Assembly (NCBI GenBank): GCA_024614665.1
Contig: GCA_024614665.1_4861.1
Length of the DNA stretch: 64,000 nt
Strand: one strand, 5' to 3'
Source: a phage
The notes below the pieces were generated by a model. It was not told where the DNA came from. It worked only from the letters and a program-made list of their open reading frames with translations, and searched no databases. The translations under genes and the position numbers were made by a program. This document shows, one piece after another, positions 1 through 64,000 of the stretch. How positions within the stretch are numbered: position 1 is the first letter of the stretch; the number at the start of each line of letters is the position of its first letter.

Positions 1-199
1 ACACCAGTTTGCCGCCGTTGATGGCCGTGTCGCGAACAAGACGTGCCATCTTACGCAACTCTACGGTCACATCGCCGCGGATAGCCGTGCTTGCGGTAGT
101 GGGATTTAACCATTGTTCATGGCCAGGTGCCACAATATACAGAATAGCACCTTCTTTGTAATACTGTTTTACCATTGTTTCAAATTCATCTTGCGTCAT
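1..199 (-). CDS. hypothetical protein, N-terminal part only (gene runs off the window start)
   Basis: ATG at 199..197 preceded by GAAGGAG; frame stays open down to position 2 (MTQDEFETMVKQYYKEG...); absent from ORF track because no stop lies inside the window. Confidence 0.5.
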   Translation of the reverse strand, partial: MTQDEFETMVKQYYKEGAILYIVAPGHEQWLNPTTASTAIRGDVTVELRKMARLVRDTAINGGKLV

Positions 200-212
200 G
201 TTAAATACTCCT

Positions 213-947
213 TCAGTAGTTTAGCTTCTCAGAGACTTCTTTACGGATGCGACACATCACCACCATCGCACCATTCGGAATTTGGCTCACGCAGTTATCC
301 GTGTAAAACTTACCTTCACACAGATAAAAGTCCAGACACATGGCATCGGTCAGCTCGTGCCACAGGGTGCCGAAACCATACTGCCAAGGGCCGGAATGAA
401 CGACATCGTAATCGCCATCAGTTATGCCAAATGCGGCAGTAGCGGAAGACCACAGTGTTGAGGAGGTGGTATAAGTGTCATACCAGTAACCGAGCAGTCG
501 ATGGTTACGACGTATCTCAGCTAACCGCTCGTACATTGGGATGAATACGTCCTCCACTTGCGTGACAAAATCAGCCAGCATCAACTTTTCCGTGAACCAC
601 TCGATCCACGCAAAGATTTGTTCTTCAACGTCTTGCTGGCTTAACCCCGTGGCAGTAATGCCTTCTTCGTAGGAGTAACCTTCGTAGACGTCAACAACAT
701 TAATCTCTACATGTTCTAGCGTGAACAACCGTTCGGTGTTGATGCAGTCGTACATCTCTTGTAACCACGCAGTGAAGACTTCTATACAGACGTTGATGGC
801 TGTATACTTGAACTCGTCACGCAGAGGATACCACTGTGGGTTATCCTTTAGTTCGTTCTTCGCGAACGCGGGCCAATGCTTTTCGAACAACGCTTCAAAG
901 AACTGGGGCGTGAGGTTTAAAAGCACTGGCACTTCGACTTTAAGCAT
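213..947 (-). CDS. hypothetical protein (244 aa)
   Basis: ORF track; ATG start with AAGGAG upstream; stop TGA overlaps the RBS of the downstream gene. Confidence 0.6.
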   Translation of the reverse strand: MLKVEVPVLLNLTPQFFEALFEKHWPAFAKNELKDNPQWYPLRDEFKYTAINVCIEVFTAWLQEMYDCINTERLFTLEHVEINVVDVYEGYSYEEGITATGLSQQDVEEQIFAWIEWFTEKLMLADFVTQVEDVFIPMYERLAEIRRNHRLLGYWYDTYTTSSTLWSSATAAFGITDGDYDVVHSGPWQYGFGTLWHELTDAMCLDFYLCEGKFYTDNCVSQIPNGAMVVMCRIRKEVSEKLNY

Positions 948-1000
948 CGTGAATAAATTCTCCTTAAGGTTACGTCCCTGTAGATAATATCTATCTCAGA

Positions 1001-1741
1001 TTACTTTAAGAGATGCAAGAAGCGTGCTGCCTGTTCTGTAAAGTGAAAATACTCGATGGTATCAGGTTCGTCCGAGTGAATGTCATCCGGGTCCAGCAGG
1101 TAGCCCGAGATATCATCCGTTAAAACCCAAGCGTCCCCTTGCAGGAAAATACCCATCGGTTTTTCTACCACGGGCATCACTAAGTCCGAATAAGAGTTAC
1201 CTTCTGCTACCCTTACAATGTCTACACACGGGTCAACAATATACAGGTTGCAGAGACTGCGATCTTTAAGACTGCGATGAAACATCGCTCGATCGTACCA
1301 AATAACCTGAGAACAATTATCTTCGTCACCCGCCACATCGACCAACTCTGTCCAGAAACGATGTAAGAACCAGTTCAACGCACCGGTTATTAGCTCGTTC
1401 GGTTTCAGCATTCTAACGTGTTCGTCGTACAACTCTTCCATTGTCCAGATTCGACACTGCTCACGATCGATTGTCGGTAGGGGAGGTATTTGCGGCGGGA
1501 CTTGTTTAGGCATCGGTTCATCACATCTTGCATTGTAACGCGCAATTGTTTCGGTAACCAGCTCTGCCACAACATCACAAGCCGCTTCAAATCCCCACTT
1601 GTACAACACGTCGTAATCTTCCATGGGCGCAGCACCGAACTCACGGTTCGTTGCCATCCACGACATCCATCCGTATTGCTCCACACAGTTAATCAGACTT
1701 TGTGTGTGGAGCGTGAGCGATTCACTCACGACTCGCAACAT
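1001..1741 (-). CDS. hypothetical protein (about 246 aa)
   Basis: ORF track 1001..1801, start moved to the internal ATG (MLRVVSES...) that directly follows the TAA of the upstream gene; the longer ORF would overlap that gene by 59 nt. Confidence 0.5.
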   Translation of the reverse strand: MLRVVSESLTLHTQSLINCVEQYGWMSWMATNREFGAAPMEDYDVLYKWGFEAACDVVAELVTETIARYNARCDEPMPKQVPPQIPPLPTIDREQCRIWTMEELYDEHVRMLKPNELITGALNWFLHRFWTELVDVAGDEDNCSQVIWYDRAMFHRSLKDRSLCNLYIVDPCVDIVRVAEGNSYSDLVMPVVEKPMGIFLQGDAWVLTDDISGYLLDPDDIHSDEPDTIEYFHFTEQAARFLHLLK

Positions 1742-1742
1742 G

Positions 1743-3257
1743 TTACACCTCTTCTTCTCGCAGTATGCGACGGTTTGCGTAATACGCACACCACAACCCA
1801 TGATACTCTTTACCGATATAGATTAAGAAGTAACGGATGTAGTATTTTTCAGGACGACACACCGCGATGTAATAACGGCCTTCCGGTTCTTTAATACGGT
1901 TGATTTCCGTACGCGATGGAATATCGATGCCGCGAGTCAAAATAACCGAGACAGGTCGTTTACCCATCGGAAAGTCAATCTTTAACGTTATTGACTTATC
2001 GACGCTACGGTAGTATTCCTTGACAGGTTTACCTTTGTCGTCGAATAGCAAGTCGGTAATGTCGTTTAAGACATAACCCTTTTCCTGATGCAGAACATCT
2101 CGCAACGTTGTAGCGAGTTCGTCACGAATATCCAGCGCACGGTACGACAATAAGGGCGGGCGAAGCATTCTGGAGATGGCCAGGTCTTCAAAGAACCAGA
2201 CATTGGAATCTTCTCCACTGAAATGCATCTTGTCTGCCGGTAATCCATCACCTGCCACATCAACGAACTTCTTACGTTTAACGAACTCATTGTTAACAAC
2301 ACCGATTGGATCATACTGCCGCATCTTCGGTGTATCTTTCCATGCCAGGGCGGCGTGGGTGTTTACAATCGTGTAGATGTTATCCCACGGTTGTTTAGTG
2401 AACATTACGGAAAAGTGTGCATCAGGAATCATTTTCCCAATAAACACCAAGTCGTCCTTGTTCTTTGCATGGTTACCACCAAACATGTAATAGAAAGTTT
2501 CATCTTTCACTTTTACAGTAGGATGGTCCTCGTTCACCAACGGATAGCAATATTTAACCGTACAAATCGGCGGATATGCCGCAAGGTTCATCCCAGCGGC
2601 GATGGGCTCGGGTTCCGCGGATGCAGGCAACTCATCTTTCGACCAGTACGGCTGATATGGAACGCCGTCGTTGGTCGCAGTGATAGCTGAACCTTTTCTA
2701 GCCAATTCGTCCGCCCGGTCGTTACCGTAGTGGCCGGAGTGTCCTTTGATTTTGATAACCTTAACACCCCGTCCTTCTTTTTTCATCTGCTGTTTGATTT
2801 CCCAGATACGAACAATAAGTTCTTTGTTCGCCAGCGGAGTACCGTCAGCACGAACCCAACCACGTTTATGCCAGCCGTCTATCCACTCGTTAAAAGTGTT
2901 TACAACGTAACTGGCATCCACGTAGATGATATAGTTCTTCGCGCGGAAGGGTGCGTTCTCAAACAACGTGATGAAGGCGATTAACTCGCCCACATCTGAG
3001 TAGAACTCTTTCGGAACGGGAATAACGGCGTCGACAAATTGAACGGTGTCCGGCAACTCCGGACACTTCACATCCTGCGGCACTTTTTTGTATCCAACAG
3101 TGGTAATCCGTTCTGAAACACCCGGATGGCTATAAGCCTGACTGTCTTCCAAATCTCCGTTGTTGAATAAATAACCATGAATACCAGCCCCCGAACCTTT
3201 CGGGGACTCAGTATGACTACCATCGGTATAAATAACCGCTACGTCGACGTCTTTCAT
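1743..3257 (-). CDS. RNase H (type 1) fold protein with about 300-aa C-terminal extension of unknown function
   Basis: N-terminal VIYTDGS, WIDGWHKRGW, IKGHSGHYGNDRADELARKG match RNase HI catalytic and substrate motifs; GAGGAG RBS; start overlaps stop of upstream gene (TAATG). Confidence 0.75.
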   Translation of the reverse strand: MKDVDVAVIYTDGSHTESPKGSGAGIHGYLFNNGDLEDSQAYSHPGVSERITTVGYKKVPQDVKCPELPDTVQFVDAVIPVPKEFYSDVGELIAFITLFENAPFRAKNYIIYVDASYVVNTFNEWIDGWHKRGWVRADGTPLANKELIVRIWEIKQQMKKEGRGVKVIKIKGHSGHYGNDRADELARKGSAITATNDGVPYQPYWSKDELPASAEPEPIAAGMNLAAYPPICTVKYCYPLVNEDHPTVKVKDETFYYMFGGNHAKNKDDLVFIGKMIPDAHFSVMFTKQPWDNIYTIVNTHAALAWKDTPKMRQYDPIGVVNNEFVKRKKFVDVAGDGLPADKMHFSGEDSNVWFFEDLAISRMLRPPLLSYRALDIRDELATTLRDVLHQEKGYVLNDITDLLFDDKGKPVKEYYRSVDKSITLKIDFPMGKRPVSVILTRGIDIPSRTEINRIKEPEGRYYIAVCRPEKYYIRYFLIYIGKEYHGLWCAYYANRRILREEEV

Positions 3258-3976
3258 TATTCTCCTCGCAACTGCGGTGGAATGTATTCACCTGTGCACA
3301 TTTCGCGGTGGGCTTCTAACATGCGCTCGAAGCCGTACGTACGCGCGACCAGGGCCAAATGATAGATGCGTGCCGTAGAATACGCTTCCTTCGCAGCATC
3401 AAAGCTAGCGTTATGCTCGTACGCTTCTTTGCCACGGGTCCAATGGTGCGCTTCTGCGTGCCAGTTAGGTTCCAGGCCAAACGCATATGCAATACGCTCT
3501 GCAGTCCGGTCAGAGTCCAATATAGAAAACTTGCGGTACTTGCCCGGCGGGATATCGCACTGCGCGAACGCGTTCATCAGAATTGGAGCATCGAAATCGG
3601 GACCGCGCATGGTGATAACCATTTTCACGTTGCCCAGATCATCCAACCATTTTTTGGCCGCCCACAGTGCTTCTGGCAGTGGCGTGGTCCCAGAAAACGC
3701 TTCAACACGTGCTTTCTCGCTCGGTGCGTATTCGGGGTCGCCTTTACCTTCCCAATAGCCGACCGTTTGTGGATCGATGTAGAAGATTTCTTTTGCTTTT
3801 GCATCGTTAGGGTCGATTTTGTGGTAACACGAACCGATCATTTTCATTGTCGGAACATCGAATGCCACGTTTGCCAACGTTAAGATGTAGGCATCTGGAC
3901 GTAAAGCCAGGGTCTCTAAGTCTGTACCAACAACCACGGTTGGTGTTAAAACAGGCAGAATTTTAGGATAGGTCAT
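3257..3976 (-). CDS. DEDDh-family 3'-5' exonuclease
   Basis: Exo I VVGTDLETL (DxE), Exo II GPDFDAPIL, Exo III HNASFDAAKEAY (H-x4-D); GGAGAG RBS. Confidence 0.65.
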   Translation of the reverse strand: MTYPKILPVLTPTVVVGTDLETLALRPDAYILTLANVAFDVPTMKMIGSCYHKIDPNDAKAKEIFYIDPQTVGYWEGKGDPEYAPSEKARVEAFSGTTPLPEALWAAKKWLDDLGNVKMVITMRGPDFDAPILMNAFAQCDIPPGKYRKFSILDSDRTAERIAYAFGLEPNWHAEAHHWTRGKEAYEHNASFDAAKEAYSTARIYHLALVARTYGFERMLEAHREMCTGEYIPPQLRGE

Positions 3977-4020
3977 TTCAACTCTCCACGAGATTATATA
4001 TCACACTATTAACTATTAAC

Positions 4021-4060
4021 GTAAAAAAGGAAATCCCTCTTACCCGAAGGTAAGAGGGGA
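4021..4060 (-). terminator. intrinsic terminator
   Basis: hairpin CCCTCTTACC-CGAA-GGTAAGAGGG followed by a T-run on the minus strand, downstream of 4065..4544. Confidence 0.6.
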
Positions 4061-4064
4061 ATTT

Positions 4065-4544
4065 TCATTGCACAAGGCAACTACTTCTGTGCCGTTCGTA
4101 GGCACGATTAAAAGACACTCTGTCTTCGCGATAGCCGCGAATGAGAGACTTAATCTGTCGTGACAAATCACGACTAATGTCTTGAGGGCTACGAGAACCA
4201 GGGTCGAGATATATCCCAGTGGGTATATCATGAAGAGTGGGGCGAATAAACTCTTCACAAAGCGGTGCGGCCATCGGGGTGCGCCACCCCTTAGCTTCTG
4301 CGTAATTGTTCAACGACTTAGCGTACAGATAAACGTAATAAGCATAAGCGTTCACATCCGCAACAAACATTTTCCCTGCCAGCTTTTTCGCCTCAGGACT
4401 GTTCCCACCGACATAAACTGGTGGGTGTTCTAAAGGACGAAAAGGCCAATCTCCGGTTGAGGAGTAATCTGGGTCTACGTGACGGATGACCCCAGGGCAT
4501 CCTGTCAACAATAGCACCAATATCGCCGCCAAAAATAACTTCAT
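4065..4544 (-). CDS. lipoprotein (possible o-spanin or exclusion lipoprotein)
   Basis: N-terminal MKLFLAAILVLLLTGC with lipobox LTGC; starts 10 nt after the preceding membrane-protein gene. Confidence 0.55.
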   Translation of the reverse strand: MKLFLAAILVLLLTGCPGVIRHVDPDYSSTGDWPFRPLEHPPVYVGGNSPEAKKLAGKMFVADVNAYAYYVYLYAKSLNNYAEAKGWRTPMAAPLCEEFIRPTLHDIPTGIYLDPGSRSPQDISRDLSRQIKSLIRGYREDRVSFNRAYERHRSSCLVQ

Positions 4545-4553
4545 GTATGCTCC

Positions 4554-5069
4554 TCATGGATTATTAAGCGTACTGATAATCTCCTGTCGGAAATCATTTG
4601 CCTCCTGCGACCCTACCGGGCGAGAAGCGGCCTGGTGTTTCTTGGCAGGTGGGCTAGACGGATTTAACGGTGCCGGCGGTGTTACCGGCTTGGGTTCTAC
4701 AGGCGGAACCGCGGCCCCAGTGCCTGTTCCTGTTGGAGATTTGGTACCATCATATGGCGGTCGAGAACCCAGGCACGTGAAGAGACGATCGTACAACTTA
4801 TTGTTCTCCACTTCGCCGTGATCGGACTTCTCTTTTAGCTCCTTATAGGATATCTCCAGATACTGAGTACGCGATTGAACGCTAACCAGTGTGTGGTATT
4901 GAACAATATAGGCATATGAGACAAATGCAGAGAACGCGATCAGTGCCACTATCACTAGTGTCACTATTTTCCCGGCTCGTGTTACTTTCTCCCCCTCGCC
5001 CGGTTTAAATGCTTCCCACAGTATCTGTAAGAATGGAAGCAGTTTGAAAACTGATGCTATCATGCTCAC
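4554..5069 (-). CDS. membrane protein with Pro-rich C-terminal region (possible i-spanin)
   Basis: hydrophobic segment IVTLVIVALIAFSAFVSYAYIV; Pro/Thr-rich tail PPVEPKPVTPPAPLNPSSPP; ORF track. Confidence 0.45.
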   Translation of the reverse strand: MSMIASVFKLLPFLQILWEAFKPGEGEKVTRAGKIVTLVIVALIAFSAFVSYAYIVQYHTLVSVQSRTQYLEISYKELKEKSDHGEVENNKLYDRLFTCLGSRPPYDGTKSPTGTGTGAAVPPVEPKPVTPPAPLNPSSPPAKKHQAASRPVGSQEANDFRQEIISTLNNP

Positions 5070-5087
5070 CTCGGAGAGTTTTTAATT

Positions 5088-6467
5088 ATGTATGATTTAC
5101 AAGGCTTTATTCAAATAGCGGCTCTGATTGATAATGGCCCTGGCAACACCGCTCCGGTAGGTGAGTTGTCTGAGCTGTCATATTCGTTCGCTAAAAGCAA
5201 GCAGTATTTTACTAAAGAAAATCTGCAGGTGGAACTGGTTGCTTTTACTTCTAAACGTGACGAGTTGCCTATTAAGACCCCGGCCGTCTTTAGCGACCAC
5301 GTTCTTACTGTTTCCCAATGGATCTACCAACAGTCTATCCTTGGCAACTTAAGAAACGACGAAGTTGAATTCCAGCGTTTGCTGTTGGGGCAATTTAATA
5401 GTGTCATCAGCGGTGTTCAGTCTGGCGCGATGATTCAGACTAACAGTAACTGGTTCCCACGTTGGGTCAGTTGGAAACTTGAAACCACAGCAGATAAAGT
5501 CGAAGACCCATCTGATGTGAATAACCAGATTATTCTCTGGTTTGCTGATGAAGATTTCAATCAGGACTATACCGGATTTGAAATTGAAGTCCAAATGCCG
5601 ATATTACCGGTTGATACTTTCTTGGCTGTGAAATCTGTAGTCGAAAAGGCAATGGAAGGGTTCAACCTTCCGGATCACCATAATAAGATTAACGAATTAG
5701 CTGACGGTTATCCGTACACTAGCCTGATTACTAACATCTATACTTGGCACGACCAGGAAGACTTTGATTCCACCCTACCGATACCGATGTCGGCTATCAT
5801 CTACGGACGCGCGGGTCGTAACCCGAGCAGAATTAAACAAGCGTTACGTGATTACATTTTGGCAAACTCCAGTTTTACTGTGGCGTTGGGTGTCAAGGTG
5901 TTCCCAGAAATCTTTACGACCACCAAGTTCACAATTGTTCCCGGTTGGTCAATTCGTGGGATTCCAAATGAGGAAGATGTTGCGGCATTATACTCGCCGA
6001 TTCTCCCATATGATTTCTGGGTCAAAGCAATCTCCCGATTTGGGGAGTGGACTGTTCAAACCATTACGGAAAAAAATAGTGGAGCAATCTCAACTCCAAC
6101 TACCGATGTAACGGATTTACCGTCCATCTATAAATCACTAAACGCTGTAGTTATCGCAGGCCCTGAAAACGATTCACGCAAAACGACCCTGCACGATACG
6201 ATTCCCGACTACGCATTAATCGGCACTAACAATGCAGATATTGCGAGAATGTCGAAGAAAACCACCGAGTGGCTGGACCTGTTCTTCCAGGCGTTAATCG
6301 CAGCGGAAGAGTATCACCCACATTCCACCCCGCTGGATATCGTGAAGCTCGTAGACGACGTTGATCCTAATGTTTACTTCTACGTCTTCGAATTCGATAA
6401 CGTGGAGTATCGTGTCTTGGCCCGCAAAGCTGTTTGGGATGTCCCTGCGGTAGAGCCAGAAGCCTAA
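5088..6467 (+). CDS. hypothetical protein (459 aa)
   Basis: ORF track; GGAGAG RBS; plus-strand island inside a minus-strand region. Confidence 0.65.
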   Translation: MYDLQGFIQIAALIDNGPGNTAPVGELSELSYSFAKSKQYFTKENLQVELVAFTSKRDELPIKTPAVFSDHVLTVSQWIYQQSILGNLRNDEVEFQRLLLGQFNSVISGVQSGAMIQTNSNWFPRWVSWKLETTADKVEDPSDVNNQIILWFADEDFNQDYTGFEIEVQMPILPVDTFLAVKSVVEKAMEGFNLPDHHNKINELADGYPYTSLITNIYTWHDQEDFDSTLPIPMSAIIYGRAGRNPSRIKQALRDYILANSSFTVALGVKVFPEIFTTTKFTIVPGWSIRGIPNEEDVAALYSPILPYDFWVKAISRFGEWTVQTITEKNSGAISTPTTDVTDLPSIYKSLNAVVIAGPENDSRKTTLHDTIPDYALIGTNNADIARMSKKTTEWLDLFFQALIAAEEYHPHSTPLDIVKLVDDVDPNVYFYVFEFDNVEYRVLARKAVWDVPAVEPEA

Positions 6468-6477
6468 GGAGGGTTAA

Positions 6478-7101
6478 ATGGCACAACTGTTGCCTAATAC
6501 GCCTCAGGTTAACCTTGAGGGGTTGTTCAAGGTTAAGGCACCTTATACGTTGCCAGATAAAGTGATTTACCGTGTTGACGCGGTACAGAACTTTCCGAAG
6601 CTCCAACGTAATAATATTGACGTTTATAGCAAGTATTATAAACCCGTCGGCCTAACTCGTGACGACTATATCAGCGACGCTAATGTCGAAGCTTCGATTG
6701 TAACATTAAAGTCGAGGGACGGTCAAGTCTACGAGTTGCCTGATACGTACATTGAGACGTATCCCGGACTGAACGGGTTAAATTATAGACGCAATGTTGT
6801 GGTTATTGACCTGGCATTAATACCCGAATACGTCGACGTCACACTGCTAACGAACGACCTGAAAAGCATTTTAGAACGCGGTTTAGGAATCGATGCACGT
6901 GTGGACATCACATCGATGGATTACGAAGGGACGGTGACGGAAGAAGAACACTTGCAAATGGAAGCGGTGCGTAAAGCCAAAATCCGTGAGCAGGTTCCTC
7001 TGACAGAACAAGTTGCAACACTCACTAAGCAGAATCAAGAACTGCAGGCGTTGAATGATGCGATGTTGAAAATCCTGAAAGATAACGGGTTAACAAATTA
7101 A
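6478..7101 (+). CDS. hypothetical protein (207 aa), C-terminal coiled-coil-like
   Basis: ORF track; AAGGAGGG RBS; followed by bidirectional terminator. Confidence 0.6.
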   Translation: MAQLLPNTPQVNLEGLFKVKAPYTLPDKVIYRVDAVQNFPKLQRNNIDVYSKYYKPVGLTRDDYISDANVEASIVTLKSRDGQVYELPDTYIETYPGLNGLNYRRNVVVIDLALIPEYVDVTLLTNDLKSILERGLGIDARVDITSMDYEGTVTEEEHLQMEAVRKAKIREQVPLTEQVATLTKQNQELQALNDAMLKILKDNGLTN

Positions 7102-7152
7102 AGAAAAAAAGAACTACCTACTCCCTTGGGAGTAGGTAGGCTTTTATTTTTT
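7102..7152. terminator. bidirectional intrinsic terminator
   Basis: A-run, hairpin CTACCTACTCCC-TT-GGGAGTAGGTAGG, T-run; between convergent genes ending at 7101 and 7159. Confidence 0.7.
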
Positions 7153-7158
7153 ATCGCA

Positions 7159-8292
7159 TTATTTACCGACGATGTCGCGGACCATTGCTTTGATTGTGGC
7201 AGCAGTACGTTTCTTTTTCGGCAGCTTGCGGATTTCCGCGTACAGTTTATCCAGGTTCAGAGTTTTCTGTACCTGAGCAACAATCTGCATTTGCTCTTCG
7301 TCGATTTTCACTTCGACGGTCTGCTCCTGCATTTTGCCCAGTTCCTGAATCACACTGGCAACCGACACCGGATAAGCTGTTGATTTTGGACGTTCGATAC
7401 CGAGGGTAACAAAGATTTCGTCGTCAATAAACACATTTTCGATATCAGCCAAGTTTTCCAGAATGATTTCATCGTGGTCTTCATCTTCTGACGCATTCGG
7501 ATATGGACGTTTGTAGGTGTAATCCCACACGTCATAGCCGAGTTTATCTGCGAGTTGTACGAAACCTTCCCAGGTTACTTCGCCGGGGTTGATAGTCTGA
7601 CCACGGAAACCAGGGTTGGCCGTAAAGACTTTCACCCAGTCGATGTTTGCGATGCTGCGACACTCTTCCAGCGGCGCGTAACGATCTCCCACTTCGTCAT
7701 TGTCAGACTCTTCAACATGCTCTGCTTCACAACGCTCGAAAGTAACTGAGTGTGGTTTACCGTCACCGAAGATAACGGAGGCAGAACGCCAGTCTTCGAT
7801 AGTCCACTGGACATGAGTCAAATCAATGTAACAATGCCCAACTTTAACACGACCTCGTGGGGCACTTACTGGTTTAATCAGTTCACCTGGTTCGAAGAAG
7901 AATTCGTCAGAATGTGCAATGGCATACCAGACACCATCAACACCTTCAACGAGAATAGACCAGTTATACGGCGCATGGCAACTTTGGAAAGCTACGCCCA
8001 GCATACTTCCCCAACGGTCATCTGGCGAATATTTCAGCGGCGGTAGGTTATCAAACTGAAGAGTTTGAGAAGAAAGGCACAACTTATTACGCAGGTGCGG
8101 CAGCGGCAGATAAGCCTCCACATTGTTATCGAACAGCGCATTGTAAAGATCCGGGTTGATAACACCGGTGCCAGTGACGTGTTGTGCAATCAGAGCTTCG
8201 GAATATGCACGAAAACCTTCGTAGCTAAGCACATACGCACGGTTACGTACTACACGAGCCATATCTTCGATTACGGAAATTGGAAATTGCAT
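7159..8292 (-). CDS. hypothetical protein (about 377 aa)
   Basis: ORF track 7159..8316 begins with TTG; first ATG (MQFPISV...) at 8292 has AAGGAC upstream. Confidence 0.55.
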   Translation of the reverse strand: MQFPISVIEDMARVVRNRAYVLSYEGFRAYSEALIAQHVTGTGVINPDLYNALFDNNVEAYLPLPHLRNKLCLSSQTLQFDNLPPLKYSPDDRWGSMLGVAFQSCHAPYNWSILVEGVDGVWYAIAHSDEFFFEPGELIKPVSAPRGRVKVGHCYIDLTHVQWTIEDWRSASVIFGDGKPHSVTFERCEAEHVEESDNDEVGDRYAPLEECRSIANIDWVKVFTANPGFRGQTINPGEVTWEGFVQLADKLGYDVWDYTYKRPYPNASEDEDHDEIILENLADIENVFIDDEIFVTLGIERPKSTAYPVSVASVIQELGKMQEQTVEVKIDEEQMQIVAQVQKTLNLDKLYAEIRKLPKKKRTAATIKAMVRDIVGK

Positions 8293-8351
8293 GTTAATAG
8301 TCCTTATAAAAGTCAATGGTATTTTCAGATGATTAGTTACTGCTGTAAAAA

Positions 8352-8618
8352 CTAGTTACGGTCGGAATTAAAGACGTGCCAGGTACTACGCCAGCGAAAG
8401 AATCGGGTCATGAAACCACGCACGTGGTAGCCTGAGAACAACATCCAGATCGTGAGAAAAAGCTGCGCCCATGGAGTGGTGAGTTCCATCAAATGTGCGA
8501 CTATCGCACCAACTATCAACATTACCGTGGAGAATAACAAACCATACATCATCGGAATGTTGTGGCTATAGTGTTTCTCCATCCAGTAGAGAAAATTTAT
8601 TAAACGTTTCACGAACAC
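8352..8618 (-). CDS. small membrane protein (2 predicted TM segments), start uncertain
   Basis: hydrophobic stretches LLFSTVMLIVGAIVAHLM and LFLTIWMLFSGY; no convincing RBS for any candidate start. Confidence 0.35.
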   Translation of the reverse strand: MFVKRLINFLYWMEKHYSHNIPMMYGLLFSTVMLIVGAIVAHLMELTTPWAQLFLTIWMLFSGYHVRGFMTRFFRWRSTWHVFNSDRN

Positions 8619-8619
8619 A

Positions 8620-8668
8620 CATCCAAGAATTAAATAAAAGGTGGTCAGACCCGAAGGTCTGACCGTTA
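8620..8668 (-). terminator. intrinsic terminator
   Basis: hairpin GGTCAGACC-CGAA-GGTCTGACC with T-run on the minus strand after 8670..9263. Confidence 0.55.
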
Positions 8669-8669
8669 A

Positions 8670-9263
8670 TTACGCATCGGCCTCAAAGAACGGCTGGTTT
8701 GGTACCACTGCGTATTCGAGCACGAACAGATGTTCTGGGGCATCTTCTGCTCGCCACAGTTTGTGACACGTTGCCAGTTTTTCCAGGATGGTCAGCCAGC
8801 TGAGTTGGCAAAACGCACGATCGCCGAAGAACAGTTTCTGCAGTGCAATTGACACATCCATATACGCCTGTTTGAAGTCGAGCCCTTTATCGTAACCTGC
8901 CGACTGTCGCCAGGTCAGCACGAAACCTGCTTCGGTTTCGTTAATTGCTGGACGTAAACCACAAATCCACATCAGTGCCAGATTAACGTTCCAGTCGAAT
9001 TCGATACCTTCGTCTTCGTCATCACCAAACGCCGCGTTTAACGCGTCGTAGAAACCGTGGTTCTCTGCGAACCATTCGCCGTACTCAACGTAGACCGGTG
9101 CTTCGACAGCCTCCCCATCGACTTCACCGATAGGGCGCTCTACATAGTTCGGGTTGGTTTGAACGTGTTCCGCACCCGCGCGAATCAGTTCGTAGACATC
9201 TTTGGCGGTGATTTGTGCGGCTGTTTTAAGACCTGGATACCAGGGGCGTGTTACGAGTGTCAA
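8670..9263 (-). CDS. hypothetical protein (197 aa)
   Basis: ORF track; TTG start with AGGAG RBS, overlapping the stop of the upstream gene. Confidence 0.5.
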   Translation of the reverse strand: MTLVTRPWYPGLKTAAQITAKDVYELIRAGAEHVQTNPNYVERPIGEVDGEAVEAPVYVEYGEWFAENHGFYDALNAAFGDDEDEGIEFDWNVNLALMWICGLRPAINETEAGFVLTWRQSAGYDKGLDFKQAYMDVSIALQKLFFGDRAFCQLSWLTILEKLATCHKLWRAEDAPEHLFVLEYAVVPNQPFFEADA

Positions 9264-9982
9264 AGCAGTGCTCCTTTCATGATGGTGTTATTTGCCAGTA
9301 ATGTACCGGCCGCAGGTGATATTTTGGTGTACAGCGTATCCCAGATTTTCTGAAGTTCAGCGACGCGTTGGTCGTGGTCTTCCTTCGCAAAAGCAAGCTG
9401 ACGTGTTTCAGCTTTCGGTGGCGTCATTTTCGCACCGTAGAATGCTGCGTCTTTTCGGTAACTGGCCATCCAGCGTTTCCCGACCGGTGATTTCTTTTTA
9501 ATCATCGCAACAGCAGCACTCTCACCGAAGCGGTAGCCTAATGCGATTTCGGCTGTGCTCGGCTTGCGTTTGAGTTGTTTCGTCAGATGATCCTCGATGT
9601 GTTTCATGTAAACAGCAGCAAGCTGTACAGCATATTTCGGTTTATTAAGGTCTGCGTTCTTTGGGATGTTAAGTTGTTTCCCATACAGACGTATCATGGA
9701 GCGTTTAGTGCCTGTCGTCATTTGGACAACACTACTAGCACTGCTCGATTTATTCTTACCCACGTTTTTATTAAAACGGGATTCACGGTAAATAGTGGTC
9801 GCAAGCATCCCGGCGTGTACACCTTGCTTTTGAGATGCGGAGACGATGAGAGGTTTAATCTCATTGAACTGGTCCTGGATAAGGACAAATTCTTTTTGAT
9901 GTTTGTTACTGGTGGACTGGTAAGAAGCGTTGCTGTTGAATGTGGTCACTGCTACCAGAAGAAATAAAATGGTGCGAAACAT
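9260..9982 (-). CDS. secreted lytic transglycosylase (SLT-domain) protein
   Basis: signal peptide MFRTILFLLVAVTTFNSNASYQ; SLT-like YRESRFN...SSSASSVVQM...AVYM; ATG at 9982 with GGAGA RBS (ORF track extends to 10021). Confidence 0.6.
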   Translation of the reverse strand: MFRTILFLLVAVTTFNSNASYQSTSNKHQKEFVLIQDQFNEIKPLIVSASQKQGVHAGMLATTIYRESRFNKNVGKNKSSSASSVVQMTTGTKRSMIRLYGKQLNIPKNADLNKPKYAVQLAAVYMKHIEDHLTKQLKRKPSTAEIALGYRFGESAAVAMIKKKSPVGKRWMASYRKDAAFYGAKMTPPKAETRQLAFAKEDHDQRVAELQKIWDTLYTKISPAAGTLLANNTIMKGALL

Positions 9983-10080
9983 GGATGTTCTCCAAATGGA
10001 TTTATACTTTTCCGTTCCCAATCCGGGAAGACGGCGCGGACGGCATTGTGCTCCTTTGTAATGTGCCCTGATAATAATAT

Positions 10081-10581
10081 CTATTTGAAACTTTTTGGGA
10101 TGATTTTCTCTGCTTCCCTCAGCAGGGTGTCTGGTAAATAGAATCGATAAGTCTGCTCCGTGTGCTGTAGTCGTTTCTGTAAGTGTATAAAGATTTCCAA
10201 TCGCTCATGGTAACGTAACCAACCGTTAGCCATCCCTAGGGGCGGTATCGCAATCCCTCCTTCTAAGTCTTCCCCTAGTCGCGCCAGCGCATCAATGCCG
10301 GACGTGACATAGTAAATCTGCGATTTATAGCGAAAATGGGTTTTAGTAGGAAGGAGTATTACCCCTTCCTCAGGATAACAATAGACCTCACCGATAACGA
10401 TTTGCTCTTTACGACATTTCTGGCGATAGTCGTTATAAAGCGATGGGAAGCGTTCTCGGCACGCCAAGGCAATGCCCCTTCCCATCGCACCAACACAGTT
10501 AACTGTAACGACCTTGAAGCGCTCAGGCGCGTTAAACAGGTCGTGGGAGATAATAGCCTCGTCGATCAGTTCGAGTGACAT
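10081..10581 (-). CDS. macro domain protein, DarG-like (ADP-ribose processing)
   Basis: VVTVNCVGAMGRGIALACRERFP and IAIPPLGMANGWL match macro-domain phosphate-binding and catalytic loops as I recall them from DarG-type antitoxins. Confidence 0.7.
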   Translation of the reverse strand: MSLELIDEAIISHDLFNAPERFKVVTVNCVGAMGRGIALACRERFPSLYNDYRQKCRKEQIVIGEVYCYPEEGVILLPTKTHFRYKSQIYYVTSGIDALARLGEDLEGGIAIPPLGMANGWLRYHERLEIFIHLQKRLQHTEQTYRFYLPDTLLREAEKIIPKSFK

Positions 10582-10780
10582 CTATTGCCATACCCCATTG
10601 TGAAATAACCGGAGACTGAAGCAGCGATTCCAGCTCAGTAAGAACTCTGGCTTTTGCTTCTTCGCGCAACTTACGGACTTCCGGATCAGGTTTGCCTGCG
10701 CCCAAATATTGGGGTTCTGTCTGCGGGGTAGGGAAACCACAGAAAGAACTAACCATTATTCCGATGATTGTTTTTTGCAT
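10532..10780 (-). CDS. small hypothetical protein (82 aa)
   Basis: ATG immediately after TAA of upstream gene with AAGGAA RBS; 3' end overlaps macro-domain gene by 50 nt. Confidence 0.4.
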   Translation of the reverse strand: MQKTIIGIMVSSFCGFPTPQTEPQYLGAGKPDPEVRKLREEAKARVLTELESLLQSPVISQWGMAIDVTRTDRRGYYLPRPV

Positions 10781-11203
10781 TTAGCTATTCCTTTTCGCCC
10801 AGGCATGTACCGCTGACTCGAAACCTTCGTGTTCGATACCGAGCCGTTTCATTGCCAACATAGTGTTGAGGCTATTCGTAATTTCTTCACGGTAGCGATG
10901 GTCATCCATCTTACGCCAACACTTCTCCGGGTCAACGCCTAAACGCTGGAGTAGATACGCCTCACGCACCATACCAGGCCGCCAGAATTTAGGGCGGGTA
11001 ATCGCGATTTCAATCATGGGCGTCATGTCCAACGTGTGGGCGAGAATACTAACCGGCGTTTCCCCAACTTTATCACGTAGCGCTAAACGTAACCACCACT
11101 GAACATTTGCTTTGGTTTCAGGTAACAGGTCGTAGAATAAGGCTGTTTCTTCTTCTGATAAATGATCGTATAGTGATTTTGTTTCGCGAATAGCGGTAAC
11201 CAT
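10781..11203 (-). CDS. hypothetical protein (140 aa)
   Basis: ORF track; AAGGAG RBS. Confidence 0.55.
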   Translation of the reverse strand: MVTAIRETKSLYDHLSEEETALFYDLLPETKANVQWWLRLALRDKVGETPVSILAHTLDMTPMIEIAITRPKFWRPGMVREAYLLQRLGVDPEKCWRKMDDHRYREEITNSLNTMLAMKRLGIEHEGFESAVHAWAKRNS

Positions 11204-11214
11204 TTTAATGCTCC

Positions 11215-11478
11215 TTAGGGTAAAGTTGCCTCCCAGTCGTAACGGTGAGGCTCAGGCAGCGTACCAAGCGCTGCTTTAATACACGTACTCAGCGGAGTAT
11301 CATCGAACGCAACACGCCCGATAGTACCCACGTTGATGTGTTTTGGATTTACGGGTAAGAACTCCTTCACCCGCTCGTACTCAGCCCAACAGATATCGGT
11401 GTTTAAAGCTGAAAACCCAGGACGGTGAAACATAAATAGCACTCCTCGCGTAAAAATACCCCACTCATAGTGAGGCAT
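11215..11478 (-). CDS. hypothetical protein (87 aa)
   Basis: ORF track; ATG start. Confidence 0.45.
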   Translation of the reverse strand: MPHYEWGIFTRGVLFMFHRPGFSALNTDICWAEYERVKEFLPVNPKHINVGTIGRVAFDDTPLSTCIKAALGTLPEPHRYDWEATLP

Positions 11479-11503
11479 AATCGTAAGGAGTGCTAAAACA
11501 GGA

Positions 11504-11992
11504 CTATGCTACCGCAGTCCTTAAAGGTTCATCTGCTTCCGCAGGAACCTGCTTCGTAAATTCAAGCCATTGTCCGTCTGTAGAGACGGTCTTGCCAAAG
11601 CCGCGAGCGGTAAAGAACGCAATACCAGCTTCCTGGCAAGCGTATATTCCCCCATGCGCACTGGTGAACCGTTCATTCACATCAAGCGCATCAAAAATCT
11701 GCGTCATCGTTTTGCGACGGCGTGCCATTTCGGACACGAACATCGTACGAATCTTCAGAACCCCGGCGATTACGCGATAGAGACAGTAACCAATAGGGGT
11801 GCCCCCTTCCAGAGCAACGCAAGCACGGTTCCCCGCCAACAGTTTCTCCAGAGTGAGGTTCGGAATCTCACCTTTTTCGATATGGAGTATGGTACGTTGG
11901 TGGTTCAGAAATTTATAATGCAGCCCCAACAGCTGTTTATTTTGTGCTTCCGTTAAATCTGAGGATGAGGTAAGAATGACAATTTCGGCCAT
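11504..11992 (-). CDS. hypothetical protein (about 162 aa), weak acetyltransferase-like resemblance
   Basis: ORF track 11504..12025 begins with TTG; ATG (MAEIVIL...) at 11992. Confidence 0.5.
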   Translation of the reverse strand: MAEIVILTSSSDLTEAQNKQLLGLHYKFLNHQRTILHIEKGEIPNLTLEKLLAGNRACVALEGGTPIGYCLYRVIAGVLKIRTMFVSEMARRRKTMTQIFDALDVNERFTSAHGGIYACQEAGIAFFTARGFGKTVSTDGQWLEFTKQVPAEADEPLRTAVA

Positions 11993-12645
11993 GAGCTGAA
12001 TTCCTAAGTGAGCTTTCACCTGCAATGAAAGCGTGTGACGAAGAATTGCGTTTGTGTTTTCTTAAGTTTACCGGTAAAGCTTAGCGGTGTATACCGCCAC
12101 AGATGAAGACCAGTTCTCTATCGGAACTATGTCTTTAATCAGCAACGACGTTTTCAACGTCGTGATGCTGAGGTAACCTTCCGTCGCCACATTCGCTCAT
12201 GGCGCTTCTGATTACCACGCCAGTCTTCCCCGACTGTACGTGAAACTGCAAAATCATCCGGCCCGCAGACTTCCGCGATGTCTGCTAAAAGGTTCTTTGA
12301 AGACCCTATAGCCATCCCCACGCTAGAAAGAACGATACGCCGGGTTGGCTCGGCCGCCCCTAAACCCACGACCACGGGATCAGAGACTGTTTCACTGCTA
12401 CATGTTGTTTCTCCCACTTCGTAATTACCCTCCTGTTAAAACCAACCTTGCGTCAATGCAAGGATTGCGCCTAGGGCGTATGCGCCTGCTCCTAGTATCA
12501 GGCTACAGACGATACACCCAATCCATTTCACTAAAATAGCCACGTTACTACAAACGCTCCGATTGCGCAAACGATAAACGTGATACCAACATCTGTCCAG
12601 GTGGCACCGTCATACGCACCCGTTGCAATCATCGCCGCGTTGACA

Positions 12646-12849
12646 CTATTCACGACTGTCATAAGCCGGGTCCCTTAAACGTGGGGGCTTGCTCCACAGA
12701 TTACCGAAGTAAACCCCTTCTAAGAACACCAAAACAACTAATCCCCAAAAGGCAGGCGTGGCACGAGACAAGAAAATACCCAGCAGCACCGCAGTGTGCA
12801 TTACCACAACTGCCCAAAACTTTAAACGTCGCGGTTTACGTGTTGCCAT
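12646..12849 (-). CDS. small membrane protein
   Basis: MATRKPRRLKFWAVVVMHTAVLLGIFL...; part of a chain of overlapping small hydrophobic ORFs. Confidence 0.3.
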   Translation of the reverse strand: MATRKPRRLKFWAVVVMHTAVLLGIFLSRATPAFWGLVVLVFLEGVYFGNLWSKPPRLRDPAYDSRE

Positions 12850-12936
12850 GGAATGCCCATCCTTTCGTGCGGATAATCCAATCCCAGGCACCACGAATTA
12901 ACCACAGCGCAATACCGGTTAGTACAATACCTTCGA

Positions 12937-13128
12937 TCATGACCGTTCCCCTACATCTCGCCACTCACAACGTGTGTCGAACAGACGTTCTTTAAGAGCA
13001 GCAGCTAAATAAACAACCGCAGCGATAACCACTACGGTTGCACAAAAGGAGAGGTACAGTACCATCACAACAAACTGAAGGAACTGAAAACCCCACCAAG
13101 CCCATAAGCGCCAACCTTTATGATGCAT
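12937..13128 (-). CDS. small membrane protein (63 aa)
   Basis: ATG with GAAGGGG upstream; WRLWAWWGFQFLQFVVMVLYLSFCATVVVIAAVVYLAAAL; overlaps the end of the Rad50-like gene by 11 nt. Confidence 0.35.
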   Translation of the reverse strand: MHHKGWRLWAWWGFQFLQFVVMVLYLSFCATVVVIAAVVYLAAALKERLFDTRCEWRDVGERS

Positions 13129-15628
13129 ATTTGATTATTACCCCTTCGTTATAAACCGGTGGAAGCGTTACACCTTCTGGCTCGACGACACAGTAGGTGG
13201 CTTCGTTAAGTTTAGAATGAACTTCCGCTTCATGCGAAACGACCAGTAATTGAGAAAACTCTCCCGACAACGCCAACGATTTAATGAAGTTAACTAATCG
13301 GTTTTTGTGTTCTTCATCCATGCCTTCAGATGGTTCATCCAATAACAAAGGATAGTTTTGTAAACCAAGCGCTTTATACGCCGTTAAACGAAACATCATG
13401 TTAAAGATAATACGCTGTGCTTTTGAACCTTTCTTCACATCCGGTACCAGTTCTACATGGTCTTTTAATCGCACAGGGAACGTGTAGTCCAGATCCCCGT
13501 CGGTTAGATCGCACGGAATAACCTGCATCGGATATGCCCACACCATTTCGATATACCGATTCATTAAATCCATGATGCGGGTAATCGCAGCGTAGAAGTA
13601 ACGTCTCAGTAAACCTTTTTCAGGAGAAACCGCATTAATAATCAGTCTGGCATGGTGGTGTTCTTTGAGCAACTCAGCTTGCTCTTTTTCCAGTTCCGCT
13701 AAACGTGCAATAGCCCCTTCCATTTGACGAAACCGTTCACGAGCTGAAGTATACGCATCGAGCTTCGCTTCGCGGCGGTTTAACAACTCACGAACTACGA
13801 CGTTGTTAACGGAGATGTTCATTTCCGATACCAGATGTTCGTAGCCCTTTTGGAAACGTTCGATTGCTTCTTTGGTTTGTTGCAGTTGGGTGGTTTCGCG
13901 TTCCAGCTCATTGGCTTGTCTGCGGTATTCTATCAGTCGACGGTTAGCCCCGTCTAGTTGTGAACGGATATGTTCAATTTTCTGGCTCAGAGCACCATCA
14001 ACATTACCTACTGCGGCAACAGCCTCTTGCCATTCCCGTTCCGCTGTTGCAAGCTTCGCTGATTGACGCAGATACATCATGGCCGAATCTAACTCTTCGG
14101 TAAAGGCACGTGCAATGGCACCATATCGATCCCGCGCCGTGGTGAAGATATCCAGCTCCTGTAGTTTACGGAAAAACAAACCGACAACGGGATGATTGGA
14201 ATACGACATGACAATTTCGCGAATCGTACGTAGGCTACGGACGTCCTCTTCAATCTCTTTGCGGTCACGCAAAAGACTATCCATTTCGTCTTTCAGCTGT
14301 TTTTTCCAACCTTCATTATCGTTGATGGCCTTTTCAATTTCAGGTAACGACTTACGAATCCCAGGACGGAAACGGTGGTTACACTGTGGACAATCAACTT
14401 CTGCAGTTTCTAAGAAGTGTTGACGGTCGTGGTATAAACCGTGTAGCACATTCTCACAACGTTGCAACTTTTCAGATAGACCCGCAGAGGTTAAATCCAT
14501 ACCCTGTAAACGCTTCTCTAACGCTCCTAGGCGCTCTGTTGTCTTTAACTGGTCCAGATGCATGGACAACGGTAAATTCCAGTTACAGGCGTCGTTTAAC
14601 GCGTTCTGAATGCTATCCACGTCGATGCGGGTACCTTCAAACAGAGCCGGGAACATCCAGTTCTGTTGGAACGTTGCCAGTTCCTGTTTTAAGCTGTCGA
14701 TTGTTTGTTTTAGACCGGTATGGTTACGCATCAGATACGCTTGACGCGACTCCTCATCCAGTAGCTGTGACAACTCTTTATTGTACATGTTGCATTCAGT
14801 TTCAGCGGAGGCAGCTTGCTCACGCCAGGCAACCACACGACTTTGAAACTCGTTAATCAGTTCGTCAGAAGGCAGAACGCCATAACGTTCCATAATGAGT
14901 TTTACAGCCGGTTGCAACGAAGCAATGCGTTTCCGGATACTGTCAACCGAAACAGCGTTATCTAAACCGGGCCTTGCTTCAATTGTGCGGTTTAATTCTT
15001 GAAGCTCAGCATCGAGTTCTTTCAAACGAACTTCTAAACGTGCACGATCTTCTTCATCGTCAACGACGCGCATTTTTGCTTCGCCGATTTTTCGTCCGGT
15101 GTGTTCGATGGCCCCGCTTAAACTGGAAGCGAGTTTACGCAAACGTCGATAGCAGCCAACAACGTACGTCAGATCAGATTCTGACATTAACGTAAACCAT
15201 TTACGACGAACTTCGGTAGTGGCGTCAGTTAATAAGGTCTCACCATTAATTAACTCTTTGATTTCTTTGGTGATTCCGGTTAATTGCTCCACCATGGAGT
15301 TGTAAACTTTGGCGTTTACCGAGTCCACAATGGGGACGCCTTTGGTGATATTGAAAATACTACAAGACAAAGAAGACCCACGTCGCAGGACTTCAAACTT
15401 AAGACGGTCGTCCCCGACTAACGCGTAGTTAGTGTAAGAACCACCTTCACGGAATTCAGATTTTGCTGGAGCTAAGGGGAGAAAAACAGATAGGAGGCTT
15501 GTTTTACCGCAACCATTCCCACCAAGGATAATGGTAACGGTTGATTTAAGGGTGAAATCAAACGTTTCGATTTCATGTAACCCCATGCCGGTAAATCCTT
15601 TCAAAATGATACGTTCGACCTTGAGCAT
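13118..15628 (-). CDS. Rad50/SbcC-like ATPase with zinc hook
   Basis: Walker A GGNGCGKTS at N-terminus; long coiled-coil middle with CPQC hook; C-terminal LLLDEPSEGMD (Walker B/D-loop) and VVSHE (H-loop); GAAGG RBS. Confidence 0.8.
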   Translation of the reverse strand: MLKVERIILKGFTGMGLHEIETFDFTLKSTVTIILGGNGCGKTSLLSVFLPLAPAKSEFREGGSYTNYALVGDDRLKFEVLRRGSSLSCSIFNITKGVPIVDSVNAKVYNSMVEQLTGITKEIKELINGETLLTDATTEVRRKWFTLMSESDLTYVVGCYRRLRKLASSLSGAIEHTGRKIGEAKMRVVDDEEDRARLEVRLKELDAELQELNRTIEARPGLDNAVSVDSIRKRIASLQPAVKLIMERYGVLPSDELINEFQSRVVAWREQAASAETECNMYNKELSQLLDEESRQAYLMRNHTGLKQTIDSLKQELATFQQNWMFPALFEGTRIDVDSIQNALNDACNWNLPLSMHLDQLKTTERLGALEKRLQGMDLTSAGLSEKLQRCENVLHGLYHDRQHFLETAEVDCPQCNHRFRPGIRKSLPEIEKAINDNEGWKKQLKDEMDSLLRDRKEIEEDVRSLRTIREIVMSYSNHPVVGLFFRKLQELDIFTTARDRYGAIARAFTEELDSAMMYLRQSAKLATAEREWQEAVAAVGNVDGALSQKIEHIRSQLDGANRRLIEYRRQANELERETTQLQQTKEAIERFQKGYEHLVSEMNISVNNVVVRELLNRREAKLDAYTSARERFRQMEGAIARLAELEKEQAELLKEHHHARLIINAVSPEKGLLRRYFYAAITRIMDLMNRYIEMVWAYPMQVIPCDLTDGDLDYTFPVRLKDHVELVPDVKKGSKAQRIIFNMMFRLTAYKALGLQNYPLLLDEPSEGMDEEHKNRLVNFIKSLALSGEFSQLLVVSHEAEVHSKLNEATYCVVEPEGVTLPPVYNEGVIIKYAS

Positions 15629-15679
15629 GTTTGCCTTCTAATGAGAAAGTATTAGTCGTTCATATCCAAAAGGTCATGC

Positions 15680-15713
15680 GTAAAAAAGAAGAAATGGAAC
15701 CCCGAAGGGTTCC
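15680..15713 (-). terminator. intrinsic terminator
   Basis: hairpin GGAACCC-CGAA-GGGTTCC with T-run on the minus strand after 15725..16351. Confidence 0.6.
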
Positions 15714-15724
15714 AGAGAGGAGAG

Positions 15725-16351
15725 TTATTGCGGAATAAACTTACGGTGTCCGAGTGATTCCCAAAAACTATCGGTGCGCTCTTTGGTTAATTCATACCAC
15801 GCACGCCCGGCATCAGAATCGACAACCTTTAACGTTTCAGTAAGCAGGAATTTGAACAGTTCAGCGCTACGACCGGGTGCTACACCGTCGAGATATATCG
15901 GAATTAAATAACCGGTTTTGATTTCTTCGTACGGTTGCGATTGGTGCTGACCAACAACCCAGGCGTCAGCCGCGCTACCGACCAAAGTGGTGTTTACAGT
16001 TAACTCATCAGAAATCCAGTTAACGGTATCAGCCATTATTGAATCGCCATTGACGTAGAAGAAAACTAAACGTTTAGGTTGCTCCACCGAACCGGCCAAA
16101 TCTAATGCAGTAGTTCCGGTGAAGATCGTATTATTGGGATTACGTTCTGCAATAGGTAGAGCAAACCACGCTTCGAGCTGTTCCCAGCTACGCGGCAGTG
16201 CTTCTTTAAACCACTTCACCAATCGCGGGTATTCCAGAAACCCTTCTACCTCTTCTTCCATCAGATTGATACGCAGTTTGGTATCCTGACGATTCGCTTT
16301 CTGACATGTCACCATGTCATCGATGAAACGAATCAGGGTAATTTCGTTCAT
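15725..16351 (-). CDS. hypothetical protein (208 aa)
   Basis: ORF track; followed by hairpin terminator. Confidence 0.6.
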   Translation of the reverse strand: MNEITLIRFIDDMVTCQKANRQDTKLRINLMEEEVEGFLEYPRLVKWFKEALPRSWEQLEAWFALPIAERNPNNTIFTGTTALDLAGSVEQPKRLVFFYVNGDSIMADTVNWISDELTVNTTLVGSAADAWVVGQHQSQPYEEIKTGYLIPIYLDGVAPGRSAELFKFLLTETLKVVDSDAGRAWYELTKERTDSFWESLGHRKFIPQ

Positions 16352-16365
16352 GTTTAATCCTTCTT

Positions 16366-16397
16366 CAACAAAAAAAGAAGGTAGCCCGTAGGCTACC
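16366..16397 (-). terminator. intrinsic terminator
   Basis: hairpin GGTAGCC-CGTA-GGCTACC with T-run on the minus strand after 16406..16906. Confidence 0.6.
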
Positions 16398-16405
16398 TCT
16401 CGTAT

Positions 16406-16906
16406 TTACAGCCCCATATGCATAAGGGAAATGATAGGGACTTTTCGGCCACGTATCATTGCATACGGTTCGTACATTTGTGCGTTAGTTTCGAATAACT
16501 CACAGGCCGGAATACGATCGCCGGTAGAGAGTTGTAAGACTTCGATTTGGTCGCCCCAGAAGTTATTCACTAATACGTGGTCGACAGTGTTGTCTTCACG
16601 ACCTTCAGGGGTTTTGCAATAAGTGGCGGCATCGTACCAACCTTTGCGGTATACTTCATAACCCGCGTGAAGCATCCGGTAGTACGGACGCAGTTGTGGG
16701 GCATTCAACGCAGCATCTAGCCACTCGCTGTGAATGCTGTTAATCAACACGGTCGCTTCTTCTGGCCACTCGCTGCGGTTTAGGGTTAACTCGCCTAACA
16801 GCTTTAACTTCCAGCCAGTGGAAAGAATAGCGCGGGTACGTTCTGGATTGACGTTCATCTGAGTAAAGAAAGTAGAACGAGTATCGTCAAGAATGTTCAT
16901 GTTCAT
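16406..16906 (-). CDS. hypothetical protein (about 166 aa)
   Basis: ORF track 16406..16972; start moved to ATG (MNMNIL...) with AAGGA RBS because upstream codons lie inside a terminator hairpin. Confidence 0.5.
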   Translation of the reverse strand: MNMNILDDTRSTFFTQMNVNPERTRAILSTGWKLKLLGELTLNRSEWPEEATVLINSIHSEWLDAALNAPQLRPYYRMLHAGYEVYRKGWYDAATYCKTPEGREDNTVDHVLVNNFWGDQIEVLQLSTGDRIPACELFETNAQMYEPYAMIRGRKVPIISLMHMGL

Positions 16907-16924
16907 TTGCTTAGTCCTTACGAG

Positions 16925-16977
16925 TAATAGTCGATTAAAAAGGACCCTGCGGCTATGTGTTGGGGATATCACCGCAG
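16925..16977 (-). terminator. intrinsic terminator
   Basis: stem CCCTGCGG / CCGCAGGG with long loop, then T-run on the minus strand, after 17036..17419. Confidence 0.45.
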
Positions 16978-17035
16978 GGCCAAAGTGAGATGGGTCGTCA
17001 TCTCACGTTATAACATCTGTCTGAAAACTTTTCGG

Positions 17036-17419
17036 TTACTGGTCGAGCGCTACTGAACCACGCACCACTCCTTGCTGTTCAATAACCAGGAGGCGTTGTT
17101 TGGTTTTCGTATTGTAAGCGAGCGACGCGCGAAGCGTCGGGTCGCACGTTATTGTCTCTACTGGCACAATCTCTTGTGCCTTTGAGTTCAACAAAAAGTA
17201 GTAACCTGCCGGACAAGTTTCCTCGCCCTTTGCGTGGACCAGGATGTACTCGTCGTGCCGGCTGACTTCTTCACATCTACCATCATCCCCAGTACAGACT
17301 TCGAACGAAGGCGGGTTGTACTGATACGGTGTGCCTGGTAGTAAATCTTCTACGCTAGTTGTAGCTGAAGCAGAAGCGGTAAAGAACACCGCCACGATAA
17401 TACCCATAAATCCACGCAT
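17036..17419 (-). CDS. small secreted protein (signal peptide, 4 Cys)
   Basis: MRGFMGIIVAVFFTASASA / TT cleavage-like site; ORF track. Confidence 0.6.
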   Translation of the reverse strand: MRGFMGIIVAVFFTASASATTSVEDLLPGTPYQYNPPSFEVCTGDDGRCEEVSRHDEYILVHAKGEETCPAGYYFLLNSKAQEIVPVETITCDPTLRASLAYNTKTKQRLLVIEQQGVVRGSVALDQ

Positions 17420-17432
17420 GTTGTTTCCTTAC

Positions 17433-17843
17433 TTAAAAGTCGAGTTTATTGATGCCTACGTTTTTCTTAATCGTAGGGTCATACATGATAACCGTCAGGG
17501 CATTATCACCTGGGTCGCGAGTAAACTCAGCAACGGCTTCACCACTGCAGGCCTGGTTATCATTATAGTTCATGGTTTCGGCTTGCCCGGTTGCCATGTT
17601 AATAACCCCGTATTCCGGGTCGCCACATGCGACGCCGCCCATCGTTTTCACTAACAGGTAACGGTTGTTATCGGACATCGCAACGATCTGGCAGCTACCG
17701 CCTTGTACGTCAGAGTTCTGGCACCAGAACTGGCCGCCGTATTCGTGATCGTTAACAACTTTTGGTAACTCGATACTTCCAGCACGAGCGAAGAAGCTAA
17801 TGGCCAGAGTAGCAAGTAAAACTGGTAATAAAAAATGTTTCAT
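17433..17843 (-). CDS. small secreted protein (signal peptide, Cys-containing)
   Basis: MKHFLLPVLLATLAISFFARA / GS; ORF track. Confidence 0.6.
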   Translation of the reverse strand: MKHFLLPVLLATLAISFFARAGSIELPKVVNDHEYGGQFWCQNSDVQGGSCQIVAMSDNNRYLLVKTMGGVACGDPEYGVINMATGQAETMNYNDNQACSGEAVAEFTRDPGDNALTVIMYDPTIKKNVGINKLDF

Positions 17844-17865
17844 AATAGCACCTCAATTTTTTGAG

Positions 17866-18357
17866 TTATTCTGAATAGTCGATTGTTTTGATAGTTTCCA
17901 TACCGTAGTACATAGCGATGGAGGCCAGAGTTTTGGTATCCGGTCGCTGTACAAAACCGGCCCTGAAATCTTTGCTGCAAATTTTCTCCACTGATAGTTC
18001 ATCACGATTAGGGATAAGCCATAACGCGTCACCGTTGTGACGGTCGACTGCACCCCACCAACCACCTGGGCAATCTTTATCGCCCGGACGGTGTACGATA
18101 GCGACACGTCCGTTGAAGGATATGTCAACTACACGACACTGTTTCTTAAGCAGCTTACGCGCATTGCACCAGAACGGCTTATCATTAAGATTGATGGTGC
18201 GGGTATATGCTGGAATGCTGCCGTTAATACTGCCCTGGAACCCGCTGAATTCGTCAGCGCGTGCCTTAGAAATCCGTAGCCCAACAACAAGTGCCATCAA
18301 CAGCACAGTAAAAAGCACCACTTTGGCCAAGTGGCGATTAACGTTATTGCATTTCAT
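17866..18357 (-). CDS. small exported or membrane-anchored protein
   Basis: ORF track 17866..18402; start moved to MKCNNVNRHLAKVVLFTVLLMALVVGL with GGAG RBS; overlaps upstream gene stop by 14 nt. Confidence 0.5.
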   Translation of the reverse strand: MKCNNVNRHLAKVVLFTVLLMALVVGLRISKARADEFSGFQGSINGSIPAYTRTINLNDKPFWCNARKLLKKQCRVVDISFNGRVAIVHRPGDKDCPGGWWGAVDRHNGDALWLIPNRDELSVEKICSKDFRAGFVQRPDTKTLASIAMYYGMETIKTIDYSE

Positions 18358-18745
18358 TTTTAATATCTCCACGATTAAGGGTGATGCGACCGACGAGCAC
18401 ATCGTTGTGATAAAAACTCACAGCAACCAGATCTGGCAATTCCAACGGCGATACACTGACCGAGGTGACTTTTGGTTGATTGCACGATATGTCGATTAAT
18501 CGCTGATACATTTTCAATTTCTTATCAGCGATAACCAGCCCTGTGCAGTTCTTACCGTCCGTCAGTCTGTAGATTTGTAACTGTTCGACCTCACGCATCA
18601 GTTCCGGTTTTTCATTCGGTGCAATGGCATAATCCGAATCAGCTGATGTGTATTCAGTCACGTCTGGCTTATCGAAAGCATAAGTTGCTGCAATACCACA
18701 TGCGGCCAGAACTACTACTGCTTGTAAGAACTTCTTGATAGTCAT
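18344..18745 (-). CDS. lipoprotein
   Basis: MTIKKFLQAVVVLAACG with lipobox LAAC; ORF track. Confidence 0.6.
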   Translation of the reverse strand: MTIKKFLQAVVVLAACGIAATYAFDKPDVTEYTSADSDYAIAPNEKPELMREVEQLQIYRLTDGKNCTGLVIADKKLKMYQRLIDISCNQPKVTSVSVSPLELPDLVAVSFYHNDVLVGRITLNRGDIKNEMQ

Positions 18746-18767
18746 GTTTTGCTCTATAGTCGATTGG

Positions 18768-18800
18768 TTTAAAAAAGAATAGGCTACCCGAGGGTAGCCA
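18768..18800 (-). terminator. intrinsic terminator
   Basis: hairpin GGCTACCC-GA-GGGTAGCC with T-run on the minus strand after 18851..19438. Confidence 0.6.
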
Positions 18801-18850
18801 GTTGAGTTAATCTCTTAACTCTCACCTAGGTAATATATATCTGAGATATT

Positions 18851-19438
18851 TTACAATGTGAAGGTTGTGTTAAGAATACGAAAACCCAATGCTCGCTTAG
18901 CGATTTGCATATTTGCAGGCGTGAAGTCCACCAGTTTGATTTGAACGATCGATAAATCGTAAAGCTTGTGAAGCACTTCGATTTTGTGCCGCCAATCTGT
19001 TTTTTGGTGCAGCTCTATCGTCGTTGGTATCTCGCCTAGTCTCGGCAACTGTGCCCCAAGTAAACGATGATGGACTTTACCGTTTATAGTTGGGGTACCT
19101 TCCGTAACCATCAGTCGTGCATCGATGTAGTTATTTCGCTTAGCGTACTCCATAAAAGTTTTGACATTTATCTTTTCCTCGTATAGAATGCTGCGAAAGT
19201 ATTCGTAAATGATGTGTCCTGCCTCCCTACCGCTTTCCGAGTCTGGAATAACCTTATCGATGAAAATCGCAGAGACCACTTCGCTCCGACGCGAATGCAT
19301 TGTAATGACCCTATCCCCGTGCTGTGCGGCAGTTAATAATCCACTCACATCAAGCCCCACCGGAAACAAGCCACGACTACGCATTACGTGCAGGTCTTCT
19401 AACTTGTTCTCTTGCAGTCGTAAAATACGTTCTGTCAT
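18851..19438 (-). CDS. hypothetical protein (about 195 aa)
   Basis: ORF track begins with GTG at 19447; ATG (MTERIL...) at 19438 with GAGGTG RBS. Confidence 0.55.
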   Translation of the reverse strand: MTERILRLQENKLEDLHVMRSRGLFPVGLDVSGLLTAAQHGDRVITMHSRRSEVVSAIFIDKVIPDSESGREAGHIIYEYFRSILYEEKINVKTFMEYAKRNNYIDARLMVTEGTPTINGKVHHRLLGAQLPRLGEIPTTIELHQKTDWRHKIEVLHKLYDLSIVQIKLVDFTPANMQIAKRALGFRILNTTFTL

Positions 19439-19469
19439 ATACCACACCTCAAATTAATTTGAGTTAAGT

Positions 19470-19512
19470 GTAAAAAATAAGAGGACTCCAGTAACCCTCG
19501 TGGTTACTGGAG
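19470..19512 (-). terminator. intrinsic terminator
   Basis: hairpin CTCCAGTAACC-CTCGT-GGTTACTGGAG with T-run on the minus strand after 19518..20045. Confidence 0.6.
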
Positions 19513-19517
19513 ATAAA

Positions 19518-20045
19518 CTACACACTCAACGTTTCAATGAATTTGATGCGCGCTGGGTGAAATGTGTGATAAACAGTTACCGGCGTGTGCGCGCCTTCTG
19601 CTGCGTGTATTGCACCATCGTATCCGTTCAGCAATAGATGGTCGTATATCGTACTGCAGTTATACGCCACCGATGCCCACAGAGGTAACTTGTCAAACTC
19701 TTTAGGGTGTTGGTGGTAAACCTCCATCAAACCCTTTTCAGGATGACGCTCTCGGATACGCTCCCACTCATTTGTTTCAATGAGCAAGTTCCCTTTCTTC
19801 TGTGCAACAGTCTGGTATTGGTGCGGGGAGAGAATCTCGCGGAAATTACCGATATCGACGAACGGGTCAGTAGGATCGTTGATAAACGGATTGGTGATTT
19901 CCAAAGAAACGTGGTTGATTAGCCAGCTGGGATTCGCTTTAACAATTTCAGCAGGGACATCGATGTCTTTATAGACAACTTGAGAACGTGAAAGGTTAGC
20001 CTCAACAAACGGCTTATCAGTAACAATATAACCTTCGAGTTTCAT
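19518..20045 (-). CDS. hypothetical protein (175 aa)
   Basis: ORF track; start overlaps stop of upstream gene. Confidence 0.6.
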   Translation of the reverse strand: MKLEGYIVTDKPFVEANLSRSQVVYKDIDVPAEIVKANPSWLINHVSLEITNPFINDPTDPFVDIGNFREILSPHQYQTVAQKKGNLLIETNEWERIRERHPEKGLMEVYHQHPKEFDKLPLWASVAYNCSTIYDHLLLNGYDGAIHAAEGAHTPVTVYHTFHPARIKFIETLSV

Positions 20046-20608
20046 TATAAGGCTCCTTTAAAGTGGTATGTCATGCTTTCCACGAGGTGAGAAGTCTGGC
20101 TTTCAAAGAAGTGTAAAACGGGTTCGAGCGGTACACCACCGAGATTATAAATAGTGACGTCCTGCTTTAATCCCGCATTAATTTCACTAAGAAAAGACTC
20201 GATTGCCTGTTCGCTGTTCGTTGTGGAGAGGGTGATCGTTGTTTCACCCTCTTCGCTAAAGCCTGACGCATCTTGTAAACGTAAAACAGTTGGCACAGTT
20301 TTACTAATACGGATGTCTGGCGGAAGGATGACCTCCAATTGTGGCGTACGTACTTTACGCGCAAGGTAATTAACAAACAGATTGACATCAAGCTCACTGA
20401 CTCCGCAGCAAATGCAGTTTAGAACCGTTGCCAAATTCGTTGTCTTCCGTTCAAAAATTCCCTTGATCTGTTTAGCTTTATCGCTGTAAAGGAACACCAG
20501 TAGTTGGTCGGGATTATCTGGTAAATCCTTTTCCACTCCCTCCCATTCCGGATCGTCGCGGACATGTTCTTGCCAGATATCGTTACGTATTTCTAACAAG
20601 CGGAACAT
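20045..20608 (-). CDS. hypothetical protein (187 aa)
   Basis: ORF track. Confidence 0.6.
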   Translation of the reverse strand: MFRLLEIRNDIWQEHVRDDPEWEGVEKDLPDNPDQLLVFLYSDKAKQIKGIFERKTTNLATVLNCICCGVSELDVNLFVNYLARKVRTPQLEVILPPDIRISKTVPTVLRLQDASGFSEEGETTITLSTTNSEQAIESFLSEINAGLKQDVTIYNLGGVPLEPVLHFFESQTSHLVESMTYHFKGAL

Positions 20609-20617
20609 ATACCCTCC

Positions 20618-21199
20618 TTACGCAACGTAAACCGCGCGATGGTTGCGGAAGCCGTGTTCTTCGGTAAGGTAGCGGGCGTAGGTGTGTTCAATAGACGGAG
20701 TATAACAAAGCAGATGCAGTTCCTGCCCTTCAGCTAGGCCAGGCAACATCACACTCAACCAGTCCATTCCACCGTTCTGTTGAAGCATGTCTTGAGTTAG
20801 CGTTAGCGGTTGAACAATATGTTCCGGACTGCTATCGTCTTCACTTTTTGTAAAACGAAGAATTCCCGGACGAGAACCCTCCACCAGTACCGTGCGCGGT
20901 AAGTCAAACGCGACCACTTTCGCTTTCTGTTCGTAGGACGACTTATAACGACGTAGTAGTCCAATATCGGTATCCAGTACGGTAGCCATCACGTTATACA
21001 ACATCACAAGACGGCCGTCGTTGTCGTTAGTGACATGTTTTACGAACACCAACATCGGAATACCTTCGCGTTGGAATACCACGAAGTCTGCTTCTTTGTA
21101 TTTCTCGCAACCTTCTACTACCTGTGGGGCTTTCACGCGATAGCGGCGGGTCAGTTCTTCGTAGTTCATTTCATGTTGTTCAATAATTGGTTGTGGCAT
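20618..21199 (-). CDS. hypothetical protein (193 aa)
   Basis: ORF track. Confidence 0.6.
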   Translation of the reverse strand: MPQPIIEQHEMNYEELTRRYRVKAPQVVEGCEKYKEADFVVFQREGIPMLVFVKHVTNDNDGRLVMLYNVMATVLDTDIGLLRRYKSSYEQKAKVVAFDLPRTVLVEGSRPGILRFTKSEDDSSPEHIVQPLTLTQDMLQQNGGMDWLSVMLPGLAEGQELHLLCYTPSIEHTYARYLTEEHGFRNHRAVYVA

Positions 21200-21218
21200 G
21201 GTTATATACTCTTTACGG

Positions 21219-21250
21219 TTAAAAAATAAGAAGGGGGTACAAGACCCCCG
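21219..21250 (-). terminator. intrinsic terminator
   Basis: hairpin GGGGGT-ACAAG-ACCCCC with T-run on the minus strand after 21260..22498. Confidence 0.5.
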
Positions 21251-21259
21251 ATGACGAGA

Positions 21260-22498
21260 TTACAGTAAACGCAAATCTGCGACAAACAACAGTTGACGGC
21301 CGTACTTAGTCACTTCTTTCCAGCCATTGTTAACACCCCATTTGATGATAGCGTCGTAATGCCACTGTTTCAGTTCGCTGGTACCCCACGCATCCCGTAC
21401 CGCCTTCGCCGACATCAAATAAGCAGGTTCGGCAACGGAGCGCATTTCAGAATCTGGCAGGCGAGAAACAACGGAACTGTTCACGCGCCGCAGCGTTCCT
21501 GACACTTGTATCCAGAACGCAGGCGATATTGTATTTGTCGGTCGACAGTCAAATACCCACGCCGTGTCATTTTCACTGGCCGGGGTCTTGCGTTTATAGA
21601 TGCTTAACAGTATTTCTGACTGGATAACTTCGCGGAAAACAGCAAGAAGAGCGACGACTTTCTCATTAACCACCTCACCCTTTTCGACCTTATAGTAATC
21701 TTTAAGGTTTCCTGGCTCTGTTATCGGCATTACTGACCAAACATCGGCGTCTAACATCTCACCGAAATAATGGTTAGCGTTTTCATCAGATGTCCAGAAC
21801 ATCGTATTACCGTCATTGGCAGTGGTGACTAGATCACGCAGTGCTTCCTTGGTGTCTTCGTCAATTTCCACAGGTTTGGCTGCTTCACGCGGTGCGTTTT
21901 TCGTGTAGAATCTGCGCTTGCTTACCGCTCTATTCCATACGGTAGTAATTTGGTACGCAGTGAATTCGGGGAACTGCTGCACCAACACTTCCGCATCAAC
22001 ATCGAGTCGCTCTGAATTAAAGTTTTGTAATTTCTCATTAAACCCTGTATTCAGCTCTCCGCCAGTCCACCAGTTGCTGTCGCTTAGTGCAGGCATGTCA
22101 GGTGTTAACTCGAACACCGGTTTACCGGTCAGCAGAGTAAGAATGTAGTGCACCCACATTGTGTTACCCTCAGCAATGGCGCGTCCGATGTTTTGATTAC
22201 CCGATAGGTAAGTTACTCGCGAATCCCCTTCGAACGTCATGGTTAACTCAACCCACGGCGCTAAGTCGGAGACGTGGTGGCCTAAACGGCACTTTACTTC
22301 CCCTTTGTCAAGCAGACGCTTTTCAACAACGGTTGAGAGCTTTTGTGGCAGGCACGCACAATCCTGCCACGTTACGTCGCTGTAAGCCATACTCCGAATA
22401 TTGAACTGCATTCCCAACAGTACAATTGAGTTAGTAATTACTGCATTAAAGAATGCTTCTTTCGGTGTCTGGTAAACTAATTCGTATTCGTTATACAT
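21260..22498 (-). CDS. hypothetical protein (412 aa)
   Basis: ORF track; followed by hairpin terminator at 21219-21250. Confidence 0.65.
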   Translation of the reverse strand: MYNEYELVYQTPKEAFFNAVITNSIVLLGMQFNIRSMAYSDVTWQDCACLPQKLSTVVEKRLLDKGEVKCRLGHHVSDLAPWVELTMTFEGDSRVTYLSGNQNIGRAIAEGNTMWVHYILTLLTGKPVFELTPDMPALSDSNWWTGGELNTGFNEKLQNFNSERLDVDAEVLVQQFPEFTAYQITTVWNRAVSKRRFYTKNAPREAAKPVEIDEDTKEALRDLVTTANDGNTMFWTSDENANHYFGEMLDADVWSVMPITEPGNLKDYYKVEKGEVVNEKVVALLAVFREVIQSEILLSIYKRKTPASENDTAWVFDCRPTNTISPAFWIQVSGTLRRVNSSVVSRLPDSEMRSVAEPAYLMSAKAVRDAWGTSELKQWHYDAIIKWGVNNGWKEVTKYGRQLLFVADLRLL

Positions 22499-22618
22499 TT
22501 GGTATTTCCTTTAAAGTACACTAAAGTGACCAAAAACTGTTACTAAAGAACAGTTGGTGTTTAAGCGACTGTGGGTTTATACACAATGCTCACTAAGATG
22601 ACATCTATCTGTAAAAAC

Positions 22619-22936
22619 TTAGTATACGACCAGGACGACGCAGTCATCGATAGCCAGATTCAGTAATGAGTAGTCGTTACTTAACCGCTGGTAACGCATC
22701 CCTTTTTCAAACTGACTTAATTGTTCAGTCGGCATGGCGTATACCGCGCTTTGCACTACTCCCGTAAACAGTTCGTCGTAGAACTGGTCTACTTCCCCGA
22801 CTTTGTAAAAGCGCATTCTTTGATTGTTAGCAAAGACGCTGTCTAGCTTCCCGTTACTGGCTTTCTGTAACGCAGTAAAGGCACTGTCTGCATCATTACG
22901 CTCTAATGCACTTTTAATGGTTTGAAATAAAGACAT
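22619..22936 (-). CDS. hypothetical protein (105 aa)
   Basis: ORF track; first gene of the minus-strand block, divergent from 23117. Confidence 0.55.
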   Translation of the reverse strand: MSLFQTIKSALERNDADSAFTALQKASNGKLDSVFANNQRMRFYKVGEVDQFYDELFTGVVQSAVYAMPTEQLSQFEKGMRYQRLSNDYSLLNLAIDDCVVLVVY

Positions 22937-23116
22937 GGTACTGCACTCCTCGTTAGGTTAAAAGTCAAGGTCAACTACAAAAAGGATGTCGGTATCCTAC
23001 GGATACCTCCGTTTATGTTCGCATCCAATACATAAACCCCCTTACCCCCGTACTCTCCTCGATTGTCAAACGATGAGATCGAAACGTAAAAAAGTGTAGT
23101 ATGAGAGGAGGGTGGT

Positions 23117-24049
23117 ATGAACAAATCTAAGTCAGGGTTGCACATCTTCTCGATAGGTATCGTCGCGGAAGATAAACCTCGTGGTGCCACTCGAGTTAAA
23201 GTCATCCCTATCGAAGTTAACTTTATTAATCCAACAGCTGTCGATGCAACAGAGACGCCTGTAGAGAAGCAACACAACAGTTTAAGTGGTACTGACAACC
23301 TTACTGTAAAGCAAGGTAATGCCATCACTGCAAAATGGATGAAGTCCAATAGCAACCGGGTTAACCCTCCGGATGTGAAAAAAGAAGACTATGTAAGAAT
23401 CTGGCGTATCGGTGAAACCGATATGTACTTCTGGGAAGATTTAAACAACAGTAACGTTAAGCGACTGGAAGATGGGGTATATGCCTGGTCTGCTGACCCA
23501 GTAAACCAGATGGCCGATGACCTCTCTAACGCCTACGTACTGAATATCTCCCCGATGGATGGTCACATTACCTTACGTACCAGTATGACCAACGGTGAGA
23601 AAAATGCGTATTTGCTCCAGCTGAATACCCGTGACGGACTTTGCCAGTTAGTGGATGACGAAGGGCGTAAGTTCTACCTCAATTCTCCGGAGGATGACTT
23701 AGGGTTTGAAAACGCCTGCCGGTCGAAGATTAATATCAATAAAGAGGACGCTTTCATTTATGCTAAACGTTCTATTAATCTCGAGACAAAGACGATTAAC
23801 GAGAAGTGCGAAACTCGCAACTCTACAGCGTCGAAAAACATGGCATGGACGACTGAAGACTGGAAGACCACATGCCCAACGAATCTATTTACCGGTAACC
23901 TGGAAGTAGGTAAGGATTTCCTCTATAACGGCAAGGGTGAGGGTAAGGGCACATTCACAGTTACCGAATCGGTTATCGGCGGCATCACCTTTACTCTTCA
24001 CGTACATACTGGCCATGGTCCGGGCAACGACACCAGTACACCTCACTAA
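23117..24049 (+). CDS. hypothetical protein (310 aa), possible virion spike or needle-like protein
   Basis: GAGGAGGG RBS; C-terminal GITFTLHVHTGHGPG (HxH-type motif); function not established. Confidence 0.6.
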   Translation: MNKSKSGLHIFSIGIVAEDKPRGATRVKVIPIEVNFINPTAVDATETPVEKQHNSLSGTDNLTVKQGNAITAKWMKSNSNRVNPPDVKKEDYVRIWRIGETDMYFWEDLNNSNVKRLEDGVYAWSADPVNQMADDLSNAYVLNISPMDGHITLRTSMTNGEKNAYLLQLNTRDGLCQLVDDEGRKFYLNSPEDDLGFENACRSKININKEDAFIYAKRSINLETKTINEKCETRNSTASKNMAWTTEDWKTTCPTNLFTGNLEVGKDFLYNGKGEGKGTFTVTESVIGGITFTLHVHTGHGPGNDTSTPH

Positions 24050-24209
24050 GTTATTTACGTGTGTGGGGTATAATGTGACAATAAACCCCTAACTGTAACG
24101 ATAACCCGAATCGCTTGTACACAGTTAGCCACTTTTTTCGCACAAAAGCCGGTTTATTGTCAACTAACTTACGAGTCGGGGCAGTTAATATGCCTCGTAG
24201 TACAAGTAG

Positions 24210-24236
24210 TTGAACATAGGGTTCTTCTGCTATCAT
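24210..24236 (+). promoter_or_regulatory. candidate sigma70-like promoter for the DUF1471 gene
   Basis: TTGAAC - 15 nt - TATCAT, about 20 nt upstream of the ATG at 24257; spacer is shorter than optimal. Confidence 0.3.
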
Positions 24237-24256
24237 TTGTTAATGGAGATAAGTAA

Positions 24257-24466
24257 ATGAGCATTCGTGAAATCACCGCAGGCAGCGACGTTTCTGGTCT
24301 GGTAGAAGCAGGCACCGTTCAGGTTTCTGGACTGAGCACCGTTACCGAAGTTACCGAAGCGCTGGCTAAAAAAGCCGAAGCTGAAGGCGGCGTAGCATTC
24401 AAAGTTACCGCTTGTGGCGGCAACAACAAAATGTTCGGCAACGCGATCTATTACGTAAACGCGTAA
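24257..24466 (+). CDS. DUF1471 (BhsA/YdgH/McbA-like) domain protein, 69 aa, no signal peptide
   Basis: GTVQVSGLSTVTEVTEALAKKAEAEGGVAFKVTACGGNNKMFGNAIYYV matches the DUF1471 pattern as I recall it; GGAG RBS; flanked by a strong terminator. Confidence 0.6.
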   Translation: MSIREITAGSDVSGLVEAGTVQVSGLSTVTEVTEALAKKAEAEGGVAFKVTACGGNNKMFGNAIYYVNA

Positions 24467-24480
24467 TCAGCCTGCAGGCA

Positions 24481-24537
24481 AAAAAAGATATAGGTACCCT
24501 ACTCCCAACGGGAGTAGGGTTTACCTTTTATTTTTTT
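24481..24537. terminator. bidirectional intrinsic terminator
   Basis: A-run, hairpin ACCCTACTCCC-AAC-GGGAGTAGGGT, long T-run; between convergent genes ending 24466 and 24528. Confidence 0.7.
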
Positions 24538-25790
24538 CTTGCTTTGTAGCGATGCATTTCAACAAACGGCTTACCCCAAGCCCCGAAAGGCCCGACGATT
24601 GCCTGCGCGTCGTTTACCAAATTCTGGTTATACCAACGTGCGTTCCCCAACAAAAAGTTTTCCCGGTCGAAGAATGTGGTATTGAAAACCCACTCCCCTT
24701 CTTCCCAGGTCGGCCAGTACCCTACACATTTACCAATACGGTTAAAGATAGGACCTAGCGTTTTCTTCCCATCTGGGTCAGTTGGGTCTTTTAAATAGAA
24801 CCGGCCCCAGATAGCGTTGTGGCTTATTCCGTGAATCTCTTTTTCGAGATACGGGTTGTCTATCGTAAAGATAAACGAGGATTCGTGCGTCAGCAACGCT
24901 TTTAACGTTTCTGAGTTACGAATACGTTGAACGGACGTAGGCGTACTTAAATCACCTACACCGATGGCGTCCCAATCGTAATAGCGACGGGTTTCCAATA
25001 CAATCTTCGCCACGCTAAGGTTTGGCAGACTCAGCATAATCGCACGGTCGCTGAAATAGCCCTGCGGTGGCAACCAATGCAGAATACCCCCGATGACGAA
25101 CCCAACGGTTTTCCCTGTAATGGAATCGGGTAAGGTCAACATTAACGAAGAATAGTAATCTCGCGTAGTATCGAGTTTGTTCATCGTTAAACCGGATATG
25201 GGGTAGGTCTTTACTTTACCGATGTTTGCCATCACCAGACAGCCGATGTCAGGTGTATTGGCACGCCGCACGATGTTACCAGCGCCAGTTAAGCGAACAC
25301 CCACTGGGTCAGATTGGTGAGGTACCCATTGACCGTTGATGTTGTACAGTACCCCGGTACGGTATTTCTCTTTCCACTCATCGTCGCAGACTACAACAAC
25401 GTCATGTGCATCATCAGGATTGAAGTCCTGAGTGTAATGGTACCCAGGAGGGCATAGGTGCGTTTCTACGGGCACATCTGCATTAATAGACTGGTAGTGT
25501 GCCTCAACGAATTCGAGCTTCGGTAGGCCCTTCCCAAGCGTTGGAATCGCGATTCCTGACTTGGTGTTTAACCAATCTTGCAACGTGTCCGTACGGTTTT
25601 GTAAATCTGCCAGGTGATACTGGCTATAGAAGGTATATTCAGCACCTAGTGCTTCTAGTCCTACTTCGAAAAAGTGGTAGTTAGCACAAAGGGTATTTAA
25701 GGGCTGCGTGACATCGATGGTTCCCCAAGTTCGGGTGTCTCGAGAGAAGCCAAAAGCGCTGTCGGCCCGCACTTGATAAGCAGTAGTCAC
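24528..25790 (-). CDS. hypothetical protein (420 aa)
   Basis: ORF track; GTG start with GAGGAAA RBS. Confidence 0.55.
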   Translation of the reverse strand: MTTAYQVRADSAFGFSRDTRTWGTIDVTQPLNTLCANYHFFEVGLEALGAEYTFYSQYHLADLQNRTDTLQDWLNTKSGIAIPTLGKGLPKLEFVEAHYQSINADVPVETHLCPPGYHYTQDFNPDDAHDVVVVCDDEWKEKYRTGVLYNINGQWVPHQSDPVGVRLTGAGNIVRRANTPDIGCLVMANIGKVKTYPISGLTMNKLDTTRDYYSSLMLTLPDSITGKTVGFVIGGILHWLPPQGYFSDRAIMLSLPNLSVAKIVLETRRYYDWDAIGVGDLSTPTSVQRIRNSETLKALLTHESSFIFTIDNPYLEKEIHGISHNAIWGRFYLKDPTDPDGKKTLGPIFNRIGKCVGYWPTWEEGEWVFNTTFFDRENFLLGNARWYNQNLVNDAQAIVGPFGAWGKPFVEMHRYKARKK

Positions 25791-25857
25791 TGGCTGTTTC
25801 CTCTAAGGATTCGGGTCATAGTATGAACTCGACGCCCTCAGAGAAAAGGAGTGTAAA

Positions 25858-28800
25858 ATGGCTGTCGTCCCTGACCCGCACTATCAAGAACCGGGGAATA
25901 TGCAGACCGGTGAAGCGGTAACGCCGATCGGTACTAAGTACCGGATGCTGTTCCCCGCACACGCCCCCTTTTATACCACATCCCTGGTGGTCAAGAGTGG
26001 CGGCAAGAAATTAACATTAGGTGATGATTACGTCATCACCCATGCGTACGTTACGGGCATGGCCCGCACTGGTCATGTTTGTCACGGCGGCGTGTGGATT
26101 ACCAACCCGAAATATCAGAGTGGCTTTACACTCGATTACCATGCAATTGGTATCGGTGAAGCCACTGCAGAAATGATCGCCGCAGAACGAGAAGCGAATA
26201 AAGATCGCTATCCTGTAGACTGCCAATGGGATAACGTCATTGGGGATTTATATTTCCCACCGGTCGATATTAAGTTCGACTGGGAAAACTGGCGTGGTGA
26301 ATCCGAACTGATGGAAGCGATTGCCGAGATCGGACAGAAGATCGCGACATTACCACCGATACCCGATCCGATGGCAAATAACACCGCAAAATACGTTGAT
26401 AACGATTTAGTTGAACCGAACTTTACGTACGATAACGCCGGTGGCTTCGTTACTAATACGAACAAAGCTGACCAGTATAGCACCTTAGGGTCAAGGACGT
26501 ATTCTCTTGGTGACTATAAGTTCCAGGCAACGTATACATTACCAAGTTACTACTCGACAACCACTACGCCGTACTGGTGGTTCACGCTAATCGGGTACTG
26601 GGGATCGCCTTTCCGCAAGGCAACGCTTGAACTTGTTAACGGTAACACTTTCCGCTTCCTAATTACCTACGACTCGTTTGACAAAAAAGAAACGTTCGTC
26701 TGGGCAACTTTGCCGGTTGGGATTGATTTCTTCAAGAAGCCTTTTACAGTTACCATTGACCGTAAACGTGCGGCCCGCACCATCGAATTGACTATTACGC
26801 AGGATTCGAAGGTCGTTTTACACTCGCTGATGGATATGAATAATCCACCGGCAGAGTTTGCGACCAGGTTTACACAACTGGGTATTGCGTCGACGCTGGA
26901 TCGCAATACGGACTTCCGTTTCCGTCACATCAGCAGCATCGGCGATAAAGTGTCTTTTAGGGCTCTTCCAGGCGCAGTCATTGAGGCCCCTGATGGCTCA
27001 GATGTACTATCGATACTCAAAAAGTATCACGCATTAGTTGACCAACTGTACCGAGGCGCGCCAGCGCACGCGCACGTGCCGCGCAAGGATAACCCACATC
27101 GCGATTCGTGGGGTGCAATCCGTGCTTTGGAAAATAACGGTATTGCTTCGGACGCGACACTGGTATACGGAAAAACGCAACCGCAGCTGACAGATTACGT
27201 TAACAATCTGTTGCCGAAACTGTCAACGCTGGCGAATAAGCTTTTGCGTTTACCGGCGGCTGCACAGTCTATCAGCGGCACGTTCGGCATGAAGCCTGGC
27301 CTGACTTCGATAACGTCAGCAGTGGGTACCGATGAGTCTGAAGGCGTGGGTGCGCAATTCACGGTTGACCCGAGGGTTATCCGTTTTATTGGACGCGATT
27401 CGCAAACCGTTAACGCCGGGAACAACCCGATCACATGGCAAGGCGGTGCTAACCAACTCATCCTTTATCCGGATTCCCGTGGATTGGAGTTCAACGGTAA
27501 GAAACTGTTGGACCCTACTACGGTCGGGCCGTATTTGCCGGGTAACGAGTCAGGTGGCGATGGACTGTTTTACGGAACTTCCACAGCTACTGTAACCATT
27601 AACGGTAACGGTATTCAGTCTGTTCCGTTTATTTGTACCTTTGTTCCACCGGAGTCCGATGACCTTGGCCTGATGGCTGTCCGTTTGTTGGCTACTGAAT
27701 TCGGCGATCGTGAGGACTTGGCCGCAACGCCGGCACTCATCAAGAAATTGGATCAGCAGTTTACGGGCAAGTTGGTTGCCGTTAAATCGTACATCAACGA
27801 CATGCCACTGACGAGTTCTATTTACATCGATAAAACTAACTTTGGCTTATCGAACGTACAGAACGTCCCAGATGTACAATTGCCGATTTCCCCGCTCCAA
27901 CAAGCTGAGCTGGACAAGTATGCAGTCGTCGGTCACAAACACACTTCTGCTGCGTTCGGGATTAAGCGTGCAACAACGACGGAGTTCGGTTTAGTACAGT
28001 TCGGCACCGCGGTTGACGATGCCACGCTGGCATTAGACGGCGGTGTGGTCATCCGACAGGCGGACGCCATCACAGAGATAGAGAAGGTTGCGAAGACGGT
28101 CGACTCTGGTGCTGCAATCGACATTATTCGTTACGGTTTACCCGGCACAGATATCATTGAAAACGGCATCACTTACACCGACTGGATGGTTACTATTAAA
28201 GCGAACGATTATTTCGTTGGTCGCGAGTACAAAGTACCTCTTTCCACATTTAACTTGGCGGAGCTATTCCCAGCAACGCACGAGGATGCTGAGTTTGGCG
28301 TGTATGTTGACGTGGCAGGCAACGATGCTAAGTATATTATCTACGAAAATCCAAATACGGCAGAAACTGAGACGATGACCAAAATAGGTTCCATCATCAC
28401 CAGTGAAACCGGTGTGGTGTTTGTAGAAATCCGCAACGTGACGCGTTTAGGTGAGTTCCGTGAATTAGGCGAGCATATCGAGGATGATAACGCCCATATT
28501 CGTCGGGGTATGACGCAAGCTGAATTCGGATTTACTTACGGTACGGGCGGGCCTGTGTGGTCCACGGGTGCACCGGGTACAAAACGTATAGATGCTGATT
28601 GGCGTTACGCGCAGGCTAACAGCTATACGCCTATGTTGGAAGCGGACTACGATCCGGCTGCTGACAAATGGACGTTTAAAACAACCAGTTTATCTGTAGC
28701 CGATTATCGTTTTGTCCACAACACATTCCCGATGTTCCAGAATAACGGCATTACCGCGACGTGGACACCTTTAACCGCAACAGCGGACAGTGTGCTAGAA

Positions 28801-29562
28801 ACGGTAATTGGGTGTTGCCATCACTCGGCCACGTTCATGCACCGTATTTCTGTACTCGTCGCACGCACCGCAGGGCGTATTACCACTCCAGGCGGCGTGA
28901 GCACGTATGCGGGAATCGCGGTTAACTACGGACGTGCTGCACAGGTTGTTATTGGCCTGAATGGTGTCACTGGTTCTGGCCGAGACTGGACGGCACTTAA
29001 TCCATCGGTGCGTTTCAGCCACACGCGAACAGCGGACGGTATTTCGTTCGAGGGAACGATTAACATCGATTCCAAAACGATTAACTTTGAGTTGACGCTA
29101 ACCGCGACAACAAAGACGCTGAAATACACCTTGCAGTCGACCGGCGAGTCGTGGACTGAAGATTTGTCTACCCGTCTCCGTCCTGACTATATTGACTTGA
29201 CGAAACTGATTACCGATCCGAGTACGCCGATTTATCACGGCATGGGTGGTTTGTTTAGTTCCGACACAGAAGTGCGTTTGACCTACGCTAACCTGAACAC
29301 GATGCCGACAAAGAATCGTTATTACGCCACGTTCCTTGATTATGCGATTAACTATTCCGGCTTAAACCGCGCAAGATTCTTTACTGGCGTGGTGGAAGCA
29401 GGTTCAACGATTAATGAGATGAACAGCGAGATGTGCAACTATTCATACAGTTCGTTCCGACCAGTGGATACAGGTAAAATTCCGCCGGCGGCACACCCAT
29501 CCAAGATGATGACGTTCAATCCGCAAAACACGTCAGGTCGAACACTTATTATTCGTGATTAA
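25858..29562 (+). CDS. tail fibre-like protein (1234 aa)
   Basis: AAAGGAG RBS; tail-fibre-type repeats (ATTTEFGLVQFGTAVDDATLALDGG); shared N-terminal module with the next three genes. Confidence 0.75.
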   Translation: MAVVPDPHYQEPGNMQTGEAVTPIGTKYRMLFPAHAPFYTTSLVVKSGGKKLTLGDDYVITHAYVTGMARTGHVCHGGVWITNPKYQSGFTLDYHAIGIGEATAEMIAAEREANKDRYPVDCQWDNVIGDLYFPPVDIKFDWENWRGESELMEAIAEIGQKIATLPPIPDPMANNTAKYVDNDLVEPNFTYDNAGGFVTNTNKADQYSTLGSRTYSLGDYKFQATYTLPSYYSTTTTPYWWFTLIGYWGSPFRKATLELVNGNTFRFLITYDSFDKKETFVWATLPVGIDFFKKPFTVTIDRKRAARTIELTITQDSKVVLHSLMDMNNPPAEFATRFTQLGIASTLDRNTDFRFRHISSIGDKVSFRALPGAVIEAPDGSDVLSILKKYHALVDQLYRGAPAHAHVPRKDNPHRDSWGAIRALENNGIASDATLVYGKTQPQLTDYVNNLLPKLSTLANKLLRLPAAAQSISGTFGMKPGLTSITSAVGTDESEGVGAQFTVDPRVIRFIGRDSQTVNAGNNPITWQGGANQLILYPDSRGLEFNGKKLLDPTTVGPYLPGNESGGDGLFYGTSTATVTINGNGIQSVPFICTFVPPESDDLGLMAVRLLATEFGDREDLAATPALIKKLDQQFTGKLVAVKSYINDMPLTSSIYIDKTNFGLSNVQNVPDVQLPISPLQQAELDKYAVVGHKHTSAAFGIKRATTTEFGLVQFGTAVDDATLALDGGVVIRQADAITEIEKVAKTVDSGAAIDIIRYGLPGTDIIENGITYTDWMVTIKANDYFVGREYKVPLSTFNLAELFPATHEDAEFGVYVDVAGNDAKYIIYENPNTAETETMTKIGSIITSETGVVFVEIRNVTRLGEFRELGEHIEDDNAHIRRGMTQAEFGFTYGTGGPVWSTGAPGTKRIDADWRYAQANSYTPMLEADYDPAADKWTFKTTSLSVADYRFVHNTFPMFQNNGITATWTPLTATADSVLETVIGCCHHSATFMHRISVLVARTAGRITTPGGVSTYAGIAVNYGRAAQVVIGLNGVTGSGRDWTALNPSVRFSHTRTADGISFEGTINIDSKTINFELTLTATTKTLKYTLQSTGESWTEDLSTRLRPDYIDLTKLITDPSTPIYHGMGGLFSSDTEVRLTYANLNTMPTKNRYYATFLDYAINYSGLNRARFFTGVVEAGSTINEMNSEMCNYSYSSFRPVDTGKIPPAAHPSKMMTFNPQNTSGRTLIIRD

Positions 29563-29574
29563 GGAGATTTTTGA

Positions 29575-32500
29575 ATGAAAACGTATCCTTACGATCCTCG
29601 GGGTGTAAATCCCGAGTGTCACTTCATCGAGGAACGTATCATCGACTCCGACAATCCTAACGATCGGGTGGTGATGCTAGATCATCGCCCGTTTTTCGAA
29701 GGATTGGTGGTAACGCTCGCCGGCTCGTCCATACCGCTTACCCGCGGGACGGACTATGAGCTGGAGTATGCTTTAACACCGTTGGACGACTCGGTGACGA
29801 CCCCGGTGTTCTGTGGGGTGCATCTTATTAACCCTAAACTGCGTGGTGCAGTGGTCTTTGAAGGCCAGATGCTCGGGGGTACGTTTTACAGTGGTCTGAT
29901 TGAGATGTTGGATGAGCTAATTAAGGCTCTCAACAATCCAACGGCTGCAGATTGGCTGCTTTTAGGTAATCGACCTTCCCTGTACCCAGCCACCCCTGCA
30001 GCGGTAGCTTGGTCAGACATGCTGAATAAAAAGTATGTTGCCTCTGCAGTGCATGATGTGGAGTTAGATGCCGGGGCGGCCAACGAGCAGATTCGTGAAA
30101 AGCTTACCGAGCTGAAAGATACGGTTCTGGCCTTAGGAACTGAAATCGCCACATTTAACTACCCCGGACACATTGCGTCCACTAACCCTCATGGGACTAC
30201 CGCGGCGCAGGCCGGTGCGCATCCTGTCAACCTGAAAACGCCAGATACTTTCCTGGCGTACGGAAAGACGTTGCGTCAGTTAACCAGCGAGGTCCGTGCA
30301 CTGGGTCTGCAGCAATCGGATATCGACAAGTACATTTCTAAATGGGTATCGAAAGAATCCAAAGGGGTGTTTAATGCGACGATATCTGGTACTCGTGCCC
30401 TGTTCCGTTCTCCTGCTGGCGAATCTGAAATTGTGTTCTCTGCTGAGGCTTTCACTCTTAAATCTAATGGCTCTGTTGTGTTGGCGTGTGGGTATGCCGA
30501 TACTACTGGAACCGTCCGGTTTATGGAGTGGAAAGCAGGCATCAATACATTACGTATTGAGTCGACTGGCAGTGCCTTGGGGATGGATAAGCTGACGCTT
30601 AACGGAACAACGTTGCTGACCACCACCGCTCTCATGGGCTATCAACAAGACCCTGGTGCCGGCGGTGGTACCGGCGGTGGTACCGTTGACCCGGATGACA
30701 ATAAACTGTACATTAGCGGGGTGAACGGCATTACTTTCACGGGTAAAGGGTCAAAAGCCGATCCCGTCGCCGGGAAGGTCACAGCCAAGCCAGCGACGAC
30801 CTCTGAACCCGGCGTTGTGACGCTAACTGATAAGCCGAGCGATGTAGTCAAAGGACAAGCAGCCACCCCAGCTTCGCTCTTACCGTACGAGGGTGATCTG
30901 TCTTCGTACGTCAGGAAGACAACACTGCTGAATAACCAGCCGATGGACACTGGTAGCCGAACGCTAACGAAAAAGGATTTGGGTCTGGACTTGGCTGATA
31001 ACACAGCTGACGTCGATAAACCACTTTCTGATTCGTTGGCAGAAGCAGTTACTGGTCTTAGTGATAAAGGCCACCATCACAACTTCGCCGATTTACAGAT
31101 CCCAACGGCTTCTCAAACAGTTCCCGGTATCGCTCGATATTCTACCAACCTAAATAGCTTGTCGGATAATCGCGGCGTTACCCCGAACGTACTGAACGAT
31201 TTGTCAAAACGTTTAGACGTAGTTGCAGCTGCGCTAGCAAACGCGAAAGAGGACACCGTGACCGATTTTGCCGCTGTGCGCGGTAAGACTTGGACTGTGG
31301 GGTCTTCACGTACCACCCTCGCCGTAACGGATTTGAATTATTTCTATCTGTTAAATGGTGCACGTAAAGAGGGGACGGTATCCGGTTCGATAGACCTGCA
31401 AACCACGCCGATGTTCCAGTGGTTCTCTCCAGATAACCGTATGGAAAGAACGTGGCAGAACGCGGTAATCAATACCGGTGCCGGTATTGATTTTAGTGGG
31501 TTTGAGGTTGCCGTCCCGGAAACGGACTACGGTGCCCAGATTGGTTTAACGACAACCGGAATGGGTGATTTGTCGGTCGTTAACCTCTTGGCGAAAACGT
31601 GGGTTCGTTGCGACTCTGGTAAGCTGCGGATTTGGGTTCGTGGCGGTGGTGCTGTTTCTGTTTATCTAGACGGTGAAATTATCGCTGCGGGTATTACAGA
31701 AGCGGGGTATCTGGAGGCGACTGTCAAGGAGGGGTGGAAGCAACACTGCTTAGCATTCCGTGCCGAGTGTAACGATAGCGCTAAAGCAGCCGCAATTCGT
31801 TTCACAATTTACGACGGTGACTTTGCGGTTGGGGCCTCGGATAAAAACACCAAAGTTGCCCGCCTGCAGGAGTTTGTTAAGACACCGAATGGTTTAAGGC
31901 ATTACCTCTATGTGAACATGATAACCGATGCGTTATATTCGCGCGCCGAACCTATTGTGGACACGGATGGTATTAACCTGGAGCGCGGGTACATTGGTTA
32001 CATTGATGTGCCCGAGACGGGATTGGTTGCAGGTACGACTTACGAGTTTGAAACGACGTTTGATTTTGGCATGGCGTCCGAACTTAAACGGCACTTCGAA
32101 ACACGTCTGGCGCACGGAGTGAGTAATACCGACTGGTCGTTGACGGATAACCCGAAAATGCTGCCGTTGAATAAGGTTGATCCGTTACCTAAACAATGGC
32201 TGTACGCGTATCCAACTAACCCGTCAGTTTCTGGGGATAACCTCGTTCGTTTAGATCGTGGGTTATTTGATTATAAATTCGTAAGTGCCACCTCGCTCAC
32301 GATTCTTCTTGCGGCGGTTGTTTCCACTGAAAACGCGTCCCCGTATTGCTGGTTTACACCAAGCAACCCGAAAGAAAATGGAATGGCGACATTCGAGGGT
32401 TCGGTGGTAATCGACACTGATTATCCTGAAGTCCCAAAAACCTCGGACGTCGAAGTTTCATTAAACTTCATGGCCCCTTCTGCTGATGGGAAAGGTAAAA

Positions 32501-33717
32501 CCAGAGTTCTGCAGTGGAGTAATTCCAAGACCAGTTTAAACTGTGGCTTTATTGCTGCGCCGTACGATAAACCAACCGGAAGAATTGCCAGCACACAATC
32601 CAGCGTTACTAATACGCTGGTTGATGCTCCTCGTGTAATCAAGAGCGTGGAAGTTCAGTCGCCTGACTGTTTAGACTATCTCCCGGTTTCAATCGCTAGC
32701 GAGTTCGCAGCCATTGGTTCACGCTGGCTTATTCGTTATCGCTATATTGTTGATACGCAGATACTGCGAATATCGACGATTAGTAAGATAGGTGGCCAGG
32801 CTTCGGCAACTGTTCGTGAGATAGAATACGACATTCCGTTTGACGCGATTGATTATTTTAAAGGTGGCGCTTTATCGATTAGTGTTACTGGCATCGAAAC
32901 TGGTGAAGGCGTCACAATCAACCACGGTTTGATGGACCCCTCCACAACAGAAGTAGATTTAAATCGTTTCCATTATCTACGCTCATTATTTGAGTCGTAT
33001 ATTGAGCGTTCTCCAGACACCCAGTCTTCTGGGCATGAGGAGATGTCGATATCAACCGTCACGTTCGCGAACTTTGGAGATAACGTCGATAACCCGGTTA
33101 CGGAATACATCACGTTGTCTGCTGCAGGCGAGGGTTATCCGGAACTTGCACCGAATGGTAAACTCCCTGCACCGTTTTACAAAGGACTGCAGAAACGTGG
33201 TGCTCCGCTACTTGAGTCGGCTCCTACAGACTATACGTCTAACGGTGGTGAATGGAAGTACGGCTTTATGCGGGCTTATCGCCCAACTCAAAATGAGCGT
33301 TTTGTGTCGGTAAATGGGACAATGCTCTCTAACTACCCTGGATACATCATCGTGGGTAGTGAGAAAATTCCGGGTAATGTTATACCTTTCAGTGCATCGA
33401 CAACAGCTGTTCAGATATCTGGGACTCTTGCCCGCACGAAACCGATGCAGCCAATTCACATCGTGTTCGTGCCTCCGGAAGGTTCTGTGCCGCCACTGCA
33501 AGCGAAGTTCACTATTAATGGTGTGGGCAGTAGTGGTAATCCGTTGTTCGTGATTACTGAAACGACACCGGTGGAACTTCGCACAGGTGGCGAGACGGTC
33601 CTCATTGAGAAGCGTAATCCATTCCACATCCCCACCAGGACATGGGATTGGATTTTACAAACGTTGGATACTGAACGTAGAAACGAAGGCAACAACTCGG
33701 GTGAGTGGGCCTCTTAG
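29575..33717 (+). CDS. tail fibre-like protein (1380 aa)
   Basis: AAGGAG RBS; ATTSEPGVVTLTDKPSDV and GIARYSTNLNSL fibre-type motifs; Gly-rich GAGGGTGGGT linker. Confidence 0.75.
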   Translation: MKTYPYDPRGVNPECHFIEERIIDSDNPNDRVVMLDHRPFFEGLVVTLAGSSIPLTRGTDYELEYALTPLDDSVTTPVFCGVHLINPKLRGAVVFEGQMLGGTFYSGLIEMLDELIKALNNPTAADWLLLGNRPSLYPATPAAVAWSDMLNKKYVASAVHDVELDAGAANEQIREKLTELKDTVLALGTEIATFNYPGHIASTNPHGTTAAQAGAHPVNLKTPDTFLAYGKTLRQLTSEVRALGLQQSDIDKYISKWVSKESKGVFNATISGTRALFRSPAGESEIVFSAEAFTLKSNGSVVLACGYADTTGTVRFMEWKAGINTLRIESTGSALGMDKLTLNGTTLLTTTALMGYQQDPGAGGGTGGGTVDPDDNKLYISGVNGITFTGKGSKADPVAGKVTAKPATTSEPGVVTLTDKPSDVVKGQAATPASLLPYEGDLSSYVRKTTLLNNQPMDTGSRTLTKKDLGLDLADNTADVDKPLSDSLAEAVTGLSDKGHHHNFADLQIPTASQTVPGIARYSTNLNSLSDNRGVTPNVLNDLSKRLDVVAAALANAKEDTVTDFAAVRGKTWTVGSSRTTLAVTDLNYFYLLNGARKEGTVSGSIDLQTTPMFQWFSPDNRMERTWQNAVINTGAGIDFSGFEVAVPETDYGAQIGLTTTGMGDLSVVNLLAKTWVRCDSGKLRIWVRGGGAVSVYLDGEIIAAGITEAGYLEATVKEGWKQHCLAFRAECNDSAKAAAIRFTIYDGDFAVGASDKNTKVARLQEFVKTPNGLRHYLYVNMITDALYSRAEPIVDTDGINLERGYIGYIDVPETGLVAGTTYEFETTFDFGMASELKRHFETRLAHGVSNTDWSLTDNPKMLPLNKVDPLPKQWLYAYPTNPSVSGDNLVRLDRGLFDYKFVSATSLTILLAAVVSTENASPYCWFTPSNPKENGMATFEGSVVIDTDYPEVPKTSDVEVSLNFMAPSADGKGKTRVLQWSNSKTSLNCGFIAAPYDKPTGRIASTQSSVTNTLVDAPRVIKSVEVQSPDCLDYLPVSIASEFAAIGSRWLIRYRYIVDTQILRISTISKIGGQASATVREIEYDIPFDAIDYFKGGALSISVTGIETGEGVTINHGLMDPSTTEVDLNRFHYLRSLFESYIERSPDTQSSGHEEMSISTVTFANFGDNVDNPVTEYITLSAAGEGYPELAPNGKLPAPFYKGLQKRGAPLLESAPTDYTSNGGEWKYGFMRAYRPTQNERFVSVNGTMLSNYPGYIIVGSEKIPGNVIPFSASTTAVQISGTLARTKPMQPIHIVFVPPEGSVPPLQAKFTINGVGSSGNPLFVITETTPVELRTGGETVLIEKRNPFHIPTRTWDWILQTLDTERRNEGNNSGEWAS

Positions 33718-33728
33718 GACGGACTGCC

Positions 33729-33795
33729 TACGGGCGGGTAGTCCGTAGGTAAACCGCCCTTCCGTTATTGGGAGGGCGGTCTCCGTTTTATTACA
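33729..33795 (+). terminator. tandem hairpins / intrinsic terminator after tail fibre gene 2
   Basis: CCTACGG-N9-CCGTAGG then ACCGCCCTTCC-N7-GGAGGGCGGT followed by CTCCGTTTTATT. Confidence 0.55.
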
Positions 33796-33812
33796 GATTA
33801 GGAGTGTTTGCA

Positions 33813-36800
33813 ATGCCGAGAGAAGATGCGGCGCAGTTTAACGGTACGCTCAGTACCGCTACTTACCCGAACCGTTATTCGGCGGTCATTCCCGTCGAAG
33901 CACCGTTCTATCGCATCGGGTTAACGTTAACCGTTACCGATAAAACAACCGGAACCAAACGCAAGTTAATAGAAGGTCTTGATTATTTCTTAGGACATTA
34001 CTTCCAGGAATTAGCCGAGGCTGAGAACGATGCAATATACGGCAGCATAATGCTGCTGAACGCCACAGAGGTAGAATACGAGTTGTTGTCGGTTGGTCGA
34101 CAGTATCGCATCCCTGCTTCTGAAATCGGCAAGTATCTGGTTAAGACAGATATGAAAGACCCGCGTAACTGCGATTGGTCTGAGCTGATGAAATATCCGC
34201 CGATTATCTCGCCAATCGACCCGCCAAAAGACCTCGAAGAAGCGATTCTTCGCGATGAAATCGTAAAGGCGTTGGAAGATATCCGTCTGGGTATTTTAGA
34301 GCGCGCCCACGAGCTGGATGAGGCTTTTGCCGAAGTTACCGATTTGATTTATCAGAACGGTAAGCAGGTGTTTGAAGATGAGATGTATCAGCACCACCTG
34401 GTTAAAAACGCACACGGTTACACCTGCGGTGATATTGGCGCTCTCCCGGTACTCGGCAAAGCCGTAGATGCGACTAAGGCATTCGGACGTACCCTGGCAG
34501 AGCTAGTGACGTTAATGTCTACCAGCGGCATCCAACAGAAACACGTTGACATGCTTCTGGATAATACCCTGGGTGATTTACTGGGCCGTATGCGTGTTCT
34601 GAATAACGACGCGATTACGTTCCAAACAACGTCTGGTCACGTTATCAGCATGAAGGGTGAGAAGTTCATCATCACCTCGACAAAACCGCTGGTATTAAAA
34701 GCTGACCAGGATAACAACGAACCGGGTATCGCTACGGAGTTCAGTGCTGGTCTGAACACGCTTTGGGTTCACTCGGGTAAAGCAGGTGACAAGTGGGGCG
34801 ATTATGATGCGGGTGTGCTTGCACCTGTGTATAATAGCGTGTATCTCGTTACACCGGATATGGTTAAGATGTACTTGACCTCGGTGAAGATACTTCCAGC
34901 AAACGCCTACTTCAAGTCCAGCGACACGTTGAAGATTTATGGCTCTGGTAAAGAAACAAACAAAGTTTACATGAATGCGGAGCTGCCTGCAGCAACCACA
35001 ACTGTGCAGGGTTTGTTTGCGATTACTAACCTTTCGGCGTCCGCTGCATCGTCCACAGCGATTTCCCAAAAAGCTGTTACTGACTTGAAGAACAAACTCG
35101 ACGGATATGTGGACGACACGTATACGGTCAACGGCAAAGGGTTTGTGTTAGACGAAAACGGTCAAATGCATTTAACCTTAACCGCGTCGGATTTCGGTAT
35201 TGAGAAGATGAACAATACCGGGCCGCTGGAGAAACCGGTTACTAATGCGTTGCGCACCGTGCTATCAGGCAAGGCACTCTCAACACACACCCACACCATT
35301 GCTGATCTCGATGACGTGCCGTACGCATCCACATCTGTTACAGGTTTGGCTAAACTGTGGGATGCTATTGACACCACAACAGATAAGATGGTTACTGCCC
35401 GCCAGGGTTTCTTGCTCGAACAGAAGATCGGTACACTGAACGACAAGATTGCTACGTTGTTGCCAGCATGGACCGTTGGCGGATCGTCGTACGGTAACAA
35501 TAACTTCTTGCCTATACCTGTCCAGGGGAACTACGAAGGGTACACCAAAAACCAAACTTGGCAAAAAGGACTGGCGCGTTACGAGGCTGGTAAGGTTTAC
35601 TCGTTGCGTAATGGTTCCAACGGTAACGCCCCTGCTGACTGGGCTATCTATTACGCCTATGCTGATGTGTCGCCAAGCAATACGCTGGAAAATATGCAGC
35701 AGACGTCCGTACGTTATCACCCCGCTGGAATGTCGGCGTATCCTGGGGTGAATCTGGTTGCTATTCTGATTACCGGTACAGATGCAATGATCTGCTTAGG
35801 CAGTGACGGTGCGTATTACCTGGTCATCTTTGACGGCACCATTGACCATGCAAAACATCATCGTGTTGTTAAAGTTTACTTGGGCGATTACCGAAATGGT
35901 AACGCGGCCGGTGTGATTACAACCGCACCATGGGTTGCCGATCCATCAACAAACGATTTGATCGTTTGCAACGATCGGGTTTATCTGCTCCGTACTGTGC
36001 TTACCTCCGGTGACTATTTCGTGAGTATGCGTAGCATCGCACTCGACGAACTTAATCTGGGTGGTAGCAACACGTTTGTGGCGGATGTGTTAACGGGTGG
36101 GATGTTAACGTCGGGAGATAATATCTACTTGCGTCAGGGTCAGAAACGTTCTGATACAGATGTGTTGGTAGCGCCAGTAACACAAATCTACGCAGACGCA
36201 TCGGCGAAGTGGAATAGTGCGCGAAATTTCGTCCATGGTCCGGAATGTAATCACGCGATTGCTGTGGATGGGCTGAACTTTCGTGTTGGTTTAACGCCAA
36301 CAGTCTGGTTTGCTTCTACTACAGGGCAAACTATTAACTTTAAACAATGGGTGTCAAGCTTTGTTGTTGATTGCAGTTCAATGACGGTAACGCTGGAAGG
36401 GGCTGATCGATTCCCTATTGTGGCTGATCTTACCGCGGTTCGTTATAACGGTGGTGCTGAGATTGGGATTCCGAGCTGGAAGTGGGGCGAAGGTCAAGCT
36501 AATAACCGAACCTTTGCAACATCGCAAGACAAGTATATTGTTTCGCAAGGACTTTCAGGCGATCGCGACCTAATGCCTTATGTCAGGATTACAACGTTAG
36601 ATGACGGTGTGAGTTGGTACGAGTACCTGTCGTGCGACTACAACTTCACTGCCAGAAGTTTTAGTGCGGTAATGTTAAACCAAGGACGTGGTTCTATCTA
36701 CGAGCTGGGTATGGCGTATCCGCTGACTCTGGGAGCGAATTCCAGACTTATCTGGTTGTCACAACCGCGTACCCGTTTGGCAATTGAAGTTGAGTTTGAT

Positions 36801-38996
36801 CCGAACACCACTTACTCAGGTAAGGCGGGGTATGGCCCAACTAACAATCGTCGTGTAGTAGATTCTATCACGTATGAGAATCTGTCGCAGATGTGCCACA
36901 TTGTTACACCGGCGTCGCCTGGTACAGAGTTAAACGGCTGGTATTGCACAGGACCAGAAACATTCCCTTACCACAACGTTTCCGGCACTTTCACGATTCA
37001 TGCCGATCGATTGACGCTGTCACAAGCTGAATGGAATAAGATGAAGCAGATGATCATCGACGGAGCACCGGCAGGCGCTGCGAATGGTTATGCTTCGGAA
37101 TTTATCCTTGCTGCAAATAACGCAGGAAAGGCATTGTTTTCCGTTTGGTTCATCGGCATCGGAACGGCCACACCGCTCACATTAGCACAAGTAGCATGTA
37201 CACGTACTGTGAACAATGTTAACGTGTTAGATATCTACTACTTTACACTGAAACCAACAATCAGCAACGGGCAGGTAACATTCCCCGCAGCGATATTGGC
37301 ACTGTTTGACTTCTATAACAACCTCGTCTATGGCTTGAACTATGCTACGTTGGGAGAGATAACGGGAGGAAAAACACGCCGGCCGGGACAACCTACCATG
37401 GTGTCGGTAGATGGTACGCAGTTCGGGTTGTATCTTCCACACACGTTAACCTTGCGCCAAATTGGCGACTTGGGTGCGCTTAACTACGGTGTCGGTCTTA
37501 CGCTGTCTAATGGTACCTGGACGCGTTCTTCTGCCCCGCGCGGCATTGGACGCATGGCACCATCACACACTCCAGTCAGCCCAGCTTATCTGGCTCATCG
37601 TGATCAGGTGATGCTACACAACTCATCTCTCGACTACGTCTATTGTGGTGGTATCGCAATGTCGTCGAGTGATTTTGTCGCGGCTCCTAATTTTAGTGGC
37701 CCGACTGAATCGGTCGTCATTGCTGGTGTGGAAACAGCCGAAGGTTGGCTGGTATATGTGACTGAGGAAGTTAACCTGCGTTTCGGCTCGAGCACTTATA
37801 AGCTGCCTACGTGGTATATTGACCTCAGCGCAGCGTTTCCAACAAACCATCAGAACCGGACATTCTACCTGCACGCCAAGGTAGAAAATGGTACACCGAA
37901 GTACGTAATGGACGTGATTCAACATCCAGACACTGAAACGGAACTCTATATCGGGTATGTTAAAACGGGCTCGTCGCGAGTCGTCGAGACTAATGTCGAA
38001 CATGTTAAGCGCTTGGGTGCGGTGAAACAGCTGTTGGAACACGCAGCAGTTGAGAATAAGCACGATGTGGAAGTGGGAAGGGATGCAGCAACGGGCAGAC
38101 TGGCACCATTACGTAAAGAAGCGATGGGTCCTTTGTCTATCGATGGCAAGAAAGGCTATCTGGATAGTCAGTTGCTTTATACCGTATCTGACGCACAGCG
38201 TCGCGGTAAAGCGATGGTGTCCAAACGTTTCGAAGGCTTGAAAACCTTGCCGGTGTTTACTCAGGCAAACAAGTCGGGGGCGTTTTGGAAACATCCTACA
38301 ACAATTGCGACGGTAACGGCCGATGAGAACGGTGAAGCGGCATCGTTGGGAATGGAGTGGGTAGGTATTCCAACGCCCGCCTTCTCTCCGACCACAACAT
38401 ACGCGATGGTGATGATACAAAGTAAATTCGTCGTCCCAGGTACACCTGGAGTGGAAACAACCTTTAATGTCAACATCGCCCCATGGGAGACGGTAGAAAT
38501 GTTTTTCTACAACGTCGAGGCGGAAGGTAAGGATGTTAACATTGATGAAAGTTCAGAACTGTTAACGCCGAGACCACATACCGTGTATCACGAACAGCAC
38601 TCTCTGCCCGCAGGCGTGCCATGTACGTTTACTTTCGTTGGTGTGTTGAGTTCCTCAGCGCTTGAGATGGCCAACCAGCATATTTGCTCTTGGCTTTTCA
38701 CGGACGCGGGGGGACTACCAATCACCACCGATCTTTCGGATAGTAAGATTCAAATCTTTCCAGCGGCGGGAGAGACCAACGGCACACCAGTTGTTTTTAA
38801 CAGCCGTAGCTACACGTTTGTGGATGTGGCGGGTGCAATTCCGGTTGTTACCACGGGCGCTCAGGGTTTATACCCACCACCGATCGTGGCGTGGGATGGC
38901 GATGATCTTACGTTAACGATTGCGCACGATTGGGTGAACGAGAGAGGATGGCAACAGGCTAATGTTATCCAGGTCAATCTTATGTTCCGTACCTAA
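33813..38996 (+). CDS. tail fibre-like protein (about 1727 aa)
   Basis: ORF track 33768..38996; start moved to ATG (MPRED...) with AGGAG RBS because upstream codons lie inside terminator hairpins; ATTTVQGLFAIT and STHTHTIADLDDV motifs. Confidence 0.75.
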   Translation: MPREDAAQFNGTLSTATYPNRYSAVIPVEAPFYRIGLTLTVTDKTTGTKRKLIEGLDYFLGHYFQELAEAENDAIYGSIMLLNATEVEYELLSVGRQYRIPASEIGKYLVKTDMKDPRNCDWSELMKYPPIISPIDPPKDLEEAILRDEIVKALEDIRLGILERAHELDEAFAEVTDLIYQNGKQVFEDEMYQHHLVKNAHGYTCGDIGALPVLGKAVDATKAFGRTLAELVTLMSTSGIQQKHVDMLLDNTLGDLLGRMRVLNNDAITFQTTSGHVISMKGEKFIITSTKPLVLKADQDNNEPGIATEFSAGLNTLWVHSGKAGDKWGDYDAGVLAPVYNSVYLVTPDMVKMYLTSVKILPANAYFKSSDTLKIYGSGKETNKVYMNAELPAATTTVQGLFAITNLSASAASSTAISQKAVTDLKNKLDGYVDDTYTVNGKGFVLDENGQMHLTLTASDFGIEKMNNTGPLEKPVTNALRTVLSGKALSTHTHTIADLDDVPYASTSVTGLAKLWDAIDTTTDKMVTARQGFLLEQKIGTLNDKIATLLPAWTVGGSSYGNNNFLPIPVQGNYEGYTKNQTWQKGLARYEAGKVYSLRNGSNGNAPADWAIYYAYADVSPSNTLENMQQTSVRYHPAGMSAYPGVNLVAILITGTDAMICLGSDGAYYLVIFDGTIDHAKHHRVVKVYLGDYRNGNAAGVITTAPWVADPSTNDLIVCNDRVYLLRTVLTSGDYFVSMRSIALDELNLGGSNTFVADVLTGGMLTSGDNIYLRQGQKRSDTDVLVAPVTQIYADASAKWNSARNFVHGPECNHAIAVDGLNFRVGLTPTVWFASTTGQTINFKQWVSSFVVDCSSMTVTLEGADRFPIVADLTAVRYNGGAEIGIPSWKWGEGQANNRTFATSQDKYIVSQGLSGDRDLMPYVRITTLDDGVSWYEYLSCDYNFTARSFSAVMLNQGRGSIYELGMAYPLTLGANSRLIWLSQPRTRLAIEVEFDPNTTYSGKAGYGPTNNRRVVDSITYENLSQMCHIVTPASPGTELNGWYCTGPETFPYHNVSGTFTIHADRLTLSQAEWNKMKQMIIDGAPAGAANGYASEFILAANNAGKALFSVWFIGIGTATPLTLAQVACTRTVNNVNVLDIYYFTLKPTISNGQVTFPAAILALFDFYNNLVYGLNYATLGEITGGKTRRPGQPTMVSVDGTQFGLYLPHTLTLRQIGDLGALNYGVGLTLSNGTWTRSSAPRGIGRMAPSHTPVSPAYLAHRDQVMLHNSSLDYVYCGGIAMSSSDFVAAPNFSGPTESVVIAGVETAEGWLVYVTEEVNLRFGSSTYKLPTWYIDLSAAFPTNHQNRTFYLHAKVENGTPKYVMDVIQHPDTETELYIGYVKTGSSRVVETNVEHVKRLGAVKQLLEHAAVENKHDVEVGRDAATGRLAPLRKEAMGPLSIDGKKGYLDSQLLYTVSDAQRRGKAMVSKRFEGLKTLPVFTQANKSGAFWKHPTTIATVTADENGEAASLGMEWVGIPTPAFSPTTTYAMVMIQSKFVVPGTPGVETTFNVNIAPWETVEMFFYNVEAEGKDVNIDESSELLTPRPHTVYHEQHSLPAGVPCTFTFVGVLSSSALEMANQHICSWLFTDAGGLPITTDLSDSKIQIFPAAGETNGTPVVFNSRSYTFVDVAGAIPVVTTGAQGLYPPPIVAWDGDDLTLTIAHDWVNERGWQQANVIQVNLMFRT

Positions 38997-39043
38997 CAGA
39001 TAGCGCTATGGGGCAAGGAAGCCCCAATCAAAGGAGTTTGGCA

Positions 39044-40246
39044 ATGGCCGAAATCATTTATCAGTACCCGCTCGACCTTACCGGGACATTAACGTCGAAC
39101 GCCGTTACGCGGCGTATTACGTTAGGTTCTGGTAAAGTTAACCGGGCTTTTGCATTTCCTGACGGAGCTTTCTACGCGGATACTTTCCGCTTAGCGGCTG
39201 CGAACAAACCGGGTGTCTACCCGTACAAACGTGGTACAGACTACGAGCTGATTTTTGCACATACTGCATATCAGAAAATGACCAAGAACCGCGAAGTGGT
39301 CATGGGTGTGGTGGTAACTAACTCGGCCATTCCTACAGATATCGAAGTCTCTGCGCAAGTCGTTGGTGGTTTTCAGTCTGCGAACGTCGAAGGCATCCGA
39401 CAAGCGATTGCGTCGTTGAAAATTGAAGACCGCGTGGTGGACTTCAAGGATCTTCGGAACGTACCCGATACGTTCCCGTCCGCACCGACGTATAAAGACC
39501 TTGGCGATATCTACGGTTTTGAGTACATCATTACCGTGCTCGCGGGGATTAAAGATGCGATTAACTCCGGCTCTGCAGTACAGCTGGAAGAAATTAAAGG
39601 TATTCTGGACGGTCTGAAAAACGACTTCCTCGATGCCTTAAATACCCACATCAACGCCGAAGGTAACGTACACAATCTCGACATTCATCAGGTTAATGGC
39701 CTGACGGAGACGGAGATTCGTGCTCTGATTCAAAGTGTACAGACTGCCATTGACGCCACTATCAGAGATATCGGCGACTTAAGAGCAGCAGACACGGCGT
39801 TGGGGCAACGCATCGATGCAGTTGTGGCTTCGTTAGCCGCGTGGAACGACCAGCTTAATGTAGTTGCTCAAAATTACCAGAAAATGTCGTTAGCATTAGC
39901 TAACCTTAATTCTCTGGTGTTGCAATTACAGAAGAAGGTTAATGATCTTCAGTCTGCGCTGAATGAAACAAATCAGCGTGTCACGGATCTTGAGAATCAA
40001 GGCAAAGACTTCCAACAGCAAATTGATAACCTGCAAGGACAAATCAACAGTCTTAAAACTCAGGTTGTAAACAACACCAACGCAATTTCGCAGGCAAACC
40101 AGAATCTGGCGAACCATGCGGCTGCGGATAACCCACACCCGAATTACCTCCATAAACAGTATGGCGGTGTTGTGCAGGCTGCTGTTCACGTCAACAACAA
40201 CCTCACCTCGCGCGACGATGTTCAAGCTGAAGCGGGTACTAAGTAA
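39044..40246 (+). CDS. tail fibre-like protein with C-terminal coiled coil (about 400 aa)
   Basis: ORF track 39008..40246; ATG (MAEIIYQ...) with AAGGAG RBS; shared N-terminal module (GTDYELIFAHTAY); heptad-like Q/N/L-rich segment. Confidence 0.7.
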   Translation: MAEIIYQYPLDLTGTLTSNAVTRRITLGSGKVNRAFAFPDGAFYADTFRLAAANKPGVYPYKRGTDYELIFAHTAYQKMTKNREVVMGVVVTNSAIPTDIEVSAQVVGGFQSANVEGIRQAIASLKIEDRVVDFKDLRNVPDTFPSAPTYKDLGDIYGFEYIITVLAGIKDAINSGSAVQLEEIKGILDGLKNDFLDALNTHINAEGNVHNLDIHQVNGLTETEIRALIQSVQTAIDATIRDIGDLRAADTALGQRIDAVVASLAAWNDQLNVVAQNYQKMSLALANLNSLVLQLQKKVNDLQSALNETNQRVTDLENQGKDFQQQIDNLQGQINSLKTQVVNNTNAISQANQNLANHAAADNPHPNYLHKQYGGVVQAAVHVNNNLTSRDDVQAEAGTK

Positions 40247-40253
40247 CTTGTTT

Positions 40254-40300
40254 ACGAGCCGGACTATGTTTATGGACATAGTCCGCTCGTTCTACTTTTT
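40254..40300 (+). terminator. intrinsic terminator between tail fibre module and Cys-rich peptide genes
   Basis: long imperfect hairpin ACGAGCCGGACTATG...CATAGTCCGCTCGT followed by TCTACTTTTT. Confidence 0.6.
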
Positions 40301-40311
40301 AAGGAAGCGTA

Positions 40312-40704
40312 ATGGCGATATCTATTAAAGACGTCAGAAACCGCGTCCAGATAGTCGAAGCTAACATGGCGACAGGCCCCCGTATCGACGCGCAAGTGGC
40401 CTCTAAAGCCCATAACGCGGCAGACCGATTTGGGGGTTGGACGAAAACACAGCTAGATTGCGGCGGGACATGTTCTTGGACGTGCTCTAACGGTTGCTCG
40501 CATGGCTGTTCGAGCTGTTCAGGAAGCTGTTCTGCTTCTTGTATCGGTAGCTGTTCTTCGACGTGTGGCGGTAACTGTTCTGGTTGCTCTGGTTGTTCTG
40601 GTGGTTGCAGTAGTAGCTGTACCGGTAACTGCACAGGTGGTTGCGGTGGCTCTTGTTCCGCAAACTGCTCCGGGGCCTGCTCCGGCGGCTGTTCAGGTCG
40701 CTAA
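40312..40704 (+). CDS. Cys-rich repeat peptide 1 (130 aa), candidate radical-SAM substrate
   Basis: AAGGAAG RBS; about 50-aa leader-like N-terminus then core with Cys every 4th residue (CSNGCSHGCSSCSGSCSASC...). Confidence 0.7.
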   Translation: MAISIKDVRNRVQIVEANMATGPRIDAQVASKAHNAADRFGGWTKTQLDCGGTCSWTCSNGCSHGCSSCSGSCSASCIGSCSSTCGGNCSGCSGCSGGCSSSCTGNCTGGCGGSCSANCSGACSGGCSGR

Positions 40705-41110
40705 GGGGGATTAAATGGCAATTGGATTAAAAGAACTGAATAACCGATTAAACACGATCGATGCAAACGCTCTAAAGAATACCACGAATGTGCAAAACTA
40801 CATTCGCAATAAAGCTACGAATAACGCCGACTTGTTCGCAGGTCAAGGCCGTTCGCACTATGACTGTGGTGGCACATGCTCTTTTAGTTGCTCGAGTTGT
40901 TCTGGCGGATGTACTGGGTCTGCGACAGGTGGTTGTGGGTCGACTTGTTCGGCAAACTGTGTATCAGGCTGTAGCAGCAGCTGCACGGGCTGTAGCTCTT
41001 CGTGCTCTGGTGGTTGTAGCGGCACGTGCACAGGCAGCTGTTCTGGGGGTTGTGGTAAATCCTGCTCCGCAAACTGCTCAGGTGCGTGCTCTGGTGGTTG
41101 TTCAGGTCCT
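40480..41110 (+). repeat. periodic Cys-codon region encoding the cores of Cys-rich peptides 1 and 2
   Basis: 12-nt (4-codon) periodicity of TGT/TGC; Ser and Gly codons vary synonymously between repeats, so periodicity is at protein level. Confidence 0.6.
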
Positions 41111-41119
41111 AACTCCTAA
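40715..41119 (+). CDS. Cys-rich repeat peptide 2 (134 aa), paralog of peptide 1
   Basis: AAGGGGGA RBS; conserved leader and DCGGTCS core entry; same C-terminal CSANCSGACSGGCSG ending as peptide 1. Confidence 0.7.
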   Translation: MAIGLKELNNRLNTIDANALKNTTNVQNYIRNKATNNADLFAGQGRSHYDCGGTCSFSCSSCSGGCTGSATGGCGSTCSANCVSGCSSSCTGCSSSCSGGCSGTCTGSCSGGCGKSCSANCSGACSGGCSGPNS

Positions 41120-41134
41120 CTGACGGAGGCTTAT

Positions 41135-41341
41135 GTGATCAGTCTCAAGACTATTCGAAACCGTCTCGTTACGGCAGAAGGCTACATTACAACCGCGCAG
41201 GCAAACAACTATATCGCTAACCAGGGCACCGTGTCAACCACGAACAACCTGGCTGGTTTACCGCTTTCTCACTATAACTGTAATGGTGGGTGTAGCTGGT
41301 CCTGCAGCGGAAGCTGTAGCCGTGGAGCGGGGAATCGATAA
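41135..41341 (+). CDS. Cys-rich repeat peptide 3 (68 aa, short paralog)
   Basis: GTG start with GACGGAGG RBS; leader related to peptides 1 and 2; short core NCNGGCSWSCSGSCS. Confidence 0.55.
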   Translation: MISLKTIRNRLVTAEGYITTAQANNYIANQGTVSTTNNLAGLPLSHYNCNGGCSWSCSGSCSRGAGNR

Positions 41342-41363
41342 CAGAAAACGTTCGGAGTATTAA

Positions 41364-42251
41364 ATGAAAAACGATTTGCATCTTGCGTATAAAACCACAT
41401 TCAACCACCCGCTGCATCTATCTTCCCCAGATTCGGTGCGTGCACACCTCGCTGACAAAGTCAGACTGATTGCACAGATTCCTGGTGAGTGGCCAAAGGT
41501 TCGTGGTCGCTTCTTGACCGACAAGAAGAACTACACCGTAGAAAATACGTTTAAGATCCGTGATATGGTTGCAGAGGCCATCGTTATCTTTAACGGCGAT
41601 GGTAACTCTCGCGGCGTGTTGGTTGACGGTAAGTATTTCTTCAGTGAAGGGATTCTGAACAACAGTGTCGATTTAGAACTGATGTTTACACCGTTTGACG
41701 AACTCGAAGCAAAACCGATGGCGCGCCGTTGGTGGAGTCCGGACTATCTGGGCTCGTTCCCTTACTACTTTGTACTGGTACCTGCCGATACGGAAACGTA
41801 TTTCGACACCGAACCGTACATCGATATCGAGGGATATAAAGAACTCGGCATCACCCGTTTAGCGGACATGATGGCGTATAGCTATAAGTTCGTGTGGGAT
41901 AAAAAGCGTTCTGTCTGGTATGCGCTGACTGACGATTTTGAAATCACCAAACGTATTCGTAAGCCGTGGATGCAACACCTGGTTCAAACCCGATATGGGG
42001 ATTACCCGGCGACAGAAGCGGATTTGAGTAAGCTGGTAAGCTTCCTCTTAACGAAGGTGGATTTAACGAAAGAAGAAGCAGAAGCTGTTTCTGAGATTCG
42101 TAGTCGTTCGGTTACGTTGGCCGATTTGAAACGCTTGAACGAAAGACATGCCGACCTGAACAAAATTTTAGCTGCCTATCACGACCCGATGTTACTGGTG
42201 CCTGGCGCTAATGTAGACGAAGATCCTTTATTCGCCATTGATTATATTTAA
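41364..42251 (+). CDS. hypothetical protein (295 aa) within the radical-SAM cluster
   Basis: ORF track; co-directional, tightly packed between precursors and radical-SAM genes. Confidence 0.6.
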   Translation: MKNDLHLAYKTTFNHPLHLSSPDSVRAHLADKVRLIAQIPGEWPKVRGRFLTDKKNYTVENTFKIRDMVAEAIVIFNGDGNSRGVLVDGKYFFSEGILNNSVDLELMFTPFDELEAKPMARRWWSPDYLGSFPYYFVLVPADTETYFDTEPYIDIEGYKELGITRLADMMAYSYKFVWDKKRSVWYALTDDFEITKRIRKPWMQHLVQTRYGDYPATEADLSKLVSFLLTKVDLTKEEAEAVSEIRSRSVTLADLKRLNERHADLNKILAAYHDPMLLVPGANVDEDPLFAIDYI

Positions 42252-42273
42252 AAATATACTGGAGCAACCTGCA

Positions 42274-43188
42274 ATGACAGATCAAGTAGAATCCAGGATC
42301 TCGTCTGAACTGTACGACAAACCGTCAATTCTGTCGGTTGTCGCAACTTCTAAGTGTAACTTAGACTGTAGCTTCTGTGGAGGGGCTTATTACATGGATA
42401 GAGAAGATACTTCTCGTGAGTTTCAACGTGAAGAGATTCTCTCGATTTTAGAGAAGAATCCGGATATCGGTGAAATTCATTGGACGGGCGGTGAGCCGCT
42501 GTTAGCGCAGCGCAAGATTGAAGACTTCGTGAACGAGTTGAAGGAGTCTCATCCGAACCTCCGTCATCACATGTACACCAACGGTTTAAAGATGCGTAAA
42601 TCACATCTGCCGTTGCTGAAACAGTTCGACCTTATCTTTGTGTCCATTGACGGCTACAAGAAGTCGGAACGTCCGTTTATGAACTTTGTAAACGGTGGTA
42701 ATCACGAAGCGCTGGAAGTGCTGTACGAGCTGGACAACTATTACACCTGGGGTGTGATGACGCGTGACCAGTTAGGTGATAAACGCTGGTACGAAGATTT
42801 CATCGAGCTGCACCGAGCAATCTATCATTACCGTCCAGGTGGTATGTCGTTGCTGTTTGATGCGATGATGCCGAAACCGTTATCGCCAGACCACGTCATG
42901 AACTTCATGTACGGGTATTGGAAAATACTCGACAATATCGAACGCCTTAACATGCAGAACGATTCTGAGTGTGGGCTTGCGATCAGTAAAATGTTCGATA
43001 CTGAGTGCAACACGTGCAGTGAAGTGCTGTGGCTTAACGCCGACGGTACGCAGGAGCAAATTCAGAACGCCCCAGAGATATTGGAAGTCGGCTGTAATCG
43101 CCTGGCGCGTTCTATCGGCGTTGATGCGTATAACTACATCAACCGTGTAATTTCTGCTAAGCGTAAACGGGCGGCGAACAATGAGTAA
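42274..43188 (+). CDS. radical SAM enzyme (about 304 aa)
   Basis: CNLDCSFC (CxxxCxxC) near N-terminus; GGEPLL; C-terminal Cys cluster (ECGLA...ECNTCSE...GCN); ATG with CTGGAG RBS (ORF track starts 42238). Confidence 0.75.
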   Translation: MTDQVESRISSELYDKPSILSVVATSKCNLDCSFCGGAYYMDREDTSREFQREEILSILEKNPDIGEIHWTGGEPLLAQRKIEDFVNELKESHPNLRHHMYTNGLKMRKSHLPLLKQFDLIFVSIDGYKKSERPFMNFVNGGNHEALEVLYELDNYYTWGVMTRDQLGDKRWYEDFIELHRAIYHYRPGGMSLLFDAMMPKPLSPDHVMNFMYGYWKILDNIERLNMQNDSECGLAISKMFDTECNTCSEVLWLNADGTQEQIQNAPEILEVGCNRLARSIGVDAYNYINRVISAKRKRAANNE

Positions 43189-44509
43189 CAGCGAACAGCA
43201 AATCCAGTACACACCACGCACGTATCAGGTTGTGACTAACCTGTCATGTAATCTGGACTGCGAATACTGCTACGAGCGTAAATATCCTCGTAACAACAAA
43301 GTAGCAGACGTGATTGATTTTATCCACGCTTGTTTCGAGCGTGATAAAGATATCCCGAACGTTGAGGTCATCATCGATATCATCGGTGGTGAGCCGTTCA
43401 TGCAGCCTAAACTTCTTTTGGCGGCCTTTGAAACCGCAGAGAAGTTATGCGCAGAACACAATCGCCCGTATATGTTCAGTATCTCCACGAACGGTACACT
43501 TCTGGACCGTCCGCTGAACAAAGAAATTATCGAGCGCTGGAAAGACAAACTGTCTATTGGGGTCTCCATCGATGGTTTACCTGAAGTCCATGACAAATAT
43601 CGTATCTTTACCACGACGCGTGAAGGGTCGTACGAAGCTGCGGTACGCGGTTACAATTATCTGAAGAGTGTTGGCATCGCTGAATTAGGCGTAAAGGCGA
43701 CGTTTACGATCGATACATTGCCGCACTATGCCGCCAGCATGAAATCGTTAATTGACATGTCCGGCGGTGGTACCATTTCTGGTAACGTAACGTACGAAGA
43801 TATCCTGCCGCGCCATATGGCGTTGGATATCGCGAACCAGATGATGGACGTGATGGACTACTGGATTGAGAAGGGTCTGCACACCAACCCGCGTAACACG
43901 ATTACACACATCATCCCGGATGGCCTGAACTTTATGGCAACTTGGGACCCGGATTGGCGTGACAAACTCTTACATGACGACTCTGTTCGTCTCGACCCAG
44001 AACGCCTGAAACCGTACTGCGGTACGTTGACGCACATGACCTGTCTCGGCTTTGATCGCAAGATTTACGGTTGTAACCGTTTCATGTCCACGGTAACTTC
44101 CCGTTCTGCTGTAGCAGAACTGGTCGGTCGTGAGTTTGTGAGCCTGGACGGTGGTAAGTTGTTAGAAGAGATTCAAACACAGTACACCAACTACCCAGAA
44201 ACCTGTTTAGGGTGTCCGATGAAACACAGTTGCGGTAGCTGCGCAGCAGCATCGTACGAAAACGGTGAAGGTACACTGGAAGACCGTAAAGCGTATCACG
44301 CCGAGCGTCGTCAGTGTGGTTGGACTACTGCGAAGCTGATGGCGGCGGAATATTGGTATCAGAAAACTGGTACGACCCGCGCATCAGATTTGCATGATAA
44401 ATCCATGTGCTATTGTTCACGTTGTGTACGCCAACGTGCTGAAGCAGAAAAATTACAAAACGGAGCCCAGAATGAAGTCAATACTGATTCACAATTTTAC
44501 GAAGCGTAA
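43181..44509 (+). CDS. radical SAM enzyme with SPASM-like C-terminal domain (442 aa)
   Basis: CNLDCEYC (CxxxCxxC); IGGEPF; C-terminal CLGCPMKHSCGSC resembling the SPASM auxiliary-cluster motif; start overlaps stop of preceding radical-SAM gene by 8 nt. Confidence 0.8.
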   Translation: MSNSEQQIQYTPRTYQVVTNLSCNLDCEYCYERKYPRNNKVADVIDFIHACFERDKDIPNVEVIIDIIGGEPFMQPKLLLAAFETAEKLCAEHNRPYMFSISTNGTLLDRPLNKEIIERWKDKLSIGVSIDGLPEVHDKYRIFTTTREGSYEAAVRGYNYLKSVGIAELGVKATFTIDTLPHYAASMKSLIDMSGGGTISGNVTYEDILPRHMALDIANQMMDVMDYWIEKGLHTNPRNTITHIIPDGLNFMATWDPDWRDKLLHDDSVRLDPERLKPYCGTLTHMTCLGFDRKIYGCNRFMSTVTSRSAVAELVGREFVSLDGGKLLEEIQTQYTNYPETCLGCPMKHSCGSCAAASYENGEGTLEDRKAYHAERRQCGWTTAKLMAAEYWYQKTGTTRASDLHDKSMCYCSRCVRQRAEAEKLQNGAQNEVNTDSQFYEA

Positions 44510-45038
44510 ACTGCACTTGGTCGATCGCTTCCTGCGCAAAAGCAAGCTGTACAATGTGCACGCAATTGTGGCAGGGGAAGACTTCACTGATGAAATCCAA
44601 AGCCTGTTGATTAAATACGGGCTGAATGTGATGATCCCGGTCTACTGCGTTGAGAAAGGACACGAGTCTGTCGCGGAAATCGAAAAGCGCAACCCCGGCT
44701 TTGAGAAGCGACTGCTTGCATACCCACGCCACAAAATCGAACTGCTACGTCACTCTATTGATGAAGCCAGTCCTGAAAGTTTAGTGGCTTTGGGCTTGTC
44801 TTTCCCGCGGATGCGTATTCGTAACTTACGCTCCAATAACCCGGTTGACGCTTATTACACAGAGCGTCAAATCTTCGAAGAACACCTGCTCCCGCAGTTG
44901 GAAGAAGAAGAGCAACACAACATTTCTCTGTTGTGGGCCGGTAACCTCGATCAGGACTTCCAGATGCTGGACTTCGGTTTGTTGTTAGAACTTGGCCTGA
45001 TTGAGGAGGACGAATGTCTGTTACTGACAAAAGCTTAA
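44472..45038 (+). CDS. hypothetical protein (about 188 aa)
   Basis: ORF track 44394..45038; ATG (MKSILIH...) with ACGGAG RBS; overlaps 3' end of SPASM gene. Confidence 0.5.
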   Translation: MKSILIHNFTKRKLHLVDRFLRKSKLYNVHAIVAGEDFTDEIQSLLIKYGLNVMIPVYCVEKGHESVAEIEKRNPGFEKRLLAYPRHKIELLRHSIDEASPESLVALGLSFPRMRIRNLRSNNPVDAYYTERQIFEEHLLPQLEEEEQHNISLLWAGNLDQDFQMLDFGLLLELGLIEEDECLLLTKA

Positions 45039-45685
45039 CGAACGAAGAGATCCGCGCCCGTTATTTCCAGCGTGATTTGCCGATTGATCGTCACGGTAAT
45101 TTCATGGAACGAATCGGTGCGCAGGATCAGGGCCGTACAGGCTTTTGCGCTCTGCTCCATTATCATCTCATCGAAGGGATGTCTGATAAAGAAGCCCTGG
45201 CACGCATGAAGCTGTATGAGATGTCGGAGATTGAAGCTAACTTCACATTGAAACGCACGAAAGAGTTTATTGCTAATGTGCTGGAGATTGACCTCGACGA
45301 AATTCGCGGGAATCTGAAATCTACCGCACGTTACATTTACGAAGACGTGCAGAAGATGCTGTTGGAGCTTGACCACCGCTACGAAGATGAGCGTCATGGT
45401 TATATCGAGTTTGAAGGTAGTCACTTTCAAGCCGATGAATCGTCGCGTACCATCCTCGGTCAATACATTCAGGCAGATACCGCACCAGAATACTGGCTCG
45501 ATACGCTGAATACTAAGCACAGTCCGTTTACAGTAGCCCAATGTAAAGCGTTGCTGGCCGCTATTGTTGCACGTGACCAAGTGTTGCACTCAGCAATGGC
45601 AGATAACAAACGCCATATCCGTGAGTTAGCTGAAAAGCGCGATTACACTGGATTAAAAACATTGTCCGAATCTCTCGGCATTTAA
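45014..45685 (+). CDS. hypothetical protein (223 aa)
   Basis: GAGGAGG RBS; followed by bidirectional terminator. Confidence 0.6.
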   Translation: MSVTDKSLTNEEIRARYFQRDLPIDRHGNFMERIGAQDQGRTGFCALLHYHLIEGMSDKEALARMKLYEMSEIEANFTLKRTKEFIANVLEIDLDEIRGNLKSTARYIYEDVQKMLLELDHRYEDERHGYIEFEGSHFQADESSRTILGQYIQADTAPEYWLDTLNTKHSPFTVAQCKALLAAIVARDQVLHSAMADNKRHIRELAEKRDYTGLKTLSESLGI

Positions 45686-45687
45686 GC

Positions 45688-45745
45688 AAAGAAAATAAAG
45701 GCCCTACCTCCCTTCGGGGAGGTAGGTACCTTATTTTATTTCTTA
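45688..45745. terminator. bidirectional intrinsic terminator closing the radical-SAM cluster
   Basis: A-rich run, hairpin CCTACCTCCC-TTCG-GGGAGGTAGG, T-rich run; between convergent genes ending 45685 and 45766. Confidence 0.7.
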
Positions 45746-45765
45746 GAAACTACTAAGTTGTTTTG

Positions 45766-46293
45766 TTAAACGAATCCGTCCAGTTCACCGTTGGTGGTGC
45801 TCAGGTCAGTTTTAACGATTGGCTGCGTTACAGTATAAACTGCAGGGCTGCCAGGTCGGTATTTAATGTGGCCTGATTTCACCTTAACAGTGATGACTTT
45901 CTCACCACTGCTGCCGTCCACGCGTTTAATGATGAGTTCAGACAATGCAAACGCATCTTCCGTTTTACCGGCGGCAATTAGATCTGCGTTGACAAAAGCA
46001 AGCACTTCTTCATCGGTATCCCATTCTGCCTGGTCAGCGGTAACTGCCTTCTCACCGATGATGTCCGATAAATTGAGGCGGGTATAATGCAGCTCTTTCA
46101 CGCCAGTAAAGTTAGCGGATTCCGCGGTGGCGGTGATGGTGAGATTGGTGTTGCGAGTGTCTCCAGAATCTGCTGGTGAATAGTCAGCAACAGCGCCGAA
46201 TGTAACGTCAGCAGCAGTTAACGGACTAGGCAGTCCGCTGTTTGCAGCATTAAACAGCGCGACGAGTTGGTCTTTTGCAGAGATGACTGCCAT
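45766..46293 (-). CDS. short family-A paralog (175 aa)
   Basis: AAGGAAA RBS; LHYTRLNLSDI motif and C-terminal TNGELDGFV shared with long family-A proteins. Confidence 0.6.
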   Translation of the reverse strand: MAVISAKDQLVALFNAANSGLPSPLTAADVTFGAVADYSPADSGDTRNTNLTITATAESANFTGVKELHYTRLNLSDIIGEKAVTADQAEWDTDEEVLAFVNADLIAAGKTEDAFALSELIIKRVDGSSGEKVITVKVKSGHIKYRPGSPAVYTVTQPIVKTDLSTTNGELDGFV

Positions 46294-46420
46294 GGTTGTT
46301 TCCTTATAGTAGGTTTGTGGTGCATACTAAATCGTTCTAAAAAAAATACATAGTGGGCTTAATATGACAGTAAAGTTGACTGTTAAACGAGAAAATTATT
46401 TACCACTGAAAGGATACCTT

Positions 46421-64000: not shown

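Follow-up and report, generated by a model that had tools for sequence, protein, structure and literature searches.

An RNase H joined to a clamp-like domain in a phage of the SPN3US lineage, a probable ortholog of the replication protein Rhc

In the SPN3US lineage, the gene described here, rhc (RNase H-clamp), very probably encodes the ortholog of Rhc (phiKZ gp155/Nlp2), which is among the core replication proteins of the nucleus-forming phiKZ-like jumbo phages; a probability of about 0.8 is given to this reading. The product joins an N-terminal type-1 RNase H domain, through an acidic linker, to a C-terminal domain that appears to derive from sliding clamps (Table 1). The gene lies in the window, that is, the whole stretch of 64,000 nucleotides of phage DNA that was analysed (contig GCA_024614665.1_4861.1 of GenBank assembly GCA_024614665.1), the rest of which is mainly occupied by structural genes.

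Kinship and integrity of the gene

Bases 1000-4000 of the window share 99% nucleotide identity with Salmonella phage SPN3US and Proteus phage 7 (Seoulvirus), both of them jumbo phages of the phiKZ type with about 240 kb. The counterpart of rhc in both phages, identical in length and in neighbours, bears the annotation ‘putative ribonuclease H’ or ‘ribonuclease’. PHROG 3265 (‘ribonuclease’, 496 positions) covers the rhc product over its full length (E 1.2e-189) and this match, together with the SPN3US and Proteus phage 7 copies, places the 504-amino acid protein in an established phage family and argues against an accident of one genome. In a BLASTP search, residues 5-493 of the product were aligned with residues 3-475 of the homologue from Pseudomonas phage SL2 (E 4e-38, 26% identity), whose gene has 99.6% nucleotide identity to PHIKZ155. 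Judging from these alignments, rhc appears to be the ortholog of SPN3US_0207/ACQ60_gp059 and of phiKZ gp155. The SPN3US essential-gene paper makes no mention of rhc.

According to the ORF list, the product is encoded by one intact open reading frame on the minus strand. The original prediction had described an RNase H catalytic domain fused to a large C-terminal region, and the fusion was found to be real, contained in one ORF and kept across relatives. The C-terminal region does not correspond to a separate gene: in the annotations of SPN3US, Proteus phage 7 and dozens of their relatives the same ORF appears undivided, and even homologues with as little as 26% identity have a single protein. 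The alternative of two genes, or of a frameshift, was considered and ruled out, the ORF being continuous and the product a single protein from SPN3US to phiKZ. Split copies are confined to some SPFM records and resemble assembly errors.

Table 1. Features of the rhc region, with positions in the window
Feature	Position	Strand	Description and basis
rhc gene (RNase H-clamp)	1743..3257	-	ATG start, 504 codons, TAA stop at 1743-1745; ORF list
N-terminal type-1 RNase H domain	2658..3257	-	residues 1-200; PF00075, PDB phmmer, Foldseek
Lineage-variable insertion	3042..3164	-	residues ~32-72, between strand 2 and strand 3; model and family spacing
Acidic Pro-rich flexible linker	2562..2657	-	residues ~201-232; low pLDDT, pI 4.05, gap-rich alignment
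Putative sliding-clamp-derived domain	1746..2561	-	residues ~233-504; two alpha/beta subdomains
DEDDh 3'-5' exonuclease gene, Rv2179c-like, upstream of rhc	3257..3976	-	239 aa; ORF list, PF16473, PHROG 255
Shine-Dalgarno GAGGAG	3262..3267	-	4 nt ahead of the rhc ATG, within the end of the exonuclease gene; read from sequence
Downstream gene, PHROG 9472	1001..1741	-	246 aa; ATG 1 nt past the rhc stop; ORF list
Terminator-like hairpin and T-run	4035..4058	-	strong hairpin; terminator scan and sequence

Domain architecture of the product

The RNase HI motifs that had been noticed in the first 190 or so residues (YTDGS, WxxxGW and KGHxGxxGNxxADxLA) are all present, as YTDGS at residues 10-14, WHKRGW at 129-134 and KGHSGHYGNDRADELA at 171-186. 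They were also borne out by a profile search, in which Pfam RNase_H (PF00075) matched with 78.4 bits against a cut-off of 25.8 (E 8e-22), and fold and catalytic residues agree with this assignment. The Pfam match spans residues 89-190 only, because the insertion separates the N-terminal strands from the remainder of the domain. PHROG 531 (‘Rnase H’) matches as well (E 2.2e-27). A phmmer search of PDB sequences retrieved the E. coli, Thermus and human RNase H1 enzymes with E-values of about 1e-12, the alignment being unbroken over residues 91-202, equivalent to E. coli 48-152 and including the basic-protrusion region. With the full model, Foldseek against the PDB returned E. coli and human RNase H1 at E 2e-8 and probability 1.00 over about 190-200 columns, with TM values on the target of 0.6-0.77.

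The predicted catalytic residues are D12, E91, D114, D183 and H173. Among 39 aligned homologues E91, D114, H173 and D183 are invariant and D12 is nearly so, and all five DEDHD residues are kept in 51 of 65 distant family representatives. D114 pairs with D102 of phiKZ155, the residue changed in the published dead mutant. The RNase H domain thus looks catalytically competent, and cleavage of RNA/DNA hybrids by the rhc product may be expected from its phiKZ homologue, for which in vitro proof has been given (PMC12571901). A few members of the family appear to have lost catalytic residues. With E. coli RNase HI and human RNase H1 the product has in common the fold, the DEDD+H active site and the basic-protrusion region; it differs from them in having about 40 extra residues between strands 2 and 3 and a 300-amino acid C-terminal extension, and in lacking a hybrid-binding domain of the eukaryotic type.

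An unusually long insertion between the first Asp and the Glu had also been pointed out, and the spacing D12-E91 is indeed 79 residues, compared with 37-43 in insertion-free members and 38 in E. coli RNase HI. The insertion itself has a length of about 40 residues. In the AlphaFold model, strands occupy residues 20-31 and 73-81, and the segment between them is mostly irregular, with pLDDT values of 88-92. The Asp-to-Glu spacing falls into two classes in the family, 37-43 residues (14 of 53 members) and 64-117 (all others); the insertion is therefore a decoration that varies between lineages rather than a hallmark of the family.

The full-length AlphaFold model of the rhc product has a mean pLDDT of 88 and a pTM of 0.56, whereas the C-terminal domain modelled by itself reaches a pLDDT of 91 and a pTM of 0.89. 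Residues 209-215, within the linker, are the sole segment with pLDDT below 50, and the linker region of the family alignment has many gaps and a variable length. The difference in pTM and the low confidence of the linker point to two rigid domains on a flexible tether.

The C-terminal domain, of about 270 amino acids, is basic (pI 8.2) and carries the conserved motifs GNHAKNKDD, KRKKF, RPPLLSYR, DITD and GIDIPxR. Lys or Arg occupies 9 of the 16 invariant positions in its alignment which, together with the basic pI, is consistent with DNA binding. Conserved basic residues of the domain are K265, K267, K275, R328, K329, R366, R373, R449 and R497. No Pfam family was found at E<=10 with the C-terminal domains of three divergent members, and the domain profile searched against all PDB sequences yielded chance matches only (E about 1), with no solved relative. 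The full-length model gave only RNase H matches in Foldseek, and the C-terminal domain therefore had to be modelled separately for fold comparison. Structure comparison with the separate model gave weak scores, with Hus1 (6.2), Mec3 (6.1), Ddc1 (5.8), the African swine fever virus clamp (5.7), Rad9 (5.7), gp45 (5.0), the beta clamp (4.9), PCNA (4.7) and UL44 (4.3), and UL42 was also among the matches. Foldseek, an independent method, placed PCNAs on top, likewise weakly (E 1e-3 to 1e-2). Sliding clamps were the best and nearly the sole fold matches of the model. The domain would thus appear to be a relative of the sliding clamps, an argument that rests on the agreement of the two match lists; the weak scores and a global TM to PCNA of only about 0.3 indicate that it has strongly diverged. 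The C-terminal 310 or so residues, in which no motif had been recognised, need then no longer be called uncharacterised, since a diverged clamp fold is predicted for them and their phiKZ and Goslar homologues are described in preprint abstracts as a DNA-binding, polymerase-docking module (PMC13648687; PMC13648698).

Distribution of the fusion and neighbouring genes

A tblastn search with the C-terminal 304 residues alone found 217 phage records. The hosts and the matches listed correspond to phiKZ-like jumbo phages of Erwinia, Pseudomonas, Salmonella, Vibrio, Aeromonas, Ralstonia and others, and the matched gene is called ribonuclease H in most of the listed cases and hypothetical protein in others. 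When 1.84 billion representative proteins were searched at E<=1e-3 with a profile made from the C-terminal domain, 790 clusters were obtained in which the match lies, short or truncated entries excepted, at the C-terminus of proteins of about 440-560 amino acids. The Pfam RNase H domain (PF00075) was detected in 55 of 65 sampled representatives, and the tail past the last catalytic Asp is remarkably constant across the family, at 298-352 residues. Matches of 291-365 amino acids were considered as candidates for a stand-alone clamp-like domain and rejected, as they retain the last RNase H residues and are thus truncated. From the distribution of the profile, the frequency of PF00075, the constant tail and the lack of true stand-alone forms, the fusion of RNase H and clamp-like domain appears to be ancient and near obligatory. 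The genomic context of the most distant word-search match (P0049) was uninformative, its neighbours being almost unannotated.

The gene upstream of rhc was assigned as a DEDDh exonuclease because it has the motifs GTDLET (D-x-E of Exo I), RGPDFD (D of Exo II) and HNASFD (H-x4-D of Exo III) and because profiles match it: PHROG 255 exonuclease at 4.5e-53 and, more modestly, PF16473 (Rv2179c-like 3'-5' exoribonuclease) with 35.8 bits against a cut-off of 27 (8.6e-9). Its TAA at 3259-3257 shares one base with the rhc ATG at 3257-3255 (TAATG). This overlap, which had been read as translational coupling, was confirmed, but it is no family-wide feature. The exonuclease-rhc adjacency is kept in SPN3US-like phages, in Cronobacter phage CR5 (with a 14-nt overlap) and in Vibrio phage pVa-21; neither phiKZ/SL2 nor Erwinia phage Ea35-70 has it. 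Adjacency is thus a lineage trait, and a functional partnership between the two products may be put forward as a hypothesis.

The exonuclease gene, rhc and the gene at 1001-1741 lie close together, with an overlap or a single nucleotide between neighbours, and this points to a common transcription unit; the downstream gene is probably co-transcribed with rhc. The strong hairpin upstream (Table 1) would form the boundary of this unit, and a TATATAAT box is found between the hairpin and the exonuclease start. A scan for sigma-70 promoters gave nothing above shuffled expectation. Phages of the phiKZ type use their own RNA polymerases.

Role at the replisome and alternative readings

The phiKZ homologue, phiKZ155 (Nlp2), is imported into the phage nucleus. 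It was demonstrated as a bona fide RNase H in vitro, located in the nucleus and essential for nucleus maturation and genome amplification (Nature 2025, PMC12571901). Rhc was named in a phiKZ preprint of October 2026, whose abstract describes an RNase H at the N-terminus and, at the C-terminus, a domain related to clamps (PMC13648687). By cryo-EM, one Rhc was seen on the two-subunit family-B polymerase DNAP-N/DNAP-C with primer-template DNA; Rhc and the thumb domain hold the emerging duplex, and primer extension is strongly boosted by Rhc, according to the same abstract (PMC13648687). The abstract also presents phiKZ-like phages as having no identified clamp and no known clamp loader (PMC13648687). 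A second October 2026 preprint reports in its abstract that the Rhc of Goslar binds DNAP-C, with both domains required, and that it has an additional role in late transcription, separable from replication and probably exerted by R-loop resolution (PMC13648698). The need for RNase H catalysis is disputed, since the phiKZ155 D102N dead mutant still complements (PMC12571901) whereas the activity is required in Goslar, as stated in the abstract (PMC13648698). The preprint abstracts give no gene numbers, and we infer that Rhc is phiKZ gp155 from the matching descriptions of an RNase H-annotated, nuclear protein essential for genome amplification.

The phiKZ gp155 and Goslar Rhc proteins resemble the rhc product in the order of RNase H, linker and clamp-derived region of about 300 amino acids, in the conserved catalytic residues (D114 = D102) and in belonging to phiKZ-like jumbo phages with a split family-B polymerase. 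In contrast, identity to phiKZ gp155 is 26%, the Asp-Glu spacing is 69 in phiKZ and 79 here, and phiKZ has no DEDDh exonuclease at the position coupled to rhc in the window. In SPN3US two gene products, encoded at 11544-13823 and 41224-43008 of NC_027402, carry the annotation DNA polymerase, and PF20286 (‘divergent family B DNA polymerase’) recognises one of them with an E-value of 5e-284; a DNA helicase is encoded as well. None of these genes falls within the 64-kb window, and the presence of the polymerase genes in this genome may be assumed from its 99% identity to SPN3US. The protein family is already characterised, and the copy in the window is a straightforward ortholog.

By extension from phiKZ and Goslar, a single Rhc would dock, through its clamp-derived domain, on the C-terminal subunit of the split family-B DNA polymerase. 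The clamp-derived domain and the polymerase thumb would then grip the duplex leaving the active site and increase polymerase activity with neither a ring nor a clamp loader, so that Rhc would act as a monomeric processivity factor, functionally akin to the herpesvirus proteins UL42 and UL44. The tethered RNase H would strip RNA from RNA/DNA hybrids, such as primers and R-loops, at the replisome inside the phage nucleus. The fusion had been proposed to link hybrid cleavage to another nucleic-acid-processing activity; a physical link to a second nucleic-acid function is upheld, but a second enzymatic processing activity is not, as the C-terminal part is described in the preprint abstracts as DNA-binding and polymerase-docking in phiKZ and Goslar (PMC13648687; PMC13648698).

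Herpesvirus UL42, UL44 and PF-8 have no nuclease domain and no detectable sequence relation to the rhc product. The PCNA-RNase HII pair of archaea and eukaryotes (PDB 3p83, whose PCNA is match 5 of the C-terminal model in Foldseek) resembles Rhc in that a clamp-fold protein keeps an RNase H at the replisome; there, however, separate proteins are joined by a PIP-box peptide, the nuclease is of type 2 and the clamp is a ring, whereas the rhc product has its type-1 RNase H and a single clamp-derived module on one polypeptide. Canonical clamps (PCNA, 9-1-1, T4 gp45 and the beta clamp) give no sequence-family match to the rhc C-terminal domain and have low TM values, and they are rings, whereas Rhc is reported as a single subunit in the abstract of the phiKZ preprint (PMC13648687).

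This last difference bears on the reading that the C-terminal domain forms a closed homo-oligomeric ring, a true sliding clamp bearing several RNase H domains around the DNA, which is highly improbable. In its favour, the fold matches that rank highest are two-domain subunits of ring-forming clamps (PCNA, 9-1-1, gp45), but the TM to PCNA of about 0.3 suggests an arrangement of subdomains unlike that of a ring subunit, and the clamp-fold processivity factors UL42 and UL44, which are among the fold matches, are monomeric or dimeric and offer a precedent for a clamp fold of that kind. The phiKZ preprint abstract can be cited on both sides: no clamp has been identified in phiKZ-like phages, a point in favour of a ring, but no clamp loader is known in them either and cryo-EM found a single Rhc per polymerase (PMC13648687). 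It is also unlikely that the protein is a stand-alone RNase H for primer removal or R-loops, with a C-terminal domain serving in targeting, for instance as the part of a cargo that PicA/Imp1 nuclear import recognises or as a general DNA anchor, and not as a polymerase subunit. The phiKZ protein gp155 (Nlp2) is indeed a model import cargo whose GFP-tagged form gives a PicA-like punctum, Iyer et al. take the RNase H1 of phiKZ-like phages as a simple primer-removing enzyme, and the transcription role of Goslar Rhc is separable from replication, as its preprint abstract states (PMC13648698). Recognition for import is nevertheless compatible with docking on the polymerase, the clamp fold and the Lys/Arg-rich invariant residues suit DNA binding, and cryo-EM and primer extension, as summarised in the phiKZ abstract, put the C-terminal domain on the polymerase and duplex DNA (PMC13648687).

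A further proposal concerns the SPN3US lineage, where RNA removal might involve two enzymes, the RNase H nicking and the coupled exonuclease degrading the fragments, beside or instead of a role as polymerase subunit. The TAATG overlap with its internal Shine-Dalgarno, the adjacency kept in Seoulvirus, CR5 and pVa-21 and the match of the exonuclease to an exoribonuclease family speak for it. This module is doubtful all the same, as the adjacency is missing from phiKZ/SL2 and Ea35-70, overlapping genes are frequent in phages and do not prove a physical complex, and the PF16473 match is modest, RNA being a putative substrate of the exonuclease. An extended version, in which the exonuclease of Seoulvirus, Derbicusvirus and pVa-21 would be a fourth partner of Rhc and the polymerase, coupling nicking with 3'-5' clearance of primer or R-loop RNA, and in which the insertion would serve as a docking or import surface differing by lineage, is rather unlikely. 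Rhc as a polymerase accessory subunit is the preferred reading for the rhc product.

Nucleus-forming phages of the phiKZ type replicate genomes of at least 200 kb with neither a recognisable sliding clamp nor a primase, and Rhc helps to explain this long-standing gap. The present analysis adds that the size of the insertion varies greatly, that catalytic residues have apparently been lost in a few members of the family and that coupling to an exonuclease occurs in one lineage. The annotation ‘putative ribonuclease H’ in SPN3US-type phages could be improved to ‘RNase H-clamp (Rhc), DNA polymerase accessory subunit’. Rhc, an essential protein, would serve as a built-in processivity subunit by means of the clamp-derived domain that its RNase H carries.

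Genomic neighbourhood of rhc

The gene for the DEDDh 3'-5' exonuclease lies immediately upstream of rhc, which encodes RNase H fused to a sliding-clamp-derived C-terminal domain, in Seoulvirus, in Cronobacter phage CR5 and in Vibrio phage pVa-21. This adjacency was not found in phiKZ-type (SL2) or Agricanvirus (Ea35-70) phages. Further upstream, a virion structural gene in divergent orientation occurs in all four of the loci covered (SPN3US, SL2, Ea35-70, and CR5).

Upstream of the exonuclease gene, a hairpin flanked by T-runs on both strands separates it from a gene encoding a lipobox protein, and a GGAGAG ribosome-binding site is present on the minus strand between the hairpin and the exonuclease ATG. 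The hairpin, the TATATAAT box and the GGAGAG motif likely constitute a terminator/promoter boundary of the exonuclease-rhc unit, as predicted from sequence. Beyond the hairpin, two neighbouring small genes have a layout typical of an i-spanin/o-spanin pair: one product has a membrane helix at its N-terminus and is Pro-rich at its C-terminus, and the other bears a lipoprotein signal with the lipobox LLTGC. These putative spanin genes are both annotated as "hypothetical" in SPN3US, and they match PHROGs of unknown function.

Two conserved genes follow rhc, neither of them with a match in Pfam. The nearer one may share a functional unit with rhc, because it begins 1 nt past the rhc stop codon.

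Features surrounding the exonuclease and rhc genes (window coordinates)
Feature	Position	Strand	Description
Conserved genes downstream of rhc	1001-1741 and 213-947	(-)	unknown function; same strand as rhc; PHROGs 9472 and 8219
TATATAAT box	about 3990-4010	(-)	after the hairpin on the minus strand; the GGAGAG site follows in this stretch, then exonuclease ATG
Hairpin CCCTCTTACC-TTCG-GGTAAGAGGG	4035-4058	both	perfect, 10-11 bp, GC-rich
Putative spanin genes	4554-5024 and 4065-4544	both (-)	PHROGs 8719, 8165

Variation within the RNase H-clamp family

In the alignment of RNase H-clamp family members, the spacing from the first catalytic Asp to the Glu was bimodal, with 37-43 residues in some members versus 64-117 in others, and the segment past the last catalytic Asp was constant at 298-352 residues. 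Judged from these lengths, the RNase H insertion is a variable add-on. A Pfam Macro domain was present in one of the 65 sampled proteins, in a scan that did not assign it to a named protein; the carrier is probably P0171, a protein of 668 aa with about 180 extra residues N-terminal to the RNase H-clamp body and its first catalytic Asp at residue 192.

In Salmonella phages SPFM1, 6, 9, 10, 12, 14, and 20 (GenBank LR5359xx), rhc is fragmented: its matches are numerous short pieces, and the annotation has several hypothetical proteins in its place. This fragmentation looks like sequencing or assembly error, not biology.

Apparent substitution of catalytic residues

Apparent substitutions at the catalytic Asp/Glu/Asp/His/Asp positions were found in six full-length family members in the alignment (P0061, P0069, P0070, P0080, P0130, and P0173), and examples of the substituted quintet include GIDNL, CDDLS, SDESS, and NENHD. 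In these lineages the nuclease is possibly dead, leaving the clamp function alone. Such clamp-only lineages, if real, would agree with the published result that the catalytically dead phiKZ155 mutant D102N still complements (PMC12571901).

What the first reader, a model, noticed from the sequence alone, without database searches (positions are those of the whole stretch)
10081..10581. Stand-alone DarG-like macro domain: candidate counter-defence against ADP-ribosylating host systems
The 166-aa protein carries VNCVGAMGRGIALACRERFP and IAIPPLGMANGWL, which match macro-domain loops as I recall them from DarG antitoxins that remove ADP-ribose from DNA. There is no adjacent DarT-like toxin. DarT-type systems defend against phage by ADP-ribosylating DNA, so a phage-borne DarG-like macro domain is a plausible anti-defence enzyme.
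Basis: partly seen in the sequence, partly recalled or inferred. Interest (0 to 1): 0.7.

Follow-up and report, generated by a model that had tools for sequence, protein, structure and literature searches.

The report
Jumbo-phage orphan DarG-like macrodomain (AdfM)

Summary
Window 10081..10581 (minus strand) is a 166-aa ORF carrying both quoted motifs. The window is an SPN3US-like jumbo phage (Seoulvirus) and the gene equals SPN3US gp070.

The protein is a macrodomain of the DarG type, not just any macrodomain:
- DarG profiles: PADLOC 4e-32, NCBIfam 1e-30.
- Family profile against solved structures: DarG macrodomains 3e-56 and 1e-52, TARG1 1e-11, all other macro clades 1e-7 or weaker.
- AlphaFold model (pLDDT 93.6): its four best solved-structure matches are all DarG.
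- Catalytic residues N28 and K80 and the ADP-ribose-binding loops are conserved.

It is not a DarG antitoxin. It lacks DarG's C-terminal DarT-binding half, and no DarT is detectable anywhere in the window.

It is 69% identical over its full length, and syntenic, with Erwinia phage Asesino gp217. It is 36% identical to PhiKZ gp104. Both are named AdfM in Morgan et al., Cell Rep 2026. PhiKZ AdfM was shown to remove DarT2's ADP-ribose from DNA and to protect against DarTG2, and both proteins localise to the phage nucleus.

This particular protein is untested. Interest is low.

The parts
10081..10581 (-). adfM-like gene: 166-aa single-domain DarG-type macrodomain (equals SPN3US gp070, YP_009153490.1). 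Coordinates include the TAG stop at 10081-10083.
   Evidence: ORF listing and sequence. SPN3US annotation. DarG-type homology. AlphaFold model with pLDDT 93.6 whose top Foldseek hits are DarG macrodomains.
10444..10503 (-). Loop 1 and helix motif VNCVGAMGRGIALACRERFP (residues 27-46). It holds N28 (codon 10498-10500), which equals TaqDarG N22 and PhiKZ AdfM N23, and R35, which equals TaqDarG K29.
   Evidence: Alignments. T26, N28, G31, M33, G34, G36 and A38 are invariant in 54 homologues. N22A, K29E (TaqDarG) and N23A (PhiKZ) reduce activity in the tested enzymes (PMC5179494; PMC13309987).
10333..10347 (-). Catalytic strand PTKTHF. T79 is codon 10345-10347. K80 is codon 10342-10344 and equals the catalytic Lys80 of TaqDarG and Lys84 of TARG1. 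F83 is codon 10333-10335 and sits at the position of TaqDarG W83, the residue proposed to stack on thymine.
   Evidence: T79 and K80 are invariant in 54 homologues. Alignment to DarG and AdfM. The role of K80 comes from PMC5179494.
10216..10254 (-). Diphosphate-binding loop 2, IAIPPLGMANGWL (residues 110-122). G116, N119 and G120 equal TaqDarG G117, N120 and G121. A118 replaces G119, as in PhiKZ AdfM. W121 replaces G122 and is specific to this clade.
   Evidence: Alignments. The ADP-ribose contacts of TaqDarG come from PMC5179494.

Best explanation
The gene encodes an AdfM-type orphan antitoxin: a stand-alone DarG2-like macrodomain of a nucleus-forming jumbo phage (SPN3US-like Seoulvirus).

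Inferred mechanism. In hosts carrying a DarTG2 toxin-antitoxin defence, infection frees DarT2. DarT2 ADP-ribosylates thymidines in TNTC motifs of single-stranded phage DNA, which blocks replication and packaging. The phage enzyme binds the ADP-ribose through its two Gly-rich loops (residues 28-38 and 113-120). It cleaves the thymidine-ribose bond using Lys80, with Asn28 positioning the substrate, and so restores unmodified DNA. It acts purely as an enzyme, because it lacks the DarT-binding C-terminal domain of DarG. By analogy with its orthologs it is probably imported into the phage nucleus, where the phage DNA sits.

Shown here: the ORF, DarG-clade homology, the predicted fold, conserved catalytic residues, the absence of DarT and of the DarG C-domain, and orthology and synteny with a named AdfM.

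Shown elsewhere for homologues: the DNA de-ADP-ribosylation activity, protection against DarTG2, and nuclear localisation.

Inferred for this protein: all biochemical and biological activity.
For: Sequence homology:
- PDB search: the best matches are the DarG macrodomains of M. tuberculosis and T. aquaticus (1.9e-20, 8e-19). The next unrelated clade scores 0.05.
- A profile of 54 homologues scores DarG at 3e-56 and 1e-52, the Thermosipho DarTG fusion at 1e-35, TARG1 at 1e-11, alphavirus and other macros at 1e-7 or weaker, and Poa1p at 3e-5.
- PADLOC DarG 4e-32. The NCBIfam DarG equivalog is the only NCBIfam hit, at 1e-30.

Structure: the AlphaFold2 model has pLDDT 93.6 and pTM 0.90. Foldseek ranks 5M3E, 5M31, 5M3I and 7OMU first (TM 0.73-0.76 normalised to the query, 0.80-0.83 normalised to the three stand-alone DarG macrodomain targets), then TARG1.

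Active site: N28, K80, T26, T79, G116 and G120 are invariant across 54 homologues. They align with TaqDarG T20, N22, T79, K80, G117 and G121.

Relation to named AdfM proteins:
- 36% identity, E 2e-25, to PhiKZ gp104 AdfM.
- 69.3% identity over 100% of the length to Asesino gp217, YP_009290835.1.
- Conserved gene order: GNAT, small ORFs, macro, SLT transglycosylase.

Published experiments on AdfM: PMC13309987.

SPN3US has a chimallin homologue and is counted among nucleus-forming phages (PMC9365700; PMC13282480).
Against: Nothing was tested for this protein itself.

It is only about 34-36% identical to the one biochemically tested phage enzyme. That is about as far as it is from bacterial DarG macrodomains. 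In a small NJ tree the chimallivirus proteins fall in one group, but that group also takes in a metagenomic protein (P0064), and the clade of the chimallivirus proteins sampled (three of them metagenomic relatives assumed to be phage) had only 17.5% bootstrap support.

Some ADP-ribose contacts differ from TaqDarG. Q34 becomes A40. G119 becomes A118, as in PhiKZ. G122 becomes W121, a clade-specific change in the loop that closes on the ligand. W83 becomes F83.

The generic Pfam Macro score is just under its gathering threshold.

I could not confirm that the paper's Figure S1 lists SPN3US, because no supplement is held.

Whether natural Salmonella or E. coli hosts of this phage carry DarTG2 was not checked here.
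Confidence: 0.8

Rival explanations
1. A TARG1-like protein mono-ADP-ribosylhydrolase. It would remove ADP-ribose from proteins, either phage or host proteins modified by host ADP-ribosyltransferase toxins, or substrates of the phage's own ADP-ribosyltransferases. It would not act on DNA.
For: TARG1 is the next-closest solved family (profile E 1e-11; Foldseek TM about 0.7). It shares the catalytic lysine mechanism with DarG (PMC5179494). More than 40% of jumbo phages encode ARTs (PMC9503650).
Against: DarG scores 40-45 orders of magnitude better than TARG1. Identity to TARG1 is about 16-18%. In my alignment, which uses a TARG1 sequence recalled from memory, two things differ. TARG1's second catalytic residue Asp125 aligns with N119 here. 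The DarG-specific Asn (N28) is present, whereas TARG1 has Ser there. An aromatic residue is kept at the proposed thymine-stacking position (F83). The tested phage homologue acts on DNA. I did not search the phage for an ART.
Confidence: 0.07
2. A small-molecule ADP-ribose-derivative enzyme, as many database records say ('phosphatase', 'Appr-1-p processing protein'). That would mean ADP-ribose-1''-phosphate phosphatase, O-acetyl-ADP-ribose deacetylase, or a degrader of ADP-ribose-derived immune signals.
For: PHROG 335 is labelled 'phosphatase' (E 7e-30). Erwinia and Salmonella phage records call the orthologs 'Appr-1-p processing protein' or 'phosphatase'. There is a weak match to Poa1p.
Against: The Poa1p match covers only residues 5-59 and is weak: E 0.05 for the single sequence and 3e-5 for the profile, against 1e-56 for DarG. 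The labels are inherited generic macro-domain annotations, not tests. The catalytic Lys in the PTK motif is the DarG/TARG1 hallmark. As I recall (not tested here), MacroD/Poa1p-type enzymes do not use this lysine.
Confidence: 0.05
3. An eraser of ADP-ribose on RNA, or on a different DNA adduct made by a defence ART other than DarT2. It would then counter a different, possibly unknown, defence system.
For: There are clade-specific changes in the ligand-closing loop (NGW instead of NGG) and at Q34 (A40). A C-terminal helix (residues 151-160) is absent from DarG and from PhiKZ AdfM. The Seoulvirus/Erskinevirus clade is well separated in the tree (bootstrap 0.9).
Against: No positive evidence. The catalytic core is DarG-like. 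The authors of PMC13309987 group the Asesino ortholog with the DarT2-countering AdfM proteins, and DarG2-type macrodomains are described there as acting exclusively on DNA.
Confidence: 0.06

Closest known systems
AdfM (anti-DarT factor macro) of chimalliviruses: PhiKZ gp104, PhiPA3 gp108, Goslar gp83, Asesino gp217 (Morgan et al., Cell Rep 2026, PMC13309987)
   Same: A stand-alone DarG2-like macrodomain of about 160 aa in a nucleus-forming jumbo phage. It is 69% identical, full-length and syntenic with Asesino gp217, and 36% identical to PhiKZ gp104. It has the same catalytic Asn and Lys, and the same Gly-to-Ala change in loop 2 as PhiKZ.
   Different: Untested itself. The Seoulvirus/Erskinevirus clade has NGW instead of NGG in loop 2, Phe instead of Trp at position 83, and an extra C-terminal helix. 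The hosts are Salmonella and E. coli rather than Pseudomonas.
DarG2 antitoxin macrodomain (T. aquaticus, M. tuberculosis; PDB 5M31, 5M3E, 5M3I; NCBIfam NF048014)
   Same: The closest solved structures and the closest cellular family. It shares the fold, the ADP-ribose-binding loops, and catalytic K80 and N22.
   Different: Only the macro half is present. The match covers profile positions 7-150 of 338 and scores 107 bits against a cut-off of 250. There is no C-terminal DarT-binding domain and no darT partner. It is phage-encoded.
AdfN (orphan DarG1-like NADAR proteins of T4-like phages; Johannesman et al. 2025, PMC11825919)
   Same: The same strategy: a phage carries an orphan antitoxin-like hydrolase that removes DarT-installed ADP-ribose from its DNA.
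   Different: An unrelated fold (NADAR rather than macro). AdfN is specific for guanosine adducts of DarT1 and does not counter DarTG2.
TARG1/OARD1 (human terminal ADP-ribose glycohydrolase; PDB 4J5R, 4J5S)
   Same: The same macro subclass and the same catalytic lysine.
   Different: Only 16-18% identity. TARG1 acts on protein substrates. Its Asp125 is not conserved here, and the DarG-type Asn28 is present instead (TARG1 sequence recalled from memory).
AdfA (RB69/T4) and AdfB (ICP1 gp145)
   Same: Phage factors that counter DarTG.
   Different: AdfB is thought to neutralise DarT by direct interaction rather than by hydrolysing the DNA adduct. Neither AdfA nor AdfB was compared with this protein here.

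Membership tests
AdfM (chimallivirus orphan DarG2-like macrodomain) | Significant homology or orthology to named members (PhiKZ gp104, Asesino gp217) | tested here: met
   36% identity, E 2e-25, to PhiKZ gp104. 69.3% identity over 100% of the length to Asesino gp217, YP_009290835.1, with conserved gene order.
AdfM (chimallivirus orphan DarG2-like macrodomain) | Single-domain macro protein encoded by a nucleus-forming (chimallin-encoding) jumbo phage, without a DarT partner | tested here: met
   166 aa, with one macro domain covering nearly the whole protein. The window is 97-99% identical to SPN3US-like Seoulvirus genomes. SPN3US has chimallin gp244 and is listed as nucleus-forming. No DarT in the window.
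AdfM (chimallivirus orphan DarG2-like macrodomain) | Conserved active-site Asn (PhiKZ N23) and Lys (DarG K80) | tested here: met
   N28 and K80 are invariant in 54 homologues and align with the tested residues.
AdfM (chimallivirus orphan DarG2-like macrodomain) | Removes DarT2-installed ADP-ribose from thymidine in ssDNA and protects the phage from DarTG2 | not testable with these tools
   Shown for PhiKZ, and the protection phenotype also for PhiPA3, in PMC13309987. Inferred here.
AdfM (chimallivirus orphan DarG2-like macrodomain) | Imported into the phage nucleus (PicA-dependent) | not testable with these tools
   Shown for the PhiKZ, PhiPA3 and Asesino proteins. Import signals are surface patches that cannot be recognised from sequence.
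DarG2 antitoxin (type II TA, NCBIfam NF048014) | DarG-type macrodomain | tested here: met
DarG2 antitoxin (type II TA, NCBIfam NF048014) | C-terminal DarT-binding domain; full-length score above the equivalog cut-off | tested here: not met
   The match covers profile positions 7-150 of 338 and scores 107.3 bits against a cut-off of 250. The protein ends about 15 residues after the macro fold.
DarG2 antitoxin (type II TA, NCBIfam NF048014) | Encoded next to a darT toxin gene | tested here: not met
   Neighbours have no PADLOC hits and no DarT-type Pfam hits. tblastn of DarT2 against the whole window gives a best E of 2.1.
TARG1/OARD1 | Catalytic Lys plus Asp (K84 and D125), and closest profile match | tested here: not met
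   The Lys is conserved, but the Asp position is N119 (TARG1 sequence from memory). Profile E is 1e-11 against 1e-56 for DarG.
Poa1p/MacroD-type ADP-ribose-1''-phosphate phosphatase (the 'phosphatase' or 'Appr-1-p processing' annotation) | Full-length similarity to the Poa1p/MacroD clade | tested here: not met
   Only residues 5-59 match Poa1p, at E 0.05 (single sequence) or 3e-5 (profile). Foldseek ranks Poa1p 25th.

The most novel reading that the evidence does not exclude
The Seoulvirus/Erskinevirus AdfM clade might have a substrate range different from PhiKZ AdfM and DarG2. Candidates are another DarT-like or ART adduct on DNA, or ADP-ribosylated RNA. It would then counter a defence other than classical DarTG2. 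The clade's distinguishing features are Trp in the ligand-closing loop (NGW instead of NGG), Phe83, Ala40, and an extra C-terminal helix. That helix could alternatively be the clade's own nuclear-import determinant.
Probability: 0.08. Interest if true: 0.5.

Novelty: already known. Interest (0 to 1): 0.15.

Why it matters
It confirms that SPN3US-like phages of Salmonella and E. coli, which are candidates for phage therapy and biocontrol, carry the AdfM counter-defence. Their host range on DarTG2-bearing strains should therefore depend on this gene.

It also flags that many database records mislabel the gene as 'phosphatase', 'Appr-1-p processing protein', 'protein-ADP-ribosylation protein' or 'hypothetical protein'. 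'Anti-DarT factor AdfM (DNA ADP-ribosylglycohydrolase)' is the better-supported name.

It adds no new principle beyond the 2025 (AdfN) and 2026 (AdfM) papers.

Tried and rejected
- DarT partner. I searched the four genes on each side with PADLOC and Pfam and the whole window with tblastn of P. aeruginosa 505 DarT2. Nothing was found. The best tblastn hit (E 2.1) crosses a stop codon upstream of the macro ATG and is noise.
- Paper supplement. I tried to confirm that Figure S1 of the AdfM paper lists SPN3US. No supplementary text is held.
- Bacterial and metagenomic homologues. I looked at the genomic context of three distant homologues (P0060, P0071, P0064). No DarT-type Pfam family was recorded on any neighbouring gene (most carry no Pfam hit), so these contexts say nothing either way. 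P0060, P0062 and P0074 do carry extra C-terminal sequence that aligns among themselves and may be the C-terminal half of two-domain DarG proteins; this was not tested.
- Promoters and terminators. The sigma-70 and terminator scan of 9000-12600 gave only weak consensus matches, 6 against 3.6 expected. It is not meaningful for a phage that uses its own RNA polymerases.
- Monophyly. An NJ tree could not establish that all chimallivirus AdfM proteins are monophyletic against bacterial DarG (17.5% bootstrap). The local Seoulvirus/Erskinevirus clade is solid at 0.9.
- Generic Pfam Macro. Rejected as the basis for classification, because it is borderline. The DarG-specific models are decisive.

Full report
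Observation. The ORF listing shows one ORF at window 10081..10581 on the minus strand. It starts with ATG, encodes 166 aa, and translates as MSLELIDEAIISHDLFNAPERFKVVTVNCVGAMGRGIALACRERFP...GGIAIPPLGMANGWLRYHE.... The coordinates are right and include the stop codon. The strand is minus.

Where the window comes from. A 3-kb stretch around the gene is 97-99% identical to about 30 SPN3US-like jumbo phages of Salmonella, E. coli and Proteus (genus Seoulvirus, about 240 kb). The protein is 100% identical to that of Escherichia phage vB_EcoM_Lh1B and 98.8% identical to SPN3US gp070. RefSeq labels gp070 'macro domain-containing protein'. Other records call it 'phosphatase', 'protein-ADP-ribosylation protein' or 'hypothetical protein'. 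SPN3US encodes a diverged chimallin (gp244) and is listed among phages that build a nucleus-like compartment (PMC9365700; PMC13282480).

Which kind of macrodomain. The generic Pfam Macro model is only borderline: E 2e-4, 21.7 bits against a cut-off of 22. The clade-specific evidence is strong and consistent.
- A single-sequence search of all solved structures puts the DarG macrodomains of M. tuberculosis (5M3I, 1.9e-20) and T. aquaticus (5M31/5M3E, 8e-19) first. The Thermosipho DarTG fusion follows (7OMU, 1.5e-10). Nothing else is better than 0.05. The identity of those entries is confirmed in PMC5179494.
- A profile built from 54 homologues widens the gap. DarG scores 3e-56 and 1e-52, the DarTG fusion 1e-35, TARG1 1e-11, alphavirus nsP3 and other macros 1e-7 or weaker, and Poa1p 3e-5.
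- The PADLOC DarG model hits at 4e-32.
- The NCBIfam DarG equivalog is the only NCBIfam hit, at 1e-30.
- An AlphaFold2 model (pLDDT 93.6, pTM 0.90) has as its four best Foldseek matches in the PDB the three DarG macrodomain entries and the DarTG fusion (TM 0.73-0.76 normalised to the query; 0.80-0.83 normalised to the three stand-alone DarG macrodomain targets). TARG1 comes next.

Active site. PMC5179494 reports that TaqDarG binds ADP-ribose through N8, L9, T20, N22, V31, Q34, T79, G117, G119, N120 and G121. It also reports that K80A inactivates the enzyme and that N22A, K29E and G119E strongly impair it. In the alignments these positions map as follows:
- T20 to T26, N22 to N28, K29 to R35, V31 to I37, Q34 to A40.
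- T79 to T79, K80 to K80, W83 to F83.
- G117 to G116, G119 to A118, N120 to N119, G121 to G120.
T26, N28, G31, M33, G34, G36, A38, T79, K80, G116 and G120 are invariant in all 54 homologues. The G119-to-Ala change is shared with PhiKZ gp104, which is active. The clade-specific differences are W121 (NGW instead of NGG), A40, F83 and an extra C-terminal helix at residues 151-160.

Not a DarG antitoxin. The protein matches only positions 7-150 of the 338-position DarG equivalog and scores 107 bits against a cut-off of 250. It therefore lacks the C-terminal DarT-binding half. The four genes on each side have no PADLOC hit, and no Pfam hit beyond SLT transglycosylase, a borderline GNAT and a weak DUF4231. 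A tblastn of a P. aeruginosa DarT2, translated from the sequence printed in PMC13309987, finds nothing in the 64-kb window; the best E is 2.1.

Comparison with the literature. Morgan et al. (Cell Rep 2026, PMC13309987) describe AdfM, 'anti-DarT factor macro', a DarG2-like macrodomain found in about half of chimalliviruses. Their findings:
- PhiKZ gp104 removes DarT2-installed ADP-ribose from a TNTC oligonucleotide, and N23A reduces this activity.
- It fully rescues DarT2 toxicity in E. coli.
- PhiKZ AdfM deletion mutants lose 3-6 logs of titre on DarTG2-expressing hosts; AdfM-mutant PhiPA3 also shows reduced titre on those hosts.
- Phage DNA becomes ADP-ribosylated in its absence.
- The PhiKZ, PhiPA3 and Erwinia phage Asesino proteins localise to the phage nucleus.
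The paper names Asesino gp217 (YP_009290835.1) as an AdfM. The window protein is 69.3% identical to exactly that protein over its whole length. The gene order GNAT acetyltransferase, small ORFs, macro, SLT transglycosylase is the same in both phages. It is 36% identical (E 2e-25) to PhiKZ gp104. In a small NJ tree the window protein and Asesino gp217 form a well-supported clade with metagenomic relatives (bootstrap 0.9). All phage and bacterial DarG-like sequences are far from TARG1. Monophyly of all chimallivirus AdfMs is not resolved. The general principle of phage-borne orphan antitoxin-like hydrolases was established for the NADAR enzyme AdfN against DarTG1 in 2025 (PMC11825919). The abundance of macro domains in jumbo phages (56%) was noted in 2022 (PMC9503650).

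Mechanism, best supported (confidence about 0.8). The protein is an enzymatic orphan antitoxin. DarT2 from a host DarTG2 system ADP-ribosylates thymidines of single-stranded phage DNA. The macrodomain binds the ADP-ribose and cleaves the base-ribose bond using Lys80, with Asn28 positioning the substrate, which restores replication and packaging. It cannot sequester DarT, because it lacks DarG's second domain. By analogy with its 69%-identical ortholog, it probably works inside the phage nucleus. The steps shown here are homology, fold, residues, architecture, context and orthology. The activity, the phenotype and the localisation are inferred from published work on homologues.

Rivals.
- A TARG1-like protein hydrolase, about 0.07.
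- A small-molecule 'Appr-1-p phosphatase' as the databases say, about 0.05. The PHROG 335 'phosphatase' label and the GenBank labels are inherited generic names.
- An eraser of some other nucleic-acid adduct, about 0.06.
All three are disfavoured by the DarG-specific profile and structure ranking and by the conserved DarG-type active site.

Verdict. The finding is a correct re-discovery of a family published in 2026, and its ortholog is named there. For this particular phage the function is still untested, but a specialist would not be surprised. Novelty: already known. Interest: about 0.15.

Noticed in passing
window 10532..10780 (-); Asesino locus L002:2811-3047: An 82-aa ORF immediately upstream overlaps the start of the macro gene by 50 nt. 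It is annotated in SPN3US as gp071. It is also conserved in Erwinia phage Asesino (43% identity, E 4e-13), where it is not annotated and overlaps gp217 by 47 nt. So it is probably a real gene whose overlap is conserved. Its N-terminus (MQKTIIGIMVSSFCG) looks like a lipoprotein signal, and it sits near an SLT transglycosylase. It has no Pfam or PADLOC hit.
   Followed up: partly
window about 11200-11500, compared with SPN3US locus L001:8222-8991: Between the macro gene and the GNAT acetyltransferase, the window lacks about 512 bp that SPN3US, SEGD1, JN03, Proteus phage 7 and EC001 have (SPN3US gp073, 519 nt). The SPFM, SPLA and SaP7 genomes match the window collinearly. This is a presence/absence polymorphism of a small gene within the genus.
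   Followed up: partly
Salmonella phage SPFM1, SPFM6, SPFM8, SPFM12, SPFM14, SPFM15 and SPFM20 records (homologues P0037, P0038, P0042, P0043, P0047, P0050, P0052): In several SPFM genomes the macro gene is called as truncated proteins of 111-152 aa, and the DNA matches in up to 40 pieces. This most likely reflects frameshift-rich assemblies rather than real pseudogenes.
   Followed up: no
phage collection: Kuravirus SU10 gp033 (L005:274-714), FS2B, EC.W14-3, Vibrio phage VAP7, Streptomyces phages: Stand-alone DarG-like macrodomains with the same N, PTK and GxxNGG motifs also occur in non-jumbo phages that are not expected to form a nucleus. Examples are the 77-kb Kuravirus podophages, usually annotated 'Appr-1-p processing enzyme'. 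In all, 253 phage records match. The AdfM strategy may extend beyond the chimalliviruses studied so far.
   Followed up: partly
window 9260..10021 (-) and 11504..12025 (-): The macro gene is flanked by an SLT-domain lytic transglycosylase (Pfam SLT, 2e-6; many records annotate it as 'putative endolysin') and by a borderline GNAT acetyltransferase (20.6 bits against a cut-off of 20.7). The same neighbours are found in Asesino.
   Followed up: no
SPN3US 140024-142139 (L003:19025-21140); roughly window 42000-45000 by extrapolation, not verified: The region syntenic to the window in SPN3US carries two adjacent radical-SAM-domain genes (gp102, gp103). It also has a long series of paralogous 'virion structural protein' genes and an SMC-domain protein (gp080). 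I did not examine these.
   Followed up: no

Follow-up and report, generated by a model that had tools for sequence, protein, structure and literature searches.

Evidence for a conserved chain of small genes, most encoding predicted membrane proteins, behind the SbcC gene of an SPN3US-like phage

We found that the gene for an SbcC/Rad50-like protein is trailed by six small open reading frames on the minus strand (ORFs A to F), with no gap between SbcC and A, and that these six are almost certainly real, conserved coding genes. Five of them (A to E) would encode micro-proteins of the membrane; F would encode a soluble protein. All positions refer to the window, the 64,000-nucleotide stretch of phage DNA that we analyzed. 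The genes are listed below, beginning with the head of the unit.

13118..15628, minus strand: SbcC/Rad50-like gene (836 aa; SPN3US_0186/gp186), head of the unit
12937..13128, minus strand: ORF A, 63 aa (SPN3US_0187, gp187); one long hydrophobic segment, KD19 2.70
12836..12940, minus strand: ORF B, 34 aa, ATG at 12940; not annotated in SPN3US
12646..12849, minus strand: ORF C, 67 aa (SPN3US_0188); two hydrophobic segments, KD19 2.03
12531..12662, minus strand: ORF D, 43 aa (SPN3US_0189); C-terminal hydrophobic helix ending in WLF, KD19 2.39
12436..12543, minus strand: ORF E, 35 aa; fills the 113-nt interval between D and F
12154..12417, minus strand: ORF F, 87 aa; GTG start 11 nt after AGGAGG

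Judged by its sequence, the source phage is an SPN3US-like jumbo phage of the genus Seoulvirus, like its 240-kb relatives. Over positions 11500..13700, the window shares 99.0% identity with Salmonella phage SaP7 and 94-96% with SPN3US, the SPFM phages, EC001 and others, and the SbcC-like protein is 99.8% identical to the SPN3US 'putative SMC domain-containing protein'. Two Seoulvirus lineages, SPAsTU/STsAS and Erwinia phage pEa_SNUABM_29 (pEa29), have only ~70% nucleotide identity to the window here. For more distant comparisons, we collected 17 IMG/VR loci by means of the SbcC protein (43-63% identity), plus SPN3US itself.

Genes A to E form an overlapping stop/start chain. A and SbcC overlap by 11 nt, the ATG of A being within the SbcC gene, A and B share an ATGA, and the overlaps at B/C, C/D and D/E are 14, 17 and 13 nt, respectively. 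Each gene of this chain has a purine-rich ribosome site. E and F do not overlap and are separated by an 18-nt spacer that contains AGGAGG. The arrangement of A to E is classic for translational coupling, which we infer here, and A to F are presumably co-transcribed with SbcC. A first-pass annotation of this DNA had placed five minus-strand ORFs (A, B, C, D and F) after a Rad50-like gene, and all five are found at the coordinates listed above. It had also described them as following one another with overlapping stop/start junctions. This is correct for SbcC/A, A/B, B/C and C/D, but D and F are not adjacent: a sixth ORF, E (12436..12543), had been missed between them.

A, B, D and E are predicted, from Kyte-Doolittle hydropathy (KD19, the maximum 19-residue score), to be single-helix proteins and C to be a two-helix hairpin, and all five would be expected to insert into the host cytoplasmic membrane. 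ORF A has a conserved FC within its helix and a CEWR motif at the C-terminus. In ORF B, a short hydrophobic core precedes an amphipathic, Trp-rich KGWAF tail; the hydropathy of B is borderline in the source phage (KD19 1.55, KD15 2.09) and reaches KD19 2.27 among its homologues. ORF C has a basic N-terminus, two hydrophobic helices and a conserved PP(L/R)LRDPAYD(N/S)RE tail, its charged C-terminal tail reading KPPRLRDPAYDSRE. In ORF E, a single hydrophobic segment (KD19 2.2-2.3) extends across most of the protein, and the C-terminus, (A/G/C)LTQGWF, is near-invariant. The start codon of E is GTG in the source phage and SaP7, and ATG at the same position in SPN3US, EC001, SPAsTU and pEa29. D and E both end in W-x-F and have a complementary distribution; a common origin of the two was considered and rejected (hhalign probability 0.6%).

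ORF F is different. It is not hydrophobic (maximum KD19 1.03) and has 13 K+R and 11 D+E residues, distributed over a variable acidic N-terminal half, a conserved EDWRGxQxRHER motif (EDWRGNQKRHERMWRRKVTSASRR) and a basic C-terminal helix. We infer that F is soluble and that its tail is basic and helical. An AlphaFold (AF2) model of F, built from a 5-sequence alignment, was poor (mean pLDDT 57) except for the long C-terminal basic helix. The earlier description of the ORFs as mostly single transmembrane helices thus fits A and D, and B as a borderline case, but not C, with its two hydrophobic segments, or F. Its statement that most of them fall below a 60-aa cut-off was wrong: only B and D of its five do so, joined by E when all six are counted.

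Hydrophobic reading frames tile this region far more densely than expected by chance. Same-strand ORFs of at least 30 codons with a strongly hydrophobic 17-mer cover 98% of a 706-nt stretch. Among 1000 dinucleotide shuffles, coverage averaged 14% with a maximum of 87%, and the observed coverage or number of ORFs was reached in none (0/1000).

The frames are also conserved. In SPAsTU, all six are open and alignable; in pEa29, five of the six are, C being absent. The first-pass annotation had proposed conservation of the small reading frames in related phages as a check, and frames, starts and Shine-Dalgarno (SD) sites are indeed conserved at 70% nucleotide identity and beyond. Overlap lengths at the junctions, start codons and purine-rich SD-like sites recur across lineages. 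We compared the six window proteins, using jackhmmer, with all stop-to-stop frames downstream of SbcC in 20 syntenic sources. Matches were found for B in 18/20, F in 14/20, E in 12/20, A in 10/20, D in 8/20 and C in 5/20, so that B is, by this sequence comparison, the most widely conserved member of the chain. Sources with matches span 49% to 100% SbcC identity, and the matches always occur in the same order, between SbcC and the gene for a GNAT acetyltransferase. L018 and L020 (SbcC identity 43-44%) had no match to A to F by jackhmmer. ORF C is kept in SPAsTU, L010 and L011, and is missing from pEa29, as a clean deletion, and from L012-14. F co-occurs with E.

Patterns of substitution indicate that the named frames are under purifying selection. 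By the Nei-Gojobori method, pN was lower than pS throughout (for A, pN was 0.29-0.35 and pS was 0.64-0.66). In comparisons with SPAsTU and pEa29, dN/dS was 0.24-0.33 for A, 0.15-0.17 for B and 0.26-0.50 for F. It was ~0.3 for C (relative to SPAsTU, L010 and L011) and 0.17 for D (relative to SPAsTU only, pS being saturated relative to pEa29). Among eight close genomes, the variable sites fell at codon position 3 in 15/20 cases for A, 7/9 for B, 13/20 for C and 13/21 for D. Differences between F and its pEa29 counterpart were distributed 25/19/40 over the three codon positions, and indels in E and F were multiples of three only.

These results leave very little room for the view that the ORFs are open by chance, or are fragments of a single, larger gene for a membrane protein, and are not separately translated. 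The ORFs are indeed very short, the reference genome lacks annotations for several of them, and other frames are locally open (e.g., the G frame, gp76, annotated over part of F in SPN3US), but each frame keeps its own start and SD site across lineages down to ~50% SbcC identity, the frames are never fused in any relative, and the selection, codon-position bias and tiling described above, together with the substitutions in the F overlap described below, make this view extremely improbable; we regard it as essentially excluded. The first-pass view of the region as a set of genuine, conserved genes for very small membrane proteins, several of them under the usual ORF cut-offs, is upheld, with the exception of F.

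Some of these genes have been annotated before. SPN3US_0187-0189, listed as hypothetical proteins, correspond to A, C and D. The other three have been annotated in certain relatives: B in SPFM4 and SPAsTU, E in EC001 (P0007 is the 35-aa EC001 protein) and SPAsTU, and F in Erwinia phages, where its motif is recognizable. F is unannotated in most SPN3US-like records.

The end of F overlaps other open frames and a group of RNA hairpins, and a further hairpin lies at the end of E. These features are listed below.

12443..12467, minus strand: terminator-like hairpin formed by the final codons of E, with TTGGTTTTAA after it (tentative)
12140..12170, minus strand: hairpin HP1
12108..12133, minus strand: hairpin HP2
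12083..12098, minus strand: hairpin HP3 (HP1 to HP3 occupy the end of F and the interval that precedes the acetyltransferase gene)
12068..12190, minus strand: the SPN3US_0190/gp76 call, 40 aa (G frame), out of frame with F, whose end it covers along with the hairpins
12135..12257: H frame, a third open frame across the F/gp76 overlap

In the F/gp76 overlap, differences from relatives fall at position 2 of H-frame codons, equivalent to position 3 in the F frame (13/18 differences in pEa29 and 15/26 in SPAsTU). The gp76 frame has no such codon-position bias in its overlap with F. Because of this F-frame position-3 bias, and because the F motif is recognizable in Erwinia phages, we take F as the real gene; SPN3US_0190/gp76 is probably a false call over conserved RNA hairpins.

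The hairpins themselves appear to be maintained. The HP1-HP3 region (12083..12170) has a fold z-score of -4.87, and 14/26 consensus pairs have compensatory changes in an alignment of eight sequences. The HP1 stem consists of codons for ..RRFQRR.., and SPAsTU has synonymous changes on both arms that keep the pairing. In the window, the loop of HP1 is GAA, the reverse complement of the TTC found in SaP7 and all other aligned relatives. The resulting TGA removes the last five residues of F. That is, F is truncated by 5 aa in the source phage through inversion of a hairpin loop. For the hairpin at the end of E, 79% of cells were paired in distant relatives, and the covariation score was 0.262 (0.166 in shuffles). 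We call this hairpin a terminator-like element only tentatively because the ..LTQGWF peptide that it encodes is conserved in its own right. An Rfam scan of positions 11900..13300 gave no match at E <= 1.

The likely boundaries of the unit comprising SbcC and A to F are hairpins. At the 5' end, between the upstream gene and the SbcC start, is an intrinsic-terminator-like hairpin:

15695..15714, minus strand: TGGAACCC-TTCG-GGGTTCCA, followed by a T-run

HP1 to HP3, after F, are the likely 3' boundary. SPN3US-type phages use their own RNA polymerases. A scan for sigma-70 promoters found no excess (5 found, 6.3 expected). A promoter-like motif, ACAC-N11-TTCGT, present upstream of the acetyltransferase gene in several relatives, was dropped: the window has 18 matches and 22 were expected.

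Genes downstream of the chain encode a GNAT acetyltransferase, a macro domain protein and a secreted SLT transglycosylase. These look like host-interaction genes. A gene neighboring the chain has an EF-Tu-like motif.

Searches of protein families gave names and no functions. A to F had no match in Pfam or NCBIfam and matched only PHROG families to which no function is assigned. A, B, C, D and F are direct members of such families (E 3.7e-9 to 3.1e-37): A of phrog_16515 (E 5.6e-29), B of phrog_13448 (E 3.7e-9), C of phrog_18173 (E 3.1e-37), D of phrog_29196 (E 7.9e-28) and F of phrog_15402 (E 8.9e-12). These assignments explain nothing about what the proteins do. E had a weak match to phrog_8626 (E 0.021). 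The positions of A to F are those of the PHROG family members in SPN3US-type phages. A word-indexed search of large protein databases returned only near-identical proteins for E and F, and a full phmmer search with F against 1.84 billion representatives returned its own clade only, plus spurious matches in long proteins.

The chain is confined to part of a larger group of phages. SPN3US-type phages are grouped with the nucleus-forming phiKZ-like phages, and a protein shell is believed to keep their DNA apart from the membrane. Because phiKZ, Goslar and Ea35-70 have the same SbcC and no small-ORF chain, the chain is not a core chimallivirus function. In CR5-type and Machina/ChrisDB-type phages, the slot after SbcC is occupied by small, hydrophobic, non-homologous ORFs. 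A was tested for homology to A', its positional analogue in L015-L023 (the WPxPGRV family), and this was rejected (probability 5.7%).

What might the membrane proteins do? T4 Imm and Sp are small inner-membrane proteins for superinfection immunity or exclusion, and T4 imm lies between genes 42 and 43. The chain likewise consists of small predicted inner-membrane proteins among DNA-metabolism genes. C is comparable to Imm (83 aa, two helices) in size and, by hydropathy only, in its two-helix layout; in primary sequence, profiles of A to F had no similarity to Imm (<= 1.2 bits). The first-pass annotation had read the region as one of host takeover or exclusion. That reading is plausible by analogy, as T4 imm is likewise found among DNA-replication genes, but it is not supported by what we found: the six genes are the tail of a unit whose head is the SbcC-like gene, and they match neither a family of known function nor Imm.

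The interpretation that we rank first, as a leading candidate rather than a probable answer, is that A to E are Imm/Sp-type envelope modifiers, i.e., non-virion accessory proteins. They would be made together with SbcC, before the late phase, a timing suggested only by the linkage to SbcC, and would act on the inner membrane of the infected cell, for example by blocking entry of further phage DNA or by altering membrane physiology. They would not be components of DNA repair. We favor this interpretation because the slot looks like one for accessory genes, in which non-homologous small membrane proteins replace one another, because the linkage to SbcC suggests pre-late expression, and because the context of T4 imm is comparable. 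The tight coupling of A to SbcC is, however, explained equally well by the alternative that we rank second.

In that alternative, which we consider unlikely, A, and possibly B to E, would partner the SbcCD nuclease at the membrane or anchor it there, and the coupling would set the stoichiometry with SbcC. In the literature that we found, A is the only one of the six proteins discussed, and it is discussed in this possible role: gp187 was described as a 63-aa protein with a predicted transmembrane domain, encoded just downstream of SbcC, and was compared to T4 gp47.1, a 46-aa membrane protein proposed to anchor gp46/gp47 [Thomas et al. 2016, PMC5105663]. In the T4 region that we compared, 47.1 is hydrophobic (KD19 1.97) and overlaps gene 47. 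A is also tiny, has one hydrophobic helix, and overlaps a gene for an SbcCD-type nuclease, its start lying within the end of SbcC. Moreover, all SPN3US-, PhiEaH2-, Machina- and CR5-type loci that we examined have a small hydrophobic ORF directly after SbcC, including those in which this ORF is non-homologous.

Several observations weigh against a role of A as a nuclease partner. Profiles of A to F had no similarity to T4 47.1, 46.1, 46.2 or 45.2 (<= 2.2 bits). The small T4 gene is next to SbcD (gene 47), on the upstream side, whereas A is downstream of SbcC, and A belongs to a chain of genes for five membrane micro-proteins. The SbcC genes of phiKZ, Goslar and Ea35-70 are not followed by such an ORF, and accessory-gene hotspots, too, typically show replacement by non-homologous genes at a single position. 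Membrane anchoring would also be at odds with a nucleus-forming lifestyle, in which the DNA is thought to be shelled off from the membrane. The anchor role in T4 is itself only a proposal. Finally, the SbcD gene (gp27) of SPN3US is located elsewhere in the genome [PMC5105663].

Ranked third, and quite improbable in our estimate, is a role in lysis. Class II holins and pinholins are about 65-70 aa, with two transmembrane domains and a charged C-terminus. C has this architecture (67 aa, with two helices between a basic N-terminus and a charged C-terminal tail), and some of the chain proteins, especially C, B and E, might be a holin, a pinholin or an antiholin-like regulator working with the SLT transglycosylase. 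The gene for this SLT-domain protein, which has an N-terminal signal-like sequence, is at 9260..10021, on the same strand and 2.6 kb downstream, and the literature that we searched reports no holin for the SPN3US phage group. However, none of A to F matched a holin family at E <= 1 in Pfam, PHROGs or NCBIfam. C is not found throughout the clade, and its absence from pEa29 and L012-14 would be impossible for a sole holin. Nor does C adjoin the gene for a muralytic enzyme, as five unrelated genes lie between the chain and the SLT gene. The pre-late expression suggested by the SbcC linkage also speaks against lysis.

A more elaborate scheme is less probable still, and we mention it as speculation. 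A to E could be subunits of one hetero-oligomeric inner-membrane complex, with ratios fixed by translational coupling to SbcC, that would link phage DNA processing, or the site of DNA entry, to the host membrane. In the same scheme, the 3'-terminal codons of E (..LTQGWF) and of F (..RRFQRRC) would double as RNA hairpins controlling both read-through and termination of the operon by phage RNA polymerase.

In itself, the chain is ordinary: these are uncharacterized small phage genes of a known kind, and their identification is of modest annotation value. A 60-aa cut-off routinely discards small membrane proteins, and the conserved genes B, E and F lack annotation in the SPN3US reference and in most related genomes. 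The chain raises the question of whether the host membrane still serves DNA transactions in nucleus-forming phages, or whether such proteins are accessories for exclusion or lysis; current views would stand with either functional outcome. Giant-phage genetics has a model in SPN3US, whose SbcC gene (gp186) was shown to be essential by work with amber mutants [PMC5105663]; the set of micro-proteins behind SbcC is tractable.

We found that, judged by comparison with relatives, the window carries a hairpin-loop inversion at the end of F, the last of the six small genes in the chain (12154..12417). The loop of HP1, which spans 12140..12170 and is the first of three conserved hairpins at and after the F stop, is GAA in the window (12153..12155) and TTC in SaP7 and all other aligned relatives, and GAA is the reverse complement of TTC. 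The inversion creates a TGA stop, and the end of F changes from ..SRRFQRRC to ..SRR. A previously called gene lies across the same region:

12068..12190, (-), SPN3US_0190 (RefSeq gp76, 40 aa, phrog_29795), over the end of F and the three hairpins

The hairpins beneath this frame are conserved and covarying, and we found no coding substitution pattern in the gp76 frame. SPN3US_0190 is probably a false gene call.

Two further hairpins were found, one within gene E and one downstream of the chain:

12443..12467, (-), hairpin in the C-terminal codons of E, followed by TTGGTTTTAA
11993..12060, (-), acetyltransferase gene leader, with a conserved hairpin in it

The E hairpin may serve as an attenuator or terminator embedded in coding sequence. 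In distant relatives its pairing is mostly kept, partly through a coupled I to V change (ATC to GTC) and GGT to GGC. Alternatively, conservation of the peptide encoded there, a near-invariant C-terminus (..ILALTQGWF), may produce the hairpin as a side effect. The leader hairpin (CTTTCA-TTGCAGG-TGAAAG in the window) has the same shape but different sequences in SPAsTU and PhiEaH2-type loci, and is followed by a conserved ribosome-site block, ACTYAGGAA.

Gene C of the chain has a variant end in EC001 and Lh1B (L003 and L009). Its C5 run near the end of the gene (window 12683..12687, (-)) contains one additional C in these phages, the conserved PPRLRDPAYDSRE tail is replaced, and C terminates in a TGA that shares bases with the start of D (ATGA). 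Either this insertion is genuine variation or it reflects a sequencing error in the homopolymer; the Lh1B sequence also contains Ns.

Relatives also differ in gene content. In one Erwinia-type lineage, an inserted gene separates the first small membrane ORF from B, with additional small hydrophobic ORFs after it:

L015, L016 and L019, 6679..7065, 128-aa gene with a HEAVH motif (phrog_1365, unknown function)

HEAVH resembles an HExxH metalloprotease motif. SPN3US has gp73 (172 aa; L001 2210..2728) between gp72 and the EF-Tu-like gene described below; the window (~11204..11214) and SaP7 both lack it.

Downstream of the chain are:

9260..10021, (-), SLT lytic transglycosylase, with a signal-like sequence at its N-terminus, MFRTILFLLVAVTTFNSNA
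10081..10581, (-), macro-domain protein
11504..11992, (-), GNAT acetyltransferase
11215..11478, (-), small gene with an EF-Tu-like stretch (phrog_28329/phrog_12626, families of unknown function); counterpart, L010 8148..8477

The first three of these genes give the region the look of a host-interaction neighbourhood. The EF-Tu-like gene is positioned two genes downstream of the chain. A stretch within it reproduces the G1 region at the N-terminus of bacterial EF-Tu: HVNVGTIGHVDHSRSAVSA in PhiEaH2-type homologues and HVNVGTIGHVDHGKTTLTA in EF-Tu are identical at 14/26 positions (E 5e-8, pairwise). The window version, HINVGTIGRVAFDD, is more degenerate. The phage stretch lacks the P-loop GKT, and the protein is therefore not a GTPase. 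The protein could act as a mimic or decoy of EF-Tu.

Follow-up and report, generated by a model that had tools for sequence, protein, structure and literature searches.

Where is the nuclease partner of a phage Rad50/SbcC-like ATPase whose gene has no Mre11/SbcD gene beside it, or is such a protein a different SMC-like ATPase altogether? The question is raised by a gene in a 64-kb stretch of phage DNA (64,000 nucleotides, hereafter the window), which belongs to an SPN3US-like Salmonella jumbo phage. The window is a 96–98% nucleotide variant of SPN3US, SaP7, and SEGD1, with SaP7 as the best match, and it is colinear with SPLA5c from ~194.6 kb to ~130.4 kb when reverse-complemented. A megablast search with the ATPase gene returned 36 phage records (32 Salmonella, 2 Escherichia, 1 Enterobacteria, and 1 Proteus), of which 34 were 95–99% identical. 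These relatives, such as the Salmonella phages SaP7, SEGD1, SPN3US, and JN03 and the SPFM and SPLA series, represent the genus Seoulvirus of 240-kb phiKZ-like jumbo phages.

The ATPase gene and its family

The first-pass annotation described an 836-aa ORF carrying Walker A, CPQC, Walker B, and H-loop motifs, and all of these were confirmed when the motifs were checked at the nucleotide level. The degenerate ABC signature listed below was missing from that description. The features of the gene are as follows.

13118..15628, (-) strand: SbcC/Rad50-like ATPase gene, 836 aa, ATG start (ORF, phrog_77, and family profile); ortholog of SPN3US gp186 and phiKZ orf165
15500..15523, (-) strand: Walker A / P-loop GGNGCGKT, aa 36-43 (checked at the nucleotide level)
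14381..14392, (-) strand: CPQC, putative zinc hook at the coiled-coil tip, aa 413-416 of 836 (checked at the nucleotide level)
13415..13429, (-) strand: degenerate ABC signature GSKAQ, aa 734-738 (aligned to SGGE of P. furiosus Rad50, 3qku)
13316..13351, (-) strand: Walker B and D-loop PLLLDEPSEGMD, aa 760-771 (checked at the nucleotide level)
13232..13234, (-) strand: H-loop histidine H799 (checked at the nucleotide level)

The bipartite ABC head is thus complete, with Walker A at the N-terminus and the signature, Walker B, D-loop, and H-loop at the C-terminus. The window protein shares 99.8% amino acid identity with SPN3US gp186, which is annotated as 'putative SMC domain-containing protein', and aligns over its full length with phiKZ165 (orf165) at 21.5% identity; it is the same protein as these two from the Chimalliviridae jumbo phages, with no substantive difference. 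We aligned nine orthologs (phiKZ165, PA1C, Goslar, RisingSun, Aphrodite1, CR5, RSL2, JM-2012, and the window protein), the other members being merely 19–43% identical to the window protein. Despite this diversity, the motif residues were invariant in 9/9 sequences, namely N38, G39, G41, and K42 of Walker A, C413, P414, and C416 of the hook (a C-P-x-C pattern), S735 of the signature (family pattern (G/C)Sxx(Q/E/M)), P760, D764, and E765 of Walker B, D771 of the D-loop, and H799.

The CPQC motif lies close to the midpoint of the protein (residue 418), as the hook does in Rad50. The two head halves are separated by ~600 residues with a propensity for helix, which gave matches to coiled-coil proteins and to the cores of Rad50/LmuB profiles; a split of the gp186 ABC domains by >600 residues was also described by Thomas et al. 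(2016; J Virol 90:10284, PMC5105663). A Pfam search gave no hinge-domain match of the kind expected for an SMC-type globular hinge, and the midpoint is instead a short non-helical break with CPQC. A single-sequence AlphaFold2 model of the 836 aa (pLDDT 47.7, pTM 0.27) was too poor to support a fold; in this low-confidence model, strands occupy residues 1-97, helices fill residues 101-697 except for an interruption at 409-415, and the C-terminus is alpha/beta, an order like that of Rad50 but one that carries no weight here.

Among family models, phrog_77 ('SbcC-like subunit of palindrome specific endonuclease') of PHROGs matched the full length of the protein with an E-value of 4.4e-96. Pfam SMC_N stayed below threshold (29.5 bits against a gathering threshold of 40), as did all the NCBIfam matches, which ranged from 1e-11 to 1e-15 for the Rad50 models and from 1e-11 to 1e-19 for Rad50 and ASRP together; the cut-offs of the curated full-length Rad50 models were far from reached (e.g., 55.8 bits against 1087). 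When the single sequence was compared with the PDB, P. furiosus Rad50 was matched weakly, over both head halves. With a profile built from the nine orthologs, the top 15 PDB matches were all Rad50 (E-values 1e-14 to 1e-5), while PtuA, retron ATPases, and SMC appeared in the same search at 2e-5 or weaker. Archaeal Rad50 proteins (P. furiosus and M. jannaschii) were the solved structures that best matched the two head halves of gp186; the head motifs alone align with them, and the identity is low. Because the nine-ortholog profile ranks Rad50 structures in all of the top 15 places, we class the window protein, from its sequence, as a Rad50/SbcC-type ATPase and set aside the other SMC-like families. 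The suggestion in the first-pass annotation that it might be a different SMC-like ATPase is accordingly disfavored by both kinds of profile, and the comparison led to no unrelated ATPase family.

Searches of defense-system models by PADLOC raise a further reading, in which the protein is an LmuB-like Lamassu ATPase, or another defense or counter-defense ABC ATPase of the PtuA, AriA, or DndD type, carried by the phage. The LmuB model PDLC03859 was matched with an E-value of 2.7e-20 and the JetC, DndD, PtuA, and AriA models more weakly, and LmuB has head motifs and coiled-coil content in common with the window protein. These matches, however, reflect the head motifs and coiled coil common to the Rad50/SMC superfamily, and the score for the phage SbcC family is far stronger (phrog_77, ~4e-96). 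Moreover, the Lamassu partners LmuA and LmuC are absent beside the gene, and no effector of their type adjoins it; its neighbors are ORFs of unknown function and transmembrane mini-ORFs without effector-like domains. Unlike accessory defense cargo, it is a conserved and essential core gene across phiKZ-like phages that co-occurs with an SbcD-like nuclease gene. A defense-type ATPase is, in our judgment, exceedingly improbable.

The probable nuclease partner and the spacing of the two genes

The genes around the ATPase gene were as the first-pass annotation had it, with small membrane-protein ORFs downstream and unknowns upstream; hydropathy predicts transmembrane segments in the former, and the latter have no Pfam family.

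12937..13128, (-) strand: 63-aa ORF with a predicted transmembrane segment (SPN3US gp187; hydropathy), whose ATG overlaps the SbcC stop by 11 nt
12646-12894, coding strand of SbcC: small ORF with a predicted transmembrane segment, downstream of SbcC
12531-12662, coding strand of SbcC: small ORF with a predicted transmembrane segment, downstream of SbcC
12436-12570, coding strand of SbcC: small ORF with a predicted transmembrane segment, downstream of SbcC
15725-16351: upstream ORF without a Pfam family
16406-16972: upstream ORF without a Pfam family
15695..15714, (-) strand: terminator-like hairpin between the upstream gene and the SbcC-like gene, with an 8 bp stem, a TTCG loop, and a T-run (consensus scan only)

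The hairpin at 15695..15714 suggests that the SbcC-like gene may start a new transcription unit.

No Mre11/SbcD gene adjoins the ATPase gene, as had been noted, and the absence extends to the whole window. A six-frame tblastn search of the 64 kb with the SbcD-like protein of the phage itself found no Mre11/SbcD-like coding potential (best E-value 0.77), and no ORF in the window carries the multi-motif phosphoesterase pattern. An isolated GNHE is present in the ORF at 42217-43185, from which the remaining phosphoesterase motifs are absent. Two kinds of substitute were considered and rejected. The gp206-like ORF at 3257-3976 ('endodeoxyribonuclease/exonuclease') is a DEDDh/Rv2179c-like 3'-5' exonuclease (Pfam E-value 8.6e-9, phrog_255) and not Mre11, and the upstream ORFs at 15725-16351 and 16406-16972, taken as possible cryptic nucleases, had no Pfam matches and hit PHROGs of unknown function alone.

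Outside the region corresponding to the window, a divergent SbcD/Mre11-like gene is found in 36/36 close relatives. In SPLA5c, it is located at 33135-34283, encodes 382 aa, and is annotated as SbcD-like; its SPN3US counterpart, gp27 at 21020-22168, was entered in GenBank originally as 'putative nuclease SbcCD D subunit'. The protein matched phrog_100 ('SbcD-like') with an E-value of 8.5e-64, and a family profile matched T. maritima Mre11/SbcD (2q8u, 3qg5_C) with an E-value of 5e-8 over ~280 residues. We looked in gp27 for the five motifs of calcineurin-like phosphoesterases (I DxH, II GDxxD, III GNHD/E, IV H, and V GHxH) and found all of them, motif III in a divergent form. In an alignment of seven family members, motifs I (DxH), II (GD), IV (HG), and V (GHxH) are conserved, and motif III reads GTxSHD throughout the family, with Ser aligned to the canonical metal-ligand Asn of GNHD. 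Because of this replacement, the nuclease activity could differ. The Pfam Metallophos model is below threshold in the family (15 bits against 21.5) and was seen in five of the seven members.

A megablast search with the SbcD-like gene likewise returned 36 records, divided among organisms just as for the SbcC-like gene, SaP7 included. The window phage would accordingly be expected, from its 36 close relatives, to encode the same partner. Beyond the genus, tblastn found the SbcC-like and SbcD-like proteins in 298 and 290 phiKZ-like phage records, respectively, with near-identical counts for the two proteins by genus: Pseudomonas 81/81, Erwinia 62/62, Serratia 21/21, Aeromonas 19/19, Klebsiella 16/16, Ralstonia 13/13, and Vibrio 22/23. 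In two records, Proteus phage 7 and MET_P1_082_240, the SbcC gene is labeled 'nuclease SbcCD subunit D'; this is a mislabel, and the true SbcD-like gene of these phages is located elsewhere.

The two genes are nevertheless far apart. In 19/19 genomes for which both positions were listed, they are separated by 38–122 kb on the circular map, so that none of the 19 (0/19) has them adjacent, and in six SPN3US-type genomes the distance is ~93 kb. The split is ancestral and general in phiKZ-like phages. The first-pass annotation expected a Rad50-like gene of a phage to be accompanied, as a rule, by the gene of the nuclease subunit. This holds for T4 and E. coli but not for phiKZ-like phages, where the two are regularly split. 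The proposal in that annotation that the partner may lie elsewhere was borne out by an SbcD/Mre11-family gene ~93 kb away in every close relative (36/36).

This spacing could be read in another way, as the mark of a stand-alone SMC-like ATPase that works without an SbcD-like nuclease, for example in organizing or condensing DNA in the phage nucleus or in packaging, with the distant SbcD-like gene being functionally unrelated. Besides the fact that the genes are never adjacent (38–122 kb apart in 19 genomes), a coiled-coil region exceeding T4 gp46's by ~300 residues and the weak matches to SMC and ASRP models would fit such a protein. On the other hand, it has a CPxC hook in place of an SMC hinge, the profile search favors Rad50 over SMC by ~9 orders of magnitude, and the gene co-occurs strictly with the SbcD-like gene in ~290 genomes. 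Scattering of linked genes is, furthermore, general in these genomes, the RNAP subunits being split likewise (PMC5105663). We find a stand-alone ATPase very unlikely, and consider it highly probable that the product of the gene is the ATPase subunit (SbcC/Rad50) in a phage SbcCD/Mre11-Rad50-type nuclease, with the SbcD subunit (gp27) encoded ~93 kb away, outside the window.

Comparison with known systems and possible mechanism

E. coli SbcCD and T4 gp46/gp47 share with the phiKZ-like proteins the bipartite ABC head, what is probably a long coiled coil, the central CxxC hook, and a partner of the calcineurin-like phosphoesterase family. They differ in gene order, since the genes of E. coli and T4 share an operon whereas those of phiKZ-like phages are 38–122 kb apart, and in two motifs, as gp186 has the degenerate signature GSKAQ rather than LSGGQ/E and the nuclease has GTxSHD rather than GNHD/E as motif III. 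Similarity between T4 gp46 and gp186 is undetectable by BLASTP, the proteins are 63.6 and 95.7 kDa, respectively, and the coiled-coil region of gp186 is ~300 residues longer (PMC5105663).

Genetic data on these proteins come from the literature. Thomas et al. (2016) assigned gp186 and gp27 of SPN3US as the SbcC and SbcD subunits, remarked on the "drastic" separation of their genes, and found a gp186 amber mutant to be lethal, showing that gp186 is essential, as is T4 gene 46 (PMC5105663). In phiKZ, orf165 tolerated no transposon insertions (PMC12676376), and antisense (ASO) knock-down of phiKZ165 gave a mild phenotype only (PMC12571901). The main text of the core-genome paper of Prichard et al. 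(2023) does not mention gp165/SbcC.

By analogy with Rad50/SbcC, the N- and C-terminal ABC half-domains of two gp186 protomers would join into ATP-binding heads, from which the long antiparallel coiled coils would extend, their tips joined by the CPxC hooks, which would hold a zinc ion between them. The SbcD-like phosphoesterase (gp27) would be seated on these heads as a dimer, and ATP binding and hydrolysis by gp186 would gate the access of the nuclease to DNA ends and hairpins. Such a complex is likely to process DNA ends in recombination-dependent replication and in repair of the 240-kb phage genome. The phage also has genes for a UvsX-like recombinase and a RuvC-like resolvase, with which gp186 and gp27 may work together; in Goslar, the SbcC gene is two genes away from that of the resolvase. 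In this scheme, the assembly of gp186 and gp27 into a complex, the binding of zinc, the activity as a nuclease, and the role in the phage are all projected from the known systems.

A variant of this explanation places the SbcCD complex at a membrane. Thomas et al. (2016) drew attention to the 63-aa transmembrane gp187, which they saw as a possible membrane anchor and a possible counterpart of T4 gp47.1, a protein proposed to serve as such an anchor (PMC5105663), and the start of gp187 overlaps the SbcC stop by 11 nt, as translational coupling to the ATPase gene would have it; four consecutive small transmembrane ORFs, spanning 12436-13128, follow the gene. Against such tethering, CR5 alone among eight other genomes examined has a transmembrane ORF after SbcC, which makes this no feature of the family as a whole, and according to general statements in reviews a proteinaceous nucleus houses the DNA metabolism of these phages. 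A gp187-type ORF is not conserved downstream of SbcC in phiKZ, PA1C, Goslar, Aphrodite1, or JM-2012, and in RisingSun this position is taken by a signal-peptide-like transglycosylase. We regard a complex tethered through gp187 as very unlikely.

More broadly, the SbcC-like ATPase of nucleus-forming jumbo phages could have acquired a function that goes further than the SbcD-like nuclease or does not involve it, either as an SMC-like organizer of the replicating genome or within a complex tethered by a lineage-specific transmembrane mini-protein. Altered mechanics would in that case lie behind the long arms, the degenerate signature, and the Ser in place of Asn at the nuclease site. None of our findings calls for such a function, and we hold it to be very improbable.

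With the ATPase as the SbcC/Rad50 subunit of a phage SbcCD-type nuclease, the arrangement of an essential SbcC gene and a distant SbcD gene is one already published (Thomas et al., 2016; PMC5105663), real but ordinary for this phage group, and its significance beyond correct annotation is slight. It does bear on how partial genomes of these phages are read. An "orphan" Rad50-like gene in a partial phiKZ-like window is no evidence for a missing or novel partner, because linked genes are scattered in these genomes and the SbcD gene is reliably tens of kilobases away.

Transcriptional context of the SbcC-like gene

Two strong terminator-like hairpins, each followed by a T-run, lie upstream of the SbcC-like gene.

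15695-15714 (-), terminator-like hairpin and T-run after one of the two upstream genes
16378-16399 (-), terminator-like hairpin and T-run after the other of the two genes

Because both upstream genes are followed by such a hairpin, the sequence suggests that the SbcC-like gene is transcribed separately from them, in one unit with the transmembrane mini-ORFs. These four mini-ORFs (63, 82, 43, and 44 aa; window 12436-13128, -) stand in a row directly 3' of the SbcC-like gene, each with a predicted transmembrane segment. There is an 11-nt overlap between the ATG of the first and the end of SbcC at its stop codon, suggesting that the SbcC-like gene and the 63-aa mini-ORF are translationally coupled. 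A transmembrane ORF at the same place after SbcC recurs only in CR5 and is absent in the more distant phiKZ-like phages.

In phiKZ (gp164), RisingSun, and Aphrodite1, the divergent neighbor of SbcC carries the annotation baseplate (assembly) protein. That of PA1C is a hypothetical protein whose record notes its similarity to phiKZ gp164, and the same position in RSL2 holds an unannotated hypothetical protein. The SPN3US lineage does not share this gene order and has two unknown ORFs upstream of SbcC instead.

Relatives, database records, and an exonuclease/RNase H gene pair

The alignment of the window to SPN3US and SPLA5c is interrupted at about 11216-11255, 26323-27044, and 52836-54329 by indels or replaced segments; judged from the alignment, these breaks are small variable regions in genomes that are otherwise 96-98% identical. 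Eleven records of the SPFM series (LR5359xx) align only as fragments, at about 19 pieces per kb. Indel-rich assemblies are the probable cause, and the fragmentation lowers the number of protein-level matches counted. In two GenBank records (MT679221.1 and OQ383623.1), the SbcC gene is mislabeled "nuclease SbcCD subunit D."

Two further genes of the window abut, with base 3257 common to stop and start.

3257-3976 (-), DEDDh (Rv2179c-like) 3'-5' exonuclease gene
1743-3257 (-), gene for an RNase H domain protein of 504 aa

In phiKZ, orf155 encodes an RNase HI domain protein whose knock-down phenotype is among the strongest (PMC12571901).

The SbcD-like nuclease

Within the window, a 323-aa ORF (42217-43185, +) contains a single GNHE tetrapeptide; the other phosphoesterase motifs are absent from this ORF, and the tetrapeptide is probably there by chance. 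The SbcD-like gene lies outside the window, at the SPN3US locus L020.

L020 3001-4149, SbcD-like gene, SPN3US gp27
L020 4146-4982, L015 2344-3114, and L018 2311-3111, conserved-block gene loci

Whereas motif III of Mre11/SbcD (GNHD/E) carries a metal-ligand Asn, the phiKZ-like SbcD-like nuclease has Ser there, in a GTxSHD motif that is invariant in the family alignment A2. This substitution may be the reason why Pfam Metallophos misses the phiKZ-like nuclease. The block around the gene is conserved, with phiKZ gp064-065-066 corresponding to SPN3US gp26-27-28. The downstream member, SPN3US gp28 (phrog_3229), is a conserved unknown overlapping the SbcD stop by 4 nt; gp28 may act as an accessory factor of the SbcD-like nuclease.

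What the first reader, a model, noticed from the sequence alone, without database searches (positions are those of the whole stretch)
17036..18745. Cluster of four consecutive genes for small exported Cys-containing proteins
The ORFs 17036..17419, 17433..17843, 17866..18357 and 18344..18745 each begin with a signal peptide, the last with a lipobox (LAAC). Each contains 2-5 cysteines, consistent with periplasmic disulfide-bonded proteins. They are not obviously paralogous. An early-region cluster of periplasmic proteins suggests envelope remodelling, receptor masking or superinfection exclusion.
Basis: partly seen in the sequence, partly recalled or inferred. Interest (0 to 1): 0.45.

Follow-up and report, generated by a model that had tools for sequence, protein, structure and literature searches.

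The report
Exported paralog array in jumbo phage
Four neighbouring genes of a SPN3US-like giant Salmonella phage are diverged copies of one gene for a small, disulfide-bonded protein exported to the host periplasm; the family is found only in this phage lineage and its role there is unknown.

Summary
Four back-to-back ORFs, all on the minus strand, are the homologues of SPN3US gp183, gp182, gp181 and gp180. Each starts with a signal-peptide-like N-terminus and has 2 or 4 cysteines in the mature part.

Profile-profile E-values are A-B 3e-12, A-C 1e-10, B-C 1e-15 and A-D 6e-7.

- **Family size and range:** about 30 clusters among 1.84 billion representative proteins. It occurs only in ~220-250 kb SPN3US-, Erwinia- and metagenome-derived jumbo phages. 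It was not found in 185,579 bacterial and archaeal genomes.
- **Family-wide features:** all 60 members examined keep a signal peptide, and 59 of 60 have an even number of mature cysteines.
- **Gene order:** D-(insert)-B-A is invariant in 20 of 20 loci.
- **Conserved residues:** across the family alignments (18-19 sequences, four subtypes) only cysteines are invariant, so these look like binders rather than enzymes.
- **Lipobox:** the lipobox of D is specific to the SPN3US type and is not conserved.
- **Ruled out:** spanin, known lysozyme-inhibitor and known exclusion-protein memberships are not supported.

Function (envelope protection or superinfection exclusion) and "early" expression remain untested. 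This is a moderately interesting, uncharacterised family.

The parts
18344..18745 (-). Gene D (SPN3US gp180 homologue), 133 aa. It is the 2-Cys subtype. The signal peptide has a lipobox (LAAC16) and also a downstream SPase I-type site (TYA|F24). Mature Cys are C67 and C88.
   Evidence: ORF. Annotation. phrog_9424. Ortholog alignment. Lipobox rule passes here only. AF2 model shows 7 beta strands. Linked to the A subtype at E=5.6e-7.
17866..18357 (-). Gene C (gp181 homologue), 163 aa. It is a 4-Cys subtype with a long signal peptide of about 34 aa ending ARA|DEF. It overlaps the 3' end of D by 14 nt. It is present only in Seoulvirus and Erskinevirus-type genomes.
   Evidence: phrog_17072. Orthologs P0010, P0059 and P0064 have a conserved AxA|D/N junction. 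B-C hhalign E=1e-15. Distribution.
17433..17843 (-). Gene B (gp182 homologue), 136 aa, 4-Cys subtype (C41, C51, C73, C99). Signal peptide ends ARA|G22.
17036..17419 (-). Gene A (gp183 homologue), 127 aa, 4-Cys subtype (C42, C49, C69, C92). It has the conserved motifs YNPPSF, CPAGYY and TCDP. Signal peptide ends ASA|T20.
   Evidence: phrog_5248. A-type alignment. tblastn finds it in 64 phage records.
18782..18799 (-). Terminator-like hairpin (GGCTACCC-TCG-GGGTAGCC followed by a T-run) between the gp179 homologue and D. It marks the start of the four-gene unit.
   Evidence: sequence.
16937..16979 (-). Hairpin (CCCTGCGG...19-nt loop...CCGCAGGG) followed by TCCTTTTT, located after gene A. It is a probable terminator closing the unit. 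The stem end and T-run are conserved in relatives.
   Evidence: Read directly from the sequence. The conserved '...cagggyccttttt' sits upstream of the gp184 homologue in all six phages compared (window plus five relatives). It was not picked up by the scanner because its loop exceeds 8 nt.
18756..18765 (-). AATCGACTAT motif, copy 1, 11 nt upstream of the D start codon. It may be a local promoter or operator.
   Evidence: Related motifs precede D in pEa_SNUABM_29 and Asesino.
17875..17884 (-). AATCGACTAT motif, copy 2, 32 nt upstream of the B start codon and inside the 3' end of C.
16927..16936 (-). AATCGACTAT motif, copy 3, immediately after the post-A hairpin and 21 nt upstream of the start of the gp184 homologue.
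   Evidence: ATCGACT(A/T)T is conserved at this position in five of six phages compared (window plus four relatives).

Best explanation
The region is a compact four-gene unit, D-C-B-A on the minus strand, bracketed by terminator-like hairpins. It arose by ancient tandem duplication of one gene.

Each copy encodes a pre-protein with a Sec-type signal peptide. After export, the mature domain of about 100-130 aa folds in the oxidising periplasm. It forms a seven-strand all-beta unit that resembles two beta-propeller blades. It is stapled by one disulfide (Cys3-Cys4, universal) or two (plus Cys1-Cys2 in the A, B and C types).

Only cysteines are invariant across the family alignments (18-19 sequences, four subtypes). 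Each subtype instead keeps its own surface motifs. I therefore read these proteins as non-enzymatic binding modules that act in the envelope of the infected cell.

The invariant D/B/A triad and its fixed gene order suggest three non-redundant partners, either as one complex or acting on three targets. In SPN3US-type phages D may additionally be lipid-anchored (Gly at +2, so outer membrane by the Lol rule).

The most likely role is to protect or condition the infected cell's envelope, for example by blocking superinfection or the action of muralytic or puncturing machinery from outside.

**How far each step is supported**
- Shown: paralogy, phylogenetic restriction, conserved signal peptides, even Cys counts, all-beta models.
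- Inferred (about 0.9): export and disulfide bonding.
- Inferred (about 0.6): non-enzymatic periplasmic binders.
- Guess (about 0.3): a role in envelope protection or exclusion.
For: - **ORFs and annotation:**
- **Paralogy:**
- **Cysteine scaffold:**. Some family members have lost Cys1 and Cys2 together (P0069, P0075, P0077, P0079 and the D type), which implies 1-2 and 3-4 pairing.
- **Export signal and Cys parity:** 60 of 60 members are signal-peptide-like and 59 of 60 have even mature Cys.
- **Models:** both are all-beta with 7 strands.
- **No enzyme or known-family match:** Pfam, NCBIfam, PADLOC and PDB sequence searches.
- **Family size:** about 30 clusters in 1.84e9 representatives.
- **Distribution:** absent from 185,579 prokaryote genomes and present only on jumbo-phage contigs.
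- **Gene order:** D-(x)-B-A is invariant in 20 of 20 loci.
- **Evolutionary rate:** divergence is comparable to or slower than the flanking accessory genes, which indicates maintained function.
- **Virion status:** not named in the main text or in the supplementary text held for the SPN3US essential-gene/virion-proteome paper.
- **Transcription unit:** terminator-like hairpins bracket the unit.
Against: - There is no experimental datum on localisation, timing or phenotype.
- Signal-peptide calls are rule-based, because no SignalP or LipoP was available.
- AF2 models are of moderate confidence (mean pLDDT 64-66; the domain is about 75-85) and were built from shallow alignments.
- There is no similarity to any characterised exclusion or inhibitor protein.
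- Evolutionary rates show no arms-race signature, which fits a housekeeping envelope role as well as an exclusion role.
- The c-region of C's signal peptide carries R/K/R, so C could stay membrane-anchored in this genome.
Confidence: 0.55

Rival explanations
1. Heteromeric propeller. Each paralog supplies two blades, and D+B+A (plus or minus C) assemble in the periplasm into a closed six- or eight-bladed beta-propeller. This would act as a lectin-like or TolB-like scaffold binding an envelope glycan or protein.
For: - Both models match pairs of propeller blades. Hits include fragment-built propellers (PH1500 2m3x; designed Ika4/Ika8), propeller lectins (6gxs, 6gxr) and TolB (1c5k).
- The D/B/A triad always co-occurs in a fixed order.
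- The genes are tightly packed or overlapping, which is consistent with co-translation.
Against: - There is no Pfam PD40, WD40 or Kelch hit.
- Copy number varies from 3 to 5, which is awkward for a closed ring.
- Each model has 7 strands rather than 8.
- No multimer prediction could be run.
Confidence: 0.12
2. Periplasmic inhibitors of peptidoglycan hydrolases. They would play a functional role analogous to Ivy, MliC or T4 Spackle. Targets could be the tail lysin of superinfecting phages, host lytic transglycosylases, or the phage's own exported transglycosylase until lysis.
For: - They are small, disulfide-bonded periplasmic proteins, as Ivy is (by knowledge).
- In some relatives (L014-L017) the slot between D and B holds a different exported protein, and the best Pfam hit of the one scanned (L014) is Ivy (E=0.035, sub-threshold).
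- The phage encodes a transglycosylase with a signal peptide at 9260-9982.
Against: - The Ivy lead is itself not significant, and it concerns an unrelated gene in another phage.
Confidence: 0.15
3. Lysis-cassette components. D (lipoprotein) and C (N-terminal membrane segment) would be an o-spanin/i-spanin pair, or the set would act as periplasmic antiholins or lysis-timing sensors like T4 RI.
For: D has a lipobox and overlaps C by 14 nt, and C has a long hydrophobic N-terminus. Exported small proteins in lytic phages are often lysis proteins.
Against: - The spanin rule is that the o-spanin gene lies within or directly downstream of the i-spanin gene, and that the i-spanin periplasmic domain is alpha-helical coiled coil (PMC12894885). 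Here the lipobox gene is upstream.
- The modelled members B and D are all-beta, and C is a close paralog of B.
- The lipobox is absent in 11 of 12 D-type representatives.
- C is missing in many relatives.
- No holin or endolysin gene is adjacent.
Confidence: 0.06
4. Not exported. On this view the hydrophobic N-termini are artefacts of start-codon choice or are cytoplasmic-membrane anchors without translocation, and the cysteines are incidental.
For: No dedicated predictor or experiment was available. Alternative ATG, GTG or TTG starts exist for C.
Against: - The annotated starts have Shine-Dalgarno sequences.
- The n/h/c architecture with an AxA site is retained in 60 of 60 members despite less than 25% identity.
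- Even Cys parity in 59 of 60 members is expected only in an oxidising compartment.
Confidence: 0.03

Closest known systems
PHROG families phrog_5248, phrog_8968, phrog_17072 and phrog_9424 (all 'unknown function')
   Same: A, B, C and D are full-length, high-scoring members of these four families (E 3e-44 to 4e-85).
   Different: PHROGs treats them as four unrelated families with no function. Here they are shown to be one superfamily with a shared Cys scaffold, signal peptide and fold.
T4 Spackle (gp61.3) and Imm, T5 Llp, and Cor of phi80/N15: phage-encoded periplasmic or lipoprotein superinfection-exclusion factors
   Same: They are small phage-encoded proteins carrying export signals. They act (or are proposed to act) in the envelope of the infected cell, and one member can be a lipoprotein (by knowledge).
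   Different: There is no detectable sequence similarity (Pfam and PHROG functional families). Spackle is helical, whereas these proteins are predicted all-beta. These come as a conserved triad or tetrad of paralogs rather than single genes. No exclusion phenotype is known.
Fragment-built beta-propellers (e.g. PH1500, PDB 2m3x; designed Ika4/Ika8, 6g6q/6g6o) and PD40/TolB-type propeller blades
   Different: The scores are weak. No PD40, WD40 or Kelch sequence repeat was detected. There are 7 strands rather than 8, and oligomerisation is untested.
Ivy / MliC / PliC periplasmic lysozyme inhibitors
   Same: They share the compartment, small size and disulfide stabilisation. An Ivy-like candidate (sub-threshold) sits inside the homologous array of some relatives.
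   Different: The four window proteins have no sequence or structural match to these inhibitors.
Two-component spanins (Rz/Rz1; phiKZ gp141/gp141.1)
   Same: There is an overlapping gene pair, one with a lipobox and the other with an N-terminal hydrophobic segment.
   Different: The gene order is reversed, the fold is beta rather than coiled coil, and the lipobox is not conserved.

Membership tests
Sec/SPase I secretory pre-proteins | Positively charged n-region, uncharged hydrophobic h-region of at least 8-10 residues, and small residues at -3/-1 (AxA) within a few residues after it | tested here: met
   A, B, C and D and all 60 family members pass a rule-based test. The junction to the mature domain is conserved in orthologs.
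Sec/SPase I secretory pre-proteins | Positive call by a trained predictor (SignalP) or experimental cleavage/translocation | not testable with these tools
   No SignalP or LipoP is available. The infection proteomics paper is not held.
Bacterial lipoproteins (SPase II substrates) - gene D only | Lipobox {DERK}6-[LIVMFWSTAG]2-[LIVMFYSTAGCQ]-[AGS]-C with Cys at positions 15-35 and K/R within the first 7 residues | tested here: met
   Window D (…FLQAVVVLAAC16) passes.
Bacterial lipoproteins (SPase II substrates) - gene D only | Lipobox conserved among orthologs, as expected if lipidation is functionally required | tested here: not met
   11 of 12 representative D-type proteins fail. Many lack the Cys or have V/T at -1, and they have an SPase I-type site instead.
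Two-component spanins | The o-spanin (lipoprotein) gene is embedded in, overlapping, or immediately downstream of the i-spanin gene | tested here: not met
   The lipobox gene D lies upstream of C. Criterion taken from PMC12894885.
Two-component spanins | The i-spanin periplasmic domain is dominated by alpha-helix/coiled coil | tested here: not met
   Family models are all-beta. C is a close paralog of B (E=1e-15).
Beta-propeller repeat families (PD40/TolB, WD40, Kelch) | Sequence repeat detectable by the family HMMs | tested here: not met
   No Pfam hit at E<=1 for any of the four proteins.
Beta-propeller repeat families (PD40/TolB, WD40, Kelch) | Four-stranded antiparallel blades that superpose on propeller blades | tested here: inconclusive
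Known periplasmic lysozyme inhibitors (Ivy, MliC/PliC, PliG) | Match to the family HMM or fold | tested here: not met
Known superinfection-exclusion proteins (Imm, Spackle, Llp, Cor) and anti-defence/defence families | Sequence similarity to a characterised member | tested here: not met
   Pfam gives nothing, PHROG hits are all 'unknown function', and PADLOC and NCBIfam give nothing.
The gp180-183 superfamily defined here | Signal peptide plus a mature beta domain of about 100 aa with a Cys3...Cys4 pair (optionally also Cys1-Cys2), encoded in a D-(x)-B-A tandem array upstream of the gp184/gp185/SbcC-like genes | tested here: met
   Synteny.

The most novel reading that the evidence does not exclude
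The conserved D/B/A triad (plus C in SPN3US) consists of two-blade fragments that co-assemble in the periplasm into a heteromeric six- or eight-bladed beta-propeller. This would be a phage-built pseudo-TolB or lectin-like machine that grips an envelope component. It could seal the infected cell against further phage entry or stabilise the envelope during the long jumbo-phage cycle. It would be the first natural heteromeric fragment-assembled propeller, and the first periplasmic machine described for a nucleus-forming phage lineage.
Probability: 0.1. Interest if true: 0.75.

Novelty: new variant of a known kind. Interest (0 to 1): 0.4.

Why it matters
Work on the phiKZ-related jumbo phages, to which SPN3US belongs, has focused on what they do inside the cytoplasm. 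Almost nothing is known about what they do to the host envelope.

This array is conserved (20 of 20 loci) and lineage-restricted, and it has been kept for a long evolutionary time. It therefore marks an unstudied periplasmic activity of the SPN3US and Erwinia jumbo-phage group.

These phages are used or proposed for biocontrol of Salmonella and fire blight. Exclusion or envelope-conditioning functions would affect cocktail design.

On the practical side, the result merges four 'unknown' PHROGs into one family. It also gives clear, inexpensive experiments to run in the existing SPN3US genetic system.

Tried and rejected
1. **Family libraries.** Pfam, NCBIfam and PADLOC scans of the four proteins and three neighbours gave nothing.
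2. **PDB by sequence profile.** The only hits were repeat noise from a designed TIM barrel.
3. **Exhaustive HMMER search.** Five giant hits (P0053, P0054, P0063, P0070, P0073) were checked. They are Ig-repeat surface proteins whose many weak stretches sum to a score, so they were rejected as artefacts.
4. **AFDB fold search.** The library was unavailable, so the viral library was used instead.
5. **First D-versus-ABC profile comparison.** It was not significant with shallow alignments (E=0.21). It improved with richer, signal-peptide-trimmed profiles (4e-4) and was resolved by subtype profiles (A-D 6e-7).
6. **Spanin and antiholin reading.** Rejected on gene order, fold and non-conserved lipobox.
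7. **Ivy lead.** This concerns an unrelated insert gene in L014. It stayed sub-threshold (Pfam E 0.035, PDB E about 1.1) and none of its homologs carries the domain.
8. **Arms-race signature.** The cluster evolves no faster than its flanking genes.
9. **AATCGACTAT as a genome-wide promoter.** Rejected, because only the three local intergenic copies exist in 64 kb.
10. **Literature.** gp180-183 are not discussed in the SPN3US papers held. The infection-proteomics paper is not held. The promoter logos for phiKZ-like phages are given only as figures.
11. **The search for related loci with the whole-family alignment.** It failed because the alignment was too divergent. The A-type alignment worked.
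Full report
**1. What the window is**

The region is about 97% identical to Salmonella phage SPN3US (Seoulvirus, 240 kb) and its close relatives. Using the GenBank numbering, the four ORFs of the finding correspond to SPN3US gp183 (A, 17036-17419), gp182 (B, 17433-17843), gp181 (C, 17866-18357) and gp180 (D, 18344-18745). All are on the minus strand, so they are transcribed in the order D, C, B, A. Every public record calls them 'hypothetical protein'.

**2. Check of the observation**

The ORFs exist as described. The annotated starts have Shine-Dalgarno-like sequences:
- A: AAGGA
- B: GAGGTG
- C: GGAG
- D: weaker, AGAG

The longer ATG available for C (18402) has none.

Each N-terminus has a basic n-region, an uncharged hydrophobic core and an AxA-type site:
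- A: ...TASASA|TTS
- B: ...SFFARA|GSI
- C: ...RISKARA|DEF
- D: ...IAATYA|FDK, with LAAC16 upstream

C's signal is unusually long (about 34 aa) and has R/K/R near the cleavage site. However, orthologs with ordinary signal peptides end at the same AxA|DEF(S/G)G junction (P0010, P0064, pEa_SNUABM_29).

Mature Cys counts are 4, 4, 4 and 2.

SignalP and LipoP were not available, so I applied a rule-based test to every full-length family member I had collected. All 60 are signal-peptide-like. In 59 of 60 the mature part has an even number of Cys (35 members with four, 24 with two). The exception, P0039, has Tyr in place of Cys3. Retention of the n/h/c architecture at under 25% identity, together with even Cys parity, is strong comparative evidence for export into an oxidising compartment.

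Among roughly 61 crude gene calls in the window, only about 8-12 have export-like N-termini. Four in a row is therefore not chance.

**3.

- PHROG cross-hits link A, B and C.
- BLASTP gives B-C 4e-8 and A-C 9e-6.
- All three share the spacing C-x7-10-C-x20-22-C-x23-31-C.
- D lacks the first Cys pair, but its two mature Cys align with Cys3 and Cys4.

Profile-profile comparison of subtype alignments, with signal peptides removed, gave:

| Pair | E-value | Probability |
|---|---|---|
| A-B | 3e-12 | 98% |
| A-C | 1e-10 | 97% |
| B-C | 1e-15 | 99% |
| A-D | 6e-7 | 92% |

B-D and C-D are not significant on their own. Earlier, shallower tests gave 0.21 and 4e-4.

Two-Cys members that otherwise look A-like (P0069, P0075, P0077) bridge the subtypes. 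Because Cys1 and Cys2 are lost together, the disulfides are most simply 1-2 and 3-4. This is an inference.

**4. Distribution and architecture**

- The word-indexed searches of 5.8 billion proteins found only jumbo-phage proteins.
- An exhaustive HMMER pass over 1.84 billion representatives found 36 clusters. Five of these are Ig-repeat artefacts.
- tblastn finds the A type in 64 phage records, all of them Salmonella, Erwinia, Escherichia or Proteus phages of about 240 kb.
- IMG/VR gives 14 loci. Twelve are on 220-250 kb contigs and two are on shorter fragments.
- A scan of 185,579 representative bacterial and archaeal genomes found none.
- The SPN3US CoreGenes supplement lists gp183 as shared with PhiEaH2 and CR5, but gives no phiKZ counterpart.

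The array always sits just upstream of the gp184- and gp185-like genes and the essential SbcC-like gp186. Classifying ORFs with subtype HMMs shows the order D-(insert)-B-A in 20 of 20 loci.

The slot between D and B varies:
- C in Seoulvirus and Erskinevirus;
- nothing in Machinavirus-type genomes;
- a 2-Cys extra paralog in L010;
- an unrelated exported protein in L014-L017.

Wellington has an extra 4-Cys paralog after A.

Amino-acid divergence of D, B and A between genera is similar to or lower than that of the flanking accessory genes, and higher than that of SbcC. The genes are therefore maintained, and they are not evolving unusually fast.

**5. Structure**

AlphaFold2 models of B (14-sequence alignment) and D (6-sequence alignment) have mean pLDDT of 66 and 64.5. 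The N-terminus is disordered, and the mature domain scores about 75-85 and consists of seven beta strands.

- S9-peptidase/PD40 propellers (2gop, 5l8s, 5yzm, 1ve6);
- TolB (1c5k);
- WD40 proteins;
- propeller lectins (6gxs, 6gxr);
- fragment-assembled propellers (2m3x, 6g6q).

Foldseek against viral models returns only the family's own members with significance, followed by non-significant Kelch, WD40 and prolyl-oligopeptidase propellers. There is no Pfam repeat match.

I therefore describe the fold as 'two-blade-like beta meander' with low-to-moderate confidence. Known lysozyme inhibitors and exclusion proteins do not appear in any list.

**6. The lipobox of D**

LAAC16 satisfies a PS51257-style rule, and Gly at +2 would send a lipoprotein to the outer membrane (Lol rule, by knowledge). 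But 11 of 12 representative D-type proteins fail the rule. Several lack the Cys, and others have it in a non-lipobox context such as AVVC or IAVC. All of them have an SPase I-type site a few residues downstream. Lipidation is thus at most a recent, SPN3US-type-specific addition and not a property of the family.

**7. Transcription unit**

A terminator-like hairpin plus T-run lies between the gp179 homologue and D (18799-18782). A second hairpin plus T-run follows A (16979-16937). I read this one by eye because its loop is too long for the scanner; its 3' stem and T-run are conserved in all six phages compared (window plus five relatives).

A 10-mer, AATCGACTAT, occurs exactly three times in the 64-kb window. 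All three copies are on the coding strand: 11 nt before the D start, 32 nt before the B start and 21 nt before the start of the gp184 homologue. Related motifs are conserved at the D and gp184 positions in relatives. It may be a local promoter or operator. It is not a general promoter motif of this genome.

**8. Mechanism**

- **Shown:** one gene family, exported by every comparative criterion, with an even Cys count, all-beta, restricted to one phage lineage, with a fixed triad and gene order. Across the family alignments (18-19 sequences, four subtypes) only Cys are invariant, whereas subtype-specific motifs are strongly conserved. Examples are A: YNPPSF, CPAGYY, TCDP; B: FWCQ, YDPT-KKNVG; D: PADD-YP-APDE, YQRL-DI-C, VGRITL.
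- **Inferred:** these are non-enzymatic binding modules working in the periplasm or at the outer membrane of the infected cell. The triad probably acts together or on three distinct targets.
- **Most likely role (about 0.3):** protecting or conditioning the envelope during the long infection. This covers superinfection exclusion or neutralisation of muralytic or puncturing activities.

Rivals:
- a heteromeric fragment-assembled propeller (about 0.1);
- inhibitors of peptidoglycan hydrolases (about 0.15);
- lysis proteins (about 0.06). These are disfavoured because the spanin criteria from PMC12894885 fail on gene order and fold;
- not exported at all (about 0.03).

**9. Comparison with what is known, and novelty**

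By membership, the proteins belong only to four function-less PHROGs, which this analysis unites. By mode of action, they resemble the general class of phage-encoded periplasmic accessory proteins (Spackle, Imm, Llp, Cor). They share no sequence or fold with any of these, and they differ in being a conserved multi-paralog array.

I rate this as a new variant of a known kind. It is an uncharacterised, lineage-specific exported protein family in a phiKZ-related jumbo-phage group. Interest is moderate (0.4): the family is solid and experimentally tractable, but nothing yet points to a surprising mechanism.

Noticed in passing
window 18756-18765, 17875-17884, 16927-16936 (all minus strand): The 10-mer AATCGACTAT occurs exactly three times in the 64 kb window. 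Each copy is 11-32 nt upstream of a start codon (D, B and the gp184 homologue), and two of them follow terminator-like hairpins. Related motifs are conserved at the same positions in Erwinia-phage relatives. It may be a local promoter or operator and is not a genome-wide motif.
   Followed up: partly
L014:3082-3564 (also L015-L017, the same slot between D and B): In some metagenomic relatives the slot occupied by C holds an unrelated 160-aa exported 4-Cys protein. Its ...ACKSNACG... loop gives Ivy (lysozyme inhibitor) as the top Pfam hit, but below threshold (E 0.035), and PDB Ivy chains at E of about 1. Its homologs are common in E. coli chromosomal islands and plasmids and carry no Ivy annotation.
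   Followed up: partly
window 4065-4544 (-) and 46364-46912 (+; probable start at the internal MKRLF..., about 46421): Two further lipobox-bearing ORFs (…LLLTGC and …NLLAGC) lie elsewhere in the window. They are candidate lipoproteins and possibly o-spanin-like.
   Followed up: no
window 9260-9982 (-): The homologue of the SPN3US 'transglycosylase' begins with a signal-peptide-like N-terminus (MFRTILFLLVAVTTFNSNA|SY). This suggests an exported or SAR-type muralytic enzyme.
   Followed up: no
window 8352-8582, 12646-12849, 12937-13128 (all -): Three small ORFs (63-76 aa) with strong hydrophobic segments. They may be membrane proteins or holin-like candidates.
   Followed up: no
SPN3US ACQ60_gp094 (L001:15357-15566); also L007:138-347: A DUF1471/YdgH-BhsA-like small periplasmic protein gene is conserved a few kb from the array in both SPN3US and a distant 190-kb relative. 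It is another exported accessory protein of this lineage.
   Followed up: no
window 16406-16972 (-): The mechanical ORF for the gp184 homologue starts at a GTG (16972) inside the post-A hairpin. The annotated start, which is preceded by an RBS, is the ATG at about 16906.
   Followed up: partly
GenBank LR5359xx SPFM phage records (hits H23-H30): Several SPFM genome records align to this region in 27-29 short pieces and yield truncated or fused protein fragments (P0017-P0035). This indicates frameshift-rich assemblies rather than real gene variation.
   Followed up: no
P0039 (B-type, metagenomic) and L005:3313-3720, L010:441-800: P0039 has Tyr in place of Cys3 and is the only odd-Cys member. Wellington carries an extra 4-Cys paralog after A, and L010 carries an extra 2-Cys paralog between D and B. 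The array is therefore still gaining and losing copies.
   Followed up: partly

Follow-up and report, generated by a model that had tools for sequence, protein, structure and literature searches.

The window analyzed here, 64,000 nucleotides of phage DNA (GenBank assembly GCA_024614665.1, contig GCA_024614665.1_4861.1), carries a small open reading frame with a domain of bacterial type between two phage tail genes, and the question is what such a gene does there. The frame lies at positions 24257 to 24466 on the plus strand and encodes 69 amino acids. The window is 98.9% identical in DNA to the giant Salmonella phage SPN3US, and the product is 100% identical to the SPN3US protein gp172 (SPN3US_0172; RefSeq ACQ60_gp094) and matches PHROG 8068 (phrog_8068) with an E value of 3e-33. 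These matches identify the frame as a genuine gene and as the orthologue of SPN3US gp172, the name used below. RefSeq already calls ACQ60_gp094 a "DUF1471 domain-containing protein," and the homologues in Erwinia phages Wellington, Kwan, and Stratton and Salmonella phage SPAsTU are labeled "putative multiple stress resistance protein BhsA." The DUF1471 or BhsA name and the detection of gp172 by mass spectrometry were already known. A literature search found no paper in which DUF1471 or BhsA is connected to SPN3US or to jumbo phages, and no published account of what gp172 does, how strongly it is expressed, its lack of a signal peptide, or the exchange of its alleles. The PADLOC defense models gave no match.

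The DUF1471 domain and the missing export signal

Membership of gp172 in DUF1471, proposed in the preliminary description of this DNA, was borne out by profile search: Pfam PF07338 (YdgH_BhsA-like) aligned to residues 16 to 66 over profile positions 2 to 54 of 55 with an E value of 3.3e-11 and 43.5 bits, above the gathering score of 27. A sequence search of the PDB gave only weak DUF1471 matches (E values of 0.17 to 0.35), so a fold search was needed. The AlphaFold2 model (pLDDT 85) has a mixed alpha+beta fold in the order strand-strand-helix-strand-strand, and five of its six top-scoring PDB entries were DUF1471 domains (2JNA/2MA8, 4EVU, and 2M2J; TMq of 0.65 to 0.74 for the predicted structure). 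YahO (2NOC/2MA4) appeared lower in the match list, and the solved DUF1471 domains, including SrfN, YdgH, and YahO, were all matched by the model. The predicted fold also resembles that of RcsF, an outer-membrane stress-sensor lipoprotein (Foldseek 2Y1B; TMq 0.79), but gp172 is only about 10% identical to RcsF and has neither the lipobox nor the functional disulfides; the DUF1471 structure paper also notes a similarity to RcsF. A search of BFVD for the fold in other viruses returned just two significant matches, both from the same phage clade. Also among the matches of the profile search were proteins of 2848 and 2764 aa, each aligned over numerous short repeats.

The bacterial DUF1471/YhcN family (BhsA/YcfR, McbA/YbiM, YbiJ, YhcN, YahO, SrfN, and YdgH/SssB) shares with gp172 the PF07338 domain, the alpha+beta fold, and the length of the mature domain. 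Most bacterial members carry a Sec signal and are periplasmic or secreted, whereas gp172 is phage encoded and signal-less and reaches 41 to 53% identity with its best bacterial relatives, all of which are Enterobacterales. The structure paper describes the family as specific to Enterobacteriaceae, with a signal sequence being usual. Orthology with BhsA, McbA, YbiJ, YhcN, or YahO was rejected, as gp172 scored below every NCBIfam cutoff (McbA, 41 bits against 110; BhsA, 39 bits against 90), and the NCBIfam models aligned over their mature parts only. To judge from its sequence, gp172 is a DUF1471 protein of the host (Enterobacterales) type.

The preliminary description had also noted that a signal peptide was absent, and this proved correct. 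In a 10-residue window over the first 30 residues, hydropathy peaked at 1.24 in gp172, compared to a mean of 2.38 in 53 bacterial homologues. The codon immediately 5′ of the ATG (24254 to 24256) is an in-frame TAA, and a longer N terminus is therefore impossible. Moreover, all phage homologues are 66 to 78 aa long and start at the mature N terminus. We conclude that gp172 corresponds in sequence to the mature YdgH/BhsA/McbA-type domain alone, with the export signal lost. Without a signal peptide the protein would be cytoplasmic and, in the infected cell, barred from the periplasm, the site of action of the family. A BhsA-like action on the envelope or stress physiology of the host, as first envisaged, is thus unlikely, as is a role for gp172 as a stress protein in the periplasm of the infected host.

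Transcription and translation signals

The gp172 unit of about 340 nt comprises a 65-nt leader, the start of which is predicted, a GGAG ribosome binding site, the coding sequence, and a conserved bidirectional terminator. The ribosome binding site, read from the sequence at 24245 to 24248 on the plus strand, lies 8 nt ahead of the ATG as previously described. The intrinsic terminator (24480 to 24537), shared with the convergent gene gp171, consists of a 5′ A-run, an 11-bp stem with a 3-nt loop (24496 to 24520), and a 3′ T-run. Its folding z score was about −5.9 on both strands, and it was kept in seven phages, with compensatory changes in six of nine pairs, in agreement with the strong bidirectional terminator originally called.

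The promoter initially proposed, a sigma-70-like pair of hexamers on the plus strand (24210 to 24236; TTGAAC at 24210 to 24215 and TATCAT at 24231 to 24236), exists in the sequence but was judged nonfunctional. The 15-nt spacer fails a consensus scan, which found 0 sites between 23000 and 26000 against 3.9 expected, and relatives do not conserve the hexamers. Moreover, phages of the phiKZ type transcribe with their own RNA polymerases, independently of the host enzyme.

A candidate phage-type promoter, TTAC-N16-TATG, lies instead at 24169 to 24192 on the plus strand and was recognized from homologous loci and genome-wide enrichment. TATG (usually TATGC) is found 40 to 66 nt 5′ of the ATG in all nine homologous loci, and TATG at the start site is an element of phiKZ late promoters. 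In the sense orientation, TTAC-N16-TATG occurs 12 times in SPN3US upstream intergenic regions against 1.08 expected (about 11-fold; 0 of 2,000 shuffles), and TTAC-N14-17-TRTG occurs five times in the window against 0.52 expected; taken singly as motifs, neither TTTTTTAC nor TATG was enriched. The gene for the abundant head protein gp160 carries a motif of the same type. Going by this motif, transcription would start at G24192 and give the 65-nt leader. A weaker promoter-like motif, TTAC-N15-TGTG, directly follows the stop codon of the upstream spike gene (24055 to 24077, plus strand) and may have a similar function. The arrangement TTAC-N15-T(A/G)TG-AC is present there in six of seven aligned phages, with phiEaH2 carrying TATA, and SPN3US upstream regions contain four copies of the TGTG variant where 0.82 would be expected (P = 0.01). 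We conclude that the gene is indeed arranged as a self-contained unit with a conserved terminator, but that the candidate for its promoter is a phage-type motif and not a sigma-70 site.

The rest of the intergenic sequence contains a conserved noncoding block, CGCTTG...GCCACTTTTTTCGC (24113 to 24141, plus strand), with a 12-mer core at 24128 to 24139. The core was present in 15 of 18 examined loci, with one substitution in Caitlin, amid divergent flanking sequence. The 12-mer has no second copy in the 240-kb SPN3US genome even with one mismatch allowed, the block GCCACTTTTTTC is likewise unique, and near-matches to the 12-mer in the window did not exceed chance; on these grounds, a general promoter or terminator function of the 12-mer was rejected. 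RNA structure in the leader and intergenic region was not significant (z of 0.17 and −0.57), and RNAalifold on the intergenic alignment recovered only a terminator hairpin that relatives carry upstream. An Rfam search of 23900 to 24700 gave only chance-level matches; the top one, a miRNA model scoring 26 bits where 85 are required, owed its match to the terminator hairpin. Two intergenic open reading frames, one of 61 aa on the minus strand (24051 to 24236) and one of 32 aa on the plus strand (24115 to 24213), were rejected as unconserved because the indels between relatives are not multiples of three.

The slot between gp173 and gp171

The gene occupies a convergent gap between the homologues of gp173 and gp171, considered here as context. 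The first (23117 to 24049, plus strand; phrog_3216) encodes the central spike or baseplate puncturing protein, is homologous to phiKZ gp164 (PDB 6ORJ; E = 3.4e-27), and matches the Mu gp45 puncturing device at its C terminus (E values of 0.002 to 0.007). The second (24528 to 25790, minus strand; phrog_3337 and tblastn) belongs to the phiKZ gp130 family and is essential and tail associated in SPN3US. Both proteins have been assigned to the tail by mass spectrometry. The position was previously given as lying between structural and early genes, which is imprecise: both neighbors are tail genes, and a divergent nonvirion block begins one gene further left.

Synteny around gp172 is identical in nine loci from five genera; CR5, outside these nine, also encodes a homologue. 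Among the sampled genera of Enterobacterales jumbo phages, a signal-less DUF1471 gene sits in this slot in every examined locus, and homologues were found in 65 phage records and 17 IMG/VR contigs (107 to 248 kb), all from jumbo phages. The slot is empty in Vibrio phage pVp-JHP1101, which has a 320-bp gap, and in phiKZ; it holds additional genes in Wellingtonvirus. Together with the exchange of coding sequences described below, these differences show that the slot behaves as an accessory insertion site.

The phage proteins fall into two allele classes, class A of the SPN3US type and class B of the phiEaH2 type, the distribution of which is at odds with the phylogeny of the flanking genes. Caitlin and Machina are 46% identical in the DUF1471 protein and 80% and 72% identical in the flanks, whereas Machina and phiEaH2 are 83% identical in the DUF1471 protein and 64% and 62% identical in the flanks. 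Because the allele classes contradict the flanking genes, the pattern implies an exchange between lineages that was limited to the gp172 coding sequence. Allele types are about 40 to 66% identical to one another and so are as distant from each other as from the bacterial members, which would fit one capture from bacteria as well as several. Ratios of dN/dS were 0.03 to 0.14 in four close pairs and 0.27 and 0.42 in two others, and at least 22 full-length records of the Seoulvirus type share a 100% identical protein.

Phage morons, e.g., bor and lom of lambda and those of HK97, are extra genes of host origin that lie between tail genes, have promoter-like and terminator signals of their own, and are missing from relatives, and gp172 resembles them in each respect. 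It differs in belonging to a lytic jumbo phage, in its probable transcription by a phage polymerase, in its presence in every examined member of a multigenus clade, and in its unremarkable base composition (GC of 0.51 against 0.48). Small genes related to the host envelope are also found as separate units beside tail-tip genes in T5 (Llp) and in phi80 and N15 (Cor), where the superinfection-exclusion lipoproteins are encoded beside receptor-binding genes; those proteins, however, have a lipoprotein signal and exert their effect within the infected cell's envelope, whereas gp172 is signal-less. SPN3US-like phages are treated in the literature as lytic and nucleus forming, and the advantage that a moron classically confers on a lysogen would therefore not apply. 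Thus, the term moron, as originally applied to this gene, fits its accessory slot, host-type domain, and own terminator, and its presence is variable in that pVp-JHP1101 and phiKZ lack it. The term does not fit a gene that is neither recent nor sporadic, being present in all SPN3US-like loci examined.

Predicted abundance, virion association, and role

Codon usage points to a highly expressed gene. The fraction of optimal codons (Fop) of gp172 was 0.836, the highest of 66 open reading frames in the window, against 0.539 ± 0.059 expected from its amino acid composition, and none of 20,000 simulations reached the observed value. In SPN3US, gp172 ranked second of about 276 open reading frames (0.806), one place below the major capsid protein (0.829) and ahead of gp53 (0.801), with the nuclear shell protein chimallin (0.793) next and then gp54, the tail tube, and gp141. 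Homologues in seven other phages had Fop values of 0.65 to 0.82 compared to 0.50 to 0.60 in flanking genes, despite saturated synonymous sites. Calibrated on proteins of known abundance, though an indirect proxy on only 67 codons, codon optimization suggests that gp172 output may be near the levels of the major capsid and nuclear shell proteins.

Mass spectrometry of virions places limits on where such a protein could reside. A 2017 study of SPN3US virions purified on a single CsCl gradient detected gp172 with four unique peptides, six spectra, and 81% coverage and found it missing from the head-protein mutant 47(am1). A 2023 study of dual-gradient virions did not list gp172 among 102 phage proteins, the smallest of which was 10.5 kDa; its gels were run only about 1 cm, and a 7-kDa protein could therefore have escaped detection. 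We infer that gp172 is at most a trace constituent of purified virions.

Taken jointly, these observations are best explained, in our tentative view, by a captured signal-less DUF1471 protein that is transcribed by a phage polymerase and serves as an abundant cytoplasmic accessory factor. An ancestor of the group of SPN3US, phiEaH2, Machina, Wellington, Derbicus, and CR5 would have captured the gene from an Enterobacterales host, after which it would have stayed fixed in the one convergent gap between gp173 and gp171. The phage RNA polymerase, and not the host sigma-70 enzyme, would transcribe it from TTAC-N16-TATG to a level comparable to that of the major capsid and nuclear shell proteins, and the product would be soluble in the cytoplasm and leave the cell only at lysis. 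In the least certain step, gp172 would act stoichiometrically through its DUF1471 fold on the host or the environment, being neither a stress protein of the host periplasm nor a core structural part. The detection in 2017 at high coverage in purified virions and its loss in a head-protein mutant speak against this explanation, as does the indirectness of so short a codon proxy, and the long residence of the gene in a tail and baseplate module fits a morphogenetic role as well.

In such a role gp172 would chaperone or scaffold the spike, gp171, or the fibre-like gp168 to gp170, or would be a minor, loosely bound virion component, with the DUF1471 fold co-opted for use within the phage. We consider this somewhat unlikely, although the most serious competitor of the cytoplasmic factor. 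The gene lies between two mass-spectrometry-verified tail genes at every examined locus, one of them essential, it shares its promoter motif type with an abundant head protein, and its product was found in single-gradient virions and lost in 47(am1). A helper of tail assembly, however, would be expected to be cotranscribed, whereas gp172 would be insulated by its signals; its allele class follows neither spike nor gp171 alleles; phiKZ and the Vibrio relative build a homologous baseplate without it; and capsid-level codon optimization suits a trace virion protein poorly, as does its absence from the deeper 2023 proteome. High output would fit if gp172 were a salt-labile virion decoration present in high copy or were released in bulk at lysis and bound glycans or envelopes outside the cell, whether on debris, neighboring cells, exopolysaccharide, or mucus. 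Lysis would make a signal peptide unnecessary, the family normally acts outside the cytoplasm, and gp172 was seen in trace amounts after a single CsCl gradient but not after a second. Also in its favor, SrfN binds sulfated polysaccharides and forms a salt-sensitive dimer according to the structure paper, but the same paper finds the binding residues not conserved across the family. No description of a corresponding capsid density for SPN3US was found, the gene is in the tail module and not the head module, and we regard this explanation as improbable. It is similarly doubtful that gp172 is made at capsid levels because it is active outside the cell, as such a decoration or such a released protein whose fold binds Enterobacterales envelope or polysaccharide structures, which would make it a periplasmic host domain repurposed without its signal as an extracellular factor, its allele classes swapped between cocirculating jumbo phages. 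By far the least probable is a moron read by the host sigma-70 polymerase, the product of which would change the envelope physiology of the infected host in the manner of a BhsA/YdgH-like stress or biofilm protein. DUF1471 membership, the self-contained unit with its terminator, and a clade-specific insertion are what it would predict, but the hexamers are below consensus and unconserved in a phage group independent of host RNA polymerase, the gene is ancient and occurs in all examined members of a lytic clade, and gp172 falls short of all NCBIfam orthologue cutoffs. With the export signal absent and none addable upstream, this model is largely refuted on localization.

Should gp172 prove as abundant as predicted, one of the major infection-stage proteins of SPN3US-like phages would be without an assigned role. 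The motif TTAC-N14-17-TATG also gives a definite promoter candidate to a phage group that has lacked defined middle and late promoters. SPN3US has amber-mutant genetics and established proteomics, and gp172 is therefore directly testable. DUF1471 proteins are abundant and stress responsive in Enterobacterales; gp172 is a natural variant of the family without an export signal, under purifying selection across a clade of nucleus-forming jumbo phages, and its binding partner could reveal the bacterial target of the DUF1471 fold.

Identity and fold of the gene 172 protein

Positions 23000-26000 of the window were 98.9% identical, in reverse orientation, to the Salmonella jumbo phage SPN3US (Seoulvirus), and the product of the ORF at 24257..24466 (+), here gene 172, was 100% identical in protein sequence to SPN3US_0172 (gp172). 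RefSeq names SPN3US gp172 "DUF1471 domain-containing protein," and the annotation "BhsA" is carried by homologues from three Erwinia phages (Wellington, Kwan, and Stratton) and one Salmonella phage (SPAsTU); therefore, the family assignment is not new. A search of the available literature found no paper that discusses the DUF1471 assignment of SPN3US gp172. We conclude that the identity of gene 172 is not novel and that what is new is a DUF1471 variant that is signal-less, phage-fixed, exchangeable, and, as predicted below, very highly expressed. Gene 172 looks scrambled, with segments of roughly 20 aa (60 nt) in reversed order, in GenBank records LR535903-LR535913 (Salmonella phages SPFM5, 6, 7, 9, 10, 12, 14, and 15), which gives rise to bogus 61-aa "hypothetical proteins." The pattern is as from reordered FASTA lines and is probably a sequence-file artifact rather than biology.

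The protein matched Pfam PF07338 with 43.5 bits (gathering score, 27), which bears out the DUF1471 membership claimed in the preliminary description. Matches to the NCBIfam models McbA, BhsA, YbiJ, YhcN, and YahO were all far under the cutoffs and confined to the mature parts. An AlphaFold2 model, built from an alignment of 58 sequences, had a pLDDT of 85 and the order strand-strand-helix-strand-strand. When the PDB was searched with the model, five of the six top-scoring entries were DUF1471 domains (SrfN 2JNA/2MA8 and YdgH 4EVU/2M2J); RcsF was within the top six, and YahO (2NOC/2MA4) was also matched. The protein had likewise been described as lacking a signal peptide, and its N terminus had no hydrophobic core (1.24 versus a mean of 2.38 for 53 bacterial homologues). 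Because an in-frame TAA is the codon immediately 5′ of the ATG, the signal peptide is truly missing. We conclude that gene 172 encodes a protein of DUF1471 family and fold without an export signal.

Codon usage and transcription signals

The fraction of optimal codons, scored with the standard E. coli optimal-codon set, was 0.836 for gene 172, the highest of 66 ORFs in the window (mean, 0.514; standard deviation, 0.078). The composition-based expectation was 0.539 ± 0.059, and none of 20,000 simulations reached the observed value. In the SPN3US ranking, the major capsid protein (0.829) was followed by gp172 (0.806), gp53 (0.801), chimallin (0.793), gp54 (0.776), the tail tube (0.721), and gp141 (0.709). 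The fourth-ranked ORF, at SPN3US 15768-17621 and outside the window, is the homologue of the nuclear shell protein chimallin (RefSeq gp244). As the other six proteins named here are known to be high copy, the ranking validates the measure. Among SPN3US ORFs of up to 120 aa (n = 66), the best score apart from gp172 was 0.695. Homologues in seven other phages scored 0.65 to 0.82, versus 0.50 to 0.60 for the flanking genes, and since the bias is high despite saturated synonymous sites, it has been kept by selection within phages rather than inherited from a host. We conclude that gene 172 is extremely codon optimized, and we infer that its protein is very abundant.

A GGAG ribosome binding site is present 8 nt 5′ of the ATG, as had been noted. 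The sigma-70 candidate TTGAAC-15-TATCAT is also present, but it is not supported as the promoter: the consensus scan returned 0 sites versus 3.9 expected, the hexamers are not conserved, and in phiKZ-type phages the phage's own virion and non-virion polymerases carry out transcription. TATG (usually TATGC) was found 40 to 66 nt before the start codon in all nine homologous loci compared, and (T)TTAC was found 15 to 17 nt 5′ of TATG in eight of them (8 nt in Phobos; EarlPhillipIV has no TTAC). The corresponding element upstream of gene 172 is TTAC-N16-TATG at 24169-24192 (+). In sense orientation in SPN3US upstream intergenic regions, TTAC-N14-17-TATG occurred 12 times versus 1.08 expected, an enrichment of about 11-fold that none of 2,000 shuffles reached. 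One of the 12 sites precedes the abundant head protein gene gp160. In the window, the motif also occurs at, for example, 40252-40274 (+), 46349-46373 (−), and 15661-15683 (−). The late-promoter element of phiKZ is a TATG located where transcription starts. The sequence evidence makes TTAC-N14-17-TATG a candidate promoter for middle or late transcription by the phage non-virion RNA polymerase, and gene 172 would be read by phage polymerase as a middle or late gene with a predicted start near G24192.

The AT-rich motif CAGATATATATTACCTAGG, which resembles early-promoter elements described for these phages, precedes some other genes and is absent upstream of gene 172. One copy, at 18825-18843 (−), precedes a 133-aa ORF at 18344-18745 (−) that begins with MTIKKFLQAVVVLAACG, a signal peptide plus lipobox (LAAC); the ORF is a candidate phage envelope lipoprotein that might, for example, exclude superinfection. 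Between the stop codon of the upstream spike gene and the gene 172 promoter lies the noncoding 12-mer GCCACTTTTTTC at 24128-24139, preceded by CGCTTG (block 24113-24141). It is ultraconserved amid diverging surroundings (15 of 18 loci; one substitution in Caitlin) and unique in the 240-kb SPN3US genome. No conserved RNA structure was found there, and the 12-mer may be a locus-specific regulatory site.

Downstream, a hairpin at 24496-24520 with a 5′ A-run and a 3′ T-run had a z score of about −5.9 on each strand, was conserved across seven phages (six of nine pairs show compensatory changes), and also ends the convergent gp171 gene, confirming the strong bidirectional terminator reported previously. 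A GC-rich hairpin plus T-run that ends the spike transcript just 5′ of TATG is present in eight of the nine loci (L003-L010). That terminator is lost in the SPN3US-type sequence (window 24142-24168), where transcription of the spike gene may continue into gene 172.

Distribution, origin, and exchange

All nine loci, from Seoulvirus, Erskinevirus, Machinavirus, Wellingtonvirus, and Derbicusvirus, had one arrangement: spike gene, signal-less DUF1471 gene (66 to 78 aa), and convergent gp171 homologue. A tblastn search detected the gene in 65 records of phages, each of which infects an Enterobacterales host; CR5, outside the nine loci compared for synteny, also encodes a homologue. An IMG/VR scan gave 17 loci, every one on a contig of 107 to 248 kb, and a BFVD fold search found no viral protein with the DUF1471 fold outside this phage clade. 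The slot between spike gene and gp171 is an empty 320-bp gap in the Vibrio relative pVp-JHP1101 and is empty in phiKZ, where gp129 adjoins gp130. We conclude that the slot is fixed and confined to one phage clade. Wellingtonvirus phages have two additional genes in the slot: a 52-aa ORF that follows the spike gene (3570-3728 in the Wellington locus, L004) and a gene for a second DUF1471-fold protein of 186 aa (Wellington gp189, L004 4242-4802; locus L010 3961-4527; TMq of the BFVD match, 0.81), in which an N-terminal DUF1471 domain is joined to a long tail rich in acidic residues and proline, and thus the slot behaves as an accessory hot spot.

The closest bacterial relatives (41 to 53% identity) were all Enterobacterales (Salmonella, Phytobacter and Kluyvera, Serratia, Yersinia, Tatumella, and Raoultella), and the family has been described as Enterobacteriaceae specific. 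Phage allele types were as distant from one another as from bacterial members. The simplest reading is an old host capture, in one or several events, with loss of the signal peptide. Four close pairs had dN/dS values of 0.03 to 0.14 and the other two had values of 0.27 and 0.42, and at least 22 full-length Seoulvirus-type records shared one protein sequence, showing purifying selection. Allele classes were discordant with the flanking genes. Pairwise identities for DUF1471, spike, and gp171, respectively, were 46%, 80%, and 72% for Caitlin and Machina; 83%, 64%, and 62% for Machina and phiEaH2; 78%, 62%, and 65% for the window and Caitlin; and 47%, 65%, and 81% for the window and phiEaH2. The stretch of discordance roughly matches the coding sequence in length, which shows that gene 172 has been exchanged by recombination among jumbo-phage lineages.

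Possible roles of gp172

The preliminary description placed gene 172 between structural and early genes. The upstream gp173 (23117..24049, +) is a homologue of phiKZ gp164 with a C terminus similar to the Mu gp45 puncturing device and is thus the central spike; the downstream gp171 (24528..25790, −) is an essential, tail-associated member of the phiKZ gp130 family. As mass spectrometry assigns gp173 and gp171 to the tail and gp174, like gp176 and gp178, to non-virion proteins, gene 172 sits one gene inside the tail block and not on its boundary. One possible but rather doubtful reading is that gp172 helps in the morphogenesis of the tail or baseplate or is a minor component of the virion. A 2017 study of virions from a single CsCl gradient reported gp172 as their smallest protein (4 unique peptides, 6 spectra, coverage of 81%) and did not find it in the 47(am1) mutant. 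In 2023, 102 phage proteins, the smallest of 10.5 kDa, were found in dual-gradient virions with a more sensitive instrument; gp172 was not listed between gp171 and gp173, and the 1-cm gel could have lost a 7-kDa protein. Traces that vanish with purification would be the pattern expected of an abundant soluble protein.

Without an export signal, gp172 presumably stays cytoplasmic until lysis. An extracellular or decoration role is unlikely, and the periplasmic stress-protein moron proposed in the preliminary description is highly improbable; the observations in that description were largely right, and its promoter call and physiological reading were not supported. The reading we tentatively favor, in what is our least certain point, is that gp172 would serve as an accessory protein, made in abundance and acting in stoichiometric amounts on a partner that is host specific or environmental.

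Because the optimal-codon fraction tracks known protein abundance well in SPN3US, the measure could help to pick out further abundant proteins that have no assigned function; candidates are the SPN3US ORFs 224924-225412 (0.764) and 187636-187935 (0.695).
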